Below, piece after piece: positions 1-64,000 of a stretch of 64,000 nt of DNA; position 1 is the stretch's first letter, and the number at the start of each line of letters is the position of its first letter. The stretch spans positions 1,043,713 through 1,107,712 of the forward strand of contig CP070761.1 in assembly GCA_020348985.1 (NCBI GenBank), in the 5' to 3' direction. The DNA comes from Candidatus Thorarchaeota archaeon (GTDB lineage Archaea > Asgardarchaeota > Thorarchaeia > Thorarchaeales > Thorarchaeaceae). The notes beneath the pieces are model-generated. The model was given only the letters and a program-made list of their open reading frames with translations. It had not been told where the DNA came from and ran no database searches. The position numbers and the translations under genes are program-made.

Positions 1-533
1 TTACGCACTCTTCTTGCCGTAAGGCTGGTCTCTGCTGCAATATCCACGACCGATTTCTTCGGATTGTCTGTGAGGGACGACAGAACTCTCAAGTCGATAG
101 GTGTGAGGTCAATCCTATCCCCGGGATCTATCACCAAAGGGTGAATTTCAACTCTTTCAGATCCCGGCAGTGTACGTACTAGCGATCCGACACCTAGCAA
201 TTCATTCCAGTCTGTGTACTCCCCTATGAAATAGAAGAGCCCATTGCTGTAGGCTGCTGCAGCAATTATGTTATCGGATGCACCTAGCCGATCAACGAGT
301 TCGACTTCATCATGAGATCCATCTGTCCAAATCATTCCCAGAATTGTCTCACATCCAACCATTGCGGAAGCGAGTTCAATTTGATATCCTGTAATGACTC
401 CAGATTCCTCTAATATGCGAATTCTTCTTCTAATCGCGTTGGCTGAAATTCCGTATTTCCGGGACATGTCCTGAAACGTAATTCTGCAATTCTGCACCAG
501 ATCCTCGAGAATCCGTTTGTCTATTGTGTCCAA
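1..533 (-). CDS. Lrp/AsnC-type winged-helix transcriptional regulator, probably tandem-domain (3' end outside window)
   Basis: Not in the ORF track. Manual translation from TTG 533 (preceded by AAGGAG) gives MDTIDKRILEDLVQNCRITFQDMSRKYGISANAIRRRIRILEESGVITGY, a typical AsnC HTH. Confidence 0.8.
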   Translation of the reverse strand, partial: MDTIDKRILEDLVQNCRITFQDMSRKYGISANAIRRRIRILEESGVITGYQIELASAMVGCETILGMIWTDGSHDEVELVDRLGASDNIIAAAAYSNGLFYFIGEYTDWNELLGVGSLVRTLPGSERVEIHPLVIDPGDRIDLTPIDLRVLSSLTDNPKKSVVDIAAETSLTARRVR

Positions 534-747
534 TTCAGCTCCTTGCTCCGCATACTGAGTGTGCTTCCTGAAAACGTGCCTGTTCTCCAAGAGCGAACTA
601 GAAGTGTCTCCTCGCCATAAAACGGAATCGGATTAAACAAACTTCATTGGAATCCATCAAGCTGTGCACCACAAGATGGCAGACAACAATGACAAGCCTT
701 TTTCAACAGAGGCGATTCGTCTTCTCGCAATGGAGTGTTCCCTTTAG

Positions 748-1107
748 ATGCAAGGAATCATCTTCTTTAGAACTGGACAGCTTGGCGAAATTGTACGTTT
801 CTACACCGAAATCTTAGGCATGAGCATATGGCTAGAGCAAGAGGATTGTGCAATTCTTCAATATGGGAATATGCTCATCGGGTTCTGTCAGCGTGAGACA
901 ACCGATACGCAAGGAATGATCACACTTGTTTATGAGAATAGTCAGGAGGTTGACAATGTCTACGAAGAACTGGATGCGCTTGAGAAGACACATCCAGAGG
1001 AAAACAAGAAGTATAGAATCTACCAGTTCTTCTCATCTGATCCGGATGGGAGAGCATTAGAATTTCAGGCCTTTCTGCATCCAGTCAAACCTCTCCAATT
1101 CCAATGA
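748..1107 (+). CDS. VOC (glyoxalase/bleomycin resistance) family protein
   Basis: FYTEILGM motif and C-terminal FFSSDPDGRALEF; 119 aa; GGAG upstream. Confidence 0.85.
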   Translation: MQGIIFFRTGQLGEIVRFYTEILGMSIWLEQEDCAILQYGNMLIGFCQRETTDTQGMITLVYENSQEVDNVYEELDALEKTHPEENKKYRIYQFFSSDPDGRALEFQAFLHPVKPLQFQ

Positions 1108-1163
1108 GTGAATTATGCAGGCGTAGGATAAGTTGTCCTAGAAATCAGTTGACTCCTCCAAAC

Positions 1164-1742
1164 TCAAAGAGCCACAACGGTCGAACTATGGATGTCCCAC
1201 CCGAGCTTCTTGGCTCTGCGAAACGCTTCGCTGGCCTCCTTGTAATTGCCAATGATCCAAAGAAGGAGCCTGAGTTTGTACCACGCGTTTGGGTCTTCAG
1301 GGCTAGCCTTGGTTTCATCTTTTGCAGCCTTGAGCATCGATTTGTATCTTTTGGCTTCGATCTTGCGGAGCTTCTCGGAACCAAGCAGTAGGCTATGGAT
1401 ATATTTGGGGGACCGTTTGAAAACATGAGCCAAAGCCGCATCTGGTAGCTCTTTCATGGCCCGAGTAATGGCGGCCCCGGTTGTGTCTGTTGCCTTGTAT
1501 AGGACTCCTTCGAGAAGCTGTCTTTCGTAATCATACTGCATGAAATTGAGAAGTGTTCCCAAACCAATTGTCACATCGCTTTCAGGGCCCATCTCCTTTA
1601 TGCAACAGTTCCATTCAAAGTAGACCAGCTCGGATCCTATTCTGTAGGTAACGCTTGGCGTCGGATCGATTCTCTTCAGGTCAGTCAAGACGTCTTTGAC
1701 CCTGTATTTCTTGCGAAGCTGCAGCTTCTTCTTGTCAGCCAT
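1164..1742 (-). CDS. Hypothetical protein with C-terminal TPR-like repeat
   Basis: C-terminal PEDPNAWYKL...GNYKEASEAFRRAKKL fits a TPR pattern; ATG start. Confidence 0.6.
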   Translation of the reverse strand: MADKKKLQLRKKYRVKDVLTDLKRIDPTPSVTYRIGSELVYFEWNCCIKEMGPESDVTIGLGTLLNFMQYDYERQLLEGVLYKATDTTGAAITRAMKELPDAALAHVFKRSPKYIHSLLLGSEKLRKIEAKRYKSMLKAAKDETKASPEDPNAWYKLRLLLWIIGNYKEASEAFRRAKKLGWDIHSSTVVAL

Positions 1743-1853
1743 CTCCGTCCACTCGGGAAACTGTATGTCAATATGGAAAATAAATCATCTTTTGATGTGG
1801 GTGTAACCTTCCATACGTATGTGCATGCCCTAACCGAGCTTTTTCTACTTAGA

Positions 1854-2624
1854 CTAGAAGCCGATGTTCCAAAGAAAGAGATCTGGCAGTCCAACAATGA
1901 AACGGAGGTAGAGCACTGTGACGAGGACTCCAAGAGAAACAATCACTAGACTCCAGTCGCGCCTCCGAAATTGCAGTCTCTCCATGTATGTACGATTCTC
2001 CGAAGCGCCAAACCCTCTTGATTCCATACTCTCCGCGATAGATAACGCCCTACGGATTGAAACGATGATAAGTGGTACAATGATGGGGATAATGTTCCGT
2101 ACTCTTTGAACGAAATTCCCCTTGTCAAGCTCAACACCGCGCGATCTCTGGGCGTCCATTATTGCATACGCCTCATGACCCAGTGTAGGGACGTATCTCA
2201 TGGCCATGCTCATTGCAAAGGCAAACTCAAACCTCACTCTCATTTGGATAAGTGCCTGCGACAGTTCGTCTGGATGAACCGTGAGGAAGAACAGTGAGAA
2301 GGATGTCATTAACGCAACTAAACGTAGTGTCAACGAAACCGAGTAGGAGAACGGGTATGGTCCGGTAGACAGGAGTGTATTGAACACCATAATGAAGACC
2401 AGAAGAACTAGCAGACCTTTCATGCTCTTGGCCCAACGACGAAGTGACTTGGCTGCAGCCAGAAGTGGAAGAAGGCTGGCAAAAATGATGAGAAGTGGGA
2501 TTATGTCAAGGAAGAGAAGTGAGATAATAGCACAGACCAAAGTAAGAAAGAGCTTGGATCTCGGATCAAGTCTGTGGATTATCGAATCTTGTCGGGTGTA
2601 TTGGAAGATCTCCAAAAACGACAA
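1854..2624 (-). CDS. ecfT: ECF transporter transmembrane component T
   Basis: HRLDPRSK, AQRSRG and ESRGF motifs. Start re-called to TTG 2624, which follows GGAGG and the upstream stop. Confidence 0.9.
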   Translation of the reverse strand: MSFLEIFQYTRQDSIIHRLDPRSKLFLTLVCAIISLLFLDIIPLLIIFASLLPLLAAAKSLRRWAKSMKGLLVLLVFIMVFNTLLSTGPYPFSYSVSLTLRLVALMTSFSLFFLTVHPDELSQALIQMRVRFEFAFAMSMAMRYVPTLGHEAYAIMDAQRSRGVELDKGNFVQRVRNIIPIIVPLIIVSIRRALSIAESMESRGFGASENRTYMERLQFRRRDWSLVIVSLGVLVTVLYLRFIVGLPDLFLWNIGF

Positions 2625-2625
2625 T

Positions 2626-3450
2626 CTACGCGCCCTCCAATAGTGTTGTTGCAATGCTTTCGATGTCAGACAAAGAGGCCAGTCGATCGGAAACATTGTC
2701 AAATCTGTGTCTAAGAGCTTTTGCCGCTTGGGTCATCTGAGGGAGGGTAAGCGAGCAACGCTCTAGGACCTCTTCATGTGTTAGTACAGATGAAGTGTCA
2801 CCGTCAGCCACAATCTGTCCGTCTGACATGGCTATAGTCCGGGGAAAGTGTTCTATTACGAACTCAATGTCATGGGTGACAACTATGACTGTCCTGCCCT
2901 TCTTGTTCATTTCCATGAGCATTCGTGCGAGGCTTTCTTTCTGTCTCGCATCTTGACCAATCGTGGGCTCATCAAGCGCAAGTACGTCCGGCTCTGTAGC
3001 CAGGACTGATGCTAGAGCGACACGCTTTCGCTCACCACCGGACAGAGCAAAAGGAGATCTTTCGGCAAAGCCTTCAAGTCCCAATCTCGAGAGAGTCTGA
3101 TCGCATCTTTCCTCTGCTTCTTCTTGAGTGAATCCCAGATTCTTGAGCCCAAATGCAATCTCCTTCTTGCAGCTCTCCAGAAACAACTGGTGGTCTGGGT
3201 TCTGGAAGACTAGACCAACTATCTTGGCCATCTCTGCCACCGACATCTGAGAAGTGTCTTTACCCTCAAGAAAGACATTCCCAGCCTGAGGTCTAAGGAG
3301 ACCATTGAAATGTTTGATCAATGTGGTTTTTCCGGCCCCATTAGTCCCCATTATGGCAACGCTTTCGCCTCGGTCAACCTGTAGAGTGACTCCTCTGAGA
3401 GCAGTATAGATTCCATCGTATGAATACTCCACATCTTCGAGGATTATCAT
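2626..3450 (-). CDS. ecfA2: ECF transporter ATPase
   Basis: Walker A GTNGAGKT, FQNPDHQ Q-loop, LSGGE signature, LDEPT. Confidence 0.9.
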   Translation of the reverse strand: MIILEDVEYSYDGIYTALRGVTLQVDRGESVAIMGTNGAGKTTLIKHFNGLLRPQAGNVFLEGKDTSQMSVAEMAKIVGLVFQNPDHQLFLESCKKEIAFGLKNLGFTQEEAEERCDQTLSRLGLEGFAERSPFALSGGERKRVALASVLATEPDVLALDEPTIGQDARQKESLARMLMEMNKKGRTVIVVTHDIEFVIEHFPRTIAMSDGQIVADGDTSSVLTHEEVLERCSLTLPQMTQAAKALRHRFDNVSDRLASLSDIESIATTLLEGA

Positions 3451-4286
3451 ACTGTGCCCTCCTGAATAAGCAGTGCAAGTTCCTCTCCAGTGAGTGGGAC
3501 ACTGCCAAGCCTGAGACCCTTTGCATTGAGTCGCTTGTAGATTTCAGTAGCTTTGGGTATTCCGACTCCGATATCCTGACAGATATCGGCTACAAGAACT
3601 TCTGTTGGCGTTCCGTCAGCTACAATCCTTCCTCGATCCATCAACACGACTCGCGTAGCCTCCTTTGCCACCAGATCTAGTCTGTGTTCCACAAGGACTA
3701 CTGTCATTCCTCTCTTGTTGAGAGTGGAGATGATCTCCAATATCTTCTCGGCACTCTTGGGGTCAAGATTGGATGTAGGTTCATCTGCTACCAGTATCTG
3801 AGGATTTAGGGCAAGAGTAGCGGCCATAGCCACTCGTTGCTGTTCGCCGCCGCTCATCTCATGAGGATGTTTGTCACGCAAGTGTTCCAAGTCAAGGAGG
3901 TCGATTATCTCTTCTACTCGACGCCGTACTTCTACGGGATTGACACCAAGATTCTCCGGTCCAAAAGCAATCTCCTTTTCAACATTCAGCGTGACAAGCT
4001 GGTTCTCTGGGTTCTGGAAGACTAATCCAGCTATTGCTGCAAAGTGAGCGACCTCGTGCTCCCTTGTATCCTTCTCATCAACATAGACGTGACCCGCTAT
4101 GTATCCCCTATGAAATCGGGGCACAAGTCCATTTATTGCTCGGCACAATGTAGTCTTTCCGCATCCTGAGGGACCGGTGATTACAACGTATTCCCCATTG
4201 TCAATAGTGAGATTGATCTTCTTCAGTGCCAGAGAGTCTGCGCCGTAGTACTTGTAACTGAAGTCATCGAATTTAACAAGTGCCAC
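3447..4286 (-). CDS. ecfA1: ECF transporter ATPase
   Basis: GPSGCGKT, FQNPENQ, MSGGEQQR, DEPT; ATGA-type overlap with the next gene. Confidence 0.9.
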   Translation of the reverse strand: MALVKFDDFSYKYYGADSLALKKINLTIDNGEYVVITGPSGCGKTTLCRAINGLVPRFHRGYIAGHVYVDEKDTREHEVAHFAAIAGLVFQNPENQLVTLNVEKEIAFGPENLGVNPVEVRRRVEEIIDLLDLEHLRDKHPHEMSGGEQQRVAMAATLALNPQILVADEPTSNLDPKSAEKILEIISTLNKRGMTVVLVEHRLDLVAKEATRVVLMDRGRIVADGTPTEVLVADICQDIGVGIPKATEIYKRLNAKGLRLGSVPLTGEELALLIQEGTV

Positions 4287-4290
4287 GCCT

Positions 4291-5307
4291 TCAAGACCCC
4301 CTAGTATCCGAAGCCTCCTCAGTGCCTTTGCATCTAGCTATTGCAGACCTTAGAAGCTCAACTGCCTGTTCTAGTGCTTTTGTGCGGTTTCTTTTGCCAT
4401 TTGCCCCTGCCGCATTTGGATGGCCCCCTCCCTCGCCCCCGATTGTTTCTCCGAGGTGTTCCATGACGTCTTTGCCCAGATTAATCCCAGTCTCTACGTG
4501 AAACCTGTGGGTACTTCTCGAACTGAGTCGTACAACGTCCTTGGACGGTTGGCCTCCCACAATGGCAACATCAGCGCCTAGATCCAGCAGTCCTCTACAT
4601 GCACTTGCCTCGAAGGCACTGACTTTCGCCGTGACTACTATCCATTCCTCTATCTGGTGTATCTCAAGCCGCCTTGCAGCTTTGAGTCGAGCAATTCGCT
4701 CCGACCTGTCCTGCTGAATCCTGAGAGAGTTGACACATCTCTCGTAATCGGCTCCAGCGTCTAGAAGTTTCAAAGCAATGCTAAGTGCCCTCTTGTCAGC
4801 GTATAGAAACCTTCGTGTATCAAACAGCATTCCTGTTAGAAGCAAGTTTGCAGTCTTCTCAGAGATGTCAAGACCATTCTGCTCATACAGCTCGTAGATA
4901 ATCTCACATGTAGATGACCTATCGCTGTCAGCAATAACGTGCGCTGCCAAGAACGCAATCTCCGGATTTGGCTCATGATGATCAATAACGAGAGTGGTTG
5001 GCGGATGTAGGAGAACATCCTTCATCCCAACTCCCAATTGAAATCTGCTGTTGGTGTCAATTAGAACGACAAAGGGGTAATCTTCTGTCACTTCTTCCAA
5101 GATTTTTGCTGAGGAGTCGAAACTATCGATGACCTGTCTGGCAAGCCGGCTCACGTCGTCACATGCCATAACAACCTGACCACGAGGGTTCAGTTCCTGG
5201 TATAGATTGGAGAAAGCAATCATAGAACAGACAGCATCAGGGTCAGCATTGTGGTGTCCAAGCACTAGGATCTGATTATGTTCTGAGACTAGTGCTTTCA
5301 GATTCAA
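4291..5307 (-). CDS. DHH/DHHA1 family phosphoesterase
   Basis: HHNADPDA, IDHH, DT and GGGH motifs. Start re-called to TTG 5307, which overlaps the upstream TGA (TTGA). Confidence 0.88.
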   Translation of the reverse strand: MNLKALVSEHNQILVLGHHNADPDAVCSMIAFSNLYQELNPRGQVVMACDDVSRLARQVIDSFDSSAKILEEVTEDYPFVVLIDTNSRFQLGVGMKDVLLHPPTTLVIDHHEPNPEIAFLAAHVIADSDRSSTCEIIYELYEQNGLDISEKTANLLLTGMLFDTRRFLYADKRALSIALKLLDAGADYERCVNSLRIQQDRSERIARLKAARRLEIHQIEEWIVVTAKVSAFEASACRGLLDLGADVAIVGGQPSKDVVRLSSRSTHRFHVETGINLGKDVMEHLGETIGGEGGGHPNAAGANGKRNRTKALEQAVELLRSAIARCKGTEEASDTRGS

Positions 5308-5603
5308 TCTGATTTCATCTCCAAAAGGCGTTTTTCTATCCATTCAGTACCTTGTTGGGTGGCTTGCGCAACAATCTCGTCTAGGTTGTGTTCCGTTTGA
5401 TACTTCTGAGTGATTTCTATACTAATCTCAAGGTCAAGTTTCTCGTCAAGGTCCAGTGAGCAGACCACGGAAATCTCTTCTATGCTCTTCTGTGGCACTT
5501 TTCCCAAGATGAAATTGGTGACCTCGGCTTCACAATCTTGAACGAGCTGCTCCAAGTCATCCTCGGAGAGGTCTGGGAGCCCGATCTCAGCTATTGGATC
5601 CAT
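5304..5603 (-). CDS. DUF3194-like small acidic protein of the exosome superoperon
   Basis: EIGLPDLSEDDLEQL N-terminus; conserved position after prefoldin beta. Confidence 0.65.
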   Translation of the reverse strand: MDPIAEIGLPDLSEDDLEQLVQDCEAEVTNFILGKVPQKSIEEISVVCSLDLDEKLDLEISIEITQKYQTEHNLDEIVAQATQQGTEWIEKRLLEMKSD

Positions 5604-5609
5604 TTTCCT

Positions 5610-5972
5610 TCACTGAAGTTGAAGATTGTGCTTACCAAGCTCAATCTGTATCTTGTTTTGAAGCTCTTTGAGCTTCTCACTCAGACTCTCTAGTTGTTTC
5701 TTCCTTGAAGCTAGGCCCATCTCCAAGGTCTTGGCCTTGTCATCAAGCTCCTCAACAAGCTTGGCTTTGTCAGCCCTAAACAGCACCTGACCGACTGCCT
5801 TGTAGGTGGCAACATCGTCAGGCTGCTTTCTCAACTCTTCAAGCGTGGCTTTCGTCTCAGAAAGCTCTTGCTGCATTGACTGAACCAGCATCTGAAGCGT
5901 TTCGTGATTACGCCGCATAGTATCGAATTTCTGAAGCTCCTGTTCTAGTGCGGGAGGCAATGTCTGAGCCAT
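5610..5972 (-). CDS. pfdB: Prefoldin beta subunit
   Basis: Coiled coil with central YKAVGQVLF hairpin, 120 aa, syntenic with the superoperon. Confidence 0.92.
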   Translation of the reverse strand: MAQTLPPALEQELQKFDTMRRNHETLQMLVQSMQQELSETKATLEELRKQPDDVATYKAVGQVLFRADKAKLVEELDDKAKTLEMGLASRKKQLESLSEKLKELQNKIQIELGKHNLQLQ

Positions 5973-6032
5973 GATTCAACTACTCCTTCTAGCTTATCCT
6001 TGGTCATTCGAGCTCGCCTCTACACTCTGGAC

Positions 6033-6308
6033 TTAAGATTTTTGGCCTGTGACGTCGTCTAGTACTCTACTGCAGCCTGAAACCCATGCCAAGTATGAAT
6101 TCATTGCAGCCCTGAGCGCAGTGATGTCTGAAGCTGAAATGAAAATGACCAGGTTCGAGTCCTCAACAGCTAGACGCACTTTTGCCCTCTCAGCCGGAGA
6201 TGAGCTTGTTTCAGGGTTCAGTGCCGAGAGAATCAACCTGGCAGATTCCGGAGAACCCAGATCGAGGGTCAATGTCGCCTCTGCATCCTCTATTGGAAGG
6301 TCATTCAT
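6033..6308 (-). CDS. pcc1: KEOPS complex subunit Pcc1
   Basis: ALNPE...ISASDITALRAAMNSYLAW motif; start re-called to ATG 6308. Confidence 0.88.
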   Translation of the reverse strand: MNDLPIEDAEATLTLDLGSPESARLILSALNPETSSSPAERAKVRLAVEDSNLVIFISASDITALRAAMNSYLAWVSGCSRVLDDVTGQKS

Positions 6309-6384
6309 AAAGCATCTCTCCGATTTAGTAGTACTCGTATACTTCGTAGATTGCACAGACTAAGAGATGAGGTCACCACTTAGG

Positions 6385-6966
6385 TCATTCGTTATTCAGA
6401 GTTGCTATCCGAATTCGTGGTCCAACCTCTGACTTCTCATGAGAATTGTAGAATGTCCAAAGAATCTTCCCGGCAGGCAAGTCTTCAAACCACATAATTC
6501 CCTCTCGTAGTCCCGGCTCATGTGACAAGGCAGGTTTCTCCACTACGTCCAAGGAGAGACCGAGGATTTCTGCAATGACCTGCGCAAGACTTAGTGTTTG
6601 CTCAGAAGACCCTGTTCGAACAGCGACTGAATTTGCTTTGAAGATACGAGGGCTCTTCTTGCCGCTGGTTTCCCTACGGAGCATGGCACTCTCAACTAAG
6701 ACTGTTACAAGATTAGACCCGTTGGCATCAATCAGCTGAATGATTCGAGGGTTCCCCTTCTCCATAGAAACAATGCAAGCTGCCCTTGCTCCAGATGCAT
6801 TAATTCTCGAAATCAGCTCTTTGAGACTCATTCCTCCACGATTGAATCGTTCGGAGTCAGGAATCACTTGACTTAGATCTCGTATGAAGGACCGAACTCT
6901 GTTTGATGTCTTTCTTGAAGAAGTGATGAGCAGTGAGGGCATCAGTAATCCCTCTCTGAGGGTCAT
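6385..6966 (-). CDS. Brix/Imp4-domain ribosome biogenesis protein
   Basis: LITSSRKTSNRVRSF..DL, NRGGMSL, KGNP and C-terminal VGPRIRI. Confidence 0.85.
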   Translation of the reverse strand: MTLREGLLMPSLLITSSRKTSNRVRSFIRDLSQVIPDSERFNRGGMSLKELISRINASGARAACIVSMEKGNPRIIQLIDANGSNLVTVLVESAMLRRETSGKKSPRIFKANSVAVRTGSSEQTLSLAQVIAEILGLSLDVVEKPALSHEPGLREGIMWFEDLPAGKILWTFYNSHEKSEVGPRIRIATLNNE

Positions 6967-7397
6967 TCGAGAGGCTCTTCGAAGTATTCCTCATCAGTGC
7001 CCTCAACGGGCTCGCCCGAGCTTGGAACGTCTGTAGCAAGAAGCGCGGGTTCTGGCTCTTCTTCCTTCTTCAAAGTCTCCATGAATTCCGGAATCTCTTC
7101 TTCGTCTGCATCATCCCGGAGGGCCAGAAAGTCTCCGGAGACTCTTTGAGCTATGGCCCTCTTGGCAGCCTTTCCGGCATCTGTGTAAGGAACGTAAGCA
7201 CCCCCAGCGAACAAGAGACCGCACTTTCTGCAGCTCCAAAGACCTACGGCTTTTCTCTGAAGGGAACGCGTTGCACAAGACGGACAACGATGTGGTTCTC
7301 TTCGTCGACGCTCGAGATCTAGAACTCTTCTGCGCAGCTTCGCACCGTATCTGGCGCCGAATCGTCCGGTGCTTCCAACTTTCTTTGTTCTCGCCAA
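6963..7397 (-). CDS. rpl37ae: 50S ribosomal protein L37ae (eL43) with acidic C-terminal extension
   Basis: RTKKVGSTGRFGARYG, CPSC...WSCRKC zinc ribbon, AGGAY. Confidence 0.95.
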   Translation of the reverse strand: MARTKKVGSTGRFGARYGAKLRRRVLDLERRRREPHRCPSCATRSLQRKAVGLWSCRKCGLLFAGGAYVPYTDAGKAAKRAIAQRVSGDFLALRDDADEEEIPEFMETLKKEEEPEPALLATDVPSSGEPVEGTDEEYFEEPLE

Positions 7398-7526
7398 CTT
7401 GGCAGTCTCCAGTTCTTGTTCGCCATTACTGGGTTCTAAGTGACAGTTTCAGAACCTACAGGTCGCCCAGAAGTTCTACTTATTAGCGTATCTGTCGGTC
7501 ACAATAAAGGAGAGGAGAGGATAACC

Positions 7527-8354
7527 CTACTCCCTCTCTTTCGCCGTGCTTCTAATGAGTTCGCGAATCATTCTTGTGCCGTCGAGAGCCATTCCAAACG
7601 CTTGGTCTACTTGTTCCAAAGTCATTGGTCCGGCACCGCCGCCTTTCTGAATCGCGGTGAAGTTCTCCCCTTCATCAACCGCCATCGTTATTCTGCAGTC
7701 CTGGACCATTTCCTCTTTGAGCACCGGATCAATGATCAGATGATCTTCAATCTTGGCCACGGTTGCTTCAACTGCCAGATTCTTGAGGGGGACGGAAATC
7801 TTGTTTCCAGTGGGAACCGCTTCACCGTTTTCCCATTTGTGCTCGGGAAACTCTGTTGTCAGAAGAGCCGCATTCGCTGCAATTGATGCGCAGTCAATGA
7901 GATTACCATCAAACTCTAGAGCGTAGACATCACAGAAGACCATTTGAACCACCTTTCCGGGTTCAACGCAGAGTTTCTTGACTTCAACTGTCTCCGATTC
8001 GCGGACTCCACGGTCGACGACTCTAGCAAGTTCAATGGCATCTTCCCTCGGAGGACCCAACTCGAACAACGGTGATGCCAGCGGGGGCATTTCTGCCGTC
8101 ACCATGATAACACCCTCGTCGGGCGTATCGGGATAAGGCTCTCCCAAGAGAACCTTAACACCAGCAATCACACTGGTTCCACCCATTCGCACCAGAGCAG
8201 ACCCTTCTGCCTTTGCTGATACAACGTCGTATTCAATCTCGATTGGGCGAAACTCATCATATGCGCGACCGTCGATTCTTTCACCCTGAGCAAGCAAATC
8301 TGCTATGTAGTTTCGATCAATACGACTGATTATCTCAGCGCTGTAGTCACCCAT
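7527..8354 (-). CDS. rrp42: Exosome complex component Rrp42
   Basis: RIDGR..DEFRPI, KAEGSALV, PYPDTPDEG, ELARVVDRGVRES; RNase PH fold. Confidence 0.95.
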   Translation of the reverse strand: MGDYSAEIISRIDRNYIADLLAQGERIDGRAYDEFRPIEIEYDVVSAKAEGSALVRMGGTSVIAGVKVLLGEPYPDTPDEGVIMVTAEMPPLASPLFELGPPREDAIELARVVDRGVRESETVEVKKLCVEPGKVVQMVFCDVYALEFDGNLIDCASIAANAALLTTEFPEHKWENGEAVPTGNKISVPLKNLAVEATVAKIEDHLIIDPVLKEEMVQDCRITMAVDEGENFTAIQKGGGAGPMTLEQVDQAFGMALDGTRMIRELIRSTAKERE

Positions 8355-8356
8355 GA

Positions 8357-9166
8357 TTACTCATCCTCCCCGACTAGGTCGGCTTCTCCAAGGTCTGTCT
8401 CAAGGTCGTCCTCATAGTCGTCGTCTTCTTCTTCTGCAGGAGCTCTTGATGCATATGCCCTCCTAAGAGCTTCCTTCTGGAGCTCGTGAATGTATTTACA
8501 GGCCTGCACTCCCATTTGCATTGCCTCTACAAGCTCCTCGCGAGTGAATGACCCATCCTGTTGAAGGAGAGTAACCTCGTCAGTGGTTGGGATGATTGCC
8601 ATTGGAACGTCACCCTGACCATACTTGTCTTCTTCATCTCCAAGATCCACCACTAGTGTTCCGTCAGCCTTGCCGACTGCAACAGAGGGGACCAGAGAAC
8701 GCATCGGGACTCCTGCATCGGCGAGAGCTAGTGATGCTGCATTTATTGCTGCACATCTTGTACCCCCATCAGCTTGGATGACCTGAATGAAGACATCAAC
8801 AACAGCTTTGGGATAGTCTTCTAGGAAAAGCACGGGTTTGAGTGCATTTGCAATTACCATAGATATCTCTCGCTCTCTTCGAGATGGCGCCGGACGCTTT
8901 CGGTCGGGCACAGAAAATGTTGCCATTCTGTAAACGACTCGTAGAAATGCCCTATCATTCAGTGTCAGATGTCTGGGATGCAGCTCACGTGGGCCATATA
9001 CCGCAGCCATGATGAACGTCTTTCCTTGTTTTATGTATGCTGAACCATCAGCCTGTTGTAGAACACCCACCTTGAACTCAATTGGACGTAGTTCGTCGGG
9101 CCTCCTGCCATCAAACCTTAGTCCTTCAGTACTTATCAAAAAGTCAGGCTTAACCTCTGGACTCAT
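8357..9166 (-). CDS. rrp41: Exosome complex exonuclease Rrp41
   Basis: RFDGRRPDELRP, ADGSAY, VYGPRE, PSRREREIS, ADGGTR, DEED. Confidence 0.95.
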   Translation of the reverse strand: MSPEVKPDFLISTEGLRFDGRRPDELRPIEFKVGVLQQADGSAYIKQGKTFIMAAVYGPRELHPRHLTLNDRAFLRVVYRMATFSVPDRKRPAPSRREREISMVIANALKPVLFLEDYPKAVVDVFIQVIQADGGTRCAAINAASLALADAGVPMRSLVPSVAVGKADGTLVVDLGDEEDKYGQGDVPMAIIPTTDEVTLLQQDGSFTREELVEAMQMGVQACKYIHELQKEALRRAYASRAPAEEEDDDYEDDLETDLGEADLVGEDE

Positions 9167-10053
9167 TCTTCTTTCACTTCCTCCGTATCATTTTCTTTTT
9201 CTCTAATTTCGTCTTCTACACTTGAAGTGGTTTCGTCTCCTGTAGGAGTTTCTTCCTTCTCCACATCTTCTGTGGTGGTCACCTCATCTATTGGAGCCAC
9301 TTCTTCTGAAGCAGCTTCTGTTTCATCCTCAGGAGTTTCAGCCTCCGCCTCATCTTCTGGCAGGATTTCCCCAATTGCTGCAAGTTCTTCATCAATCATG
9401 GCAGCGACACGATCGGTCAGCTTGGAGGTATGGGCTTCGCTCTCAATCATCTTGAATGCTTTCACTGCTATTCTCATGATTGAGCTTCCGGGAGCCTTTA
9501 TCCAAATCCGCCCGTTCTGACCAACAAACGTCTGAATTCTCAGCCGGTCCTTGATCATGTTGATCATGGAACCCCTCCGCCCGATAATCCGGGGTATCTT
9601 CGATGGACTGACTTCGAGGATCATACCATCAGTTAGCTTCCTTAGCCCTCTTCCTTTTATTGTTAGGAATGGGCCACCAGATCTATCAAATGCGATTACC
9701 TCTGCGGCAATGACTTCGCCGATGTCAAAGTAACGCGATATATCCTCGTCATAGGGTCGCCTCAATGCGTTGTTCACATGCAGAGATGCGATGTATGGCC
9801 CCCCTATGTCCACCTTCCAATTGTTGCCAGCCACGACCGTGATTGTGCCAATAACAAAATCTCCCTCGTGAGGGATATAGACTCCCTCTAGGGGTACTAC
9901 TTTGATAGTGTTCCCTCTGAGTTCTGCCAGACCTACCAAGGAGGCGAATATCTTGCCACCTTCATCATAAGTACCGATGGAAGGACGATATCTTCCCTCT
10001 GCGAGCAGTTGCCCGGGAACTACTATTTCTCTTTTCTGAAAGTATACAGCCAA
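9163..10053 (-). CDS. rrp4: Exosome RNA-binding protein Rrp4 (S1+KH) with acidic tail
   Basis: IVVPGQLL, YIPHEGD, KH motif IPRIIGRRGSMI, GQNGRIW, EAHTSKLTDRV. Confidence 0.95.
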   Translation of the reverse strand: MAVYFQKREIVVPGQLLAEGRYRPSIGTYDEGGKIFASLVGLAELRGNTIKVVPLEGVYIPHEGDFVIGTITVVAGNNWKVDIGGPYIASLHVNNALRRPYDEDISRYFDIGEVIAAEVIAFDRSGGPFLTIKGRGLRKLTDGMILEVSPSKIPRIIGRRGSMINMIKDRLRIQTFVGQNGRIWIKAPGSSIMRIAVKAFKMIESEAHTSKLTDRVAAMIDEELAAIGEILPEDEAEAETPEDETEAASEEVAPIDEVTTTEDVEKEETPTGDETTSSVEDEIREKENDTEEVKEE

Positions 10054-10117
10054 TGTATTCCCTCATTCTATTTTGGTTAGTTTGTTCGATTATCTTAATC
10101 AGCCAAGCATGCATTTT

Positions 10118-10843
10118 CTAGCGTACGGCTTCAATACGGACCTGCCCCTTCGTCAATTTCGAGAGCTCGTCATACAGGCTCTGACGCTGCTGAGCCGGAA
10201 TCTCTACGAGTCCACTCCAAGAGCCATCCTGTCCCCATTCCTCAGTCTTGATGACACCAGTTGTTGCCACCAGATTGTATCCCTTCCCAGTAAACGATGC
10301 TGGGAGTGTTATTCTCAGCTTCACGCTCTCAAATGATATCGGAATGATGACTCGAAGTGCCTTCACGACTTGTGGAACTTGTTCATCTACGCTGATGAAA
10401 GGGTCAACTGTTACCTTGGCCTCGTCAAGTGCTTGCCGTATTCTATCGGGAGGATGTGGATGCCCGGTCTGGGGGTTCATTGCTCTCTTGGCAATCGATT
10501 CTATGATTGCCTCTCTCTTCTCCTCAACAAGCTGCGTTCGCTGTTCATGGGTGAGCCTAAACTCTCCCTGCCTAATTATCTCAGGAGCAATGACAAAGAC
10601 ATCGTCTGAGCCGAAAGTGTCCTTTGCAAGGTCCGCAGAGGCTTTCTCTCCTCTCTTCGCATCCTCGTAAATCTCATAGGACTTGAGAATATCTTCGAGT
10701 GGAATCTCCTCTCCACGTCGGTACTCAAATGCGAGATGAGGATCTACAAAGAGCTCGAAGCGTAAGTGACCTTTCTGAATACCAACAACGACTGCATCCA
10801 GCTCTAGCCACTTGTCACCAGTCTTCCTTCCGGAACCCATCAA
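10118..10843 (-). CDS. sdo1: Ribosome maturation factor SBDS/Sdo1
   Basis: RFELFVDP, DAKRGEKAS, NPQTGHPHPPDRI, EEWGQDGSW. Confidence 0.93.
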   Translation of the reverse strand: MMGSGRKTGDKWLELDAVVVGIQKGHLRFELFVDPHLAFEYRRGEEIPLEDILKSYEIYEDAKRGEKASADLAKDTFGSDDVFVIAPEIIRQGEFRLTHEQRTQLVEEKREAIIESIAKRAMNPQTGHPHPPDRIRQALDEAKVTVDPFISVDEQVPQVVKALRVIIPISFESVKLRITLPASFTGKGYNLVATTGVIKTEEWGQDGSWSGLVEIPAQQRQSLYDELSKLTKGQVRIEAVR

Positions 10844-10870
10844 TTGTAGGCCATCCCCTAATCTGTTGAA

Positions 10871-11611
10871 TTAAGCTGGCGACAATATCTCACGTATCTC
10901 AGAACGACTTAGCTTGTGAAACTTGGATGTGCTCACAGGAACCCGAGCGATTTCGATACTGTCCTCTGTGAGTTCAGCGTCTCTAGACTGACGCAGAGCA
11001 TCCAAAGCGAGAGTCATTGCGTCAGCGAGCTTCATCTTCTTTTTGTAGTGTTTCTCAAGGTATTCCCCAACCGCGACATTCCCTCTGCCAATAACTGCAG
11101 CAAGGAAGCCCCAGTAGGTACCCACGGGATCGGTAACATAGAGCTTCGGTGAACCATCATGGTCCACGGATCCTATAATCATAGCAACCCCATACGGACG
11201 CGCCCCGCCACCCTGAGTGAATTGGGCCTTGACATCACAAATGTAATCGGCCAAGGCCTCCGCTGGCACTTGTTCCTCAAAGGTCAGCCAATAAGACTGA
11301 GCCTTGACTCTGGCATCTGCAATCAGTCTTCGGGCATCAGCCATGAATCCTGATGTTGCAACTCCAACGTGATCATCAATCCTTGATATCTTCTCAATGC
11401 TATCGGGTTCATGCAAAGGTAGTGTCTTCTTCCTTGCGAGAAGAACCACTCCCTCGTCAACTAGCACTCCGATTGCCGTTTCGCCCTGCTCAACTGCCTT
11501 CTTGGCATACTCTGCGGCGAAGATTCGACCGTCTGGACTGAATATGCCTGTGCTAGTATCGTAGCCGGTACCACTGATTCCGAAGATATCAATTTCCTCC
11601 AAGTAGTCCAA
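10871..11611 (-). CDS. psmA: Proteasome subunit alpha (true start possibly ATC at 11587)
   Basis: GYD..TGIFSPDGRI..EYA, SIEKI..IDDH, TQGGGARPYG, TDPVGTY. Confidence 0.93.
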   Translation of the reverse strand: MDYLEEIDIFGISGTGYDTSTGIFSPDGRIFAAEYAKKAVEQGETAIGVLVDEGVVLLARKKTLPLHEPDSIEKISRIDDHVGVATSGFMADARRLIADARVKAQSYWLTFEEQVPAEALADYICDVKAQFTQGGGARPYGVAMIIGSVDHDGSPKLYVTDPVGTYWGFLAAVIGRGNVAVGEYLEKHYKKKMKLADAMTLALDALRQSRDAELTEDSIEIARVPVSTSKFHKLSRSEIREILSPA

Positions 11612-11799
11612 TATACAACAAACAGGAAGTCAGAACCTGGATATGGGGCGAAGCCTGACAATTCCCGTTGGTTGATGTAAGACTTGTTTGATTTCGCCAG
11701 CCCTCGGCTTATCTGCCACTAGGCTCAAGTCGCTATCACTGGTTAAGCCACATAAAGCTTCTGGTGAGCATCAACATCAAAACGGCTTGGAGTGGACGC

Positions 11800-12192
11800 T
11801 CAATCTTGTAGCAAGTAGAGATAGACCACAAATCCAAATGAGAAGACAGTTGAGAAGATCCCCACCCACTGTCCAAACATCAACCATGAAACGACGAGAA
11901 CCACAATGAGCATGCCAATGATCTCAGTCCATCCGGCCCTGACTTTAGAGAGATAGAGGCGGAAATTGACGACTGTGACTGTTGCAAATACGAAGAACAA
12001 GAACATCAGGAGGATCTCAATAATCGGAACGAGTGTTTCGTTTATATCATTGAGGACTGTGACCGGAGTTGTAATACCTGGAGACGACCATGCCCAGAAG
12101 AGAAGCCCAAGAACTAGAAATATGGACATCAGGGTGACAGTGATGATGCTTGAACGAACTATCTTATTTCTGTCTGGAATCTCAACGCTCAT
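11800..12192 (-). CDS. Hypothetical four-TM membrane protein
   Basis: Four hydrophobic segments; ATG preceded by GGAGTG. Confidence 0.7.
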   Translation of the reverse strand: MSVEIPDRNKIVRSSIITVTLMSIFLVLGLLFWAWSSPGITTPVTVLNDINETLVPIIEILLMFLFFVFATVTVVNFRLYLSKVRAGWTEIIGMLIVVLVVSWLMFGQWVGIFSTVFSFGFVVYLYLLQD

Positions 12193-12296
12193 CGATGGTC
12201 ACTCCGTATTGGACTTCGGGCATCTCTGGTTCCCTCTTAAAGGTAGCGAAGCCTTTAGGAAAGTATGGCATGAAGTAGATGCAGGAGAATCGTTTA

Positions 12297-13241
12297 CTAG
12301 TGGTTATGCCCAGAGTGATCATCTGGGACCACAACACCCTCAAAGGTTGCTGGTATGGTCTCTTCCTTATCAGCTTCAAACAACTTCTGGTCCCTTGCTC
12401 TCTCACGAATCCTTCGAACTTGAAGCGCCACAACGTACGAGAAGGCAGCAATTAGTCCGGCAATCGCGCTTGGTGATACTGCAATCGCAAAAGAGATCAT
12501 GATTCCGATTACTTGGGCAAACAGCGCGATAGAAAAGACTGCGACCATTACTCCCGTCACAGATTTCACAAGCTCATTGGATGCTGCAGCCGGAGCCACA
12601 AGAATCGCATAAACGAGAATAGCACCAACAGCCTTGGTAGCTAGAGCTATAGCTATTGCAGAAACAACAAGCATGACATAGTGATACGCCCGGGCGTTCA
12701 TACCGTGTGCAATTGCTCCCTCATAGTCTACGCTTACGTAGACGAACTCCTTGTTGAGCATGAGAATCACAGCAACAACAAGTGTGGTGGTTATGACGAG
12801 GAGAACAACGTCTTGATTTGTGAGTAGTAGTATGTCGCCAACAAGATAGCCCCAAAGAACGAGTACTTTGTCTGACGGGATATAGTACATCAAGAAGACT
12901 GCAAGGCTCATGGAAAGAGCAAATGAGACCCCCACCGCCACCTCCATCTTCTGGGCAATCCCCGACTCCCCAGCATATCCAGTCATTACGGCGACTAGAA
13001 CTGCAAACAGCACAGCACCTAAGACCGGATCAAACCATGGAAAGAAACCGGTCTCCTGAAGGAAGAACCCTAGCGCGGCCCCTCCCAATGCGGCATGTGC
13101 CACCCCAGAAGCCATGAAAGACAATCCGCGAAATACAAGGAACGTGCCACTTGTTGACGCGATCATAGCAATCAGAATAGCAGCAATCAGTGCTCGCACT
13201 ATGAATGGTGTGCCGAAAATAAGCTGAAGCAAATCAATCAT
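12297..13241 (-). CDS. znuB: Zn/Mn ABC transporter permease
   Basis: GTFLVFRGLSFMASGVAHAALGG, YLVGDIL, VGAILV...PAAA; His-rich tail HSGHNH. Confidence 0.9.
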   Translation of the reverse strand: MIDLLQLIFGTPFIVRALIAAILIAMIASTSGTFLVFRGLSFMASGVAHAALGGAALGFFLQETGFFPWFDPVLGAVLFAVLVAVMTGYAGESGIAQKMEVAVGVSFALSMSLAVFLMYYIPSDKVLVLWGYLVGDILLLTNQDVVLLVITTTLVVAVILMLNKEFVYVSVDYEGAIAHGMNARAYHYVMLVVSAIAIALATKAVGAILVYAILVAPAAASNELVKSVTGVMVAVFSIALFAQVIGIMISFAIAVSPSAIAGLIAAFSYVVALQVRRIRERARDQKLFEADKEETIPATFEGVVVPDDHSGHNH

Positions 13242-14052
13242 GGCGGTCTACTCCTGAATCTGGAGTTATGCAGTATCTGTGTCCAGCATATTCGACTACT
13301 TCAGCGGCGGGACCATAGACTCTCTTAATCAGTTCAGGATCCATCACGTCACAGGGTGTACCAATCCCGACTAGAGTGTTCCTCAGCAGAAGGACATGTT
13401 TGACGAAGACGTGGATTGGATTCAGATCGTGTGTGACCATGATTATGGATACATCAAAATCACGTTGATACTCACCAAGTGCTTCCACTATCATTTTTTG
13501 GCTCTCGGCATCGGTACCTGCAAGAGGCTCGTCAAGGACTAAGATCTGTCCTTCTCCTGCAAGGGCCCTCGCAACAAGGACTCTTTGTCTCTGACCACCT
13601 GAAAGCTCCGGAAAGGGACGATCCCAAAGGTCTATCATGTCTACCCTCTTGAGTGCCGACTTGCCGACTTCTCGGTCTTTTCCCGACACAAATCTCGGGG
13701 GAGGTTTCTTCATGAGGCGGCCCATCAACACAATGTCTTTCACTCTCATAGGCACAGTAAGCTCGATATGATCTCTCTGGGGCACGTACCTGATGAGTCT
13801 CTGAATCGTCTTGCTATCCTTGACCGAATCGTGGCCAAGGACTCTGACAAACCCATGAACTGGCTTCATGAGCCCCAGAATCGTTTTGATGAGTGTGCTC
13901 TTGCCCGAACCGTTTGGGCCGATTATGGCGGTGAAGCTTGGGGCATCAATTGAGAAAGTCATGTCATGAAGCGCAAGCTCTCCGTTAGGATACTTGACTG
14001 CAAGGTCCTGTGCCTCCAAGAGAGGCACAGCTAACTGCTCTTCGGTAGTCAT
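13234..14052 (-). CDS. znuC: Zn/Mn ABC transporter ATP-binding protein
   Basis: GPNGSGKST, YVPQ, LSGGQRQR, LDEP, THD; start re-called to ATG 14052. Confidence 0.9.
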   Translation of the reverse strand: MTTEEQLAVPLLEAQDLAVKYPNGELALHDMTFSIDAPSFTAIIGPNGSGKSTLIKTILGLMKPVHGFVRVLGHDSVKDSKTIQRLIRYVPQRDHIELTVPMRVKDIVLMGRLMKKPPPRFVSGKDREVGKSALKRVDMIDLWDRPFPELSGGQRQRVLVARALAGEGQILVLDEPLAGTDAESQKMIVEALGEYQRDFDVSIIMVTHDLNPIHVFVKHVLLLRNTLVGIGTPCDVMDPELIKRVYGPAAEVVEYAGHRYCITPDSGVDRHD

Positions 14053-14150
14053 ACGACTTTGCCTCCGCGCCTTGTGGTGCAAAGAGGCTTATCATAGTCT
14101 TAATAATCCAATGCTTTGCACCAGAAACCAGGACGAATCCTCTTGCGTCT

Positions 14151-15242
14151 ATGGTGGGAAATATGCGTACTTGGCGCAAATCCAGATTGGTATTCTTGCT
14201 TCTCCTGGTATTCTCGATGATAGTGTCTGGTGGAGTCTCGGTCACAGAAGGCAGAATGCAGACAGGAATCAGCATTGCTGTCACGATAGCACCACTTGAA
14301 GGAATTGTGAGAAGTGTTGGAGGTGCCAATATTGAAACTACAGTGCTTCTCACTGAAGGAGTCGAGCCCCACGCATTCAGTGTTGATCCGAGTGTCATAT
14401 CCGCAGCGCAGGATGCCGATTTGCTGGTCCTGACCGGACACTTTCACTGGGAGGAAGACCTGATCGAGGCAGTTTCTACCGCATTCATAACGATGGACGA
14501 TGAACGTGCATTGGCGAGCTATGAGGAATATGGCGCCGCATTATCAGAAATGCCCGGAAGTCGTGAAGCAGAAGCTACACCAAGTCAACATAATCATGAA
14601 GAAGGTAATCCTCATTCTTGGTGGCTACTTCCAAGGAATGCAATAGCTGTAGCAAATACAACTCGCGTTGCTCTAAACACATTGAATGGTTCATTATCCG
14701 ACTTCTGGACCGCTAATTTCAATGAGTTTGTTGCTGAGATAGACTCACTACAGAGTCTAGTTGAATCACAAGATGAGGTCTACGGTTTCTCAGATATGCA
14801 TGCTATCGTTGTGTTCCCTGCAGAGGCTTACGTCGCCGAGGCATTTGGAATCGAAGTTGAGGCAGTGCTCATGGAGGGGGGTCTCACTATATCAGGTGGA
14901 GAGCTGCTCCAGGTTCAAGAAACACTCCGAAATGGTTCTGTGCAGTTGATCTTAGGCTCTGATGTTGCAAGACTGCAAGCGGGCGGAGAATTCGCAGAGC
15001 AGCTGGTTCAGGACTACGGAGGCACTCTAATCTGGTGGAGAGCAGTGTTCTTCTCTGGTCTCAATGACTATCTTTCACTGATGACCTACAACTTAGGAGC
15101 TCTTACATCAGGTCTTGATGATCGAGGTTCCAATGAATATGATTCCTCGCTGATTCTGCTCTTTGGCGGACTGGCCGGTGTTCTAGGTATCATTGTGCTT
15201 GTTGAGACTATTTTGCTAGTACGGAGATCGCGATCGGACTAG
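14151..15242 (+). CDS. znuA: Zn/Mn ABC substrate-binding protein with signal peptide and C-terminal TM anchor
   Basis: EPHAF, His loop QHNHEEGNPHSW; divergent from znuCB. Confidence 0.88.
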   Translation: MVGNMRTWRKSRLVFLLLLVFSMIVSGGVSVTEGRMQTGISIAVTIAPLEGIVRSVGGANIETTVLLTEGVEPHAFSVDPSVISAAQDADLLVLTGHFHWEEDLIEAVSTAFITMDDERALASYEEYGAALSEMPGSREAEATPSQHNHEEGNPHSWWLLPRNAIAVANTTRVALNTLNGSLSDFWTANFNEFVAEIDSLQSLVESQDEVYGFSDMHAIVVFPAEAYVAEAFGIEVEAVLMEGGLTISGGELLQVQETLRNGSVQLILGSDVARLQAGGEFAEQLVQDYGGTLIWWRAVFFSGLNDYLSLMTYNLGALTSGLDDRGSNEYDSSLILLFGGLAGVLGIIVLVETILLVRRSRSD

Positions 15243-15254
15243 TCTGAAGTAACA

Positions 15255-15584
15255 CTATCTTTCAATCTTGGTTCCAAGACGTAAATTGTACACTTCAAAT
15301 TCCAGATCTGCCAATTCATCTTGAAGAACTCGATACCTCTCATCGAATTCGGATTGGCCGATAGTTCCCGACTTCTTCTCAATCACAAGGGCCTTGAGCG
15401 CTTTCTGGCGTTCTTTGATCTGCTTCTTGAGCTGCTCCCATTTGCCTTTATTCTCAGAAACCGCTGCATCCCAACTTCGACTTGATGTTTCGTCTTGGTC
15501 TAGCTTGTCCACAACTTCGTCAAGTGATTCCTTAATACGTTCGGGATCAACATCGCGCTCTTTCTCTTCACTCATGAAGCTCAC
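15255..15584 (-). CDS. Hypothetical charged coiled-coil protein
   Basis: 109 aa helical, highly charged ORF that fills the gap between two real genes. Confidence 0.65.
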   Translation of the reverse strand: MSFMSEEKERDVDPERIKESLDEVVDKLDQDETSSRSWDAAVSENKGKWEQLKKQIKERQKALKALVIEKKSGTIGQSEFDERYRVLQDELADLEFEVYNLRLGTKIER

Positions 15585-15640
15585 ATCCTACTGATTCCTG
15601 AGTCAGGTTATATGCATTGAGTTAGCACAGACAGTTGTAG

Positions 15641-16585
15641 CTAGATCAGAATGAGAATGAGCGGGATGAATGGCACAAGGGGAAGAATTAGCAGAGTGCC
15701 AACGGTCACGATTGTTGCAGCTGCTTCCACATCCAAGCGGAATCCGCCAGCGAAGATGACAGTTAAAACAGCTGGAGGCATCATCGCTTCAAGAAGAAGG
15801 ACATCAAGCGTTGTTCCTGAGATTGCTACTAGCTGTAGCAACAACAGAGTGACTATTGGTACTGCGACTTGTCTTATGGAGAATACCTGAAGGGCTAACC
15901 GCAAGTCACTGATTGCGAATCTAGAACCAAGTCCAAGGCCGACCACAAAGAGAGCCAAGTAGGTAGTTGCCAGGCCATTGAATGACAGTATTGGTGCAAT
16001 AACTCCAGGGATGGTAAGCCCAAGAGGAAAGATGACAAGAGCCAAGATGACGGACAAGAATGGAGGCGAGACTATTGTCTTCCTGGCAATTGGAATGATG
16101 CCATCATCTGAGCTTCCGTACGCAGAACCCAAGAAGGACCCTAGCGTTGCAAGTAGAATCATCTGTGTTATCGAAAAGAATGCAACAATAGGTACACCAC
16201 TTTCGCCAATGAACATCAGAATGAGTGGCAACGGCAAGAAGAGCGCATTGTTGAATGTCACACAAAGAAGCAGTGTCCCCGTTGTCTTATCGTCCAGCGT
16301 GCTTCTCTTCAGCCAAACCCACATCAGGGCGAATCCACTCAGGTGAACGAAAAGGGCAATCACAATCACTGAGGGTGTTTCAGCGATTGATTGTGTCGAT
16401 GCAGATAGGACTGTCTGAAAGATTAGTAGCGGAACCATGATGTTGAAAATCAGACTCGTGATGTACTTGTTCAGAGAGTCAGCGCCTTGATATGCTCTGG
16501 AAGTAACGTATCCTAGGACTATGACGACGTAGAACAATCCTATGCTCATTAGTAGCTCATTCGGCGTCTGCATTGGGACATCCAC
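15641..16585 (-). CDS. AEC (auxin efflux carrier/malate permease) family transporter
   Basis: About 10 TM helices; FNNALFLPLP, SPPF and EAMMPPA motifs. Confidence 0.85.
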   Translation of the reverse strand: MDVPMQTPNELLMSIGLFYVVIVLGYVTSRAYQGADSLNKYITSLIFNIMVPLLIFQTVLSASTQSIAETPSVIVIALFVHLSGFALMWVWLKRSTLDDKTTGTLLLCVTFNNALFLPLPLILMFIGESGVPIVAFFSITQMILLATLGSFLGSAYGSSDDGIIPIARKTIVSPPFLSVILALVIFPLGLTIPGVIAPILSFNGLATTYLALFVVGLGLGSRFAISDLRLALQVFSIRQVAVPIVTLLLLQLVAISGTTLDVLLLEAMMPPAVLTVIFAGGFRLDVEAAATIVTVGTLLILPLVPFIPLILILI

Positions 16586-16704
16586 GGCTTCCTGAGAGGC
16601 ACCCCCGTATGAACCTGACGGATGGCATCTATTCCGTATGATTTATCTATAGTTAATCTGTCTTGTCGTTTTGGGAGAATACGTTGTCTGTACAAGAAGA
16701 GAGA

Positions 16705-17790
16705 ATGCCAACGACTGAACCTACTAGTCAATCTGACAACGAATCGCATTCTCAAAGGGCATACTACGCATGGATTGGCGCAATTCTCTTTGCGATTGGG
16801 TTCACGGTTTTAATATCCGGATTAAGTCCAAGTCTGGGCCGCTTTCCACACCTTCCTGATCAAGGTCCCGAATGGTACTATTGGAAGCTGCCAACTGGAA
16901 TTCCTCTTGACCAGGTGATTGTCTGGACCTTCTACCTGGTACACCAATTCGCTCTTTGGGGAGCCATCTATTGGGCCCAGAAGAATCTCAAAGATGTCAT
17001 TGTACGAAGAAACAGTGGACTGACTCGCTACAACTATGCAGCATTCAGCATCAACACTATCTTCATTGCTCTTCATCTAGTTCAGACTCACATCTGGTAT
17101 GATGGGCTTGCACAGACTGTGCCGATTTGGACAAGCCAGGGTTCAGTAATCGTCATGTTGGTTTTCATCCTGATAATAGAGCATCCACGGAGAGGGCTGT
17201 TCCTGGGGAGAAAGATTAACAGGCCTATCAGTGCTCAAGTCTCTGGATTCTTCAGAAGAAACCACTCCTACGTATTCTCCTGGGCAGTGGTATACACATT
17301 CTGGTTCCATCCAATGGATGGTGATGCACAGCTTCTTTCTGGATTCTTCTACATGTTCTTGCTCTTTACCCAGATCAATCTGGCATATACCAAGATCCAT
17401 CTCGACCGAAGATGGATAATCTCGTTGGAGAGCTTCGTTGCAGTACATGCCCTCGTTGTGGCCTACTTCAACACTGTAGTCCACGGAAGCCCTGACATGT
17501 GGCCAATGTTCCTCAGCGGTTTCGTGTTTATGTTTGTGTTCACATACATCTATGCTCTTGACGTGAAGAGAGAGGTGTACGCGGCAGTGACAATCCTTTA
17601 CATTCTCTTCATTACTTGGATCTACCTGCCTGCACCGTTCGGGTATGGAAGGTCTCTGTTGAATCTATTTCGCCTGGAGATGTTATGGATTCCAATAATC
17701 CTGTATGGTCTCGCTATCGTCATAGCAGGTGCTACCTCTCTATACATCAAGAGGGTCAAACCGAGTACTCAACCAGAGAATGGCAATTAA
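16705..17790 (+). CDS. Polytopic membrane protein with several intramembrane histidines, function unknown
   Basis: About 9-10 TM helices; WYYWKL, YLVHQ, LHLVQTHIWYDG, FWFHP, VAVHA. Start re-called to ATG 16705. Confidence 0.8.
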   Translation: MPTTEPTSQSDNESHSQRAYYAWIGAILFAIGFTVLISGLSPSLGRFPHLPDQGPEWYYWKLPTGIPLDQVIVWTFYLVHQFALWGAIYWAQKNLKDVIVRRNSGLTRYNYAAFSINTIFIALHLVQTHIWYDGLAQTVPIWTSQGSVIVMLVFILIIEHPRRGLFLGRKINRPISAQVSGFFRRNHSYVFSWAVVYTFWFHPMDGDAQLLSGFFYMFLLFTQINLAYTKIHLDRRWIISLESFVAVHALVVAYFNTVVHGSPDMWPMFLSGFVFMFVFTYIYALDVKREVYAAVTILYILFITWIYLPAPFGYGRSLLNLFRLEMLWIPIILYGLAIVIAGATSLYIKRVKPSTQPENGN

Positions 17791-17912
17791 GAAATTCGCA
17801 TTGTCAAAGCACTCTTGATCTTTGGAGAGAGGCTCCGCCGTGTCTATGTCAGAAGAATTATAATGCAAACTAGGATGTGGCCAATGTTACTGCTATAGTC
17901 GGAGAGACGGTG

Positions 17913-20900
17913 ATGGTCAGCGAGGCTGCTCAGAAACGAGAGCTCGATATGAAGCCTACAGACGTAGTCGTAATAGGCGCGGGAATGGCAGGTATCAACG
18001 CTGCAATTGATCTGGCTGAGGGTGGGCATCATGCTCACTTGATTGAAAGATCCGTTAACATTGGTGGAAACTACATTCGTGTTTACAAGATATTCCCAAT
18101 GCTTGAGTGTAGCGCATGCGTGATGACCCCTTTGACTTCGTATGTAGGCAAGCATCCCAATATCACAATTCACGCCCTCACCGAAGTGGAGAAGGTCACC
18201 GGAGGAAAAGGCAACTTCTCAGTTCAAGTGAGAAAGAAGGCTCGATATGTCGATGAATCAAAGTGCACCGGATGTGGTCTGTGCGTACGATCGTGTCCCG
18301 TAGAAGTTCCGAATGAATTCGATGGCGGTTTATCACTTAGGAAGGCAATCTACTTCAATTTCCCACAGCAGATTCCTTTGATAGCATGCATAGACCGGGA
18401 TGCCTGCATAGGTTGTGGAACATGCGCAGGAGTATGCCCACAGGATTGCATCATTTATGATGATGAGGACAGAGTGTACGATATTCAGGCAGGGTCAATT
18501 GTCGTGGCGACAGGCTTCGAGGAATACGAGCCTGTAGATTACGCCGAATACGGTTATGGAATATTCCCAAACGTTGTTACTTCTCTACAGTTCGACCGCC
18601 AGAGCCATCCTACTGGACCTACCGACTCGCATATGGTACGCCCTTCCGATGGGAAGGAGCCGGAGAAAATCCTGTTCATCAACTGTGTTGGAAGTAGAGA
18701 TGTTAGAGAGAACATAGAAGGGTACAGTGAACACTGCAATAGGGTGTGTTGCTCTTTCGGACTCAAACTAGCACAAGTAACCAGGATGCATTATCCCGCA
18801 GACCACTGCGACATCATCTACACGTACATGGATATGAGAACTGCTGGAAAGGCACTAGAGGAATTCCTTTGGGATTCTGAGAAGAATCAGGACATAGACT
18901 TCATTCGAGGGCGAGTTGCGGAGGTGTCGGAAGATCCTGACACACACGACCTTTCAGTCAAAATAGAAGATACTGAGACTGGAGAAATCACTGAGATAGA
19001 AGAAATCTCGATGGTCGTCCTCAACGCCAGCTTTAGACCAAGCCGTGGCACCGAAGATTTGGCAAAGATACTGAAGATTGACATGGATGATTCAGGATAC
19101 ATCAGAGAAAATCACCCTAACGCATCCGCATTGGAAACCACTAGAGCGGGAATCTTTGTTGCGGGGTGCGCACATGGACCAAAGGATGGAACTGATACTG
19201 TAAATGAAGGAAAGGGCGCCGCTTTGGCTGCGCATTCAATTCTTCCGGTTCCAATACCACCGATTCCAGAAGAGATTCCACCCGCAGAGATCAGCGATGA
19301 GCCAAGGGTTGGAGTCTTCATTTGCCACTGTGGTGGCATAATAGGGAATGAGATTGATTCCCCGGGCCTGGCTCAGTGGGCTTCGGAACTCCCCAATGTT
19401 GTGTATAGCACTGACTACATCTTCATGTGCAGTGACCCAGGTCAGGAGCTAGTGGCTGAGGCAATCAGAGAACACAAACTGAATCGAGTCGTAGTGGGTT
19501 CATGTTCACCATTGCAGCATGAAGAGACCTTCCGTAGAGCACTAGAAAGTGCGGGATTGTCAAGGTACTATTTCGTTGGACCAGCTGGACTGCGAGAGCA
19601 TCTAGCATTGGTTCACGCTGATGCATCACAAGAGGAGAGACAAAAGAAGGCACAAGACCTGATACGCAGTTCAGTGGCTAAAGCTGTCAACAGTGAGATA
19701 ATACCGACTGAGTCTGTAGAGGTCACACGGACTGTAATGGTCGTTGGTGGGGGAGTCTCAGGTATGACAGCTGCCCTTGATATCTCGAAGAAGGGTTTTG
19801 ACGTTATCTTGGTGGAGAAGCTAGACAAGCTTGGTGGTAGGCTGAATGAACTCCATAATCTGTTCCCACAGATGAAGAGTGCAGGAGAGATTGTGGATGA
19901 AATTGTCGCCCGCGTTAATAGTGACAAGCGAATCACCGTGCTTCTCAACTCGAAGATCGTTGCGAGAGACGGGTCCTATGGAAATTACGAGATTTCGATA
20001 GAGAATACCAAGACGGGCGAAACCGGGACGCACACAGTAGGTTCGATGGTGATTACAGTAGGCACCGACACTTACGAGCCAAGAGATGGTGAGTACGGCT
20101 ATGGAGAAATCCCTGCAGTTATCACTTCACTTGAACTGGAGCGAAAGCTCAGAAACGGCGAACTAAAGAAACCACCGAAGAATCCTGTCTTCATACACTG
20201 CGTAGGGTCAAGACAGAATCCGGGAGAAGGCAACAGATACTGCTCCAGAGTCTGCTGTTCTGCAATCATGACAATGCAACATGAGCTGAAGGAGATGTTC
20301 CCCGACATCAGGGTGTTCTCGGCATACAAAGAACACATTCGCCCTTACGCAAATGGGATGGAAGAAATGTGGCGCGAGAACAGACAGAATGGCATCTCCT
20401 ATCTGAGGTGGGTGAGAGAGAATCCAGTCACCGTGGAGAAGGCAGCGGAAAGTGATGAAGCGATTGTCACTGTATATGACACTCTTTCCCAGGAAACATT
20501 GAGAATCAGGTCAAACATGGTGGTTCTTGCCACGGGCCTTGAAGCACCGAAAGATGTGGACGAGTTAGTAAAGGCAATGGGCATAAACCGAGGACAAGAT
20601 GGTTTCCTTGCTGAGATGCACATGAAGTATCGACCGGTGGATACGACGGTGCCGGGAGTTTTCGTAGGTGTTACCTATGCCAAGAACATGTCAGATTCCG
20701 TAAACCAAGCACGTGCAGCTGCAAGTGCCGCCACGATACCCTTGAATCTAGGAACTGTCAATATTGAACTGGAATGTGCAGAGGTAGACCAAGATCTTTG
20801 TGTCGGTTGCGACCTGTGCCACTATTCTGAAATATGCCCCTATGATGCAATCAGTATGATTGAAGTCTCTCCAGGCGTAAAGAAGAGCGTAACAGATGAA

Positions 20901-21017
20901 ATGCGGTGTGAGGGTTGTGGAGCCTGTTGTGCAATCTGTCCGACTGGCGCCAGGGACCTCCGCTGGTGGAGAGAAAAGAGCCTCATTGATGAGATAGAGG
21001 AAATGCTGCAAGAGTAG
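17913..21017 (+). CDS. hdrA: Heterodisulfide reductase subunit A-like flavoprotein with two tandem FAD modules
   Basis: GAGMAG and GGGVSG Rossmann motifs, CSAC, inserted 2[4Fe-4S], CVGSR..CNRVCC and CSRVCC, internal RVGVFICHCG, C-terminal ferredoxin. ORF is open from 17877; the SD-supported start is 17910/17913. Confidence 0.9.
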   Translation: MVSEAAQKRELDMKPTDVVVIGAGMAGINAAIDLAEGGHHAHLIERSVNIGGNYIRVYKIFPMLECSACVMTPLTSYVGKHPNITIHALTEVEKVTGGKGNFSVQVRKKARYVDESKCTGCGLCVRSCPVEVPNEFDGGLSLRKAIYFNFPQQIPLIACIDRDACIGCGTCAGVCPQDCIIYDDEDRVYDIQAGSIVVATGFEEYEPVDYAEYGYGIFPNVVTSLQFDRQSHPTGPTDSHMVRPSDGKEPEKILFINCVGSRDVRENIEGYSEHCNRVCCSFGLKLAQVTRMHYPADHCDIIYTYMDMRTAGKALEEFLWDSEKNQDIDFIRGRVAEVSEDPDTHDLSVKIEDTETGEITEIEEISMVVLNASFRPSRGTEDLAKILKIDMDDSGYIRENHPNASALETTRAGIFVAGCAHGPKDGTDTVNEGKGAALAAHSILPVPIPPIPEEIPPAEISDEPRVGVFICHCGGIIGNEIDSPGLAQWASELPNVVYSTDYIFMCSDPGQELVAEAIREHKLNRVVVGSCSPLQHEETFRRALESAGLSRYYFVGPAGLREHLALVHADASQEERQKKAQDLIRSSVAKAVNSEIIPTESVEVTRTVMVVGGGVSGMTAALDISKKGFDVILVEKLDKLGGRLNELHNLFPQMKSAGEIVDEIVARVNSDKRITVLLNSKIVARDGSYGNYEISIENTKTGETGTHTVGSMVITVGTDTYEPRDGEYGYGEIPAVITSLELERKLRNGELKKPPKNPVFIHCVGSRQNPGEGNRYCSRVCCSAIMTMQHELKEMFPDIRVFSAYKEHIRPYANGMEEMWRENRQNGISYLRWVRENPVTVEKAAESDEAIVTVYDTLSQETLRIRSNMVVLATGLEAPKDVDELVKAMGINRGQDGFLAEMHMKYRPVDTTVPGVFVGVTYAKNMSDSVNQARAAASAATIPLNLGTVNIELECAEVDQDLCVGCDLCHYSEICPYDAISMIEVSPGVKKSVTDEMRCEGCGACCAICPTGARDLRWWREKSLIDEIEEMLQE

Positions 21018-21027
21018 GTGCATTGCT

Positions 21028-21591
21028 TTGGTGTCAATTGAGGGGCTCTACGCGGCCTGGCAGGTCCTCAACGACCTGCTCGGTGAATTACGAGAGAAGG
21101 ATGTCTTCATACCAAATATGACCTATGCGGATCTGCGAAACTCGAAAATGGTTCTAGAATACCTACGGTCGTTTGAGGAAGATATTCAACCTTCGGATCC
21201 AGACCAGCGCCTATGGACAGAAATGGAAACGAAGATGCACAGTCTTCGAGAGACCTTGATGGTGTGGGCAGAAGAGAAGGATGGCGAAGACTACCGTCAG
21301 AGTTGGGAAGAACGGTTCAAGAAGGCCCTACACGAAAAAACCTCAACGGCTCCTGTGGAACACAAGGTTGCAATCTCAGACATTCCTCGGGAGAAAGACG
21401 TTGGTTTCTTTAGAATTCGACTCCCCGAAGAGACACCTGTGGAGATTGTTTCTGAGATAGCTGAAGAATGTGGAGTGTTGATATCTCTCGATGGGGAGCG
21501 GCATCTTCAGGTCAGCGGAAAAAGGGATTGTGTCCGGGACGCAATGAAGAAGCTGGGCGAAGCTTTCTATGGCCAGAGCAAGCTCACATGA
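21028..21591 (+). CDS. DUF2096-like protein
   Basis: WQVLNDLL.EL...IP....DLR N-terminus resembles DUF2096; lies 10 nt after hdrA. Confidence 0.55.
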   Translation: MVSIEGLYAAWQVLNDLLGELREKDVFIPNMTYADLRNSKMVLEYLRSFEEDIQPSDPDQRLWTEMETKMHSLRETLMVWAEEKDGEDYRQSWEERFKKALHEKTSTAPVEHKVAISDIPREKDVGFFRIRLPEETPVEIVSEIAEECGVLISLDGERHLQVSGKRDCVRDAMKKLGEAFYGQSKLT

Positions 21592-21617
21592 CGAATAACT
21601 CAGAAATCACATTCAGG

Positions 21618-22493
21618 CTAGATACCAAGAATCTCAGATATTGGGTCAAGCGACACACGATTCATTTCAAATCCAAGGCGTTCTGGGTCCAGACCCATTG
21701 CCGCGCCAAGAACTTGAGTCACAAACAGCGCGGGCAGCTCAAGCGATTGACCTGAATCGTCGGTGAGTCCCAAGATCTGTACATCAAACTGTGTGTGACA
21801 TGCTGGGCAGTTTGTCACAACACAGTTGGCGTCGAATTTCTTTGCGTCAGCCATCTTCTCCCTGATGATGCTTGTTGCGACATCCTCGTTCGAGATGAGC
21901 AAGGGCGAACCACAGCATCTCAGTTTTAGGCTCCAAGGAACGCTTTTGGCTCCTGTTAGTTCGATTAGCTCGTCAACCTTTCTTGGGAGCTCAGGATCAT
22001 CAAATCCTGCGACTTTGCTCGGACGAAGCAGATGGCATCCCGGATGGAAGGCAACTCTAAGTCCATCTAATGGACGCTCGATCTTCGTGCTTATCTTGTC
22101 TTTCATTTCATAGAGGACTTCTACGAAGTGACGAATGTTGGTCTTTCCAGTGTATTCCAGGTCCAATGTTGACAATATCTTGTTCATCGCTTTCCGAAGA
22201 GGCTCGTTCTCATGTAGTACGTGGTCTACATCTTTCAGAGAGCCGAAACACCCGTTACATGGTGTGACTATGTCGTGGCCTCTCTTCTCAGCCAGCGCAA
22301 TGTTTCTGCCAGATGTTGTGACCCAGCTTGGCTCATCTATTGACTTGAGAACAATCGTTCCGCAACAAGATGCGCCCTCAAAGTCAATGAGCTTCACACC
22401 TAGAGATTCCGCAACAACCCTCATGCTACTCTCGTAGTTGTTGAATCGATTTGGAATGGCACAGCCCAAGAAGACTTCGTAACTCTGAGTCAT
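21618..22493 (-). CDS. hdrB: Heterodisulfide reductase subunit B (two CCG domains)
   Basis: FLGC, SCCG, TPCNGC, HPGCH, CCGS, NCPACH. Confidence 0.92.
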   Translation of the reverse strand: MTQSYEVFLGCAIPNRFNNYESSMRVVAESLGVKLIDFEGASCCGTIVLKSIDEPSWVTTSGRNIALAEKRGHDIVTPCNGCFGSLKDVDHVLHENEPLRKAMNKILSTLDLEYTGKTNIRHFVEVLYEMKDKISTKIERPLDGLRVAFHPGCHLLRPSKVAGFDDPELPRKVDELIELTGAKSVPWSLKLRCCGSPLLISNEDVATSIIREKMADAKKFDANCVVTNCPACHTQFDVQILGLTDDSGQSLELPALFVTQVLGAAMGLDPERLGFEMNRVSLDPISEILGI

Positions 22494-23012
22494 CTATTTC
22501 CCCTCCTGAAGCTTCAGAAGCCCTGTCTTCTTGAACATCTTCTTTGTATCCTCTACATTCAACTCTGGAACATCGTCAAGTCCCAGATCTTCTCGCTCCC
22601 ATTCAGTCGGAGGGTAGAGCCTGCCAGTGTCGTACAAGGACTGTGCAGCTGCAATGTAGCCGAGAGGTGCAATTCCCTTCTTGTAGGCCATGTTCTTCAG
22701 ACCAAAGAGAATGTCAGTTATCTCAATGGTTTGAGGACACCTCTCTTGGCAAGTGTAGCAAGTCGTGCATAGCCAGATCATGTCGGTCTGAAGGACTTCT
22801 TCAAGTCCAAAGAGCAACATGCGCATGACTTCATGAATTTGGATGTTTACCTTGTCGCTTACTGGGCAGCCTGCACTACACTTGGAGCATTGGAAACACG
22901 AGGTCAGGAGTTGGCCTCCGAGTATCTTGGTTATCTTCTTTGTAAACTCGGGGTCGAGGGTCTCAAACTTGGCTCCGTCGAATGTCTTGAACTGGCCCCA
23001 GGATTCTGTCAC
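22494..23012 (-). CDS. hdrC: Heterodisulfide reductase subunit C
   Basis: CFQCSKCSAGCP and WLCTTCYTCQERCP. Confidence 0.92.
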   Translation of the reverse strand: MTESWGQFKTFDGAKFETLDPEFTKKITKILGGQLLTSCFQCSKCSAGCPVSDKVNIQIHEVMRMLLFGLEEVLQTDMIWLCTTCYTCQERCPQTIEITDILFGLKNMAYKKGIAPLGYIAAAQSLYDTGRLYPPTEWEREDLGLDDVPELNVEDTKKMFKKTGLLKLQEGK

Positions 23013-23015
23013 GAT

Positions 23016-26000
23016 TTAGCTCCCTCCCTGCCTAAGCGGACTTGGCCCCAGTTTTTCAACAACTTCTGTGAGTTTCTTGACCGTCTCTGCGTATATGGGA
23101 CCTTCACTTGCGCTTATCTGCGTAAACTGAAGCCTGTCAGTTTCAAGACCCGCTTTCTCGATAATCTTCTTTGCAATCGAGTACCGACGTTCGAAGGTGA
23201 CATTACCATCAACATAATGGCAATCTCCAAAGTGGCATCCCGAAATCCAGACCATGTCCGCCCCCAGTCTGAACGCTTCTAGGATGTGGGTCACGCTGAC
23301 TCGACCGGTACACATCACTCTGATATCTCGAACTGTCGTTGGCTGCTGCAATCTCGCTACGCCAGCTGAGTCTGCACCGGCGTAGGTACACCAGTTGCAC
23401 ATTATCGTAAGAATTCTCAACTGATTGGGGGGGACCTCTTCCAGTGCATTTCGCACTTGGGCCATAATCTGGTCGTCGGTGAAGTGGCGCATTGTGATGG
23501 CCCCTGCCGGGCACCCTGCCGCACACTTACCACAGCCCTGGCACAACACGGCATTGGAAACTGCGTAATCGTGACTACCATCGCCCGGAATGACCTCAAT
23601 GGCATTGTAGGCACAGTTGATCTCACATGTTCCACAGCCAACACAGACCTCTGGGTCCACGACAGACACGATAGCCTCTGCTTTCCTAATGCCCTGAATA
23701 AGTGGGATTAGAGCTCTCATGGCGGCACCTTGACCCTGCACTATGGCCTCTGCTGTAGTCTTGGGTGCGGTTGCGGTTCCTGCTACAAAGACTCCGTCTG
23801 TCTGGAAGTCGACCGGACGAAGCTTAGGATGTGCCTCCATGAAGAATCCTGACATGTTGAGGGAAAGCTTGAACAGCTCAGAGACCTCTTTGTTCTGTTC
23901 CCTAGGAATCATGGCGGTTGCAAGTACAACATGGTCAACATCCAAAAGGAGCTCAGCACCGAGGACCTGGTCTCTGACTTTGACCGACAATGGTTTCTCT
24001 TTCTTTCCTTTCTTGACTTCGGGAGGCGAGTCACCATCGTATCGGATGAAGACCGCACCTTTTCTTCTGGCATCACCGTACCTATCTTCTCCATCGTAGG
24101 ACACTCTGAGGTCTCTGTAAAGGTGGAAGACTCTAGAGTTGGGATTCTTCTCCAATAGCTCTAGTGTATGTGTGACAGCAACAGTACAGCAGATTCCTGA
24201 ACACCAAGTCCTTGAACCTTCGAGTGATTCGTCTTCTCTGGAACCTGCGCAGTGAATAATCGCAAAGGTTTGACCGTCCTCGATTCCCTTTCCGTCAGCA
24301 ATCATGCGATTGAAATCAGAGGCAGTTATTACGTTTGGAATCTTCCCCAGACCAAATAGACCCTTTTCCCTAAGCTCTGTTGCACCGGTGGCAACGATAA
24401 CAACGCCGACCTTGAGCTCATGCTTATCTTTTCCTGACTTCACCACAATGTCGAAGTCCCCGATTGCACCTTTGGCCTCGACAACTTCGGAGTTCAACAG
24501 CAGCTCGATGTTGGGGTACTTCCTGATTCTGCTCTCAAGATCTTTGATAACCTCAGATGTTGATGTCTGGCCAATATTGACGGTACGGAGTTCATGCAAA
24601 AATCCCCCTAGCCAGTTGTCCTTCTCAACCAAGTACACTTTGAAGCCCTTGGCAGCGATTACTTCAGCGGCGGACATTCCGGCTACTCCGGCGCCGATGA
24701 CAAGAACAGTGGGCTCAATCTCTGCCACTGCTTCTTCCTGAGGCTCGAGAAGTGCAGAGCGAGCGACCGCCATCTTGACAAGGTCCATTGCCTTCAGAGT
24801 GGCTTCGTCTTTGGCGCTTTGATGAATCCATGAACAATGCTCTCTGATATTGGCCAGCTCGAACAGATACTTGTTGAGACCTGCTTCTTCGATTGTGGCC
24901 CTGAACAGAGGTTCATGAGTCCTAGGAGTGCAAGACGCGACTACGACTCTAGTCAGGCTATGTTCCTGAATTGCGTCCTTTATCACAACCTGTGCGTCGG
25001 ATGAGCATGAGTAGAGGAGATTCTCTGAGTGAACTACGTGAGGAAGACTAGATGCAAATTCTGTAACTTCCCCAACGTCAACGGTGCCTGCAATATTGGT
25101 GCCGCAAGAACAGACGAAAACCCCGATCCTTGGTTCGCCTGTCATCAATTCCAGGTCAGCTTCAGTCAATGCCTCTGTTGAAGTGGACACCTCGGGTGTT
25201 GCTATATCGAGCGCGGCGAGTGCAGCCGCAGCGCTTCCTTGTGCAACGGCGTCAGGAATGTCCTTTGGTCCTTGAACTGCGCCACACATGTGGATTCCGG
25301 GAACGCCCGTCTCTGAGTAGAGAAGGCTGTCTTGAGCTTGAACGAAGCCGTATTCGTCCTCTTTGAGTCCTAGCATATCATAGAGTTCCTTGTTCTTTGA
25401 CGGAACCATGGCAGGACAAAGGACGACGAGATCATAACGGTCCTCTAGGACTTCGTGCCCTTTTGCATCGCTATGTCTGATGATGAGGTCTCTTGTCTTT
25501 GGGTCTTCGAAGATTTCGCTCGGCAGACCCTTCACATAATTGATCGCATACTCGTTTTCACCGCGTACTAGGAACTCCTCAAACCCCTTCCCAAACGCCC
25601 TCATGTCATTATACAGGATGTCAATCTCAACCTCCGGCGTGTGCTCTTTCGTGATGATTGCCTCTTTAGTAGCATAAGTACAGCAGATTCTAGAGCAGTA
25701 CGCACAGTGCGACACGTCACGCGACCCCACACATTGGATAAACGCAATGTGATGCGGCTCTCTTCCTTCGGACGGCCGCATGACTACGCCTCCTGTCGGA
25801 CCACTCGCAGAGACCATCCTCTCGTACTCAAGCGCCGACACAACATTGGGAAATCGTCCGAAGCCGTATTCTGGAATTGATGAGGGATCGAGAAGGTCGT
25901 AGCCCGTGGCAACGATGATAGAACCGGCATCAATCACAACAGTCTCATCAGCGATGTCGAATATGATGGCCTCTGCTTTGCAGGTCTTGACACACGTCAT

Positions 26001-26477
26001 GCATTCTATGCAATTGTCCATGTCAATCGTTGCTATGTTTGGGACAGCTTGTGGAAACGGAATGTAAGCTGCTTTTCGCATTTTGAGTCCCATATCATAT
26101 TCGTTGGGAACCTCGATTGGACATACTCTCTCACAATCACCGCATCCAGTACACTTCTCTGCATCTACTCTCCGAGTTCGCTTCAGAACCTTGACTTTGA
26201 AGTCACCCTGACTCCCAGAAACTTCAGTGACCTCAGAATATGCCAGAATCTCTATGTTTCGATGGCGTGAACAGTCGACCATCCAAGGACCCTGTATGCA
26301 CATACTACAGTCCAAAGTCGGGAAGGTCTTGTCAAGCTGGGACATATGACCTCCTATTGATGGAAGTCGCTCGACAAGATTCACCTTGACACCCATGTCT
26401 GCAAGATCAAGAGCGGCACGCATTCCAGCTATGCCTGCGCCTATAATGACAACCGGCTTCGTTGCGGATTCTGCCAT
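23016..26477 (-). CDS. hdrA: Tandem HdrA fused to a C-terminal MvhD/FlpD domain
   Basis: LDKTFPTLDCSMC, CSRICC, RIGVFVCSCG, ANIREHCSW, second GAGVAG, ferredoxin, then MvhD motifs CNWCTY, RVMCTGRV, GCHFGDCHY, ISASEG. Start re-called to ATG 26477 after GGAGTGAG. Confidence 0.92.
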   Translation of the reverse strand: MAESATKPVVIIGAGIAGMRAALDLADMGVKVNLVERLPSIGGHMSQLDKTFPTLDCSMCIQGPWMVDCSRHRNIEILAYSEVTEVSGSQGDFKVKVLKRTRRVDAEKCTGCGDCERVCPIEVPNEYDMGLKMRKAAYIPFPQAVPNIATIDMDNCIECMTCVKTCKAEAIIFDIADETVVIDAGSIIVATGYDLLDPSSIPEYGFGRFPNVVSALEYERMVSASGPTGGVVMRPSEGREPHHIAFIQCVGSRDVSHCAYCSRICCTYATKEAIITKEHTPEVEIDILYNDMRAFGKGFEEFLVRGENEYAINYVKGLPSEIFEDPKTRDLIIRHSDAKGHEVLEDRYDLVVLCPAMVPSKNKELYDMLGLKEDEYGFVQAQDSLLYSETGVPGIHMCGAVQGPKDIPDAVAQGSAAAALAALDIATPEVSTSTEALTEADLELMTGEPRIGVFVCSCGTNIAGTVDVGEVTEFASSLPHVVHSENLLYSCSSDAQVVIKDAIQEHSLTRVVVASCTPRTHEPLFRATIEEAGLNKYLFELANIREHCSWIHQSAKDEATLKAMDLVKMAVARSALLEPQEEAVAEIEPTVLVIGAGVAGMSAAEVIAAKGFKVYLVEKDNWLGGFLHELRTVNIGQTSTSEVIKDLESRIRKYPNIELLLNSEVVEAKGAIGDFDIVVKSGKDKHELKVGVVIVATGATELREKGLFGLGKIPNVITASDFNRMIADGKGIEDGQTFAIIHCAGSREDESLEGSRTWCSGICCTVAVTHTLELLEKNPNSRVFHLYRDLRVSYDGEDRYGDARRKGAVFIRYDGDSPPEVKKGKKEKPLSVKVRDQVLGAELLLDVDHVVLATAMIPREQNKEVSELFKLSLNMSGFFMEAHPKLRPVDFQTDGVFVAGTATAPKTTAEAIVQGQGAAMRALIPLIQGIRKAEAIVSVVDPEVCVGCGTCEINCAYNAIEVIPGDGSHDYAVSNAVLCQGCGKCAAGCPAGAITMRHFTDDQIMAQVRNALEEVPPNQLRILTIMCNWCTYAGADSAGVARLQQPTTVRDIRVMCTGRVSVTHILEAFRLGADMVWISGCHFGDCHYVDGNVTFERRYSIAKKIIEKAGLETDRLQFTQISASEGPIYAETVKKLTEVVEKLGPSPLRQGGS

Positions 26478-26507
26478 ACTTCTGCTCACTCCGGGCCAAC
26501 TCGTCGC

Positions 26508-26541
26508 TGACACAAATCGTGTGATAAATCGTTTGATGTCA
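26508..26541 (-). promoter_or_regulatory. Putative promoter/operator of hdrA-mvhD-hdrCB
   Basis: Tandem 12-mers AAATCGTGTGAT/AAATCGTTTGAT bracketed by an inverted TGACA/TGTCA, overlapping a TTTATCA box on the minus strand. Confidence 0.4.
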
Positions 26542-26577
26542 CCATAAGCCACGATGTCGCTTAGGCGATAGGATGAA

Positions 26578-26859
26578 TCAGCTCGACAGCTGGGCCTGAA
26601 GTCTTCGGGTTCGGAGTTGGTACAGAATGTCAGCCAACATAATGAGGCCAACTGGAATCATCAGAGTAGGGATCCAAGGATTATACGGGATGGTCACTAC
26701 TGGGAACAAGATTATCCCTCCCGCAAGAAACCAGAAAACGAAAGCAACGATACAAAAGATGATTCTGCGTCGGTCATCTATGACAAGCAATCTGCTCAAA
26801 ACATAGACTGCGACAGCAACTCCATAGAGTATTGGGTCATAGGCTATGATAACAGTCAA
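26578..26859 (-). CDS. Small three-TM membrane protein
   Basis: Three hydrophobic segments with basic loops. Confidence 0.6.
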   Translation of the reverse strand: MTVIIAYDPILYGVAVAVYVLSRLLVIDDRRRIIFCIVAFVFWFLAGGIILFPVVTIPYNPWIPTLMIPVGLIMLADILYQLRTRRLQAQLSS

Positions 26860-27005
26860 TCCCGGCCGCCTTCATTGAGTCCACTTGTATAGTCCTGATA
26901 TGAACTTCTTTTCATATTAAGCAGATTACACGCATGGTTGACCACAGCATTTTCCGCTGAAATCACTTGATTCATGATGCAAATCCACAATTTGATTGGA
27001 CCAGT

Positions 27006-28355
27006 CTATCCAGATGTAACTCGTACGTTTTCAACTAATATGGTCGGTGAGACTGCCAATTCTGTGACTTCCACGTCTCCTCCAATTCTGACAATTTGTC
27101 TGAGAAGATCGACCGCATTGATGGAGAATATCGTATTGCTTAGAGGGTGTGCAATCTCACCATTCTCAATAAAGTGACCTTCCATAACAACAGCACTTAG
27201 GTCACCAGAAATACGGTCGGGACGGTCTGCAGAGAATCTGCACAGGACGCCTCTACGAATCTCGGAGATAAGTTCATCCTCCAAACCCTTTCCGGGAGTG
27301 ACCACAAGATTCGTTGAAGAGATACCTGGTTTGTCTCTATACGTATTACGACCTGCGTTGCCGGTGTTGACAACTCCTCCTTTGTTTGCAGTATAAGAAT
27401 CATGCAAGTAGCTCTCAAGAACTCCTTTACGGATCAGCGGGGTTTTACTCGAAGGAGTACCCTCTGCATCAAATGGGCATGAGTATATCCCACCCTCTTT
27501 AAGACCATCATCATATAGCGTCAGTCGATCTGATCCAATTTCGGTTCCTAGATGATCCTGAAGAAAAGACTGCTCACTCTGAACATTCGAGGCTTTCAAG
27601 GCTTCAGCTATGCCCATCTTCAGCAGAAAACCAAACGCTGTGGGAGATAGTACGACTGGCATTGTCCCGCTTTCCATTGGCTTTGCACCGAGCATGCCCA
27701 CTGATCTCTCTCCCGCGGTTCGGCCAATCTCTTCCGAATCGATTCCGGAAACTGAGCAGCTGTGTTGCTCATCGAAGCTATTCGCTTGGTCATGACCAGA
27801 CCTAATGGTGGCATCGAGCTCGAGACTCACAAGCGATGACCGCGCGAAGCAAGCTATCCCAAGCGAATTCGCTATAGCCCTTGAAGTGTCTGTGATTCGA
27901 AGATAGCCTGCAATCTTGGGGTTTCTTCCTTGTAACACATCTTGACATGCAGAAACAGCTCTGAGAATCAACTGTGATGCATCATCAGAGCTAGTGCTCT
28001 CTATCTTTGTATCGAAGAGTCCACGAATATCTGAGAAATGGTCACTCAGTTCAGGTAGACTCAGAAAGTGTTGATCGGGTGTTGCGACTTTGGCAAGACG
28101 AATAGAGGATTCAACGGCATTCAGAACATCTTTGCTATCTAGAGTAGTTACGTACGAATACCCAGTCTTTCTGTCCAAGAATGATCTAAGACCACAACCT
28201 CGATCGTTGTTAAGCGAAACGGACCGAACGATGCTGTCTTCAACTGTAATCTCAATTGATTTCCTGAGTTCGACAAACGCTTCCGCCTGGGTCACACCAT
28301 GCTTTTCTGCATGTTTGACAGCTAGTTCACCGACATTGAGCAACTCGTCTCTCAT
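27006..28355 (-). CDS. pmbA: PmbA/TldE family protein
   Basis: PFDAEGTP, GVLESYLHDSYTA, TGNAGR, ISSTNL, SGDLS; no HExxH. Confidence 0.9.
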   Translation of the reverse strand: MRDELLNVGELAVKHAEKHGVTQAEAFVELRKSIEITVEDSIVRSVSLNNDRGCGLRSFLDRKTGYSYVTTLDSKDVLNAVESSIRLAKVATPDQHFLSLPELSDHFSDIRGLFDTKIESTSSDDASQLILRAVSACQDVLQGRNPKIAGYLRITDTSRAIANSLGIACFARSSLVSLELDATIRSGHDQANSFDEQHSCSVSGIDSEEIGRTAGERSVGMLGAKPMESGTMPVVLSPTAFGFLLKMGIAEALKASNVQSEQSFLQDHLGTEIGSDRLTLYDDGLKEGGIYSCPFDAEGTPSSKTPLIRKGVLESYLHDSYTANKGGVVNTGNAGRNTYRDKPGISSTNLVVTPGKGLEDELISEIRRGVLCRFSADRPDRISGDLSAVVMEGHFIENGEIAHPLSNTIFSINAVDLLRQIVRIGGDVEVTELAVSPTILVENVRVTSG

Positions 28356-29744
28356 CTAAGCCCCTCCAACATTCATTTCCCGCAAACGTAGAGGAGGTCC
28401 GCCTGAAGTATCTGGAACATGCTGGGCGCTTTTACCGCAGGTCCCTGAATACAAATCTACGTCATTGCCGACAGCATCAATCTTCGAAAGGGTGTCTAGG
28501 TGCAGTCCCACCATTGACGCCCCATGAATCATTTGGCCAAGTTCACCATTCTCGATTTCATAGCCATGTGTAGACCTGAACATGAACTGCCCCTTGTCAG
28601 AAAGGGTATAACCACCCCCGACGCCGCACATCAACAGCCCAGTTTTCATGTCCGATATCATTTCGTCAAGGGTCCAATTGCCTGGTTCTACCAACGTAAC
28701 GCCCATTCTAGGGATTGGTTCGTACATAAAGGACTGAGACCTAGCGGCACCATTTGGCACCATGTCTAGTTGAGAAGAAGTGCCAAGTGTGTGGAGAAGC
28801 TCGTTCAGGATTCCCTTTTTGATGAGAACGCGTTTCTTTGATTTTGTCCCCTCCCAGTCGTACTCAAAAGATCCTCGCAGACCCTTTCTTGTTGGATCAT
28901 CGATGATAGTGATGTCCTCAATGCCAAGTCTTTGCTGGAATTTGTCTATGAAGACCGAGCCCTTCGATGTCCAGTTGTCAGCTTCACAAGCATGGCCAAA
29001 TGCTTCGTGTGCAAGGACACCAGTAAGATCAGGATCAATTATGATGTCCTGGACACCTCCTTTCGACTGCCTGGATTCCAAGAGCTTTGCTGCTAGAGAG
29101 GGTGCCTTTTGGGCTGATTCGAATGCGGCATCTCCAGAGACCACCTCGTATCCACCACTACCACCTAGGACGTCGAAGCCCCTGTGAGAACGGGCGCCCT
29201 TTCTCGCAATTGCGAAAACCTTCAACTGAGGCAATGAGAGACTCATTGCAACCTCTGTGCCGAACGAATTGGCAACAAACACGTCAACAGTCTGTTCGTC
29301 ATATGTTGTACGTGCCCTCACTATTGATTCATCAGTTGTGCTTGAGGTTTCATTCAGTTCCTTGAGAAAACCTACCTTCTCCTCCATTGATACTTCTCTC
29401 AAAGATGTCACAGTGGGATGGCTTGCTTTACCAGTAAATGTCGGTCCCTGCAACTCGAACTGATCTTTGACAGTCTTCGATGTCATTCTAGCAACTTGTG
29501 TCACCAATTTCCCGGCCTCAACCATTCCTCCGATTGTTAGGTCAGATGTTTGGGAGAAAGCCCAAGCGCCACCAAGAAAGGCCCTAAGTCCTGCGCCTCT
29601 GATAAGAGCACTTGACGCCTCCTTGACTTCACCATCAATCACCTCCAATCTGACTAACCTAGTTCTTTCGATCCTGATATCCGCGAATTCTGCACCTTCG
29701 TCCAATATTGTCTTGATGGCTTGAGTCGAGAGTTCTTCGTTCAT
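28356..29744 (-). CDS. tldD: TldD metalloprotease
   Basis: AHEAFGHACEAD, YDWEGT, NGAAR, PIPRM, CGKSAQ..P...GGP. Confidence 0.92.
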   Translation of the reverse strand: MNEELSTQAIKTILDEGAEFADIRIERTRLVRLEVIDGEVKEASSALIRGAGLRAFLGGAWAFSQTSDLTIGGMVEAGKLVTQVARMTSKTVKDQFELQGPTFTGKASHPTVTSLREVSMEEKVGFLKELNETSSTTDESIVRARTTYDEQTVDVFVANSFGTEVAMSLSLPQLKVFAIARKGARSHRGFDVLGGSGGYEVVSGDAAFESAQKAPSLAAKLLESRQSKGGVQDIIIDPDLTGVLAHEAFGHACEADNWTSKGSVFIDKFQQRLGIEDITIIDDPTRKGLRGSFEYDWEGTKSKKRVLIKKGILNELLHTLGTSSQLDMVPNGAARSQSFMYEPIPRMGVTLVEPGNWTLDEMISDMKTGLLMCGVGGGYTLSDKGQFMFRSTHGYEIENGELGQMIHGASMVGLHLDTLSKIDAVGNDVDLYSGTCGKSAQHVPDTSGGPPLRLREMNVGGA

Positions 29745-30484
29745 TGAGGAGCCTCCACGTTTTCAAAGAGAATGTCTCTGATTCGTTTGAAGGACTTCAG
29801 GTATTCACTATCACCCACAGAGTATGCGTTTAGCAGCCAATGATACATGGCAGTAACATCGGGGTCCGTAACGTCCTCTCTGACCATGTTTGCGATTTTC
29901 GTTCTCCACTTGTCTTGCATGAGTTCGATTCCTACTCTGAGTTCAATCAGTTCCTTTACCTTGTCGGAGGGGATATCAAGGTTGAATGATTTGAGGGTGC
30001 GCTGGATTTGTTCAGTTTCCCGCTTACGAAGAAAATCTGCCCCAAGATTCGGGGTTTCCATAGTTATGACATACTGCTTCGCAGCTCTTCGATAATAGTC
30101 GGTTGTCCTCTTGCCGGTTTTGAGAGTCCCATACCTAATAATGAAACCCTCTTCAATCATCTTGGGCAAATGATGGTTAACCTGATTCCTCGAAAGCTCC
30201 ATGATGTCTATGTGCTCTTCTGACATCTTCACAATCTCAGTGATTGAAAGGATATTGCGCAGCACAGATGTACGCTCCAACGTCTTTTCGCCAGACTCCT
30301 TGTCTACGGACTGTAGAGTTATTCTGTCCGGAACGCCTCGACTCAGTATCCGTATTATTGCGCGCCTCGCAGGATGGTCGAGTTCAATGGCCTTCTGTGG
30401 ATCTGTCAGAAACATGGCCTGTTTTTGGTCCTTCTTTCCTTCATCTGTAACTAAGATTCCCGAGATGCCGTCGCCGAGACTCAT
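29741..30484 (-). CDS. ArsR-like winged-helix regulator with an insertion
   Basis: LDHPARRAIIRIL, NQVNHHLPKM..EGFI, YYRRAA; ATGA overlap with tldD; start re-called to ATG 30484. Confidence 0.75.
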   Translation of the reverse strand: MSLGDGISGILVTDEGKKDQKQAMFLTDPQKAIELDHPARRAIIRILSRGVPDRITLQSVDKESGEKTLERTSVLRNILSITEIVKMSEEHIDIMELSRNQVNHHLPKMIEEGFIIRYGTLKTGKRTTDYYRRAAKQYVITMETPNLGADFLRKRETEQIQRTLKSFNLDIPSDKVKELIELRVGIELMQDKWRTKIANMVREDVTDPDVTAMYHWLLNAYSVGDSEYLKSFKRIRDILFENVEAPQ

Positions 30485-30524
30485 TTCATCAAAACCGACC
30501 TGATAGACGATTTGTGTTTGGTAT

Positions 30525-30561
30525 AACAAACAGTAATTGTTTGTTGCTACAAACATATAAA
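30525..30561 (-). promoter_or_regulatory. TATA box plus palindromic operator of the wHTH-tldD-pmbA operon
   Basis: TTTATATG at 30561-30554 (minus strand); perfect inverted repeat AACAAACA-N5-TGTTTGTT at 30525-30545. Confidence 0.6.
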
Positions 30562-30613
30562 GGTTGACAATAGCGCTCTCAATATCTTCTGATCGAGACA
30601 GAACTTCTGGTAA

Positions 30614-30841
30614 TCAATCAGACCGGATTATGTCTGGCGGTCGAGGAAGCAGTGTTCGATCTATTCTGATGACTCTCACTGGGCATTGGAACTCGCAAGC
30701 TGTACAATCAATACAGTTTCCGGGATTTGCCAGCTCGGCTTTCTTGGCTTCTTTGTCTATTCGCCACACCCCTCTAGGACAAACGAGAATGCAGTCTTCG
30801 CAGCCAACACATGCATCATAATCGTATGTTATCACAATCAT
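30614..30841 (-). CDS. 2[4Fe-4S] ferredoxin (HgcB-like position, no C-terminal Cys tail)
   Basis: CVGCEDCILVCP and CIDCTACEFQCP; 5 nt downstream of the HgcA-like gene. Confidence 0.88.
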   Translation of the reverse strand: MIVITYDYDACVGCEDCILVCPRGVWRIDKEAKKAELANPGNCIDCTACEFQCPVRVIRIDRTLLPRPPDIIRSD

Positions 30842-30846
30842 CGACC

Positions 30847-31809
30847 TCAGACAAGCCCTCCGGGAAAGTAGAAGCCCAATGCAAAGATGGCGATCAGCAG
30901 TATGAGTCCCACAATGATGTCGCGCTCCATCTGGACCTCACCCATGAACGGCGTAGCACCACCCCAATTGAAACCCACGAAGATAGACAGTCCCAGAATA
31001 GTAAGGCCAGTTGTGTCTAGCCAGACCAGTGGGGCCATGTAGAATACGACGACCACGACCTTCCATAAGAACAGTGAAAGAACTCCCGTTATGGTACCCT
31101 TAACCAAACCGGATGTTGTGGGCATCATCGGGTCCGCTATTGACATGAAAGTGCCAAATGCGTATGCGGCAAGCAAGAGAAGAATTAGATTCGAAGACCA
31201 AAAGCCAAACCAATCGAGAAGGGGACCTCCGAAGAGAGATAACACCCAGAATATTGGAGTCATCATGAGGAACATAGCAGTCTCAAAAACCAGATGTCTA
31301 AGGTTCTCTTCAAGACGGCTACGAAGTTCAAAGGTCACCAAGCTCTGCTCTGCAGACTTCTTGAAACCGTTCCCAATGAATTCACCAACATCATCTATGT
31401 CAACAGGCCCAAACACTGCATCCCAGCCATTGTCCTTCAATTCAGGTTTGGAAACTGCACTGGCAATTAGCTGTGGTAAGATGAGCATTCTGTGGTTGAC
31501 TGCTTCAGCAAGTTTGAATTCGTCAATTGCATCTAGGACTGAGGCTGTGTTCACATGTCCGCCTCTACTGCCGCACCACACGTTGATTCCTCTTCCGTCG
31601 ACCACTAGTAGATGGCATCTAATGCCTTGTCTCTCGATTGAGTCCATCACACGACTTACAGTAAGATAGTAGTTGACCGTGACAAGCACCGGAGACTCCT
31701 CGTTTGGTTCATTGAATGAATAGAGCCCAGTCGGGTATTCAATGGCCAGGACAGGCCACATCATCTGGCCACCCAGAACACACGCATAGTATTTTGCTCC
31801 TTTACTCAT
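30847..31809 (-). CDS. HgcA-like membrane corrinoid protein (CdhD/CdhE-type cobalamin domain plus about 5 TM helices), non-canonical cap helix
   Basis: TGLY...P.EESPVLVTVNYYLT, LVVDGRGINVWCGSRGG, HRMLILPQL, FGPV, VTF..RSRL, TM region with FNWGGATPF. Confidence 0.85.
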   Translation of the reverse strand: MSKGAKYYACVLGGQMMWPVLAIEYPTGLYSFNEPNEESPVLVTVNYYLTVSRVMDSIERQGIRCHLLVVDGRGINVWCGSRGGHVNTASVLDAIDEFKLAEAVNHRMLILPQLIASAVSKPELKDNGWDAVFGPVDIDDVGEFIGNGFKKSAEQSLVTFELRSRLEENLRHLVFETAMFLMMTPIFWVLSLFGGPLLDWFGFWSSNLILLLLAAYAFGTFMSIADPMMPTTSGLVKGTITGVLSLFLWKVVVVVFYMAPLVWLDTTGLTILGLSIFVGFNWGGATPFMGEVQMERDIIVGLILLIAIFALGFYFPGGLV

Positions 31810-32468
31810 TTCTCCGCCTCCGCTACAAACAGGACAAGCATCCCTTGTAGGAATGATACCTTGTATCTTGGGTTCAGGCCAGCATTCTTCATGGCTTGAG
31901 CAACTCTGTGATGAGGGTGGGATATCAGAGTCGTCAGCTTGCTGACAATCCAGAAGCTTGCTCTCCTAATCATAGAGGTAAATGCCCCAATCAAACCGGC
32001 GCGCACTTCTCCTTCCCCGCCGATTGCTACGAGCCCGCCAGGCTTAACCATCCTAGCAGCTTCTTGCAGAAGGCGCTCTAGTTCTTTTGGTTGAAGTTCG
32101 CTAATCAAGAGCGTGCTGACGACTATATCAAACGTGTGGGCTTCTATGTCAAGACTTAGAGCACTCCCAAGAAAGAATCTCAGCCGTCTCTTCAGGTTGT
32201 ATCTTCTGCATCGCTCTTGGGCGAGCTTGAGCATTCGAGGATTTAGATCGACTCCAACACCAGTCGCACCTCTGCGCCCTGCCTCTACAAGCAACTGACC
32301 AGTTCCGCAACCAAGATCAAGGACTCGACCTCGTCTAGGTACGACGCTGTCCAGCAGGTAGTTTCTCATGGCCGAGGCTTGGCCTAGTGTGAGTAGTCCA
32401 ATCCAGCGGTCATACTGGTTGGCCGCTCGTTCTTCAGTTAGCCTCATCAGAATAGTCGCCATGACCAC
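31806..32468 (-). CDS. Class I SAM-dependent methyltransferase (corrinoid-protein-associated, CpaM-like)
   Basis: VLDLGCGTG, GVD, FDIVVS, VKPGG; N-terminal LMRL.E....YD..I.LLTLG; ATGA overlap with the HgcA-like gene. Confidence 0.85.
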   Translation of the reverse strand: MVMATILMRLTEERAANQYDRWIGLLTLGQASAMRNYLLDSVVPRRGRVLDLGCGTGQLLVEAGRRGATGVGVDLNPRMLKLAQERCRRYNLKRRLRFFLGSALSLDIEAHTFDIVVSTLLISELQPKELERLLQEAARMVKPGGLVAIGGEGEVRAGLIGAFTSMIRRASFWIVSKLTTLISHPHHRVAQAMKNAGLNPRYKVSFLQGMLVLFVAEAEK

Positions 32469-32683
32469 GCGCCTGATGTGATATGTGCGTGCGTGTATTT
32501 CAGGATGCTGCCCAGCGTAGTGTGGTTCCTTCTCGAATCGAAGGCATAACCTGAGATTTCAAGTCAACACTCATCATCTTTCAAGGGATGCGGCGATTTT
32601 TCGCCGTTCAAAGGCGCCAAACCATTCTCTGACCGAGTGGACCACCCTAGGACTTTATATTATCCAGATAATGTCTCAGTGAT

Positions 32684-32812
32684 ATGAAGGGCGCGCGACA
32701 TCATACACGTGTTTACCTTACGAGAATCAGACCGCGTGTGGAGTACGAAGCGCCCGTAGAGGATCTCTCCAAGATCGAAGTTCGTTTTGAGCCGAAAGTT
32801 GCGGCGAAGTGA
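32684..32812 (+). CDS. Putative 42-aa small protein (leaderless)
   Basis: MKGARHHTRVYLTRIRPRVEYEAPVEDLSKIEVRFEPKVAAK; TTTATA box at 32654-32659, about 25 nt upstream of the ATG. Confidence 0.45.
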   Translation: MKGARHHTRVYLTRIRPRVEYEAPVEDLSKIEVRFEPKVAAK

Positions 32813-32920
32813 GGGTTTCTGCTACTCCTTTAGACGCCACTATGAGTGCTCAGTCATTGATTCCAAACGGGCCCAATGCTTAAACAGGATAATACCATGT
32901 CAGATTGGGCGTGGTAGGTG

Positions 32921-33382
32921 ATGCAGCAGATTGACTTTGCTTCCATATCCATCATAATCGCTTCGACATGTGTTGTTGTTGGAGTTATTCTTGCGATACT
33001 TCAGCTTAGAGACCAGGTCAAGAACCGGCAAGCACAGCTTGTCGTCCAACTCTAAGCCCAGTTCAGCGATCCAGAGTTCCTGAAGAATCTCGCATACGTG
33101 GTTGATTTGCCCACGCAGGACGCATCAGACGACCGGCTTGTGCGTCTGACCACGAGAAATGAAACGGTTGTCTCAGTTATGGCCTTCTTTGAGGGCGTTG
33201 GAGTTCTTGTGAATAGGGGCTTGATTGATATCAACCTGGTGGGAGACATGCTTTCCACTCCAATCATACTAGCTTGGCAAGCCGTTGAACCGCACATCAT
33301 GGCTCGAAGGAAAGCGGTACAGCGGGACCAGATTTGGGACTGGTTTGAGTATCTGTACAATAGAATCCAGAGCCTGCCCTAA
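32921..33382 (+). pseudogene. DUF4760-like membrane-anchored protein interrupted by an in-frame TAA
   Basis: MQQIDFASISIIIASTCVVVGVILAILQLRDQVKNRQAQLVVQL*AQFSDPEF...FFEGVGVLVNRGLID...WDWFEYLY; TAA at 33053-33055; AGGTG SD. Confidence 0.7.
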
Positions 33383-33448
33383 AAAGCTGCACCGGAACCG
33401 CTCAAATGGTAGCCTACATAACGGCTTGGCGACGAGACTCAGGATAGA

Positions 33449-34393
33449 CTACTCGGTAGGAACAGCATCCTCTGCTTTCTGCACTTCAATGCCAAGTCGT
33501 TCCCAATTGGGTTCGTTCTTTCTCATCTGGTATTGAAGATGGGTCGTTAGGCCAAACTCCTCCGGTTCGTGACCGAAAGCCAGAGCCAGCAACTCAACGA
33601 CGTGCAGTATGTCGTAGTGATACTCCGTTTCGAAATGCTTCTGAATCTCCACCTGTCCAAGGTCTAGTTGCAGCTCGCAGAATGGACATGGTGTGACGAT
33701 TATGTCTGCGCCACCCACCGACTCCAGGCTGTCAAACTTCTGCTTCGTGAAGTCAAGTGCTGTCTTTACGTCGGCAGTTCTTACTGCACCCCCGGCACCA
33801 CAGCATATCAGTTCGTCCTTGTACGGAACATATTCTGCGCCTGTTGTCTCACAGATATCACGGAGTATGTGCGGTCTCTCTGATTCGTCCTTCTTCTTGA
33901 TATGCTTCGGACGCATCCAGTGGCAGCCCGGATGAATCGCCATCCTAACGCCAGTCAAAGGTCTGGTGACCTTCTCGCGAATCTTATCCAGTCCTATTCG
34001 ATGAAGTGCATCAACGTGGTGTGTGACCTCGATTGTGCCCTTATACTCTCTCCCAACTTCAGCAAGAGCTTCGTTCACTGCTGCCTTAAGCTCTGGATCG
34101 TGCTTCATCTCATGGTCGGCATCAAACATGCTGGCGAAGCATCCGTTGCATCCAGTGGTAATGTCATGACCTCCAACCTCTGCAATTGTCAGATTCCGTG
34201 CTGCAATGGCCGCCCAAGTTACACGGTCGAACGAACCGAAGACTCCGGGAGCAGGACAGCAACTGGCACCCTCCATATCAAGAAGCTCCATGCCCAGATC
34301 TTTGAAGACTAGTCGAGCGGCGCTCTCTATGCTAGGATATCTATGCGGAATAATGCACCCAAGGAAATGGTAGTACTTCTGCTTCTTTGCCAT
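33449..34393 (-). CDS. hdrB: Heterodisulfide reductase subunit B (methanogen-type SCCPAPG)
   Basis: FLGCIIPHRYP, ASCCPAPGVFGS, GCNGC, HPGCH, CCGAGG, CPFC. Confidence 0.93.
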   Translation of the reverse strand: MAKKQKYYHFLGCIIPHRYPSIESAARLVFKDLGMELLDMEGASCCPAPGVFGSFDRVTWAAIAARNLTIAEVGGHDITTGCNGCFASMFDADHEMKHDPELKAAVNEALAEVGREYKGTIEVTHHVDALHRIGLDKIREKVTRPLTGVRMAIHPGCHWMRPKHIKKKDESERPHILRDICETTGAEYVPYKDELICCGAGGAVRTADVKTALDFTKQKFDSLESVGGADIIVTPCPFCELQLDLGQVEIQKHFETEYHYDILHVVELLALAFGHEPEEFGLTTHLQYQMRKNEPNWERLGIEVQKAEDAVPTE

Positions 34394-34942
34394 CTACTCA
34401 CTCGCCTCCTTTTCTGCAACCAGCTTGTCAAAGCCGGTCTTCTTGGCAATCTTCACGATTTCTTCGATGGCATCTGGAAATCTGCTTGCATTAGGCGGAA
34501 CTGGCTCGATATTCACCTTTTCACGAAGCTTCTCCCATGACTCTTTGTCAAGAGGAACTGCATGACCAGCTTCGAGGACTTTCAGGGCCACTTTCTGATG
34601 GGGTTCAAGCATGTAGCCTTCAGCAACGGCCACATTCCGTATCGCCTTGATCACATCAGTCGGCTTGACATCCTGCGGACATCTGTCAGTGCATGTGTAA
34701 CATGTTGTACAGTACCATAGTTCGGGACCCGAAATACAGTCTTCCTTCAGACCAAGTAACGCCTTTCGGATGATTCCTCTGACGAGATAGTTCGTGCGGG
34801 CTCCTGCAGGACAGCTTCCGCTGCAAGTGCCGCATTGATAGCACGATCGGATGTTAGGGCCTCCAGTCTTGATAATCATTTCAACGAAGTCTGTGTCAAC
34901 GTCGTCAATATCTATGGGAGCCTTCTCTTCCGCACTGGTCAA
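34394..34942 (-). CDS. hdrC: Heterodisulfide reductase subunit C
   Basis: CYQCGTCSGSCP, WYCTTCYTCTDRCP, GHAVP. Confidence 0.93.
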   Translation of the reverse strand: MTSAEEKAPIDIDDVDTDFVEMIIKTGGPNIRSCYQCGTCSGSCPAGARTNYLVRGIIRKALLGLKEDCISGPELWYCTTCYTCTDRCPQDVKPTDVIKAIRNVAVAEGYMLEPHQKVALKVLEAGHAVPLDKESWEKLREKVNIEPVPPNASRFPDAIEEIVKIAKKTGFDKLVAEKEASE

Positions 34943-35050
34943 GATGTCACACCGACCTCGGCGCGATGTAGAAACTCACCTTAAATCCATTGTCAATTGT
35001 CCATAAACTGAGCCAAACATTATTCGGCATGTGTGTTACCAGTTTGAGCG

Positions 35051-36130
35051 ATGCTGTGTCCAAACCATGACGAACAGAAGAGGCTAGCCAGCCAGTCCAT
35101 AGGTTACTGTGGTTCTTGCATTTCTGGTGACCAGGCGCTACTAGAGATGTCAAGAATCTCTCATAGACGGCTGCGCTCTCGAGACAAACTTGTTCTAACA
35201 GTTCCGAAAGAAGGTGCAGTGGTCTGTCCAGAATGTGGGAATCATTGCAGACTGGATGATGGTGAGAAAGGTCTCTGCAATCTTCGAGAGGCTCAAGAGG
35301 GGAAAATCGTCGAGAGGTTCCCTGGACAAGCAATAGTATCGTGGTATTTCGATCCATTGCCAACCAACTGCGTGGCTGATTGGGTATGCCCTTGTACAGA
35401 GGATGTTGCTGTTCACGGACACTATAGTCTGAACAATCTTGCAGTGTTCTATGGTTCATGTAGTTCAGACTGTCTGTTTTGCCAAAACTCGAGCTATCGT
35501 GGCATGATGAGTAAGGGAGCACCACTCATGACTCCGAGCGAGCTGGCTTCTGCAGCCAACGACAAGACCGCATGTGTTTGCTACTTCGGAGGAGACCCAT
35601 CTTGTAACCCTCAGCACTCGGTCAAAACATCGCGACTCCTAATGGAAGAACGTGTAATCAAAGTATGTTACGAAACTTGGGGGATAATCTCTAGCAAATG
35701 GTTGACAAAAATAGCAGACGTTGCTGAAGAAAGCAAGGGAACTATCAAGATTGACCTTAAGGCGCTCAATCCACTCCTCTATGAAGCAATGACAGGTGTC
35801 TCTAATGAGACAGTATTGAAGAACTTCAGAGAGTTGGCACGTCGAGGTCTAAAGATCGACAGGCCGTTCCTAGTTGCCAGTATTCTTCTTGTACCGGGGT
35901 ATGTTGGTGTTTCCGAAGTCAGGAGCCTGAGCGAGTTCATTGCTGACTGTGACCCTACAATACCGACAGCTCTTCTCGGTTTTGCACCACACCACGGCAT
36001 GTCTGATCTTCCCAGAACAAGTCGGAATCACGCGGCAGAGGCTCAAGCGGTCGCTGTCGTATCAGGGCTAACGAATGTACGAATTGGAAATCTCGGTTTG
36101 CTTTCTGGAGCGGAGTATGACACCGATTAG
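35051..36130 (+). CDS. Radical SAM protein (PFL-activase/AmmeMemoRadiSam-like, extra Cys-rich N-terminus)
   Basis: CSSDCLFCQN (CxxxCxxC), YFGGDP, CYET, IDLKA; additional CPECGNHC and DPLPTNC motifs. Confidence 0.85.
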   Translation: MLCPNHDEQKRLASQSIGYCGSCISGDQALLEMSRISHRRLRSRDKLVLTVPKEGAVVCPECGNHCRLDDGEKGLCNLREAQEGKIVERFPGQAIVSWYFDPLPTNCVADWVCPCTEDVAVHGHYSLNNLAVFYGSCSSDCLFCQNSSYRGMMSKGAPLMTPSELASAANDKTACVCYFGGDPSCNPQHSVKTSRLLMEERVIKVCYETWGIISSKWLTKIADVAEESKGTIKIDLKALNPLLYEAMTGVSNETVLKNFRELARRGLKIDRPFLVASILLVPGYVGVSEVRSLSEFIADCDPTIPTALLGFAPHHGMSDLPRTSRNHAAEAQAVAVVSGLTNVRIGNLGLLSGAEYDTD

Positions 36131-36207
36131 ATTCGAATCTTTATCCTTCCACAACACCAGTCTTATAACACTAGAATCTACGCCGGACGATATTCAGAGG
36201 TCTGTGA

Positions 36208-36753
36208 ATGTCTGAACCTGAATCTCCTGAATTGATCGACTCACGGGATATCGACCCTGAGTTCATCAACCAGATTATTGAAGCAGGAGCAGACAGAATC
36301 AGATCATGTATTCAATGTGGAACTTGTACCGCGGTATGTCCAAGCGGGAGAAGAACTGCTTTCAGAACACGACAGCTGATTCGCAAGGCTATACTCGGTC
36401 TGAAAGATGAAGTGGTTTCAAATTCCGATCTTTGGTTGTGCACTACTTGCTATACCTGCCTTGAGAGATGTCCTCGAGAAATCAAAATCACTGATGCGAT
36501 ACTAACAATGCGGAATATCGCAGTCAGGGAAGGCTACATGCTTCCACCTCACAAGAACATCTCAAAGAAGCTCATCAAGACAGGCCACGCGGTTCCCTTG
36601 GACAAGGCTAACCAGGTAAAGAGAAAGAAGCTCGGGTTGGAGGAGATTCCGCCAACTGTTCATGCACATGAGGCTGCACTCAAAGACGTCGTCAACATCA
36701 TTGAATCTACAGGTTTCAGAGACCTGATAGAGAGCAAGGGAAAGGAGGGCTGA
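36208..36753 (+). CDS. hdrC: Heterodisulfide reductase subunit C
   Basis: CIQCGTCTAVCPSGRRT, WLCTTCYTCLERCPR, TGHAVP. Confidence 0.93.
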   Translation: MSEPESPELIDSRDIDPEFINQIIEAGADRIRSCIQCGTCTAVCPSGRRTAFRTRQLIRKAILGLKDEVVSNSDLWLCTTCYTCLERCPREIKITDAILTMRNIAVREGYMLPPHKNISKKLIKTGHAVPLDKANQVKRKKLGLEEIPPTVHAHEAALKDVVNIIESTGFRDLIESKGKEG

Positions 36754-36758
36754 GTGAT

Positions 36759-37661
36759 TTGACTGAGACTCAGACCTATTCCTTCTTCTTGGGCTGTGTC
36801 ATGCCAAACCGGTTCCCAAGCCTAGAGAAGTCAATCCGTGTTGTGTTACCTAAACTAGGCATCCATTTGGAGGACTTGGAAGGGGCGAGCTGCTGTCCCG
36901 CTCCGGGCGTGTTTCGTTCTTTTGACGAGAATACATGGCTGGCACTTGCGTCTAGAAACCTCGCCCTTGCTGAGGCGACAGGGAACAACCTCGTTACTGG
37001 CTGTAATGGATGCTATGGCACATTCAAAGAGGCCCTTCACGATGTGCGTGAAGATCCAGGTAGACTCAGGAATGTGCGGAAGATTCTGAAAGGTATCGGA
37101 ATAAACTATCAGGCAAAAATCGAAGCAAAGCATGTAATAGAACTGTTGAATGAACTCGGATCGGAAGGGCTGAAGCCTCATGTTTCACGTCCACTTGACA
37201 ACATCAGGGTTGGAGTTCACTACGGCTGCCATCTTCTCAAGCCCAGCAAACAGCGGCCTTGGCCAAAGACACAGAAGCCCACATTCCTTGACGAGCTGGT
37301 TGAAGCAACAGGTGCCACGAGCGCCAAATACAAGAACAAGAATCTGTGCTGCGGCGCTGGCGGCGGAATCAGAGGAAGCAATGTACCCCTAGCCGATGAT
37401 ATTGCCAAGGAGAAACTAGGCAATTTGCTGGCAGTAGGAGTTGATGCCATTATCAACGTTTGCTCATTTTGCCATCTTCAGTACGAACAGGCGCAAATAG
37501 AGTTGAACAAAGAACTTGGTGAGGAGCGATACAATATTCCTGTGCTTTACTACACACAGCTCCTAGGTCTTGCAATGGGAATAGACCCGGTTGAGCTAGG
37601 TCTGAATATGCATCTCGTAGACACTTCTCACTTGCTGGAGAAAGTCGAAGTTCAGTCATAG
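36759..37661 (+). CDS. hdrB: Heterodisulfide reductase subunit B
   Basis: FFLGCVMPNRFP, SCCPAPGV, GCNGC, HYGCH, CCGAGGG, CSFCH. Confidence 0.93.
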   Translation: MTETQTYSFFLGCVMPNRFPSLEKSIRVVLPKLGIHLEDLEGASCCPAPGVFRSFDENTWLALASRNLALAEATGNNLVTGCNGCYGTFKEALHDVREDPGRLRNVRKILKGIGINYQAKIEAKHVIELLNELGSEGLKPHVSRPLDNIRVGVHYGCHLLKPSKQRPWPKTQKPTFLDELVEATGATSAKYKNKNLCCGAGGGIRGSNVPLADDIAKEKLGNLLAVGVDAIINVCSFCHLQYEQAQIELNKELGEERYNIPVLYYTQLLGLAMGIDPVELGLNMHLVDTSHLLEKVEVQS

Positions 37662-38620
37662 ATTCTCGTCTTCGCGACGTAGTACACTGCCAATGCAAGA
37701 AACGCACTGCCTATAATTGATGCACTTACAAAACCAGCCATTGTATAGTCTACGGGTGCTGGTGTAGTAGGTGAGGCTGTAGTTGTGGACGTGGTGGTTG
37801 GAGGAGGCGTTGTAGTTGTGGGCACAACATCTCCTGCTGTGAACGGCCCATCAGACTGATCCGAGGTCGTGTAGATTCCGTCGGTTACACGTACCTCAAT
37901 GACGTAGCTAGACAACAGAAGGAACCCACTGCTGTTCCACTCATATCGAGTTTCAGTTAGGCCTGTTGTCAGAAGCTGGAATGTCGATCCTCCATCAGAT
38001 GATAATCGAACTTCGAATTCTAAGACTTCCTCAGTGTTATTATCATAGGCAGTCCAAGTGACATTCCAGGGTTTCGTTATGTTCTCTCCACCGTTTGGAG
38101 ACACCACCTCAATCTTCGGCACGAAAAAGTTGCCAATAAAGACGTTCGTGACGTTACGGCTAATTTCCACACCAGTTGTTAGCCAGGCTGTCACATTGAT
38201 TGTGCAGGTAGCGTTGTTTCCAAGCCTTCTTGTGTCAATCTCTACGGAAGTGTGATTGACATCAGAGACAATTAATATGGGAATGGCAGTTGCATTTACT
38301 TCGAGTCTAGTCCTATTGATATCCGAATTGGGCGTGAAAGTCGCATTCAGGATTATATGGTCTCCAGCAATGCGATCACCAGACATTATGGGCGTCTTCG
38401 TATCATTCCAGTGGGAGTAGAATGTGAGGTTCAGCACGGGTTCATCCATGGAAATCAACTTGACTTTGCAGGTCGATGTCGGATCATAATCGGCCGGCTG
38501 ATTGCCAAGAAACAATGGGAATAGATTGAGGAACAAGAATACTGCTAGAAAACAAGCTGAGTAGAGCCTTCGTGTTACGGTCAATGGGCGAATGGCATGA
38601 ACTGTCACGTTGGATTCCAT
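37652..38620 (-). CDS. Secreted/surface glycoprotein with Ig-like domain, Thr/Pro linker and C-terminal TM
   Basis: N-terminal hydrophobic signal, many NxS/T sequons, SPNGGE, TTTTPPPTTT linker, C-terminal TM. Start is uncertain. Confidence 0.75.
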   Translation of the reverse strand: MESNVTVHAIRPLTVTRRLYSACFLAVFLFLNLFPLFLGNQPADYDPTSTCKVKLISMDEPVLNLTFYSHWNDTKTPIMSGDRIAGDHIILNATFTPNSDINRTRLEVNATAIPILIVSDVNHTSVEIDTRRLGNNATCTINVTAWLTTGVEISRNVTNVFIGNFFVPKIEVVSPNGGENITKPWNVTWTAYDNNTEEVLEFEVRLSSDGGSTFQLLTTGLTETRYEWNSSGFLLLSSYVIEVRVTDGIYTTSDQSDGPFTAGDVVPTTTTPPPTTTSTTTASPTTPAPVDYTMAGFVSASIIGSAFLALAVYYVAKTRIYD

Positions 38621-38673
38621 CGTACATGACTTGATTTGTAAGGATAAAGTTCTACTTTTAGTACTCATAGAAC

Positions 38674-39144
38674 CTAATCTCCTTCCGGAAACGGCTGTTC
38701 CCTCCAAATTCTCAATGCCTCCAACCAGAGAAGTATGCAAACAGATCCAAGCATACCAAGGAGTACCAGGGAGTACCAGTCTCCAAACTGCAAGAAGACT
38801 GTGGCCAGAGCTGCAGTTAGTGAGGTGTAGAATGTGGCGTAGAAGAGATACCTTGGCACCATCAGTCTTCCTCGACCAATGAATTGGTCCAACAGACCGA
38901 ACCTAACATCACGCTTGATCGTGTACTGGCCGTGAACATCCTTGTTCACAAGGCCGAATTGCTTCAATCGTTCAAGATGATGCATCGAGAGGGATGGACT
39001 AGAGAGGTGTGCTCCTCTTTGAATCTCTCTTGCTGTCATTGGCACCGGATGTCGCAACATGTACCAGTAAACGCGTAGTGTCTTGCCCTTGAGATCCTTT
39101 GCCAGTTCCTCAACTGGTATCTCCTCCTCGGACAAGAGCCACAT
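38674..39144 (-). CDS. Membrane-tethered winged-helix protein
   Basis: LKGKTLRVYWYML..P..REIQR..LSSPSL..HHLERL, followed by two TM helices. Confidence 0.8.
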   Translation of the reverse strand: MWLLSEEEIPVEELAKDLKGKTLRVYWYMLRHPVPMTAREIQRGAHLSSPSLSMHHLERLKQFGLVNKDVHGQYTIKRDVRFGLLDQFIGRGRLMVPRYLFYATFYTSLTAALATVFLQFGDWYSLVLLGMLGSVCILLWLEALRIWREQPFPEGD

Positions 39145-39362
39145 CTCCGATTGTGTAGGAGGTGCTAGGAACGGACTTGCTCTTAACTATGACCATTTCC
39201 TACATCGAATTTGGTCCGAAAACGAGTCCCGCAAGGGAAGGCTAAAATAGCTCATCATTTCGCCACAGGTCAGCCAGACCAGGTTATGTCTCAGTAATCA
39301 CGACTGGGGAAATCTTAGGCCGTGGGAATCAATTGTCGTTGAGATCTATGGAGAACTCGCAA

Positions 39363-39707
39363 ATGTCGAAAGTCCGAAAGCCCATTACGCCAAAACCCCC
39401 AAGGACTAGGGAGAAGGTTCTCGTCATTCTCAACGAGCAGTGCAAGCAGTGCGAGCTCTGTGTGGTCTTCTGTCCTAAGAATGTCCTCTGTATTAATGAG
39501 TCCATTTACAACAGGAAAGGATACCACCCTGTCACAACCTGTGACCTTGAGGCATGTGTGAACTGTGGGTTCTGTGAAAGAATCTGTCCTGACATGGCCA
39601 TATTCTTGGCTGACAGAAATGCCGCTAGAAAAGCGTATGAAGCAGGCGCATTTGAAGAGGGGACTGTAATCCCTGAATTCGATAAAGAAACCCAGGAGGA
39701 ACAGTGA
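39363..39707 (+). CDS. korD: 2-oxoacid:ferredoxin oxidoreductase delta (ferredoxin) subunit
   Basis: CKQCELCVVFCP, NRKGYHP, CVNCGFCERICPDMAI. Confidence 0.88.
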   Translation: MSKVRKPITPKPPRTREKVLVILNEQCKQCELCVVFCPKNVLCINESIYNRKGYHPVTTCDLEACVNCGFCERICPDMAIFLADRNAARKAYEAGAFEEGTVIPEFDKETQEEQ

Positions 39708-40844
39708 ATGCCCGAGCGTGTCATGTTCACAATGGGTGACATTGCTAGCGCCGAGGGGGCACTTAGCGCAGGTTGCAAGTACTTTGGAGGCTATCCAATA
39801 ACTCCTGCTACCGAGATTGCGGAGTGGATGTCCTTGAGGATGCCTGAGCTCGGCGGCGCCTATGTTCAATATGAAGACGAAATTGCATCAATTACGAGCG
39901 TGATCGGTGCCTCATGGACTGGCGTGAAATCGATGACCGCAACATCTGGACCTGGCGTAAGTCTGATGCTGGAAGCAGTTGGACTTGCGGTCATGACCGA
40001 GACTCCATTGGTCTTGGTAAACATAATGCGAGGGGGACCAAGTACTGGCCAACCCACAAAGGGACAGCAAGGAGATGTTATGCAACCCAAGTGGGGCAGT
40101 CATGGCGACTACCAAATCATCGCTCTTACACCGGCGTCTGTACAGGAGATGTTTGATCAGACTGTTCAGGCATTCAACCTATCAGAGAGGTATAGGACTC
40201 CGGTTTTTGTCCTAGCAGACGAAACAGTGGGACACATGCGTGAACGCTTGGTTATTCCCGATGAGAAGGATTTGAAACTCGAGTATCGGAAGCTGCCCAC
40301 GGGCCCCCCCGAGGAGTATCTCCCGTTCAAAGCCGACGATGATTTGGTTCCACCCATGGCGTTGCTTGGCTCAAAGTACCATTTCTATGCAACCGGTCTA
40401 ACTCATGATGAGCGCGGTTATCCAAGTGACAAAGAAGACGTTCAGATTGAGCTCATTACTCGCCTCAACAACAAGATACTCCATAACGCAGACAAGATCA
40501 TCGACCTGGAGAGATTCATGCTTGACGATGCAAAGATTTGCGTCATCTCCTATGGCACACCCTCGCGAAGTGCCAAGAAAGCAATCAAGGATGCGCGCAG
40601 CGAGGGAATCAAGGTCGGTATGCTGAGGTTCAAAACAGTCTGGCCATTCCCTGAAGAGGCCGCTGCTCAGATTGCCGCAGAAGTGAAGCATATTATCGTC
40701 GCTGAACAGAATCTAGGACAGGTCTACTATATGGTCAAAGCAGCAAGTGGAAGTACACCGGTTCATCTGATGACCAAACCAGCCGGAATGCCACAACTCC
40801 CCAATGAGATCCTGGACAAGATTAAGGAGGTTGATTCGCTATAA
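39708..40844 (+). CDS. korA: 2-oxoacid:ferredoxin oxidoreductase alpha subunit
   Basis: GYPITPATEI, EDEIAS, TATSGPG, RGGPSTGQPT, TGLTHDERG. Confidence 0.93.
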   Translation: MPERVMFTMGDIASAEGALSAGCKYFGGYPITPATEIAEWMSLRMPELGGAYVQYEDEIASITSVIGASWTGVKSMTATSGPGVSLMLEAVGLAVMTETPLVLVNIMRGGPSTGQPTKGQQGDVMQPKWGSHGDYQIIALTPASVQEMFDQTVQAFNLSERYRTPVFVLADETVGHMRERLVIPDEKDLKLEYRKLPTGPPEEYLPFKADDDLVPPMALLGSKYHFYATGLTHDERGYPSDKEDVQIELITRLNNKILHNADKIIDLERFMLDDAKICVISYGTPSRSAKKAIKDARSEGIKVGMLRFKTVWPFPEEAAAQIAAEVKHIIVAEQNLGQVYYMVKAASGSTPVHLMTKPAGMPQLPNEILDKIKEVDSL

Positions 40845-41683
40845 CCAAGGCAGATACGGCTCTTCGTCACCCCTTGCAGAAGTACATCAGAACTGATCGA
40901 CAGCCCTGGATCTATTGCTCCGGATGTTCTATTGGAACTGTTACCCAGATGATTGCAAGGGCAATTGACAACCTAGAGCTAGACTTCAACAAGGTCGTGG
41001 TCGTCTCAGGAATTGGATGCTCTGGAAGGATTTCAGGATACTTCAAGACCGGTACTTATCACACGACACATGGCAGGGCGATTGCCTTTGCTGAAGGTGT
41101 CAAGATTGCCAATCCAGAACTGGAAGTCATAGTTGTTAGCGGAGACGGCGACATCGCGGCTATCGGAGGCAACCACCTCATTCATGCGTGTAGGAGAAAC
41201 ATCGACATAACGATAGTATGCATCAACAACTTCAACTACGGGATGACTGGTGGCCAGTTTGGTCCAACGACTGAGCACGAGAAGTACTCACAGACAAGCC
41301 CTAGACCCATCGGGAATTTGGAGCATCCTTTCAACCTCGTGAAACTTGCAGCATCTTCTGGAGCGACTTATGTTGCCCGTTGGACTGCTGTCCAGGCACG
41401 TCGTGGAACAAGGTCAATCGAGAAGGGCATCAAGAAGAAGGGACTCTCATTCATTGAGATAGTTGGCGCATGTCCGACTGAATATGGGAGAATGAACCGG
41501 CTCGGTGATGGCGTGGAGATGCACAAACATTTGCTCGAAGTAGCAGAGATACAGAATGGTCTACCCCCCCACGAAGCAGAACTTGACTACGAAACCAGGA
41601 TTGTGTGTGGAGAATTCTTGGACATAGAAAAACCAGAATACACAGCTGTGCTTCGAGAGGCTCAAGAGAAGGTCAAGGAGTGA
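40841..41683 (+). CDS. korB: 2-oxoacid:ferredoxin oxidoreductase beta subunit (probable ATA start)
   Basis: CSGC, SGIGCS, THGR, GDGD...NN.NYGMTGGQ (TPP binding). Conserved HP lies upstream of the first TTG (40874). Confidence 0.92.
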   Translation: MTKADTALRHPLQKYIRTDRQPWIYCSGCSIGTVTQMIARAIDNLELDFNKVVVVSGIGCSGRISGYFKTGTYHTTHGRAIAFAEGVKIANPELEVIVVSGDGDIAAIGGNHLIHACRRNIDITIVCINNFNYGMTGGQFGPTTEHEKYSQTSPRPIGNLEHPFNLVKLAASSGATYVARWTAVQARRGTRSIEKGIKKKGLSFIEIVGACPTEYGRMNRLGDGVEMHKHLLEVAEIQNGLPPHEAELDYETRIVCGEFLDIEKPEYTAVLREAQEKVKE

Positions 41684-41688
41684 TAGAC

Positions 41689-42246
41689 TTGGCTCGTTAC
41701 GAGATTAGGTTTGGCGGCTTCGGTGGGCAGGGAATTGTCACTATGGCCGTTGTTCTCGGAGAGACCCTGTCGCTCATCGAGGGAAAGCACTGTGTACAGA
41801 CTCAGAGCTACGGTCCAGAAGCTCGCGGTGGAGCAACAAAGAGCGAGATTGTAATTGACGACGACGAGGTAGACTACCCAAAGGTTCAGGAACCGGATGT
41901 CTTCGTGGCAATGAGCCGTGCAGCCTATCTCGAGTACATTGAAGGACTCAAAGATGACGGTATCTTGATCATCGATGAAGATCTTGTAGATGTAGAGGGC
42001 GACCTATCTGACGGAATCAAGATCTACAAAATCCCAGCAACGCGTATAGCTGACAAGGATGTCGGAGCGAAGCAGTCAACCAATGTAGTGATGTTGGGAG
42101 CGCTCGCTGCAATAACTGGGATTGTTTCCATTGATGGTTTGAAACAGAGAGTTGTCGAGAGATGGCCTCGTTTCAAAGAATCAAATCTGAAGGCTTTAGA
42201 GGCTGGCGTAAAAGCTGGTGAAGGCGCCGAGCCAAGTAGCGCATAG
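41689..42246 (+). CDS. korC: 2-oxoacid:ferredoxin oxidoreductase gamma subunit
   Basis: EIRFGGFGGQG, QSYGPEARGG, NVVMLGAL. Start re-called to TTG 41689 after GGAGTG. Confidence 0.92.
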   Translation: MARYEIRFGGFGGQGIVTMAVVLGETLSLIEGKHCVQTQSYGPEARGGATKSEIVIDDDEVDYPKVQEPDVFVAMSRAAYLEYIEGLKDDGILIIDEDLVDVEGDLSDGIKIYKIPATRIADKDVGAKQSTNVVMLGALAAITGIVSIDGLKQRVVERWPRFKESNLKALEAGVKAGEGAEPSSA

Positions 42247-42282
42247 CACCTTCACCCCAAATCAAGGTCCGTGCTCATTTGC

Positions 42283-43197
42283 TCATCTTCTTCTCACGTA
42301 GATAGCTACTATTGCAACAAGTGCTGCTGTGCCTATGATTGCAGTACCATAGACTAGGAGAGAGTCAAAGATCGAGTCAGTATTCTCGTTTTCAGTTACG
42401 TTCGACGACTCCAATAACCAACGCGCAACTCTCAGCAGCATTGGCCACTCGGAATCAGGATCGTCAAGTTCATCGAAGGAAGTTGTCCCGTCACGGTCGC
42501 TCTCCTCCTCGAACTCAGGATGAGGTGACGACAAGAAGACACTTCCATGCCCGTACGGAAACGCAATCATTCCAGGCAAGCCATTCATGTCATATCTGGC
42601 AATGGGGATAACCTCATTTGTTATGTTTGTGAAGTAGCCCGATCCCCAGTACATCGTTGTAAAGTCCTCAGGCATATCAGAGAAGTCAGGCCCAGTGGAG
42701 CTCACATTGAGAGTCATGTCAATCGTACCAGTACCGTATCCAAGTATTCCCCAGTTTATGCGTCCTTGATGTAACCCAAGATGGTTAGTTGTTGCGAACT
42801 CAGCACCGCCACAGATCCCAAAATAGGACCCTCCGTTGCTAACGAAATTGATTATCTCCTCCATTCCATCTTCCTGAAGGAATACTCTGTAAGTAAATGC
42901 GGGACCCCCGGGCATTACAAAAATCTCGTAGTCATCTAGGGTGCCGTTGCGAATATCTGAGGCCATAACGTACGTCACGCTGGCGTTCATCCATTCAAAC
43001 ATGGCTGCCAAGGCAAGCCAACTATCACCAGACCTATCGACACCATCGTCGCCATAGACTGCTACTGCAACCCCTTCTAGGTCTGTTGTTGGATTTGTTA
43101 GTGCAGCTGTAGGAGATGCTGATGCAATGAAGAGAAGGACTGCAAGTCCTGAAACCAAGAATAGTCTGAAGCGATACCCATGAACTGGTTGTTTCAT
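42283..43197 (-). CDS. Secreted BPL-N / class I glutamine amidotransferase-like protein with C-terminal TM anchor
   Basis: Signal peptide, MPGG, GGSYFGICGGA (nucleophile Cys), SPHPE, C-terminal TM plus RRR. Confidence 0.8.
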   Translation of the reverse strand: MKQPVHGYRFRLFLVSGLAVLLFIASASPTAALTNPTTDLEGVAVAVYGDDGVDRSGDSWLALAAMFEWMNASVTYVMASDIRNGTLDDYEIFVMPGGPAFTYRVFLQEDGMEEIINFVSNGGSYFGICGGAEFATTNHLGLHQGRINWGILGYGTGTIDMTLNVSSTGPDFSDMPEDFTTMYWGSGYFTNITNEVIPIARYDMNGLPGMIAFPYGHGSVFLSSPHPEFEEESDRDGTTSFDELDDPDSEWPMLLRVARWLLESSNVTENENTDSIFDSLLVYGTAIIGTAALVAIVAIYVRRR

Positions 43198-43270
43198 TAT
43201 TTACATACACCGCTTGGAAACGGCATTGACCCTACTTTTAATGGGACGGTTCAACGCAGCCGCCTAGTGA

Positions 43271-44071
43271 TTAGTGACGCTCGAGAGCAAGATAAGCGGC
43301 GCCAAGGGCACCTGTCAACTGAGGATTCTCAGGCACCCACAGCTCTCCACCGAGTTCCTTTGAGAGATAGTGTCGGAAAGCAGGGTTCTTGGCAACTCCG
43401 CCAGTGATACAAATGGGCTCTTTGATGCCAACCCTTCTTGCCAGGGAGCCTATCTTTGAAGCCATGGCTAGATGGACTCCTGCAGCAATGTCAGTGGGGG
43501 TTTCGCCAGCCCCGATTCTACCGACAACTTCGCTCTCTGCGAAGACTGTGCAGGTGCTACTTATGGTACAAGGTGCTTGTGACTCCAACGCCAGTGGCCC
43601 TAGTTCTTCAATTGACACCTCTAGCACTCTGGCCATTACTTCGAGGAATCGCCCAGTTCCTGCGCTGCACTTGTCGTTGAGCTCAAAGTCCGCGGGACGC
43701 CCATTAGAACCCAGTCGCATGACTTTCGAGTCCTGCCCACCGACATCAACAATGAAACGAATCTCTGGGTTTAGTCGACTTATGCCTACAGCGTGGCATG
43801 TGATTTCAGTCACTGTATCAGTTGCTATCTCGACAATGTTGCGACCATAGCCTGTGCTTATGGTAGGAATATCAAAGAGATCTAGGTCGGAAGTTTCCTT
43901 GAGTGCAGAGAGTATGGATTCCACCGACCTAGGGGCGGATGCGCCAGTCATTTGGAGGTGGCTCGCGATGACTCTGCCAGTAGAGTCGATTAGTACTCCC
44001 TTGGCTGTCGTCGATCCAATGTCAAGACCAACGCCCAACTTGTCTTCATCTTTCAAGATTCCATACCTCAA
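43271..44071 (-). CDS. 2-hydroxyacyl-CoA dehydratase activator (HgdC/FldI/BadF ASKHA ATPase)
   Basis: GLDIGSTTAK, STGYGR, EITCH, DVGGQDSK, NDKCSAGTGRFLE, CTVFAESE. Confidence 0.92.
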   Translation of the reverse strand: MRYGILKDEDKLGVGLDIGSTTAKGVLIDSTGRVIASHLQMTGASAPRSVESILSALKETSDLDLFDIPTISTGYGRNIVEIATDTVTEITCHAVGISRLNPEIRFIVDVGGQDSKVMRLGSNGRPADFELNDKCSAGTGRFLEVMARVLEVSIEELGPLALESQAPCTISSTCTVFAESEVVGRIGAGETPTDIAAGVHLAMASKIGSLARRVGIKEPICITGGVAKNPAFRHYLSKELGGELWVPENPQLTGALGAAYLALERH

Positions 44072-45288
44072 GTAACCATCTCAAGCAGAGCTTCAATCCG
44101 TGTTTCAATTTGAGCCTCGTTGAATAACCTGCTATCCACCATATCCCCTTCAATCACGACGCCAGGAATCCCTGTTCTCTCCGTAACAATCTCTTTCGAA
44201 ACATATTGTCCCAGTGAGTATCTCTTGCATGACCGGACTGAGAACATGACGAAGGCATCAAGATCGAAATCCTTGATCAATTGACACATCTTGTCTACCT
44301 TTGCATCCAATCCCTTGTTGAGGTAGACATTAGAATAGATGTCAACAATCGCATCCAGAATCGATCTCGTGTCCGTTCCTTCAACTGCTCCGGACCAAGC
44401 ATGTGTGTAGGTGTCCGCTGGAAAGACCACACCTTTTGCGGCCAGTTTGTTGAAAAAGCGAAGTGCAAACCACGGAGGAATGTTGTCCCATAGCAGACGC
44501 ACCTTTTCTTCTCGAACGGCACCAATCCCCTGCTTGGCACGGTCTTGCACTTCTTCAAGCAATGCCTCATAGAACTCAACACAATGTTCAGTTCCCCGGC
44601 TTGACACAACCGGAGCCATAGTCAGAAAGCGATCTGCACAGTTCAGAGGGCTAGGACTCTTCTGACATTCCTTCAATGCTGAAGTCCACAAATGAATAGC
44701 CTTACTTGACAGCTCAGAGACCTCACGAAATCGCTCTTCTTCGAGTGACGTCTGAAACGTTGTACTGAGGAACTCAACTAGCCTCTCGACGCCGCTTCGC
44801 ACGTACTCTCGATGATGAGGTGTCTGGTCCCCCTCAAGCGGCGGAGTGTCGAGGAGATACACAGGAGCACCAGTCATCTGGGAGATACCATCATACCACT
44901 TCAGAACTGTCCCACAAATGTTGTTACATGCAAGCAGAGCCTGTGGTGTTGGAAGTGAGCCCATTGGAACATCGTCAGGTCTGTCAGTTGAACCAATACT
45001 CACCATGGCGTAGGAGCAAAGTTCCTGTGTATAGCCCATATCTTCAGCGTAGCCGCATACTTCCGGTCCTATCTTCTGAGCCCCTATGATGGCTCCAGCC
45101 TGTTCAGGATAAGTTGGGAAGACATTCATTGCGAAAGGAATCTCGACCGGGAAGCCCGATGTTACCCATGCAAGATTACCTTCCTCGGATGCATTCATAG
45201 CCTCGAGACCGTGACGAAATGCAATTTGCTGTAGCAGAGCTTGTGTTTCAAGTCGTCTGTATGGTTTTTCATCACTCATCGTATTCAC
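44068..45288 (-). CDS. 2-hydroxyacyl-CoA dehydratase subunit (FldB/HgdA-like)
   Basis: ELCSY, CNNICGT..KW, SCK, EGDMVDSR...ETRIEA. Confidence 0.88.
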   Translation of the reverse strand: MNTMSDEKPYRRLETQALLQQIAFRHGLEAMNASEEGNLAWVTSGFPVEIPFAMNVFPTYPEQAGAIIGAQKIGPEVCGYAEDMGYTQELCSYAMVSIGSTDRPDDVPMGSLPTPQALLACNNICGTVLKWYDGISQMTGAPVYLLDTPPLEGDQTPHHREYVRSGVERLVEFLSTTFQTSLEEERFREVSELSSKAIHLWTSALKECQKSPSPLNCADRFLTMAPVVSSRGTEHCVEFYEALLEEVQDRAKQGIGAVREEKVRLLWDNIPPWFALRFFNKLAAKGVVFPADTYTHAWSGAVEGTDTRSILDAIVDIYSNVYLNKGLDAKVDKMCQLIKDFDLDAFVMFSVRSCKRYSLGQYVSKEIVTERTGIPGVVIEGDMVDSRLFNEAQIETRIEALLEMVT

Positions 45289-45293
45289 CTTCC

Positions 45294-46496
45294 TCAGCCG
45301 GATGCGAGAGTCTCCAAGAAACTCTGAACTCTTAGGCTAAGCCGAGACTTGTCTGACATCTCAGGATCCATTGGAAGCCTTAGAGCTGGAATGCCTGAAT
45401 CGGTCACGGAATTCTCCAATGATGGGGCCTCAAACTGGTCTGGATCGCAGAAGGACTGCTCGCACACAATCACGCCATCAATTGAGAGATTCGATAGCAT
45501 GCCTTTCAGGAAGTCAAGCCGCTTTTGCAGCCCTTCTTGTGTTGGTTCAAGGTGGGCCTTCAGTGTAGCTCGGGCCATCTCCTCAAACGGATCTCCATCA
45601 AGTGAGAGGGGATCAGTAAACACGGTCTTGAATCCGAAAGAGAGCATATCAAACACAATCGCGCTATCTGAGCCTCCAGGAGTTGATTCCATCAACTGCG
45701 CAATGTCTGTTGGCTCGACCATCCCGCCCAGAACTACTATCCTTGGCGAGTCAGTTTCTTCAGGTGTAATAGGGGTCTCAATTTTCCTCTCAAGTAGAGA
45801 TGCGCTGAGTTTCTCTACGGAGTCGGTATGCCCTTGGGCGTCCATATCCTTTTGTACCTTGGAAAGAAGAGCTTCTGCTGTTGCAAGCGAATCCAAGCTC
45901 GGAACAGAAAGGAATCCTCTAACGGCCTTGGCTAGTTCAGAGTAGGACACGACATCAGGGTTGATTAATCTAGCAGCGTAGATGAATTGCACTGCCCATC
46001 GGAACCGTCCTACGAAGTCTGCAGACCTCCTTAGCTCCTCGCGGGAGAATCCTGTGCCCAGCTTCAGTTCGATTCCCTTGCTAAGAATGCGCAATTCCTC
46101 TGCAAGGAACTTGACTGCAGCACGGCCAGCCCCGCCTGCAGGATACGTAAGTCGGAAGAAAATGTCATTGGGAAAGCGAACTCTCCAGATGTCACCAACA
46201 TTCTGAAGAGAATCGCAAGTGTTCCCAGGAAAGATGAATCCCGAAAGGACAGAGAGCTGGTCACGGACCCGCTGACTGAATATGTTCCTAGCAAATGAAC
46301 ATGCGAATGTTTGCAGGCTTCCTTCATAGGCACCCGAAACTGTGGAGTCAGCCCATACTAGAACTGGCATGAAATCGTGTGCCATGAGTAGCTCTAGTGG
46401 GATGTGTGGATAGAAGTATCCGATCAGTCTCTGTCCGGACTCGGAGAGCTGTTTGAGTAGCCGCTCCGATTGCTCACTCACTTCTCCAGAGGTCAA
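45294..46496 (-). CDS. 2-hydroxyacyl-CoA dehydratase subunit (FldC/HgdB/BcrC-like)
   Basis: PLELL.AH...P, QTFACS, TCDSL, FCDP, RVQSFLE. Confidence 0.85.
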   Translation of the reverse strand: MTSGEVSEQSERLLKQLSESGQRLIGYFYPHIPLELLMAHDFMPVLVWADSTVSGAYEGSLQTFACSFARNIFSQRVRDQLSVLSGFIFPGNTCDSLQNVGDIWRVRFPNDIFFRLTYPAGGAGRAAVKFLAEELRILSKGIELKLGTGFSREELRRSADFVGRFRWAVQFIYAARLINPDVVSYSELAKAVRGFLSVPSLDSLATAEALLSKVQKDMDAQGHTDSVEKLSASLLERKIETPITPEETDSPRIVVLGGMVEPTDIAQLMESTPGGSDSAIVFDMLSFGFKTVFTDPLSLDGDPFEEMARATLKAHLEPTQEGLQKRLDFLKGMLSNLSIDGVIVCEQSFCDPDQFEAPSLENSVTDSGIPALRLPMDPEMSDKSRLSLRVQSFLETLASG

Positions 46497-46728
46497 TGTA
46501 TGGATCCTCAGTGGTCATTCTTACGGGCTAAGGCCGCACAGAGTTCAACTGTCGTCTCACACATCTTAATTGTTGTGCTAGGTCTTTGTTGTGAACTTTA
46601 ACCCTATTCTACAACGCGACGGCGCCTCATGCAAACCTTTCAGAAGGGTTATGAGGAACTATGTACCCATTTTGCCTGAAGTCAGGACTCTTATGAGTGC
46701 CATCAGACTGAGAAGGAGAATAGAAAAT

Positions 46729-48462
46729 ATGGATGATAAGCTGTGGCTCAAGACCGGGAAATGGCCAGAGAGAGTGAGGGAGTCTCTGGATTATCCGGAA
46801 GCGCCACTTTTCAAGATTCTTGATGATGCCGCTGAGAAGTACAGCGAGAATACTTACACAATATTTCGAGGAAGAGGCAATAGCTTCAGGGAGGTTAGAG
46901 AGAGCGCGGACAAGATTGCGAATTTCCTTGTTAATCAGGGTATACAAAAAGGGGATAGAGTTGCAGTCTTTCTGCCCAATGTACCACATTACCCACCGAT
47001 CTTCTTTGGCATACTCAAAGCAGGAGCCGTGGTTGTAACCTGCAATCCGAGATATACTACGGGCGAACTCAATTTCCAGCTTAAGGATTCAGGCGCCAAG
47101 CTTGTCTTTGGTTTGGACCATGAGACTTTCGGACCTACTACCTATGAGGCTGTCAAAGGCACTGATGTCAAGAAGGTTGTCATATGCAGTTTGAAGACCT
47201 TCCTTCCGAAAGTCACTGCAATACTTGGAGGACTTCTCGGGAAGATTCCGAAGAGCCCATACTATGAAGATGACATTACTCTCTTCTATGATGACATCAT
47301 CAAACAGTATGAAGCTACGACTCCTGACGTGCAAGTCGACCCCAAGAATGACCTTGGATTGATTTTGTATACAGGAGGAACAACGGGTACTCCAAAGGGA
47401 GCAATGCTCACTCATTACAACCTGTTTTCCAATGTACTACAAATGGATGAATGGATTAAGCTCGACCCACCAAAGGAGATGGTTCATGGCGAGGAGGTTT
47501 ACATTGGAGCTCTTCCATGGTATCACAGCTATGGTCTTACCTTGACCATGATAACCTCTGTATACCAAGCGTGTTCTGTCATATGCATCCCGGATCCGAC
47601 CGCAGGAGATCCGCCAATGACCGAGCTGCTAGAGGAGATTTCTAAGAATAAAGGCACAATACTCCATTGTGTGCCGGCATTGTATGCAGGGATGATAAAT
47701 CACCCAAAGGTAGGAGAATATGACCTTACTAGCCTAAAGGGCTGTGGTTCAGGTGCAGCTCCACTTCCGCCGGAGCTTGCCAGGGCTTTTGAATCAGTTA
47801 CGGGAGCCACCCTGTTCGAGGGATATGGACTAACAGAGACTTCGCCTATAACTCACGCAAATCCATCTCAAGTAGCAAGGCGGAAATTCGGCTCAATCGG
47901 GCTTCCTGTATCCGATACTGATGCCATAATTGTGGACATAGACTCTCGTAACGTCGCCCTTCCACAAGGTGAAACAGGCATAATTGCTATTAACGGGCCA
48001 CAGGTCTTCAAGGGCTATTGGCACAAGGAAGAGGAAACGGCCGCCACATTCACAACGATAAACGGGAAGAAGTACTTCCTAACGGGCGATGTTGGTCATA
48101 TGGATGAGGAGGGGTATTTCCACATCTCTGATAGGCTGAAAGACATGATCATTGTGGGAGGTCTTAAGGCATATCCGCGAGAGATTGAGGACATCTTCTT
48201 TGAGCATCCTAAGATCAAGATGGCGGCTGTAATCGGGCTACCCCTAGAGAACGGCACGGGCGGCGAGTATGTGAAGGCATTCGTGGTTCTCAAGGATGGC
48301 GAGACTGCAACGCCTGAAGAGCTAATTGAGTGGTCAACAGAGAAAATGGCTTCGTACAAGAAACCCAGAGAGATTGATATCGTCGATTCCCTGCCATTGA
48401 CTGCTGTTGGCAAGGTTTTGCGGAGAGAGCTCAAAGAAGCAGAAATGGCGAAAAGAGAGTAA
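46729..48462 (+). CDS. Long-chain fatty acid--CoA ligase
   Basis: YTGGTTGTPKG, EGYGLTETSP, TGDVG, DRLKD, GKVLRR; start re-called to ATG 46729 after AAGGAG. Confidence 0.92.
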   Translation: MDDKLWLKTGKWPERVRESLDYPEAPLFKILDDAAEKYSENTYTIFRGRGNSFREVRESADKIANFLVNQGIQKGDRVAVFLPNVPHYPPIFFGILKAGAVVVTCNPRYTTGELNFQLKDSGAKLVFGLDHETFGPTTYEAVKGTDVKKVVICSLKTFLPKVTAILGGLLGKIPKSPYYEDDITLFYDDIIKQYEATTPDVQVDPKNDLGLILYTGGTTGTPKGAMLTHYNLFSNVLQMDEWIKLDPPKEMVHGEEVYIGALPWYHSYGLTLTMITSVYQACSVICIPDPTAGDPPMTELLEEISKNKGTILHCVPALYAGMINHPKVGEYDLTSLKGCGSGAAPLPPELARAFESVTGATLFEGYGLTETSPITHANPSQVARRKFGSIGLPVSDTDAIIVDIDSRNVALPQGETGIIAINGPQVFKGYWHKEEETAATFTTINGKKYFLTGDVGHMDEEGYFHISDRLKDMIIVGGLKAYPREIEDIFFEHPKIKMAAVIGLPLENGTGGEYVKAFVVLKDGETATPEELIEWSTEKMASYKKPREIDIVDSLPLTAVGKVLRRELKEAEMAKRE

Positions 48463-48481
48463 TCTCAGCGCACAAGACTAT

Positions 48482-48518
48482 TGGGGGCTCGCGAACAGCC
48501 CCCATCTTTAGCTTTTTG
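48482..48518 (+). terminator. GC-rich hairpin plus T-tract downstream of the acyl-CoA ligase
   Basis: TGGGGGCT-N7-AGCCCCCA followed by TCTTTAGCTTTTTG. Confidence 0.55.
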
Positions 48519-48616
48519 TTCATATTCCAAGTAACTAGTCGAGTCCCTGTCTTGTGACCCTGAAATGTGCCTTTGAGTTATAACTAGTCTAGGTCCCGGA
48601 AGACACCAGTCGAGAG

Positions 48617-50077
48617 GTGTCACTAGTGGGCAAACTGGAATCATTCATCGGATTTGAAGAGGGTAACGATAATGTTCTGCACTTGGCGAAAGTTCTCTTT
48701 GTCCTTCTTCCATTTGCCAGTGTAGTGTTCACTCTCAGTACGACTTTCTATATGATCTTCATTGCAGAAGCTATAGGAGGCGGGGACTACATTCAGGGCC
48801 TTGGAATAGTGGGCATGCTTGTTGTTGTTCAGATGATTGTCCAAACTGTGCTTGATTATCCAAGTGGCGCATTGGGTGATTGGATTGGGCAGCGCTACGT
48901 GATTGCCATGGGTAACACCGCATGGGGGATTGGGTTCTTCATGGTCTCTTTCGTAGACTCCACAACTCCATTCGCGTATCTAGTCGCCATCTACGTCTTG
49001 CAGGGTTTTGGTGCCTCTCAGATTAGTGGAGCCTGGGGCGCATGGTTCGACAACAACTACCGTTACGCGAACCCGGAAGACACAGAACGCAAGCAATATG
49101 GTGTGTTTTGGGGTAGAGTAGGAATGATTGGGCAGATTGCCGCCACGCTTTCGCTTATTCCAGGTGGGATCCTTGCGACCCTGTTTGGCAGGCCTTGGGT
49201 GTTTCAGATTGAAGCAGTGGGAGCCATAATCTTCGCGATGATGGTGCTCCGTCTCATCAGAGATTTTCCTGAGGTTGAAGAAATGCGTGAGGAGCGTCCC
49301 ACAATGGGTGAATACATCGACCTGCTCAAAAGCGGGGTTTCATTCCTATACAAGACTCCCTACGTGAAGTATATCGTTATCGGGTCAATGTTGGCAGTAA
49401 GTACCATCTCAGTCTGGGGCAATCTAATCCTCTTTCCATTGTATTTCAGCTATCTTCTTACAGACGTGGCAGTTGCCAGCTATCGAACCATTCTCTTCGT
49501 GCCCGGTGTTATTTCTGAAGAGAGATCCGGTGTCTGGTCACAGAGATTTGAACCAAGGAAGTGGATTCCACGATTCCGCATTCTTCAGGCCTGTGGTTTC
49601 TTCTTCTACCTGATACTATCAATCATGATGTACGTATTTCCGCCTGCTTCGAACGGCGGTGACTTTGTGCGTATAATGGTGCCGCTCACAGAGATTGAGC
49701 TGTTGCAGATTCCCGTTGGAAACATAATTCCGATTATCGTACTGTTCTTTCTTTTCAGTACCACACTCATATTCGGTGGCTTTGCCGAGATTCTCACACA
49801 GAGGATACTTCTTGATGTGATTCCAAACCGAATTAGGAACAGTGTCTATTCATTGTCACCCACAATCATGATTCTCTTTGCTATGCCCCAGATTGCGGTT
49901 TTCGGGTGGCTGATTCCTATCGCAGGGTTTCCAGCCACGCTTGCGACAATTGGTACAATTTCACTCATCGGTGTCCTAATAATCCGGCATGGCCTAGACC
50001 AACCCCGTCCGGCAGTTCCCTTGGAGGAGAAAGAGCCAGATGCGACATCAGAAGCAACCATAGAGGTTTCAGACTAG
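48617..50077 (+). CDS. MFS transporter
   Basis: About 12 TM helices; LDYPSGALGDWIGQR motif A; IPNRIRNS. Confidence 0.85.
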   Translation: MSLVGKLESFIGFEEGNDNVLHLAKVLFVLLPFASVVFTLSTTFYMIFIAEAIGGGDYIQGLGIVGMLVVVQMIVQTVLDYPSGALGDWIGQRYVIAMGNTAWGIGFFMVSFVDSTTPFAYLVAIYVLQGFGASQISGAWGAWFDNNYRYANPEDTERKQYGVFWGRVGMIGQIAATLSLIPGGILATLFGRPWVFQIEAVGAIIFAMMVLRLIRDFPEVEEMREERPTMGEYIDLLKSGVSFLYKTPYVKYIVIGSMLAVSTISVWGNLILFPLYFSYLLTDVAVASYRTILFVPGVISEERSGVWSQRFEPRKWIPRFRILQACGFFFYLILSIMMYVFPPASNGGDFVRIMVPLTEIELLQIPVGNIIPIIVLFFLFSTTLIFGGFAEILTQRILLDVIPNRIRNSVYSLSPTIMILFAMPQIAVFGWLIPIAGFPATLATIGTISLIGVLIIRHGLDQPRPAVPLEEKEPDATSEATIEVSD

Positions 50078-50272
50078 AACATTTTCCAGAAACTGAAGTT
50101 CATGTGCGAGAAAGAACGGGCCCATTGAGGTCTAGCTATATCTAGGCCACCATGAACAATTAGGGCAGGTCAAAATTATGCGCTAAAATGTCGACTTATA
50201 TGCCTATGAACCAAGTGCATTCAACCACTCCAGTCTAACACGACTGCTTGGGTTTCAAAGTTGTTCTTGTGA

Positions 50273-51667
50273 TTGAACTGGACCCGTGTACTGAAGATGG
50301 CACTCCACAAAGTGAATTCACGCCGGATTCCTTCGCTTCTCCTTGTGCTTGCATTATTGTTTGCTTCAAGTCCAATCTCTGCAGATTCCAATCCAAATGC
50401 ATCATCAGTAGATTTCATCCAGCTGAAGGAAGAGCATTCGGCCTCTAATCTGAATCAGGATAGAGCATATTGGCCTACTTCAAGTTGGGCAACATCTACA
50501 CCTGAGGCTCAAGGGATGAGTTCGGAGCGGCTGGATTCTATGATTGATTTGATATACGCCGCGGACCTAAACATTGATGCAGTAATTGTAGTGCGAAATG
50601 GCATAATTGTGCTTGAGGAGTATCCTGACCCCAACTACGACGTCAGCACTCTTCATATGATTCAATCATGTACGAAACAGTTCACTTCAACCCTTATGGG
50701 AATCGCCATTGAAAATGGGTTCATCGAAAGCGTTGACGCGAGAGTCGTTGATTTCTTTTCCGACTGGGACATCGAGAATCTAGATGATAGGAAGAGAAAC
50801 ATAACTATCAGACACTTGCTTGAATGGACTGATGGACTAGATTGGCATGAACTAGACTATCCATACGATGATCCTCGAAACACACTTGGTCAGATGTGGG
50901 TCAGTGATAACGCAGTCAAGTACTGTCTAGACCGTCCGATGGTTAGAGACCCTGGGGAGCAATGGTACGTGAACTCAGGAACCATGATTATTGCAGGCGG
51001 AATAATAACTCGTGTGACAGGCTTGACTGTTCCAGAATTCGCGGAGGAGCATCTGTTTGGGTCCATAGGAATCGATTCCTATCACTGGTCAATGATTGGC
51101 GGAGGCAGCGCAGGTGGCTGGTATCACTCTGATGGAGGGCTTTATCTGACGCCCAGAGACATGGCCAGGTACGGATTCCTCATGTTGAACAACGGCACAT
51201 GGGACCAAGAACAGATTGTTTCACAACAATGGGTGGGTGATGCGACAAACCTGCAGGTTCAAACAACTTGGGGACAACCCTACTCAGGATTCGGTTATCA
51301 ATGGTACATTATGCCTTCACTGGGTGCCTATGCAGCGTTGGGCCATTATCAACAATCGATATTCGTAGTTCCTGAACACGATCTCGTTGTGGTGTTCACT
51401 GGGAATATCGCTGACGGGGACCCCTATTGGGACGCCGGCTTCCTAGAATACAACATCATTCGTGCGGTCACTGAATACAGACCCCCCGAAAGTATAGCAA
51501 CTACGGACATAGGCATTACCAATTCTACAACGACAAGTAGTGGTTACGATACTTCGGAACTGATAGCACTGCAAAATACTGTGTTTGTCCTTGTGGTTGC
51601 TGGTGTACTTGCTCTCCTGACATTTGCTGCTTCAGGGAGGATACTGACACGTAGGAATAGCCGCTAA
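50273..51667 (+). CDS. Secreted beta-lactamase-family serine hydrolase with C-terminal TM anchor
   Basis: SxxK (SCTK), ITIRHLL, PGEQWYVNS, LTPRDMARYG, YQW, ALGHYQQ; Thr/Ser linker, TM and basic tail. Confidence 0.88.
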   Translation: MNWTRVLKMALHKVNSRRIPSLLLVLALLFASSPISADSNPNASSVDFIQLKEEHSASNLNQDRAYWPTSSWATSTPEAQGMSSERLDSMIDLIYAADLNIDAVIVVRNGIIVLEEYPDPNYDVSTLHMIQSCTKQFTSTLMGIAIENGFIESVDARVVDFFSDWDIENLDDRKRNITIRHLLEWTDGLDWHELDYPYDDPRNTLGQMWVSDNAVKYCLDRPMVRDPGEQWYVNSGTMIIAGGIITRVTGLTVPEFAEEHLFGSIGIDSYHWSMIGGGSAGGWYHSDGGLYLTPRDMARYGFLMLNNGTWDQEQIVSQQWVGDATNLQVQTTWGQPYSGFGYQWYIMPSLGAYAALGHYQQSIFVVPEHDLVVVFTGNIADGDPYWDAGFLEYNIIRAVTEYRPPESIATTDIGITNSTTTSSGYDTSELIALQNTVFVLVVAGVLALLTFAASGRILTRRNSR

Positions 51668-51796
51668 GTATGGAATCTGGTGACTAGCAATTCTGTTCTG
51701 CAATTGTTCATCAATTTCATCCGGCCTTAACAAATATCAGTCACCTCTGCAATACTGGATAGCTAATCTATGCATGATTTGAAAGGAGACTAGAGG

Positions 51797-53566
51797 ATGA
51801 CAGAAGAGCTTTACTGGCAGGATGGGCCACATTGGCCCGAAACAGCAAGAAAGTCTTTGGACTATCCAGAGGAACCGCTCTTTGCGATATTGGACAGAGC
51901 CGCTGAGAAGAGTGGCGATTTGCCCCACACAGTCTTCATGGGCAAATCGAAAACTTTCAGAGAGGTAAGAGATGCAGCAGATAGAATTGCCAATTTCTTG
52001 GTAAAAAGGGGTGTGAAGCAGGATGATAGAGTTGCGATATTCCTGCCAAACGTTCCTCATTTTCCAGAAGTCTTCTTTGGATCGCTCAAGGCAGGAGCAA
52101 AGGTCGTTACATGTAATCCACTGTACAAGAAAGGAGAACTGAAGTACCAGTTAGATGACACTGATGCAGTTGCTATCTTTGTCTTGGATCATCCCACATT
52201 CACACCTACCTGCTATGAAGCAATCAAAGACACGAAGGTGGAGACTGTTGTTGTTTGCAGTGTAAAGCCGTGGCTTTCGAAGATTACGGCGTTCATAGGA
52301 GGTTTGATTGGAAAGGTTCCGAAAAGCCCCTATTATGAGGAAGACAAGACCTTCTTTTACGATGAGATTCTTGCCAACTATGAACCAGAAGTACCAACAT
52401 TGACAGTGGATCCACACGATACGGCCATCCTAATCTATACGGGCGGCACAACAGGGGTCCCCAAGGGAGCGGAGCTAACTCACTACAACCTGGCCTCCAA
52501 TCTTGTGCAGATTTCTGAGTGGGTGTATCTGAGAGCGGAAGACATTGCTGAGGATGCGGAGCCAGGAGGAGCCAGATACGGAAGAGAGGTCTATATTGGC
52601 GCCCTCCCGTGGTACCACTCCTACGGCTTGACCGTGACATTCTTGATGTCTGTATTCTTCGCCGGTAAGCTGGTTTGTATTCCAGATCCTAGATCCGGTA
52701 AACCCCCCTTGTCTGACCTCCTTAAGGAAATGGCCGACAACAAAGGGACTGTATTCAATTGTGTTCCTGCCCTGTACGCCGGTGTTGTCAATCATCCAGA
52801 CATCGCGAAATATGATCTTACTTCAATCAGCATTTGTAGTTCCGGAGCCGCTCCTCTACCACCATCCCTCGCTGAGGAATGGGAGAAGGTCACAGGAACC
52901 CTACTAATAGAGGGTTATGGCCTTACAGAGACCTCGCCAGTGACTCACACCAACCCAACAAACAAGGCCCACAGGAAATTCGGTTCCATAGGCCTTCCAC
53001 TCCCTGACACAATATGTAAGATTCTGGACATTGATACCGGAACTCAAGAGATGCCTATTGGAGAGACTGGTGAGATTGCACTGCATGGTCCGCAAGTGAT
53101 GAAAGGGTATTGGATGAAACCAGAAGAAACCGCAGCAGTCATGAGAGACATCGGCGGTAAGCGCTTCTTCCTTACGGGTGACATTGGACACATGGACGAA
53201 GAAGGTTATACGTACATCAGTGACCGGAAGAAACAGATGATAATTGTGGGCGGTCTCAAGGCCTACCCCCGAGAGATCGAAGACACGTACTTTGAACATC
53301 CGAAGGTGAAGATGGCTGCGGCCATTGGGATTCCGAGAGGGGATGACCCTGGGAATGAGTTCGTCAAAGCATTCATAGTTCTCAAGGACGGCGAGACAGC
53401 CACACCCGAAGAGTTCATCGAATGGGCAAGGGACAAGATGGCCGGGTACAAGCGACCCAGAGAGGTTGACATTGTGGACGAACTTCCGATGAGTCAAGTC
53501 GGAAAGGTACTAAGGCGAGTTCTGCGTGAAGAGGAACTCAAGAGGAGAGGAATAACAGACGCGTGA
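51797..53566 (+). CDS. Long-chain fatty acid--CoA ligase (paralog of 46729..48462)
   Basis: YTGGTTGVPKG, EGYGLTETSP, TGDIG, GKVLRR. Confidence 0.92.
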   Translation: MTEELYWQDGPHWPETARKSLDYPEEPLFAILDRAAEKSGDLPHTVFMGKSKTFREVRDAADRIANFLVKRGVKQDDRVAIFLPNVPHFPEVFFGSLKAGAKVVTCNPLYKKGELKYQLDDTDAVAIFVLDHPTFTPTCYEAIKDTKVETVVVCSVKPWLSKITAFIGGLIGKVPKSPYYEEDKTFFYDEILANYEPEVPTLTVDPHDTAILIYTGGTTGVPKGAELTHYNLASNLVQISEWVYLRAEDIAEDAEPGGARYGREVYIGALPWYHSYGLTVTFLMSVFFAGKLVCIPDPRSGKPPLSDLLKEMADNKGTVFNCVPALYAGVVNHPDIAKYDLTSISICSSGAAPLPPSLAEEWEKVTGTLLIEGYGLTETSPVTHTNPTNKAHRKFGSIGLPLPDTICKILDIDTGTQEMPIGETGEIALHGPQVMKGYWMKPEETAAVMRDIGGKRFFLTGDIGHMDEEGYTYISDRKKQMIIVGGLKAYPREIEDTYFEHPKVKMAAAIGIPRGDDPGNEFVKAFIVLKDGETATPEEFIEWARDKMAGYKRPREVDIVDELPMSQVGKVLRRVLREEELKRRGITDA

Positions 53567-53583
53567 TCAAAGGTAAGAGGGCT

Positions 53584-54102
53584 CTATTCAGGAAGGTGTT
53601 CCTTATGCCTACGCCCGAGCTCGATGTAGACCTGAGCTCCTAGTATGAACGATTCCTTGAGTCCCTCTGAAACTTCTTTCTTGACCTTGCCTGGGATTCC
53701 CAGAACAAGACTTCCATCAGGGATGACTGAGTTCTCAGTGACTACCGATCCTGCTCCGATGACACAGTCTTTTCCTACTTTGGCACCCGTAAGTACCACG
53801 GCCCCCATCCCGACAACCGTGCGGTCTCTTATCTCAGCAGCATGGATTACACTGTTGTGTCCGACAGTAACAAAGTCTCCTATGATAGATGGATACGGGA
53901 ATGTAGTGTGGATAGTGCAATTGTCTTGAACTGAGGATCCTTTGCCAATTCGGATAAAATTCATGTCGGCACGTAGCACTGCAAATTCCCATATGCTGGA
54001 ATCTTCTCCAATCTCTATATCTCCAATTAGAGATGCACGGGGAGAAACATACGCCTTTGGGTCAATTCGTGGCTTCTTTCCGTCAAACTCAAACAATCCC
54101 AA
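53584..54102 (-). CDS. Gamma carbonic anhydrase family hexapeptide-repeat protein
   Basis: AVLRAD, VQDNCTIH, TVGHNSVIH, GIPGKV; start re-called to TTG 54102. Confidence 0.88.
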   Translation of the reverse strand: MGLFEFDGKKPRIDPKAYVSPRASLIGDIEIGEDSSIWEFAVLRADMNFIRIGKGSSVQDNCTIHTTFPYPSIIGDFVTVGHNSVIHAAEIRDRTVVGMGAVVLTGAKVGKDCVIGAGSVVTENSVIPDGSLVLGIPGKVKKEVSEGLKESFILGAQVYIELGRRHKEHLPE

Positions 54103-54208
54103 TACAGGCACCAAGATGCCGGGACGATTCTTGGTCTTTAAGCATATTGAAAAGGCGATTCGCCGACATCGTTCCATGGTCTGCATTTCGGTTTCGGAGT
54201 GTTCCTAG

Positions 54209-54820
54209 GTGCCATTTACGCTGTTCCACTATGTGTTTGCATGGGCAGTTGCCAAGTTGGACAGGAGATTCTCGCTTCCCGCGCTTTTTGTGGGCTCAGT
54301 AATGCCAGACGTGGAGGTTCCAATCATAAGACTGTTCTTTAGTGAAGTGGTGCCAGATCACTATGTGCTTCATAGCTTAATACAGACATTGACTTTAGGC
54401 CTCCTCCTATCTGTACTGGTAGTAAGATTCCTTTATCCACCGGTGATTTCGAGGCTGTTTGGTGTAGATCGATGTGCTCTGGATGAAAGCTGCAGTGTAG
54501 CACCTGCTTTGATTCTCTCATGCGCAATTGGCTTGGCTGGGCACTTGATTCTAGATTACCCAATGCACTACTACAACCACATTTTCTGGCCTTTTGTTGA
54601 CCCGAACATCTTGGTGGGCCCACTGGTAGCAATATTCGCTATCGAGAATGATCTGGACCTGGGATACATCAGAGCGAATGTAGCAATGAACACGGTCATG
54701 ATTCTCCTTTTTACACTGGTTTTGCTGAAGATTAGAGGTCCGGGATTCTGGGAAAGATTCTGGTTAGGAGAATCAGAGATGAAAGAAGGAGCACTTGCTA
54801 ATCAATCTACGATGGAATGA
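54209..54820 (+). CDS. DUF4184-like membrane protein (metal-dependent hydrolase-like)
   Basis: MPFTLFH, GSVMPD, HS, HLILD..MH motifs. Confidence 0.75.
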   Translation: MPFTLFHYVFAWAVAKLDRRFSLPALFVGSVMPDVEVPIIRLFFSEVVPDHYVLHSLIQTLTLGLLLSVLVVRFLYPPVISRLFGVDRCALDESCSVAPALILSCAIGLAGHLILDYPMHYYNHIFWPFVDPNILVGPLVAIFAIENDLDLGYIRANVAMNTVMILLFTLVLLKIRGPGFWERFWLGESEMKEGALANQSTME

Positions 54821-55739
54821 ACCACTCTTCCAGAGAGACCTGTGACTGCGTGTCCAAGACCGCTTCGTTTTCGTAGAGCTTGCGAATGAAGTCATTGTAG
54901 GAGCTTACACTCTCGACTCGAACGTTGGCAAACAAACCATAGTCGTCACTTACTCGATGAAGATCCCACACTTGTTCCATCTGACTGATCTTCTTAGCAG
55001 CATTGGCTATACTTCCTGGCCTTGGACGAATCTGAAGAAAGAACTTGATGGGAAGACCAACGCACCCATAGTCGATGTCTAGCGAGTATCCTGCAATCGC
55101 GCCTCTGGACTCCAATCTAGTCATTGCCTTTGAGACCGCAGGTTGGCTGATTTGTGGCTTCATTGCCTTTCCAATGTCCTCTTGGGAGGGAGCAAAGGGT
55201 TTCTCCTCCGATGGAGTTCGTCGACGAAGGACATTTAGTAAATTCCAGTCTTTCTCGGTTAGTGATGGGGAGGAGTTGCTAGATTTCCTGACAATGAATC
55301 CGTTTGTTTTGTAAGTGGTAAGGACCTGTACAAGGTTGTAGGTCTGAGCTCCAGACTTCGCGACAACCCTGTCGACGTTGTCCAGAAACCTTTCGAACGC
55401 CATTGGCGAACGGAAACGAAACAGACCAAGAAGTGAATACTCACCTGAGATTCCATCGAGTGAGTGGAGCTCTGGCATGTCGATTAGCGCTTCACTAAGT
55501 CCGAGCTCTCGTGGGTTTGTCTTGACTAGGAGGATCGTGTTCCTCTCAGCATACACCTGCAGCGGATCAAGGATTGCTGTGTACGACCTGATGACGTCCA
55601 GTTTGACTAGCTTCTTCACTGTGCGGGCCACCCAGTTGCGACCCTTCTTCGCTTGTTGCCCCAGTGTGACATGACTCGCTCTGGAGTTCTTCAAAAGCAG
55701 GCCGACCAGTGTTCTTTCACTTTCTGTAATGTCTTGCAT
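54807..55739 (-). CDS. Tandem Lrp/AsnC transcriptional regulator
   Basis: Two HTH+RAM repeats (LLKNSRAS...ISGEYSL; ISQPAVSK..LESRGAIAGY...VSDDYGL); divergent from ahcY. Confidence 0.82.
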   Translation of the reverse strand: MQDITESERTLVGLLLKNSRASHVTLGQQAKKGRNWVARTVKKLVKLDVIRSYTAILDPLQVYAERNTILLVKTNPRELGLSEALIDMPELHSLDGISGEYSLLGLFRFRSPMAFERFLDNVDRVVAKSGAQTYNLVQVLTTYKTNGFIVRKSSNSSPSLTEKDWNLLNVLRRRTPSEEKPFAPSQEDIGKAMKPQISQPAVSKAMTRLESRGAIAGYSLDIDYGCVGLPIKFFLQIRPRPGSIANAAKKISQMEQVWDLHRVSDDYGLFANVRVESVSSYNDFIRKLYENEAVLDTQSQVSLEEWFIPS

Positions 55740-55826
55740 CCCTCTCGGGTTCATCAGTGCATTCCATTCCACAATCTGATGTAGGATTCATATAAATCCT
55801 CACACCGGAGCGAATCGTGATAAACA

Positions 55827-57086
55827 ATGACTGACTATAAAGTCAAAGACATAGGATTGGCCGAAGAGGGCCGAAAGCTAATCGATTATGCCGAAAAGCA
55901 CATGCCTGTGTTGATGCATCTTAGGAAGAAATACGCCGAGACGAAACCGCTCAAGGGAATGAAGATCGCTGGATGTCTTCACGTCACAAAAGAGACTGCA
56001 GTTCTAGTGGAAACTCTGCGAGATGTTGGTGCCGAGGTGGCCTGGTCTGGCTGTAACCCGTTGTCAACGAATGACCATGTAGCTGCCGGACTTGCAGCAA
56101 ATGATGTCCCAGTCTTTGCTTGGCACAATCTGAATACAGAGGACTACTATTGGTGTATCGAGCAGACTCTGAAGACTGAGCCAACGCTCACTCTTGATGA
56201 CGGAGCAGATCTAATCTTCACGCTGCACAACAAACACCAGGAGCTGATTCCGAATCTCTACGGAGGCTCTGAGGAGACCACAACTGGCGTGATTCGAGTT
56301 CGAGCAATGGCCGATGATGGAGCACTGAAGTATCCAATCATGGCTGTGAATGATGCTGCAACCAAGCACCTGTTCGACAATGTGTACGGCACTGGACAGA
56401 GTGTATTTGATGGTGTAATGAGAGCATCAGCCATTTTGATAGCTGGAAAGACTGTTGTAATTGGCGGCTATGGATTCTGTGGACGCGGGATGGCTGAACG
56501 CGCAAGAGGCTTGGGAGCTAATGTAATCGTTACAGAGGTTGATCCCGTTCGCGGATTGCAGGCGAGAATGGACGGCTTCAGAGTAATGAAAATGAGTGAA
56601 GCAGCTCCAGAAGGAGACCTGTTCCTTACTGCAACCGGCATGAAGGATGTCATTACAGGCGAACACATGAAGGTCATGAAGGACGGTGCTATGTTTGGCA
56701 ATGCTGGTCACTACAATGTGGAAATCAATGAACCTGATTTGATTGAACTCAGCAAAGGTCCAAAGAAGAGGGTGCGTCATGCACTGGATGAGTACGAGCT
56801 TAAGGATGGACGACGACTCTATTTGCTGGGCGAAGGTCGATTGGTTAATCTGACCGCGGCGGAGGGACACCCAAGTGAAGTCATGGACCTATCCTTCGCA
56901 GGCCAACTGAATGCCATGATTTGGATGGCCAAGACTGGCAAGGATCTGGAACCGGCAGTATACGAATTCCCAAAGGAACTTGACATGCAGACTGCTCAGG
57001 CAAAGCTCGAAACCATGGGCATCAAAATCGACAAGTGGACTCCCCAACAAGAAGCCTATGCAAAGGCCTACGCTGAAGGAACATAG
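55827..57086 (+). CDS. ahcY: S-adenosylhomocysteine hydrolase
   Basis: GCLHVT, CNPLST, DDGADL, EETTTG, KHLFDNVYGTGQS, EGRLVNL..AEGHPSEVMD.SF. Confidence 0.97.
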   Translation: MTDYKVKDIGLAEEGRKLIDYAEKHMPVLMHLRKKYAETKPLKGMKIAGCLHVTKETAVLVETLRDVGAEVAWSGCNPLSTNDHVAAGLAANDVPVFAWHNLNTEDYYWCIEQTLKTEPTLTLDDGADLIFTLHNKHQELIPNLYGGSEETTTGVIRVRAMADDGALKYPIMAVNDAATKHLFDNVYGTGQSVFDGVMRASAILIAGKTVVIGGYGFCGRGMAERARGLGANVIVTEVDPVRGLQARMDGFRVMKMSEAAPEGDLFLTATGMKDVITGEHMKVMKDGAMFGNAGHYNVEINEPDLIELSKGPKKRVRHALDEYELKDGRRLYLLGEGRLVNLTAAEGHPSEVMDLSFAGQLNAMIWMAKTGKDLEPAVYEFPKELDMQTAQAKLETMGIKIDKWTPQQEAYAKAYAEGT

Positions 57087-57094
57087 TTTTCTAA

Positions 57095-57120
57095 AAGGGG
57101 TGGTCGGAAGGCCACCTCTT
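57095..57120 (+). terminator. GNRA-capped hairpin after ahcY
   Basis: AAGGGGTGGTC-GGAA-GGCCACCTCTT; 11-bp stem with two G-U pairs. Confidence 0.45.
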
Positions 57121-57189
57121 ACTTCACAAGAGCTTGTAGCCGATTTAATAGACCGTTTGTGCACCAGTTAGCCAATCAGTTGTGCGTGG

Positions 57190-58641
57190 TTGAGAGAGAT
57201 GGCATTCGGCTCTTCAGAGAAACTGTCTCGGAAGAACATGTGGGGTTATGCATTTGGAGCAATCCCTACCGGACTTCTGGGCTTCGTTTTCACCTTCAAG
57301 TACATCGAGTTCTTCTTTGACGATCTGGCCTTGCTGCCAGCATACTTCGTCGTTGGACAGATCATTTACATGACAGTGAACTCCCTTAATGACCCGCTAT
57401 CGGGACAGCTTTCAGACCGCACTGACCGAGAGCGATGGGGAAGCAGGCGATTAATCTACATCAAATACGGTGGCCCAGTGTGGGCGCTCACCTTCATGCT
57501 AGTCTGGATTCCTTGGAGCCTCACTGACCAACTTGTCATCTTCATCCACTATGTGATAACGATTTGCGCATTTGACACAATGTACACACTAGTGATTCTT
57601 CTCTGGTTGGCATTGCTTCCTGAAATGACGATGGACATTGATGAACGAAACAAGGCCCAGTTCTTCGCGACCGTCTTGGGTACAGTTGTGGTCCTGCCGG
57701 CGTTTCTCATTATCGCAAATATCAGTCCCAATTCCGACGAGTTTCGGATGATCATGTTGGTCTTTGCAGTAATATCGACATTCTTCCTCTTTCTGACCGC
57801 CAGCATGTGTGAAGAGCGACCTGAGTTTCAGAGCGATGAAGTATACTCACTGAAAGAATCAATTCTGGCCACGTTCAGGTCCAATTCATTTCTTGTCTAC
57901 GCAGGCTTCTACTTCGCCCAGAATCTGCTCGGTAGCCTAGGGCTCAGCTATTTCTTCATCTACATAATGTTGCTAGAAGTGATATCTCCTGGGTTGAACA
58001 TCATTCTCCTGTTCTTCATAATCTACTTCATTGTAGGATATGGAGGGAACATCATAGCAATGCGGCTACGGCCAAGATGGGGCATGAGGGGAGTCATCTT
58101 GAAGTTTGGAGTAGTCCGGGTAATAGCGTCTCTTGCACTGTTCTTCATAATCTTGGTACCTTCATTGGAATGGGTGATCTGGTACGGACTCATTCTGACA
58201 ACTTTGGCTTCAGGGTATGGCATCTTCCACATACCAATGCAATACTTGGCAATAGACGAGGATGAGGTCTTACATGGTTCTAGAAGAGAAGGAATGTTCA
58301 TCGGAGTTATGGCGTTGTTGACGCGGCCGGGAACAAGCCTAGGACCCATAATAGCCACCTTCGTTCTAGCTACATTGGGATATATCCAGGGCGGTGGTGT
58401 AGAAGCACAACCGGCTTCGGCTTTCCTTGGAATCAAGATTCTGTGGCTTCTCGTCCCAGCACTAGTTGCCGCGTTAAGTCTCGTCTTCATATACTACTAT
58501 CCACTTCATGGTGAGCGTTTAGCAGAGATGCAAGAAAAGCTAAAAGAACTTCACAAGAAGAAGAGGACTGCCTTTCTGTCTGCAAAGGAAATCGCAACCG
58601 AGCTTGCAGAGAATACGGATGGGCCTCAAATGGAGGATTAG
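57190..58641 (+). CDS. GPH (MelB-like) MFS sugar/glycoside:cation symporter
   Basis: NSLNDPLSGQLSDRT..RWGSRR, ALLPEMT...ERN, IDEDE..GSRREG.F.G, YPL. Confidence 0.9.
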   Translation: MREMAFGSSEKLSRKNMWGYAFGAIPTGLLGFVFTFKYIEFFFDDLALLPAYFVVGQIIYMTVNSLNDPLSGQLSDRTDRERWGSRRLIYIKYGGPVWALTFMLVWIPWSLTDQLVIFIHYVITICAFDTMYTLVILLWLALLPEMTMDIDERNKAQFFATVLGTVVVLPAFLIIANISPNSDEFRMIMLVFAVISTFFLFLTASMCEERPEFQSDEVYSLKESILATFRSNSFLVYAGFYFAQNLLGSLGLSYFFIYIMLLEVISPGLNIILLFFIIYFIVGYGGNIIAMRLRPRWGMRGVILKFGVVRVIASLALFFIILVPSLEWVIWYGLILTTLASGYGIFHIPMQYLAIDEDEVLHGSRREGMFIGVMALLTRPGTSLGPIIATFVLATLGYIQGGGVEAQPASAFLGIKILWLLVPALVAALSLVFIYYYPLHGERLAEMQEKLKELHKKKRTAFLSAKEIATELAENTDGPQMED

Positions 58642-59804
58642 TTGGGAACGTCTATGGGATAGTTGCCATACTTTTCACGGATTCTCATGACAGCCTCCCA
58701 TCTGTCGATGGCAATTGTAGGAATGATGCTGTGACCGCTACTGAAAATGTATCCTCCACCTGGTGCAAGTTCTCGGATTAGCTTCTTACTATATGTTTCA
58801 ATCTCTTGGATTGTGCCTGTGGCCAGCATAACTGGACTGATGTTACCAACGAAAGTGATTTTGTCACCATACTTCTCATGGAGCTTGAAGATGTCATATT
58901 CAGGGTTGGCTGTCGTGGGCTCGATGGGGTTCAATGCATCGATTCCACAGTTCACTATATCCTCAAAGATTAGTGATAGATCCCCATCAGAGTGAAGAAG
59001 AATCTTGGAGCCATGTTTGTGTGCCTCATCACAGATACGTTTTAGCCAAGGAAAGATGTAGGTGTGATAGTTTCGAGGACTCATGAATAGTCCATTCTTG
59101 AAGCCATAGTCATCCCAGATTAGAATAAGCTCGGCACCGTTCTCCCCAAGGATCTTCACCAATTCAAGTGCAAGATTCCCTTTGTCATCAAAGACTTTCT
59201 TTGCTTGCTTGGGTTTTGCTAAGATGCGTGAGAATACTTCGATTCCAAAAGGTTCCCAAGCTGGCTCGAACATCCCGCCAATGGCAGGCACGGATAAGAT
59301 TTCGTTGTTCATCTGTTCTTGGACTTGCTTTCCAGCCAGAAAAGCGGCAAGTCGCCTCTTCTCATGAGGGCTTGGTTGCTTCCATTTCTCGTAATCTTCA
59401 AAGCTCTTGAAGTGGCCTCCACGATAACCCAGAATCACTGTGCCATCCTCGTAGGAGTCAACCTTCATGACCCTCCCGAACTCATCTATGTAACCACCTG
59501 GGATGCCCTTCCGGTACGTATGGGTCACATAGCTGAGCGCAATGTCAATCTTCACGCGCCTTAGGAGCTCATATCCATCTACTAGCACTTTGACCAGCCA
59601 CTTCTGACTCGAGAACGCCAAGTTTGCAAGCCGATCCCTGCCCGGTAGACGTTTGATAGAATCATATCCATCCTTAAGTCCAGTACCTGGTTCGACCCCA
59701 TAATGCCTCATGATTGTGTTGTTTGTGAAAGCACTCTCAAAGGCAGGTACCCGGTCAGATTCTTCATGATTAAGTGCTTTCAGAACGCGTGTCGGAGCAT
59801 CCAT
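58638..59804 (-). CDS. UROD/MtaA-fold corrinoid-dependent methyltransferase-like protein
   Basis: RVLKALNHEESDRVP, IDEFGR, WDDYG..NGLFMSP, LHSDG, LNPIEP, GGGYIFSSGHSI. Confidence 0.85.
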   Translation of the reverse strand: MDAPTRVLKALNHEESDRVPAFESAFTNNTIMRHYGVEPGTGLKDGYDSIKRLPGRDRLANLAFSSQKWLVKVLVDGYELLRRVKIDIALSYVTHTYRKGIPGGYIDEFGRVMKVDSYEDGTVILGYRGGHFKSFEDYEKWKQPSPHEKRRLAAFLAGKQVQEQMNNEILSVPAIGGMFEPAWEPFGIEVFSRILAKPKQAKKVFDDKGNLALELVKILGENGAELILIWDDYGFKNGLFMSPRNYHTYIFPWLKRICDEAHKHGSKILLHSDGDLSLIFEDIVNCGIDALNPIEPTTANPEYDIFKLHEKYGDKITFVGNISPVMLATGTIQEIETYSKKLIRELAPGGGYIFSSGHSIIPTIAIDRWEAVMRIREKYGNYPIDVPN

Positions 59805-59809
59805 CGTGG

Positions 59810-60439
59810 CTATCCCTCCAGAAGTGCTCGGATTCTCCTGACTCCTTCGATTGCGTCTGCTCCGAAGTCATCCGCCCCCAGTTCCTTGGCCAGTTCCATG
59901 TTGAGTGGGGCTCCCCCTACGATTATCTTCACTCCGTCACGAAGTCCTGCTTCTTTGAGAGCTTGATCAACAACAGAAATCTCCCTCAACGTCATTGTTA
60001 GCAGGCAGCTCAGTGCAACTACCCTGGCACCGGCCTCTCGCACGGTCTCTACAATCTTTTCGGAGGGACAGTCCATTCCAAGGTCAATGATTTCCAGACC
60101 AGATGACAAGAGCATAGTGATGAGCAGATTCTTACCGATGTCATGATTGTCGCCCCTAACAGTAGCAACAACAATCCTATCCTTCACTTCCGACTCATCC
60201 GATTTCAGGTGGGGTTCAAGGACTGCAAGAGCATCCTTCACTGTCTCGCCCGCTAAGACCAGCTCAGCAAGGAAGTACTCAGATGACTCGTAACGACGTC
60301 CAACTTCGTCGAGACCGCTTGTCAATGCATTGAGAATCGCTCCGGGGGCAGCTCCTGCGTCAAGTTCTGCCTTCACTGCTTCACCTATGTTGTCAATATC
60401 GAGTTCAATCATCTTTCTACTGATGTCTTCGAGAGTCAC
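59810..60439 (-). CDS. Methyltransferase cognate corrinoid protein (MtbC/MttC-like)
   Basis: Cap domain L..GLDEVGRRYE..EYFL.EL, DxHxxG motif GDNHDIGKN, SCL, IVGGAPL; start re-called to GTG 60439. Confidence 0.92.
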   Translation of the reverse strand: MTLEDISRKMIELDIDNIGEAVKAELDAGAAPGAILNALTSGLDEVGRRYESSEYFLAELVLAGETVKDALAVLEPHLKSDESEVKDRIVVATVRGDNHDIGKNLLITMLLSSGLEIIDLGMDCPSEKIVETVREAGARVVALSCLLTMTLREISVVDQALKEAGLRDGVKIIVGGAPLNMELAKELGADDFGADAIEGVRRIRALLEG

Positions 60440-60585
60440 CTTCTCTCCTCCTAGAACCATTTCCGCGGAGTTCACTCTGCTGGCAGGACAATTGGGAAAC
60501 AGTGTAATATTACTTCCTTCACCTAGTCAACTCGAAGAAGATTAATCGCAGATTGTCTCTGGAATTGGGAAGGGAGAATGCACAG

Positions 60586-63324
60586 ATGCCTGAGAAACCG
60601 TTTGGTTCTGGATATTTCGGCGAATGGATAGGAGATGAGTTTGGACTGCCGGCCTACCGCTATACATGTGATCAGGTACGAGACTCGAAAGCGGCTACTC
60701 AGGTCAACGAGGAATGGAGGCCAAGCACCGATCACCTTCACCAAGTTGGAAATGACAGGTTTGTGGCAGTCGCTTCGAACTACGGACATGTGCAGCTAAG
60801 ACAGGACGAAGGTAGTCCGAAGTTTCTGAACGACTACGATCCTGCACGATCTCAGTTTGGAGGCGGCATTGGGTACTTAACAGATGGAGAAGTAGTGGTT
60901 AGCACCTTCTATAACGACCAAGTTGAATCATTCGACCGTGTTTTTGGAATCGGATACTTCAGAAAAACTGTCAAAGCACATGGACTCGTCGTTGATCAGA
61001 TTGTCTTTGCCCCTTTTGGCGACGACCCACTTGTGATATCACAGGTCACGATTAAGAATGAACGGAGCCAAAGCGTGGACCTCAAATGGGTTGAGTATTG
61101 GGGATGTCAGCTCTATCAGTTTTCATTTAGATCCTTCATAATGTCGTTTGCCCAAGACAAGTCAACATCTGAGATCCGAAGAGAGTTTAGCCGTAGGTTT
61201 GATCACAAGTTTGAGCTTTTTGCCAACTGCAGGGGCCTCATAAACTCAAAACGTTTCAAGGGGCGAACTTTGTCTGATAGGGCAACCTGGAAAGGAGTGA
61301 ATGCATACCTTGCTACAAAAGGAAAGCATCTTACTGGAGGTCCTGTAAAACCACCAATCAAAGAAACTGTCTTGGAAGACGAGTCGCCTCCAACTACATT
61401 TCTTGTCTCGCTCGACGCTCCAGCTATAGGTGTGAGTACAAATGCTATCGAATTCTTCGGGGCCGGCGGGGTGGAGTCCCCTGATCGGATAAAGGAGACT
61501 CTGCCGCTCGAGATTACGAGTCACAAATCCGAAACCGGGATGTTTTTGCAGCGTGGAATGAGTCTAGGACCCGGAGAAGAAAAGACCATCTACTTCGCCT
61601 ACGGGTACTTGCCTGAGAGTTATGAGCTGGAATCACTAGTCACCAAGTACGAGCAAAATCTTGTCAACTTGCTGGCAGAATCGTGCAACAGATGGAAGAG
61701 GAGTAGAATTCACCTTCTTATTGATGGTGAGGACTGGGTTGAGCGTGAACTAGCATGGCACAGCTATTACCTTAGAAGCAATCTCACGTTTGATGCATTC
61801 TTCAATGAACACATATTGTCTCAGGGCCATTTGTATCAATATCTCATTGGAATCCAGGCGGCCGCCAGGGATCCACTCCAGCACGCCCTACCGTTTGTCT
61901 TCACGGACCCTGACATAGTGAAGAACATTATTCGCTATACACTGAAGACAGTTAGTCCAGAGGGAGAAATCCCGTACGGAATTGTTGGTAGCGGTTTGTA
62001 TATGCCCTCACCTTGGAAGCCTAGCGATCAGCAGCTATGGCTCTTCTGGTTAGTAAGTGAATATGTGCTTGCCAATCGAGATACTGACTTTCTTGATGAG
62101 ATCCTTCCCACATATCCAATATACGGACGAAAAGCAGGTAAAGCGTCCGTTCGAGAACTACTCACACGTTGTTTTCGGTATTTTGTAGACAAGATAGGAA
62201 CTGGCAAGCATGGACTCATGCGGCTAGCAAGGGGCGACTGGAATGACGTGGTTGTAATCGGACACGTAAAGGATGAGCAGCGAGACGAGGTCGCAGAGGT
62301 AGGAGAGAGCATCTTGAACTCCAGCATGGCTACCTATGTGCTAGATCACTATTCCCGACTCCTTGGATTCGTTGGTGATGACCTGCTGGCCAAGGAGTCC
62401 CTGGAGTTTGCTGATGGCCAACGTGATGCGGTAACCAAGCAGTGGACAGGAAACTGGTTTAGACGTGCTTGGCTTGGCAGCGAAATTGGCTGGGTAGGTA
62501 CTGATATCATGTGGCTGGAACCACAACCCTGGTCAATAATCGGCAATGCGGCGGATGATGAACAAAAAGGGACTCTATTGCAGGTCATTGGTGAAAAGGC
62601 TCAGCGTTTCTCAAAGCATGGCGCCACGATTCTCTCAACTCCTCTAGATCAGGTGCCAGGAGGTCCAGGGGTTGGTACAAACGCAGGAGTCTGGCCCTCA
62701 ATAAATGGCACACTTGTCTGGGCATTGGCCCTAATGGATGGCTCTAAGGCATGGGAAGAGTGGAAGAGAAACACACTAGCATTTCATGCAGATAGCTATC
62801 CTGAAGTTTGGTACGGAATATGGAGTGGGCCTGATACATACAACTCGGAGTTCTCAGATTCTCCAGGTCAGACAATCCAGATTGGTGAGAGAACTGGAGT
62901 AAGAGACGCTGCAGAGGACAGCGGCCTGGAAGACGAAGGATTCCTAGGTGTGGGTTGGACCGATTTCCCTGTATTCAATATGCACCCACATGCGTGGCCC
63001 CTGTATACGACAGCTAAGATGCTCGGAATCGAGTTCAACATCGAAGGCCTTGAAATCTCTCCGTCCCTGCCACACCAAAAATACGAATTCAATTCACCGC
63101 TCTTGGATTTCGAGAAATCTGAAACAGGGTATAAGGGGAAATATGCGCCAATGGTCCGAGGAACTTGGAAAGTTGTCATCAACCTCGGAGAAGAAGAGAC
63201 TGGACGGCTCTCCACAGCAGTTGTCAATGGGATGGAGCAGGAAATCATAAAGGAAGAAGACCGGGTGATCATCACCGGAACGAGTGCACCAGAAGAACCG
63301 CTCACATGGGAGCTAAAATACTGA
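60586..63324 (+). CDS. GH94-like glycoside phosphorylase/hydrolase ((alpha/alpha)6 barrel)
   Basis: AARDPLQ, SDQQLWL, G.GKHGL...GDWND...GES, WTGNWFRRAW, WLEPQPW, NAGVW, typical of the cellobiose phosphorylase fold; no signal peptide. Confidence 0.8.
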   Translation: MPEKPFGSGYFGEWIGDEFGLPAYRYTCDQVRDSKAATQVNEEWRPSTDHLHQVGNDRFVAVASNYGHVQLRQDEGSPKFLNDYDPARSQFGGGIGYLTDGEVVVSTFYNDQVESFDRVFGIGYFRKTVKAHGLVVDQIVFAPFGDDPLVISQVTIKNERSQSVDLKWVEYWGCQLYQFSFRSFIMSFAQDKSTSEIRREFSRRFDHKFELFANCRGLINSKRFKGRTLSDRATWKGVNAYLATKGKHLTGGPVKPPIKETVLEDESPPTTFLVSLDAPAIGVSTNAIEFFGAGGVESPDRIKETLPLEITSHKSETGMFLQRGMSLGPGEEKTIYFAYGYLPESYELESLVTKYEQNLVNLLAESCNRWKRSRIHLLIDGEDWVERELAWHSYYLRSNLTFDAFFNEHILSQGHLYQYLIGIQAAARDPLQHALPFVFTDPDIVKNIIRYTLKTVSPEGEIPYGIVGSGLYMPSPWKPSDQQLWLFWLVSEYVLANRDTDFLDEILPTYPIYGRKAGKASVRELLTRCFRYFVDKIGTGKHGLMRLARGDWNDVVVIGHVKDEQRDEVAEVGESILNSSMATYVLDHYSRLLGFVGDDLLAKESLEFADGQRDAVTKQWTGNWFRRAWLGSEIGWVGTDIMWLEPQPWSIIGNAADDEQKGTLLQVIGEKAQRFSKHGATILSTPLDQVPGGPGVGTNAGVWPSINGTLVWALALMDGSKAWEEWKRNTLAFHADSYPEVWYGIWSGPDTYNSEFSDSPGQTIQIGERTGVRDAAEDSGLEDEGFLGVGWTDFPVFNMHPHAWPLYTTAKMLGIEFNIEGLEISPSLPHQKYEFNSPLLDFEKSETGYKGKYAPMVRGTWKVVINLGEEETGRLSTAVVNGMEQEIIKEEDRVIITGTSAPEEPLTWELKY

Positions 63325-63332
63325 ATCGCGGG

Positions 63333-64000
63333 ATGAAAATGGACTCTCGGGAGTTGACTCTCACAGCCATCGAAGGAATCCCCGATAGAGTTCCATTCAA
63401 TCCGTTCATAATGCATCTTGCCGCTGCTGTCGATGGAATTGACTACTCAAATGTATACTGCAAGAATGCCGCTGTTCTTGCCGAAGCTCAGATGAGATTC
63501 GCAGACAGCTTTGGGATTGACCACGTTCATGTGTCAACTGATGCCTATAGGGAGGCAAGTGCTTGGGGAGTTGAAGTGGATTTCTCCGGCCATACACCAG
63601 TGCCCAAGAAACATCTCACCATGGATGACTTTGACTCAGTAGAAGAGCCGGATCTGAATTCTGCTATTCGCATTCAGAATCGAATCGAAGCCGTTCGGTT
63701 GCTAAGTGGGAAAGTAGGATCCAAGCAATGTGTCGTCGGCTGGATCGAGGCCCCATTCGCCGAGATTTGCTGCCTTTTTGGCTTGATGGAGGTCCTGAAG
63801 ATGGCACGATACGAGGATTGGAATGAACGAGTGTCCAGTCTGATTTCTCGCATTATGTCAATTCAGAATGAGTTCGCTGAAATGCAGATTGAGGCAGGTG
63901 CCGATGTCATTGGCGCTGGTGATTCCGCGGTCTCTCAGATTGGACCAAAGCGATTCGAAGAAGCGTGTCTCGAATCGACACAAGGATTGTTCTCTGAGAT
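63333..64000 (+). CDS. MtaA/CmuA (UROD-fold) methylcobalamin methyltransferase (3' end outside window)
   Basis: Not in the ORF track. Manual translation gives MKMDSRELTLTAIEGIPDRVPFNP...DAYREASAWG...GWIEAPFAE...QIEAGADVIGAGDSAVSQIGP. Confidence 0.85.
   Translation, partial: MKMDSRELTLTAIEGIPDRVPFNPFIMHLAAAVDGIDYSNVYCKNAAVLAEAQMRFADSFGIDHVHVSTDAYREASAWGVEVDFSGHTPVPKKHLTMDDFDSVEEPDLNSAIRIQNRIEAVRLLSGKVGSKQCVVGWIEAPFAEICCLFGLMEVLKMARYEDWNERVSSLISRIMSIQNEFAEMQIEAGADVIGAGDSAVSQIGPKRFEEACLESTQGLFSE

Follow-up and report, generated by a model that had tools for sequence, protein, structure and literature searches.

Background

The closest described counterparts of the locus analyzed here are the canonical HgcA/HgcB proteins (NCBIfam NF040863 and NF040864; Pseudodesulfovibrio mercurii ND132) and a pair of families modeled and named in NCBIfam, the corrinoid protein-associated methyltransferase CpaM (NF043040) and the HgcAB-like fusion protein (NF043039). 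What HgcA-family proteins do natively has long been asked, and it took until 2024 for SAM to be identified as the methyl donor of canonical HgcAB: the purified proteins take a methyl group from SAM and form a Cys-ligated methyl-Co(III), the HgcB clusters being electron relays (Zheng et al. 2024, PMC11588087). The same article, citing Smith 2015, reports C73, C94 and C95 of HgcB to be crucial. A high-stringency criterion for mercury methylators accepts six cap-helix motifs, all ending in GK, of the form N(V/I)WC(A/S)(A/G/S)GK (PMC10087281). P. furiosus and M. methylutens, two cultured organisms with fused HgcAB-like proteins, made no methylmercury (PMC5893877, PMC10087281). Some Thor- and Lokiarchaeota sequences are already present in the 'fused' subtree of Lin et al. 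2023.

Our literature search, the coverage of which is incomplete, found no publication on the methyltransferase link of HgcA-like proteins. The terms 'CpaM' and 'corrinoid protein-associated methyltransferase' returned only unrelated acronyms, and no published assay of SAM-to-corrinoid methyl transfer by CpaM was found in that search.

Organization of the locus

The window, i.e. the whole stretch of 64,000 nucleotides that was analyzed, belongs to a Thorarchaeota genome consisting of a single 3.16-Mb contig. The sequencing runs listed with the organism are of sediment or soil DNA, with no RNA run among them. A check of open reading frames and motifs bore out the order and the junctions of three coupled ORFs on the minus strand, which are listed below with two segments of the central protein.

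31806..32468, minus strand: CpaM-like class I SAM methyltransferase (P0001), GTG start, 220 aa
30847..31809, minus strand: HgcA-like corrinoid membrane protein (P0002), 320 aa
30614..30841, minus strand: HgcB-like 2x[4Fe-4S] ferredoxin (P0003), 75 aa
31552..31590, minus strand: cap-helix segment (G74-V86, GINVWCGSRGGHV) containing Cys79, the putative cobalt ligand
30868..31326, minus strand: transmembrane domain, five helices, residues 162-314 (AF2 secondary structure and cross-clade alignment)

An ATGA overlap joins the stop codon of the methyltransferase gene to the start of the HgcA-like gene, whose TGA is separated by 5 nt (GGTCG) from the ATG of the ferredoxin gene. The true start of the methyltransferase is likely the ATG at 32462, which gives a protein of 218 aa, since its first residues, MATILM, are the start conserved in the family. 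Rfam and tRNA scans of the flanks of the locus gave no match. A downstream gene for a 271-aa HTH-like protein was considered as a part of the module and rejected, as it is missing from the loci of relatives.

Identity of the three proteins

The first protein contains a class I SAM methyltransferase domain (Pfam) in which the SAM motif LDLGCGTG, D74 and D114 are intact. CpaM is its top NCBIfam model with 155 bits, which is below the curated cut-off of 180 bits; it stands 88 bits above the second family, UbiE (67 bits). The protein also carries the CpaM-type N-terminal segment M-x3-E...Y(D/E). The corresponding motif, M-x3-E-x(4-7)-Y[DEN], is found in 39/39 HgcA-linked methyltransferases versus 1/100 generic ones. 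In the methyltransferase tree, the enzymes of the clade to which the window belongs (the Thor clade) fall in a basal polytomy, so that the tree does not resolve a sister relationship with the CpaM group.

The second protein matches the CdhD/HgcA corrinoid domain of Pfam (PF03599, 70 bits). Its top NCBIfam model is the HgcAB-like fusion protein with 186 bits (cut-off 285), and it scores 155 bits with the model of canonical HgcA (cut-off 275). These models discriminate, since a canonical hgcAB pair used as control (L013) reaches 460 bits with the HgcA model and 121 bits with the HgcB model. All the motifs on which the initial annotation had based the likeness to HgcA (SPVLVTVNY, GINVWCGSRGG, HRMLILPQL and FGPV) were found in the protein. 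An AlphaFold model built from a 46-row alignment (pLDDT 90, pTM 0.84) places the cap helix at residues 77-83 and shows five transmembrane helices between residues 162 and 314, where about five had been expected. Fold comparison matched this model best to 9a0b, a published model of HgcAB, and to the CFeSP corrinoid domain, with an rmsd of 1.3 Å over about 125 residues; at the sequence level the PDB matches are CFeSP only.

Four residues of the cap region, G74, N76, W78 and C79, are invariant in 46 family members, canonical HgcA included, and Cys79 is the putative cobalt ligand. The GSRGG that follows is kept throughout the Thor clade and belongs, with Cys10 and Cys65-His66, to its clade-specific conserved residues. 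Cap helices of the NVWC-x-x-x-G-G type are the norm across the whole CpaM/HgcAB-like group and not something special to this gene. The membrane domain is marked by the family motifs DPxMPTxSG and GFNWGGATP. Such membrane motifs are shared across the family in a clade-dependent form, with GFNWGGATP in the window versus MNFTGASTY in canonical HgcA.

The third protein has a 4Fe-4S dicluster domain (Pfam), and its top NCBIfam matches are the HgcB model with 54 bits (cut-off 99) and the C-terminal part of the HgcAB-like fusion model with 55 bits. It was described initially as lacking a cysteine tail, and this is indeed the case: it ends in LLPRPPDIIRSD and contains exactly eight cysteines, all in two CxxCxxCxxxCP motifs. 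Among 15 orthologues no cysteine is conserved apart from these eight of the clusters, and the window ferredoxin, like each of the 15, lacks both the GC(x)C cysteine and the CC at the C-terminus.

Distribution and conservation of the gene trio

Orthologues of the HgcA-like protein form about 40 protein clusters at 56-90% identity, after which identity falls to 35%. The three genes are thus real, far beyond chance. By name, the relatives are MAGs of Thorarchaeota or 'Promethearchaeota'. In a library of 1.84-billion proteins clustered at 50% identity, the Thor clade is reduced to one representative (442 bits), and the next match has 167 bits. We also surveyed 400 Asgard genomes, taking as orthologues proteins with at least 60% identity. 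Among these genomes, orthologues are confined to the window's own family, where they occur in three other genera and are absent from the two genomes of the window's genus; a sister group with 33-38% identity is present in a second Asgard family. In the same 400 genomes, a CpaM-type gene was found in 204 and canonical HgcA in 1. The sole genome with canonical HgcA has 9% contamination.

The linkage between the methyltransferase, the HgcA-like protein and the ferredoxin, which the initial annotation proposed to look for in Asgard and other archaeal genomes, is conserved, the order of the trio being kept in two families. In Thor-type loci, the methyltransferase gene lies upstream in 21/21 cases having upstream sequence and the ferredoxin gene downstream in 20/20 cases having downstream sequence (one ferredoxin gene is without a standard start codon); the corrinoid protein and the ferredoxin are separate genes in all 20 orthologous loci. 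The sister group shows the same order in 8/8 loci, with the cap helix NVWCSAAGG and a 72-aa ferredoxin that is likewise without extra cysteines.

Beyond these two clades the same parts are found fused. The best 150 of 942 library matches include 14 fusions of methyltransferase and HgcA-like domain (MT-A), 5 triple fusions with ferredoxin (MT-A-Fd) and about 35 fusions of the HgcA-like domain with ferredoxin (A-Fd). Twenty Asgard loci were sampled: three are triple fusions, the CpaM gene is directly upstream of the A-Fd gene in 12/12 cases, and a ferredoxin gene directly follows the MT-A gene in 5/5. The A-Fd pairs and one triple fusion exceed the NCBIfam cut-offs, with 249-286 bits for CpaM and 363-452 bits for the HgcAB-like protein. 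One further architecture has N-terminal domains for which Pfam gave no match. A comparison of neighbourhoods found no further gene family around the module that is shared between clades, so that the module appears self-contained.

Judged from this pattern of order and fusion, the methyltransferase, the HgcA-like protein and the ferredoxin constitute a functional unit. Close relatives keep much of their gene order anyway, so that the three genes might have stayed adjacent by descent only, without a joint function, and the hdrA neighbourhood described below for one genus is an adjacency of this very kind. For the trio we regard such an explanation as scarcely credible, since its order persists at 33-38% identity in another family and other lineages show fusions of its parts in every combination.

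The hdr neighbourhood differs between genera. In 16 loci of one related genus, hdrA-hdrC-hdrB lies directly 3' of the trio, and in two of these hdrB also precedes it; hdrA is directly downstream in the relatives L009 and L011 too. In the window, an orthologous hdrA (80% identity) is located 3.9 kb downstream, with four inserted genes between, and no hdrA was found in the flanks of the trio in two other genera. A functional link to HdrA was not adopted, because the adjacency is inconsistent among genera; the hdr genes as an electron source for the trio are a lead, not evidence.

Phylogenetic position

A phylogeny including HgcA, the fused forms and the methyltransferase-linked forms was rooted on CdhE, following a suggestion of the initial annotation. 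It agrees with the proposal that the HgcA-like protein is a paralogue beyond canonical HgcA: with 100/100 support, the canonical clade leaves out the window's proteins, which form a separate long-branched Thor clade. Support of 94/85 unites the split forms of the Thor clade with those of its sister group, and the lineage so formed has as its own sister a group where canonical HgcA lies nested among MT-A fusions (support 87-94). A single clade of all methyltransferase-linked forms was not rejected by the AU test (p = 0.49), and for this reason we claim no order of events for the methyltransferase linkage.

One could nevertheless imagine that loading by a methyltransferase is ancestral for the whole HgcA family and that canonical HgcAB, without methyltransferase, is derived. 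The split Thor form would then be an enzyme of 'methyl umpolung', driven by low-potential electrons and acting on a non-mercury membrane or metalloid substrate. We hold this to be a rather doubtful conjecture. It draws on the ferredoxin without thiol tail and on the position between hdr genes, in two genera. If it were true, the split form would be a clue to what the family did natively, before mercury.

Proposed function and alternatives

We think it rather probable that the trio is a split, divergent module of the CpaM + HgcAB-like type, performing a membrane-anchored, SAM-dependent and corrinoid-mediated methyl transfer. That a cofactor is bound, which way methyl groups and electrons move, and what kind of acceptor is involved we infer from the HgcAB chemistry of Zheng et al. 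2024, together with the finding that the corrinoid domain is obligatorily coupled or fused to a SAM-binding Rossmann domain. In the cycle that we propose, low-potential electrons would pass from the ferredoxin to a cobalamin that the HgcA-like protein holds beneath its cap helix, giving Co(I). The CpaM-like methyltransferase would bind SAM and offer its methyl group to Co(I). Cys79 would ligate the methyl-Co(III) so formed, a ligation that would favour the departure of methyl as a carbanion or radical equivalent, and the acceptor would be held at the five-helix membrane domain. A mechanism based on SAM is plausible because purified canonical HgcAB has been shown to use this donor. The initial annotation also allowed the SAM enzyme to unload the methyl group, which is chemically unlikely.

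The use of SAM by canonical HgcAB in the absence of a dedicated methyltransferase implies, conversely, that CpaM may serve a purpose other than cobalt loading. The scores of all three proteins below the curated cut-offs and the basal polytomy of the Thor methyltransferases also speak against our proposal. CpaM could itself methylate a substrate or a product, either in a second step or at another site, while the corrinoid protein is methylated by SAM without its help or serves as a reductive Co(I) catalyst, for instance in dehalogenation. Direct methylation of a substrate by CpaM is the main rival of our proposal. It fits the methylation of purified canonical HgcAB by SAM without an extra methyltransferase (PMC11588087), as well as the dechlorination of halomethane by HgcAB reported in a 2026 preprint (10.64898/2026.04.26.720869). 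The closest sequence relatives of CpaM are, moreover, small-molecule methyltransferases such as UbiE/MenG and ArsM (NCBIfam). The Thor methyltransferase is however devoid of the conserved cysteine cluster of the ArsM type, its only conserved cysteine being C54, inside the SAM motif. The repeated fusion of the methyltransferase to the N-terminus of the corrinoid domain, together with their strict co-occurrence, fits a partner of the corrinoid domain itself, and we consider direct methylation by CpaM unlikely. A complex prediction for the methyltransferase with residues 1-165 of the HgcA-like protein had a score of 0.00 and was counted neither way.

Within the methyl-transfer cycle preferred here, the acceptor is probably not Hg(II), in line with the initial annotation, which had seen that the cobalt-ligand cysteine is kept and that the mercury-specific features (GK of the cap helix, cysteines of HgcB) are gone. 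Hg(II) is improbable because, the cobalt site apart, all mercury-specific features are absent. NVWCGSRG, as the cap helix reads in the window, is not among the six accepted motifs; in the best 150 of 942 library matches, every protein of the CAAGKG type is a stand-alone HgcA, and no form fused to methyltransferase or ferredoxin has GK. The locus could still be a divergent hgcAB that methylates mercury with the methyltransferase as an accessory, for it retains the Cys ligand, the corrinoid fold, the transmembrane domain and a 2[4Fe-4S] partner, and SAM is the donor in true HgcAB as well. This seems to us very improbable in view of the score with the canonical HgcA model (155 bits versus a cut-off of 275 and 460 for the canonical control), the position of the window's clade outside the 100/100 canonical clade, a cap helix without GK beside a ferredoxin without the HgcB cysteines, and the lack of mercury methylation in the tested organisms that have fused relatives. 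Canonical HgcA is furthermore restricted to 1/400 Asgard genomes versus 204 for the CpaM-type gene, and because of these two counts metagenomic hgcA-like matches of Asgard origin should not be counted as mercury methylators.

Comparison with known systems

Since NCBIfam already models and names the pair, the initial annotation overstated the novelty of the system, and the worth of the finding is moderate rather than high, the module being catalogued already. New are the fully split architecture with below-cut-off divergence, restricted to two Asgard families; the ferredoxin free of cysteines beyond those of its clusters; the clade-specific conserved Cys10 and Cys65-His66; and the coexistence in one genome with a more HgcAB-like paralogue. 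With their explicit SAM-binding partner, CpaM-linked relatives of HgcA lend themselves naturally to a dissection of the first half-reaction. The source genome also offers a convenient comparison, as its two paralogous modules differ in the ferredoxin cysteines and in an ArsR-type regulator, features that are thought to matter for metal handling.

One of the known systems is the large subunit of CFeSP (AcsC/CdhE) with MeTr. It shares the fold of the corrinoid domain with the HgcA-like protein, and in it, as proposed for the window trio, a methyltransferase loads a corrinoid carrier that needs reductive activation. CFeSP is however soluble, has Thr at the cap position where the membrane-bound HgcA-like protein has Cys, and receives its methyl group from methyl-tetrahydrofolate. 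It also possesses its own [4Fe-4S] and TIM-barrel domains, and its methyl group goes to Ni in acetyl-CoA synthase.

Canonical HgcA and HgcB have in common with the window a corrinoid domain with the Cys ligand in NVWC, a five-helix membrane domain and an adjacent 2[4Fe-4S] ferredoxin with two CxxCxxCxxxCP motifs; SAM, the demonstrated methyl source of canonical HgcAB, is the likely one in the window. The differences lie in the CAAGKG sequence of canonical HgcA, which is lacking in the window, in the absence of any fused methyltransferase from canonical HgcA in the sampled set, and in the internal cysteine and C-terminal CC of HgcB, both missing from the window ferredoxin.

No canonical HgcA was found in the source genome, which contains a second module (L001) where an ArsR/SmtB regulator is combined with a 578-aa MT-HgcA fusion and a 109-aa ferredoxin. 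The methyltransferase domain of L001 matches CpaM (117 bits), and its corrinoid/transmembrane domain has 27% identity to P0002. In contrast to the window trio, L001 has methyltransferase and corrinoid protein in one fusion, CAARGV in the cap helix, a metalloregulator upstream, and a ferredoxin in which GCGC and a C-terminal SCCG are kept. GCGC and a C-terminal CC are kept in the ferredoxin partners of MT-A fusions, and the clade of L001 is nearer canonical HgcA in the tree.

The nearest counterpart is the CpaM + HgcAB-like module, with the same three domains in the same order, the same type of cap helix without GK and the same N-terminal motif of CpaM. The CpaM gene is immediately upstream of the HgcAB-like gene in both cases, with an ATGA overlap in the window; among true A-Fd loci it has this position in 12/12. 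The window differs from that module by the separation of the corrinoid protein and the ferredoxin on two genes and by scores below the cut-offs (155/180 and 186/285), its proteins forming a long-branched clade of their own that is restricted to one Asgard family, while the sister clade belongs to another.

Conserved residues of the HgcA-like protein

Two segments of P0002, the 320-aa HgcA-like protein of the trio, stand out by their conservation within the clade:

window about 31771-31794, minus strand: residues 6-13, N-terminal helix
window about 31612-31617, minus strand: residues 65-66, Cys65-His66

The helix motif K-Y-Y-x-C-x-L-G, which includes Cys10, is conserved in 27 of the 28 full-length orthologues, and a Cys resembling Cys10 is found in the methyltransferase-to-corrinoid linker of 7/12 proteins in which the methyltransferase is fused to the HgcA-like protein. 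Cys65-His66 does not vary within the clade.

Genomic neighbourhood

The trio is flanked by hdr genes:

33449-34942 (-): hdrC-hdrB, upstream
32921-33382 (+): DUF4760-family gene, separating hdrB from the operon
23046-26477 (-): hdrA-type gene, downstream

Four genes (a 271-aa HTH-like gene, tldD, pmbA and a small TM ORF) separate the ferredoxin from the hdrA-type gene in the window; in one related genus (16 loci) the ferredoxin is directly followed by hdrA. The flanking hdr genes are a possible source of low-potential electrons. An in-frame TAA (33053-33055) breaks the DUF4760-family gene; probably the gene is a pseudogene or the assembly is in error here.

Other genes adjoin the module elsewhere in Asgard genomes. 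PEMT/ICMT-family integral-membrane methyltransferase genes do so at three unrelated loci (L051:3767-4243; L055:7001-7570; L058:5676-6305), a weak hint of lipid or isoprenoid chemistry. Ras-family small GTPase genes are adjacent in six loci (L038:3006-3560 and four further sister-family loci; L044:3066-3599), which likely reflects lineage synteny. At L020, the locus of one relative, the ferredoxin orthologue (2470-2685) starts with none of the codons ATG, GTG and TTG (its frame begins ...VI*TIVFDY), which suggests use of a non-standard start codon.

Further HgcA-like forms

An additional architecture was observed among the library matches (P0198, P0214, P0254, P0261, P0271 and P0295), in which an N-terminal domain of ~150 aa, without a Pfam match, precedes an HgcA-like domain with the cap helix NIWCSSLAGHF and then a ferredoxin. 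Canonical HgcA exceeded the cut-off at only one locus of the 400 Asgard genomes, L064 (G397:C110:1082-2017; 436 bits), whose contig may not be Asgard since the host genome is 9% contaminated.

The genome that carries the trio also contains, outside the window, a paralogous CpaM/HgcA-like module, L001 (G000:C1:2835699-2839880), composed as follows (locus-internal positions):

350-742: ArsR/SmtB regulator
745-2481: CpaM-HgcA fusion, 578 aa, cap helix NVWCAARGVHF
2488-2817: HgcB-like ferredoxin, 109 aa, containing GCGC plus an SCCG tail at the C-terminus

Follow-up and report, generated by a model that had tools for sequence, protein, structure and literature searches.

Methyl ethers on sugars block the normal breakdown of glycans. 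To our knowledge, an O2-dependent cytochrome P450 route is the sole sugar demethylation described so far, and we know of no corrinoid methyltransferase characterised on an aliphatic sugar methyl ether, a fact that weighs against the reading put forward below. Nor do we know of an explanation for how the methylated and sulfated glycans contained in anoxic sediments and soils, the habitat of Asgard archaea, are broken down there. The P450 enzyme is a 6-O-methyl-D-galactose demethylase of marine porphyran-degrading bacteria, which works oxidatively, depends on O2 and releases formaldehyde (PMC6292453). The locus described here would resemble it in stripping a catabolism-blocking methyl ether from a sugar, and in the company of glycan-degradation and sulfatase genes. 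However, the protein families are unrelated, and the reaction proposed for the cluster would take place without oxygen and retain the methyl group on a carrier.

The corrinoid O-demethylases are a second group of described systems, represented by MtoABCD of Methermicoccus shengliensis and Archaeoglobus fulgidus, MtvABC of Moorella and the Odm and Vdm enzymes of Acetobacterium dehalogenans, together with chloromethane CdmBCA. They combine a UroD-superfamily methyltransferase (MT1), a DxHxxG corrinoid protein, a second methyltransferase (MT2) and a RACo/RamA-type activator. The Thorarchaeota genome studied here encodes this full three-component complement, with candidate MT1s, a corrinoid protein, a candidate MT2 and an activator, the roles of the individual UROD proteins being putative. 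The known UroD-superfamily MT1 enzymes act on aryl methyl ethers or haloalkanes (PMC13222342). As in Mto, the candidate MT2 is MtaA-like and not a pterin-binding barrel. The locus departs from these systems in its three UROD paralogs with three ligand sets, in the linkage of UROD (in bacteria, its fusion) to a GH94-like enzyme, accompanied by an MFS_2 importer and, in relatives, by sulfatases, and in an activator gene that lies outside the cluster; moreover, the best that the UROD proteins achieve against CdmB or MtaA is E about 1e-6, with no solved sequence matched by UROD3. Literature searches on GH94 with UroD, on corrinoid methyl-sugar demethylation and on Asgard O-demethylases brought up no account of such a pairing, and the first-pass annotation, which knew of no characterised archaeal pathway of this kind, agrees with our search, where no paper describing one was found.

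A six-gene cluster in a Thorarchaeota genome

The window, that is, the whole stretch of 64,000 nucleotides that was analysed, holds most of a cluster of six genes, for a symporter, UROD1, a corrinoid protein, GH94L, UROD2 and UROD3, which extends beyond the window end. The organism belongs to the Asgard archaea, and the nearest homologues are Thorarchaeota-named. Its features are:

57199-58641, plus strand: GPH/MFS_2 glycoside:cation symporter (the ORF opens with TTG at 57190, but the ATG at 57199 is the likely start codon)
58638-59804, minus strand: UROD1, MtaA/UroD superfamily, candidate MT1 (PF01208, E 2e-28)
59810-60475, minus strand: corrinoid (cobamide-binding) protein of the MtaC/MtbC type (PF02607 and PF02310; probable start ATG 60460)
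60476-60585, no strand: divergent spacer separating the transcription units, containing a pair of conserved AT-rich boxes
60586-63324, plus strand: GH94L, a divergent GH94-like enzyme of 912 aa (PF17167, E 1e-23; PF06165, E 5e-8)
63333-64388 (the window holds up to 64000), plus strand: UROD2, MtaA-like, candidate MT2 (PF01208, E 6e-45)
window-equivalent 64385-65557 (L002:8098-9270), past the window end, plus strand: UROD3, the third paralog (PF01208, E 2e-16)

All the genes named by the first-pass annotation were recovered at their positions through ORFs, Pfam and NCBIfam, and its gap of 8 nt between GH94L and the second MtaA-like gene is exact, the ATG of UROD2 at 63333 standing 8 nt past the GH94L stop. 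Its count of two MtaA-fold genes has to be raised to three, as UROD3 lies just past the window end, sharing 4 nt with the end of UROD2. The symporter gene and UROD1 are convergent, with ends that also overlap by 4 nt, and the corrinoid gene stands 5 nt upstream of UROD1, with which it is likely co-transcribed. An alignment of seven orthologous spacers revealed the two boxes, GTAATATT at 60504-60511 and GATTAAT at 60540-60546, which look like archaeal TATA elements and may act as promoters of the divergent units. No sugar kinase, isomerase or extracellular glycanase was found by Pfam among the cluster genes.

The symporter matches PF13347 with E 4e-42 across residues 19-439 (421 residues), and scores 109 bits against TIGR00792 (gph), whose cut-off is 231. 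Its orthologs (67-81% identity) occupy the same place in the related loci L038, L039, L042, L043, L059 and L113.

The enzymes of the cluster

GH94L is a cytoplasmic, divergent GH94-like protein with a predicted supersandwich domain followed by an (alpha/alpha)6 barrel. Both PF17167 and PF06165 score over cut-off, the profile match to cellobiose phosphorylases reaches E 1e-56, and the AlphaFold2 model (pLDDT 94.4) has GH94 structures as all of its top 33 fold matches. The fold is shared with the GH94 disaccharide phosphorylases (cellobiose, chitobiose, cellobionic acid) and with the GH94 domain of cyclic beta-1,2-glucan synthase (TM 0.66-0.75). The GH94 motifs noted at first reading, ARDPLQ, RGDWND and VGES, are present. 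With the residues of Cellvibrio gilvus cellobiose phosphorylase (CgCBP) as reference (PMC5501786), D554 aligns to the catalytic general acid Asp490 in DWND, and W552, R428 and D429 to Trp488, Arg367 and Asp368 of the -1 subsite; an equivalent of Asn660 is present too. Like the GH94 phosphorylases, GH94L is cytoplasmic and encoded beside a sugar importer.

The phosphate site is another matter. In an HMM alignment with indels near R351 and T731, the CgCBP phosphate ligands Arg351, His666, Thr731 and Gly732 correspond to F406, S705, M799 and H800. Since these four canonical ligands (now Phe, Ser, Met and His) are not kept, the label of phosphorylase given in the first-pass annotation finds no backing in the sequence and is unproven, although the conserved R397, H800 and H802 could serve as substitute phosphate ligands. 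Identity to the GH94 phosphorylases is about 16%, and no NCBIfam model matches GH94L. Unlike those enzymes, its clade has its own invariant E388, D750 and motif NMHPHAW, and it is both separate and large, with 471 clusters at 50% identity and E below 1e-30. GH94L defines a large uncharacterised clade derived from GH94.

UROD1, UROD2 and UROD3 all match PF01208 over cut-off and all have the MtaA fold, a UroD-type TIM barrel. The best solved relatives of UROD1 are CdmB, an MT1, and MtaA, each at E about 2e-6. For UROD3, a profile search of solved sequences gave no match, and the fold was taken instead from an AlphaFold2 model (pLDDT 95.6), whose top Foldseek match is MtaA 4ay8 (TM 0.65/0.74); an ESM Atlas look-up returned generic URO-D clusters only. 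At the positions of the His/Cys/Cys zinc ligands of MtaA 4ay7, UROD1 has H271, D273 and H358, and UROD3 has H279, C281 and H366. UROD2 (H232, C234, C322) is the only one of the three with the MtaA-type zinc site.

The methylcobamide:CoM methyltransferases MtaA and MtbA (PDB 4ay7, 4ay8) thus share their fold with the UROD3 model and their zinc triad with UROD2, whereas in UROD1 and UROD3 Cys ligands are replaced by Asp or His. The cluster also differs from those systems in its UROD scores, 29-70 bits against 235 for TIGR01463 (MtaA/CmuA; UROD1 62.8, UROD2 69.5, UROD3 29.4, cut-off 235.4), and it has no MtaB or MttB-type partner among its genes. An identity as HemE, of heme synthesis, was ruled out for the paralogs: scores against TIGR01464 (33 bits for UROD1, 75 for UROD2, no match for UROD3) are far under the cut-off of 303, and ligand residues occupy the MtaA zinc positions. 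Against MtaA/CmuA models, the paralogs score at least as high as in their HemE match. In a further type of partner, UROD_L050, the motif reads HCCGK and a third ligand is not evident. Within the MtaA/UroD superfamily, these proteins make up several new branches whose metal ligands are unusual.

The corrinoid protein carries the motifs GDNHDIG (DxHxxG), SCLL (SxL) and VGGAP (GG), invariant in 11 orthologs, and shares the cap plus Rossmann architecture of MtaC and MtbC. Judged by its scores (148 bits for TIGR02370, cut-off 215; best overall 151 for MtbC, cut-off 350), it is of the broad MtaC/MtbC/MtgC kind and falls in no named subfamily. The activator of the RamA/RACE type that the first-pass annotation had advised seeking beyond the window does exist, as a RamA/RACo-type protein (PF14574, RACo_C_ter, 267 bits) encoded at C1:1568067, about 460 kb from the cluster. 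The genome has four MtrH genes as well. A second corrinoid protein, 59-69% identical, occurs in nearly all genomes of family f9 and in many of f1; this orphan paralog has no adjoining methyltransferase and is therefore uninformative on whether the corrinoid protein acts in trans.

Linkage of the genes in relatives

Other Thorarchaeota-type genomes, and metagenome contigs too, preserve the six-gene cluster (58-84% identity), and its genes are also found, differently arranged, in records named Helarchaeota, Hodarchaeales and Atabeyarchaeia, among others. In 30 of 49 loci, the GH94L ortholog has a UROD gene no more than 6 kb away, compared with none of the 13 loci of a paralog clade (29-32% identical). 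Among 301 Asgard genomes, the GH94L ortholog occurs in 58, the UROD3 ortholog in 60 and both in 52, a match that persists within single families of patchy distribution. Moreover, some bacteria encode GH94L-UROD-SCP2 fusion proteins (P0114, P0118). The link between GH94L and UROD is not due to chance.

The refuting condition named in the first-pass annotation, a lack of linkage in relatives, does not hold, and the GH94-like, UROD, corrinoid and GPH genes belong to one conserved unit. Linkage of the corrinoid gene is confined to roughly one locus in four. This gene adjoins GH94L in just 12 or 13 of the 49, and several loci with both UROD and GH94L genes have none within 8-9 kb, while in at least five Asgard lineages it is directly adjacent.

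The neighbourhoods carry hints on the substrate. In genus g43, genes for MFS_2, a Cys-type sulfatase (CMPNR), GH94L and UROD occur together, with 46-122 nt between the sulfatase and GH94L, an arrangement that suggests a decorated glycoside. In the tree, GH94L proteins linked to UROD and those linked to sulfatases are intermixed. Neighbouring sulfatases have an SGSH_C module, and some loci also hold two Gfo/Idh/MocA sugar-type oxidoreductases. That all these neighbours are true sulfatases was ruled out, with Thr in place of the formylglycine Cys in nine loci. In genus g24, GH94L stands beside the lipid genes GGR, PcrB and UbiA and a Thr-type sulfatase-fold hydrolase; the genes flanking the separate UROD trio of this genus gave no useful context. 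SCP2 domains, as fusions or on their own, are seen in three versions that lack the corrinoid gene, the bacterial and L122 ones among them, and suggest a hydrophobic ligand.

Proposed pathway and competing readings

From the gene content, folds, motifs, kept linkage, co-occurrence and fusions, we tentatively propose (probability about 0.4) that the cluster serves to import an O-methylated glycoside and break it down in the cytoplasm, with the methyl ether most likely on the sugar and with corrinoid-mediated demethylation. In some relatives, the substrate is probably sulfated as well. The catalytic steps, the parts played by the paralogs, the substrate and the acceptor of the methyl group are all our inference, as follows. 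The methylated glycoside would enter through the GPH/MFS_2 symporter, and its glycosidic linkage would be cut by GH94L in the inverting manner of GH94 enzymes, D554 serving as general acid and either phosphate or water as nucleophile. UROD1 (His/Asp/His), UROD3 (His/Cys/His) or both would be the substrate-specific MT1, whose metal site would polarise the ether oxygen, as zinc does for methanol in MtaB, so that the methyl is taken by the Co(I) of the corrinoid protein. UROD2 (His/Cys/Cys) would then hand the methyl of CH3-Co(III) on to a carrier, either a thiol or a pterin, and from there to C1 metabolism. Co(II) would be re-reduced by the distant RamA-type activator.

Against this O-demethylation we count the infrequent linkage of the corrinoid gene, the SCP2 domains, the lack of conservation of the GH94 phosphate ligands, a cluster with no sugar kinase, isomerase or extracellular glycanase, and UROD scores far under the MtaA/CmuA cut-offs. 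A stronger version is doubtful: that the UROD paralogs are the first oxygen-free removers of sugar methyl ethers, through metal-assisted Co(I) attack, that their action is coupled to that of a novel glycoside-cleaving clade derived from GH94, in which the nucleophile site has been remodelled, and that the methyl is kept for C1 metabolism.

The main competitor, which we consider unlikely, places the methoxyl groups on an aromatic or hydrophobic aglycone, for instance lignin-derived or flavonoid and possibly sulfated: GH94L would deglycosylate it, and UROD plus the corrinoid protein would act as a classical aryl O-demethylase. GPH carriers also transport aryl glycosides, the Cys-type sulfatases could be aryl-sulfatases, and a hydrophobic ligand is compatible with the SCP2 domains of the bacterial and L122 versions. 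CdmB, an MT1, is among the best solved relatives of UROD1, and every characterised O-demethylating MT1 of the UroD superfamily (MtvB, OdmB, VdmB, MtoB) uses aryl methyl ethers (PMC13222342). However, the UROD proteins are distant from the MT1 enzymes characterised so far (E about 1e-6, and no match in the case of UROD3), genes of aromatic-ring catabolism are absent from the clusters examined, and the SGSH_C sulfatases stand in some loci near sugar-type oxidoreductases; known GH94 enzymes, judged by molecule names, cut sugar-sugar bonds and not aryl glycosides.

It is quite improbable that the UROD proteins do not demethylate the substrate or products of GH94L at all, and handle methyl-thio, methyl-seleno or methanol-type C1 units, or non-methyl chemistry, the link reflecting a different shared pathway. 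MtaA-like clusters outside methanogens have been linked to methyl-sulfur and methyl-selenide metabolism in a study that mentions no glycoside enzymes (PMC10418091). The many GH94L-UROD loci lacking a corrinoid gene, and the UROD_L050 type, whose third ligand is not evident, fit such a role, but the fusions, the 8-nt gap and 4-nt overlap (tight translational coupling) and the co-occurrence in 52 of 58 genomes favour a single pathway, as does the corrinoid gene where directly adjacent.

Very little probability goes to a third reading, the salvage of an amphiphilic glycolipid, where an MFS_2 protein acting as a lysolipid-type carrier imports a glycolipid or alkyl glycoside, GH94L trims the sugar from the head group and the lipid tail is bound by SCP2. 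PF13347 includes lysolipid carriers as well, and both the SCP2 domains, fused to UROD or free, and the g24 neighbourhood would agree with it; however, three methyltransferase paralogs and a corrinoid protein would be left without a role, lipid genes are missing from the cluster of the Thorarchaeota window and from most linked loci, and those of g24 may be no more than neighbours. Least credible is biosynthesis, with GH94L in reverse building a beta-glycoside that UROD and the corrinoid protein methylate: GH94 phosphorylases are reversible, and so, reportedly, is corrinoid-protein methyl transfer in vitro (shuttle catalysis), but sugar methylation is known to use SAM, the symporter is of the importer type, sulfatases adjoin in relatives and the phosphate site required for reverse phosphorolysis is not kept.

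A conserved link of a glycoside-cleaving enzyme to a B12 methyl-transfer set would offer a concrete candidate for the missing anoxic demethylation step. If the demethylation of an imported methylated glycoside is true, the use of sugars would be joined to the metabolism of methyl groups (C1) in the archaea most closely related to eukaryotes, and Asgard archaea and bacteria would have a widespread route to the methylated and, in some lineages, sulfated glycans of sea and soil.

Layout and reading of the cluster

The window lies in a closed genome of 3.16 Mb (G000:C1:1043713-1107712), and the closest protein relatives of its genes carry Thorarchaeota and other Asgard lineage names. ORF, Pfam and NCBIfam searches located the symporter, UROD1, the corrinoid protein and GH94L, a divergent GH94-like enzyme. 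These genes and UROD2 lie where the first-pass annotation had placed them, with the motifs it had named (GDNHDIG in the corrinoid protein; ARDPLQ, RGDWND and VGES in GH94L). Its two MtaA-fold enzymes are both present, but the number was short by one, as UROD3 follows beyond the window end.

Genes of the cluster, in window coordinates
57190/57199-58641, +, GPH/MFS_2 symporter
58638-59804, -, UROD1
59810-60475, -, corrinoid protein, 5 nt upstream of UROD1
110 bp divergent spacer between the corrinoid protein and GH94L
60586-63324, +, GH94L, 912 aa
63333 to window-equivalent 64388, UROD2, beginning 8 nt past the GH94L stop
window-equivalent 64385-65557, UROD3, third UroD-fold gene, 4-nt overlap with UROD2, outside the window
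beyond UROD3, msrA and then unrelated genes

The spacer holds two AT-rich boxes, GTAATATT and GATTAAT, which are conserved in an alignment of seven orthologous loci, and their position would suit archaeal TATA elements serving both divergent units. Just upstream of the symporter there are genes for an Lrp/AsnC-type regulator carrying a long extension at its N terminus (54807-55772, -) and an S-adenosylhomocysteine hydrolase (55827-57086, +), both seemingly outside the conserved unit, since in one relative (L038) the hydrolase lies ~3 kb away from the symporter.

Our preferred reading, to which we give a probability of about 0.4, is a locus that imports a glycoside methylated on its sugar, cleaves the glycosidic bond and removes the methyl group by way of the corrinoid protein.

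A GH94 fold with a remodelled site

A profile of 66 GH94L relatives matches cellobiose, chitobiose and cellobionic acid phosphorylases over most of its length (E down to 1e-56), as well as the GH94 domain of cyclic glucan synthase, and the top fold matches of the AlphaFold2 model (pLDDT 94.4, pTM 0.95) are GH94 phosphorylases (TM 0.66-0.75, 16% identity). GH94L is a member of the GH94 fold and superfamily; an NCBIfam search gave no model matching it, and its clade comprises 471 clusters at 50% identity (E below 1e-30). Residues were mapped by HMM alignments onto Cellvibrio gilvus cellobiose phosphorylase, with the residue list of PMC5501786. The catalytic Asp490 (D554), Trp488 (W552), Arg367/Asp368 (R428/D429) and Asn660 are conserved, whereas the four phosphate ligands are changed: Arg351 to F406, His666 to S705, and Thr731/Gly732 to M799/H800, the latter pair within the clade-specific motif NMHPHAW. 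E388, D750 and R627 are invariant residues peculiar to the clade. As judged from these alignments, the nucleophile site is remodelled, and of the name “GH94-like phosphorylase” in the first-pass annotation the sequence supports only the first half, as the catalytic residues are kept and the phosphate ligands are not.

In the tree, bacterial GH94L proteins (Acidobacteriota and Anaerolineales; L004, L006, L058, L063) are nested within the Asgard clade together with a fused form, which suggests gene transfer between Asgard archaea and bacteria. Two bacterial proteins, P0114 and P0118, are GH94L-UROD-SCP2 fusions, and on an Anaerolineales contig GH94L is accompanied by three UROD genes, of which one is an SCP2 fusion. 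Either fused to UROD or free-standing, SCP2 was seen only in GH94L-UROD loci without a nearby corrinoid gene (L058, L063, L122), a pattern that may be complementary, although three cases are too few to judge. The SCP2 domains point to a hydrophobic ligand, which would agree with a methoxylated or hydrophobic aglycone as the substrate; we regard this alternative as unlikely. Glycolipid salvage, which could likewise involve such a ligand, is less probable still.

Linkage with UROD genes and sulfatases

Further genomes from the same family retain the six-gene cluster (58-84% identity), as do metagenome contigs. Rearranged versions occur in a Hodarchaeales-named contig, closed Atabeyarchaeia-named genomes (family f13), families f12 and f28 and several f9 genera, and a Helarchaeota-named contig shows the order UROD2, UROD1, corrinoid protein / GH94L, UROD3. 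Linkage of the GH94-like and methyltransferase genes in relatives, which the first-pass annotation had set as a test, was counted within a 6-kb radius in 49 independent loci whose GH94L belongs to the ortholog clade (identity of 44% or more). A UROD gene was found in 30/49, a sulfatase-fold gene in 15/49 and a corrinoid gene in 12-13/49, and a UROD gene in 0/13 loci of a paralog clade 29-32% identical to GH94L.

Genome-level co-occurrence of GH94L and UROD3 orthologs in one set of 301 Asgard genomes (all 301; family f1; family f9)
Both: 52; 14; 31
GH94L only: 6; 1; 4
UROD3 only: 8; 2; 5
Neither: 235; 60; 28

Both genes are patchily distributed within f1 and f9, and the match persists there (Fisher values 1e-42, 2e-12 and 9e-10 for all 301, f1 and f9, overstated since relatives are non-independent). 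Moreover, genus g24 carries the UROD1/2/3 trio and GH94L on separate contigs, so the tie is one of functional co-occurrence and not of synteny alone. Methyl chemistry unrelated to the glycoside, with which the modest corrinoid count would be compatible, has small odds beside this tie.

In genus g43 the cluster comprises MFS_2, a sulfatase with the canonical formylglycine motif CMPNR (46-122 nt from GH94L), GH94L and a fourth UROD type with an HCCGK motif, and contig L122 has the order MFS_2, sulfatase, MFS_2, UROD3, GH94L, UROD1, free-standing SCP2, UROD2. In the “sulfatase” of g24 and g39 (L053-L057, L045, L046, L076, L080) a Thr occupies the position of the formylglycine Cys/Ser (motif TIPVR or TIQVR), and its neighbours are two Gfo/Idh/MocA oxidoreductases and a radical-SAM/SPASM protein; in L053, L054, L057 and L076 the radical-SAM/SPASM gene is anSME-like, with no obvious Cys/Ser to modify. 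Sulfatase-linked and UROD-linked GH94L proteins are intermixed in the tree, so one GH94L type serves loci differing in accessory decoration-removing genes, which favours a decorated glycoside as its substrate. Biosynthesis also has small odds beside these removal genes.

Other neighbours were observed in single loci. L057 carries the lipid genes GGR, PcrB and UbiA on the opposite side of GH94L. The GH67 family frees 4-O-methyl-glucuronate from xylan, and at a distance of ~7 kb from its GH94L-UROD cluster a Helarchaeota-named contig encodes a GH67-like alpha-glucuronidase (L062:19950-20733), a single case that may be coincidence. The genome that contains the window encodes, outside it, a 127-aa C-terminal UROD-fold fragment, 34% identical to UROD1 (C1:408691-409101; L121:10689-11072, -), flanked by two sulfatase-fold genes, one of the Thr type (TMPNR); the fragment appears to be what remains of another UROD-sulfatase pair.

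Candidate methyl-transfer components

UROD1, UROD2 and UROD3 all exceed the PF01208 cut-off; in NCBIfam their MtaA/CmuA scores equal or exceed those for HemE, with every curated cut-off far above. In an alignment with MtaA (4ay7), the positions of its His/Cys/Cys zinc ligands are occupied in UROD1 by H271, D273 and H358, and a joint alignment gives the classical MtaA set in UROD2 (H232/C234/C322) and H279/C281/H366 in UROD3. The best solved relatives of UROD1 are CdmB, an MT1 enzyme, and MtaA; UROD3 had no match among solved sequences, and the nearest fold to its model (pLDDT 95.6) is MtaA. The corrinoid protein shows a cap-plus-Rossmann architecture with the complete base-off/His-on motif set, and is the equivalog of no named NCBIfam subfamily.

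The RamA/RACE-type activator that had been sought beyond the window has a counterpart in the same genome, where a RACo/RamA-type gene adjoins an MtrH gene, one of four, and another corrinoid protein (C1:1568067-1572385). A second MtrH-corrinoid pair lies at C1:471721-472991, and both sets represent additional modules for corrinoid methyl transfer, of the non-methanogen type. Many Asgard genomes, among them 62/68 of family f9, encode a close paralog of the cluster's corrinoid protein (59-69% identity) as an orphan that no methyltransferase gene adjoins, as in L103-L120 of family f1 and L100-L102 of genus g43; in genome G113 it lies between IscS/NifU-like and ABC genes.

In the methylated-sugar reading, the glycoside would be imported and its glycosidic bond then cleaved, the part of MT1 (substrate:corrinoid methyltransferase) would fall to UROD1 and/or UROD3, that of methyl shuttle to the corrinoid protein and that of MT2 (methylcobamide:acceptor methyltransferase) to UROD2, with the activator provided in trans. 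MtaB activates methanol with zinc, and an aliphatic methyl ether is chemically similar to methanol; hence the altered UROD metal sites are compatible with ether demethylation, though no proof of it.

Papers on Asgard methyltransferases have interpreted MtaA/CmuA genes in terms of methylamine or methanol use, or have discussed MttB/MtrH systems, and the CdmB paper (PMC13222342), in its survey of the UroD superfamily, points out many clades of unknown substrate. The sole described sugar demethylation is oxidative (PMC6292453). The first-pass annotation knew of no characterised archaeal pathway of this kind, and our literature search agrees, as no paper connecting GH94 with UroD-fold genes was found. 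The kinds of components are known; what is new is how they are combined, together with the remodelled GH94 site and the variant ligand sets.
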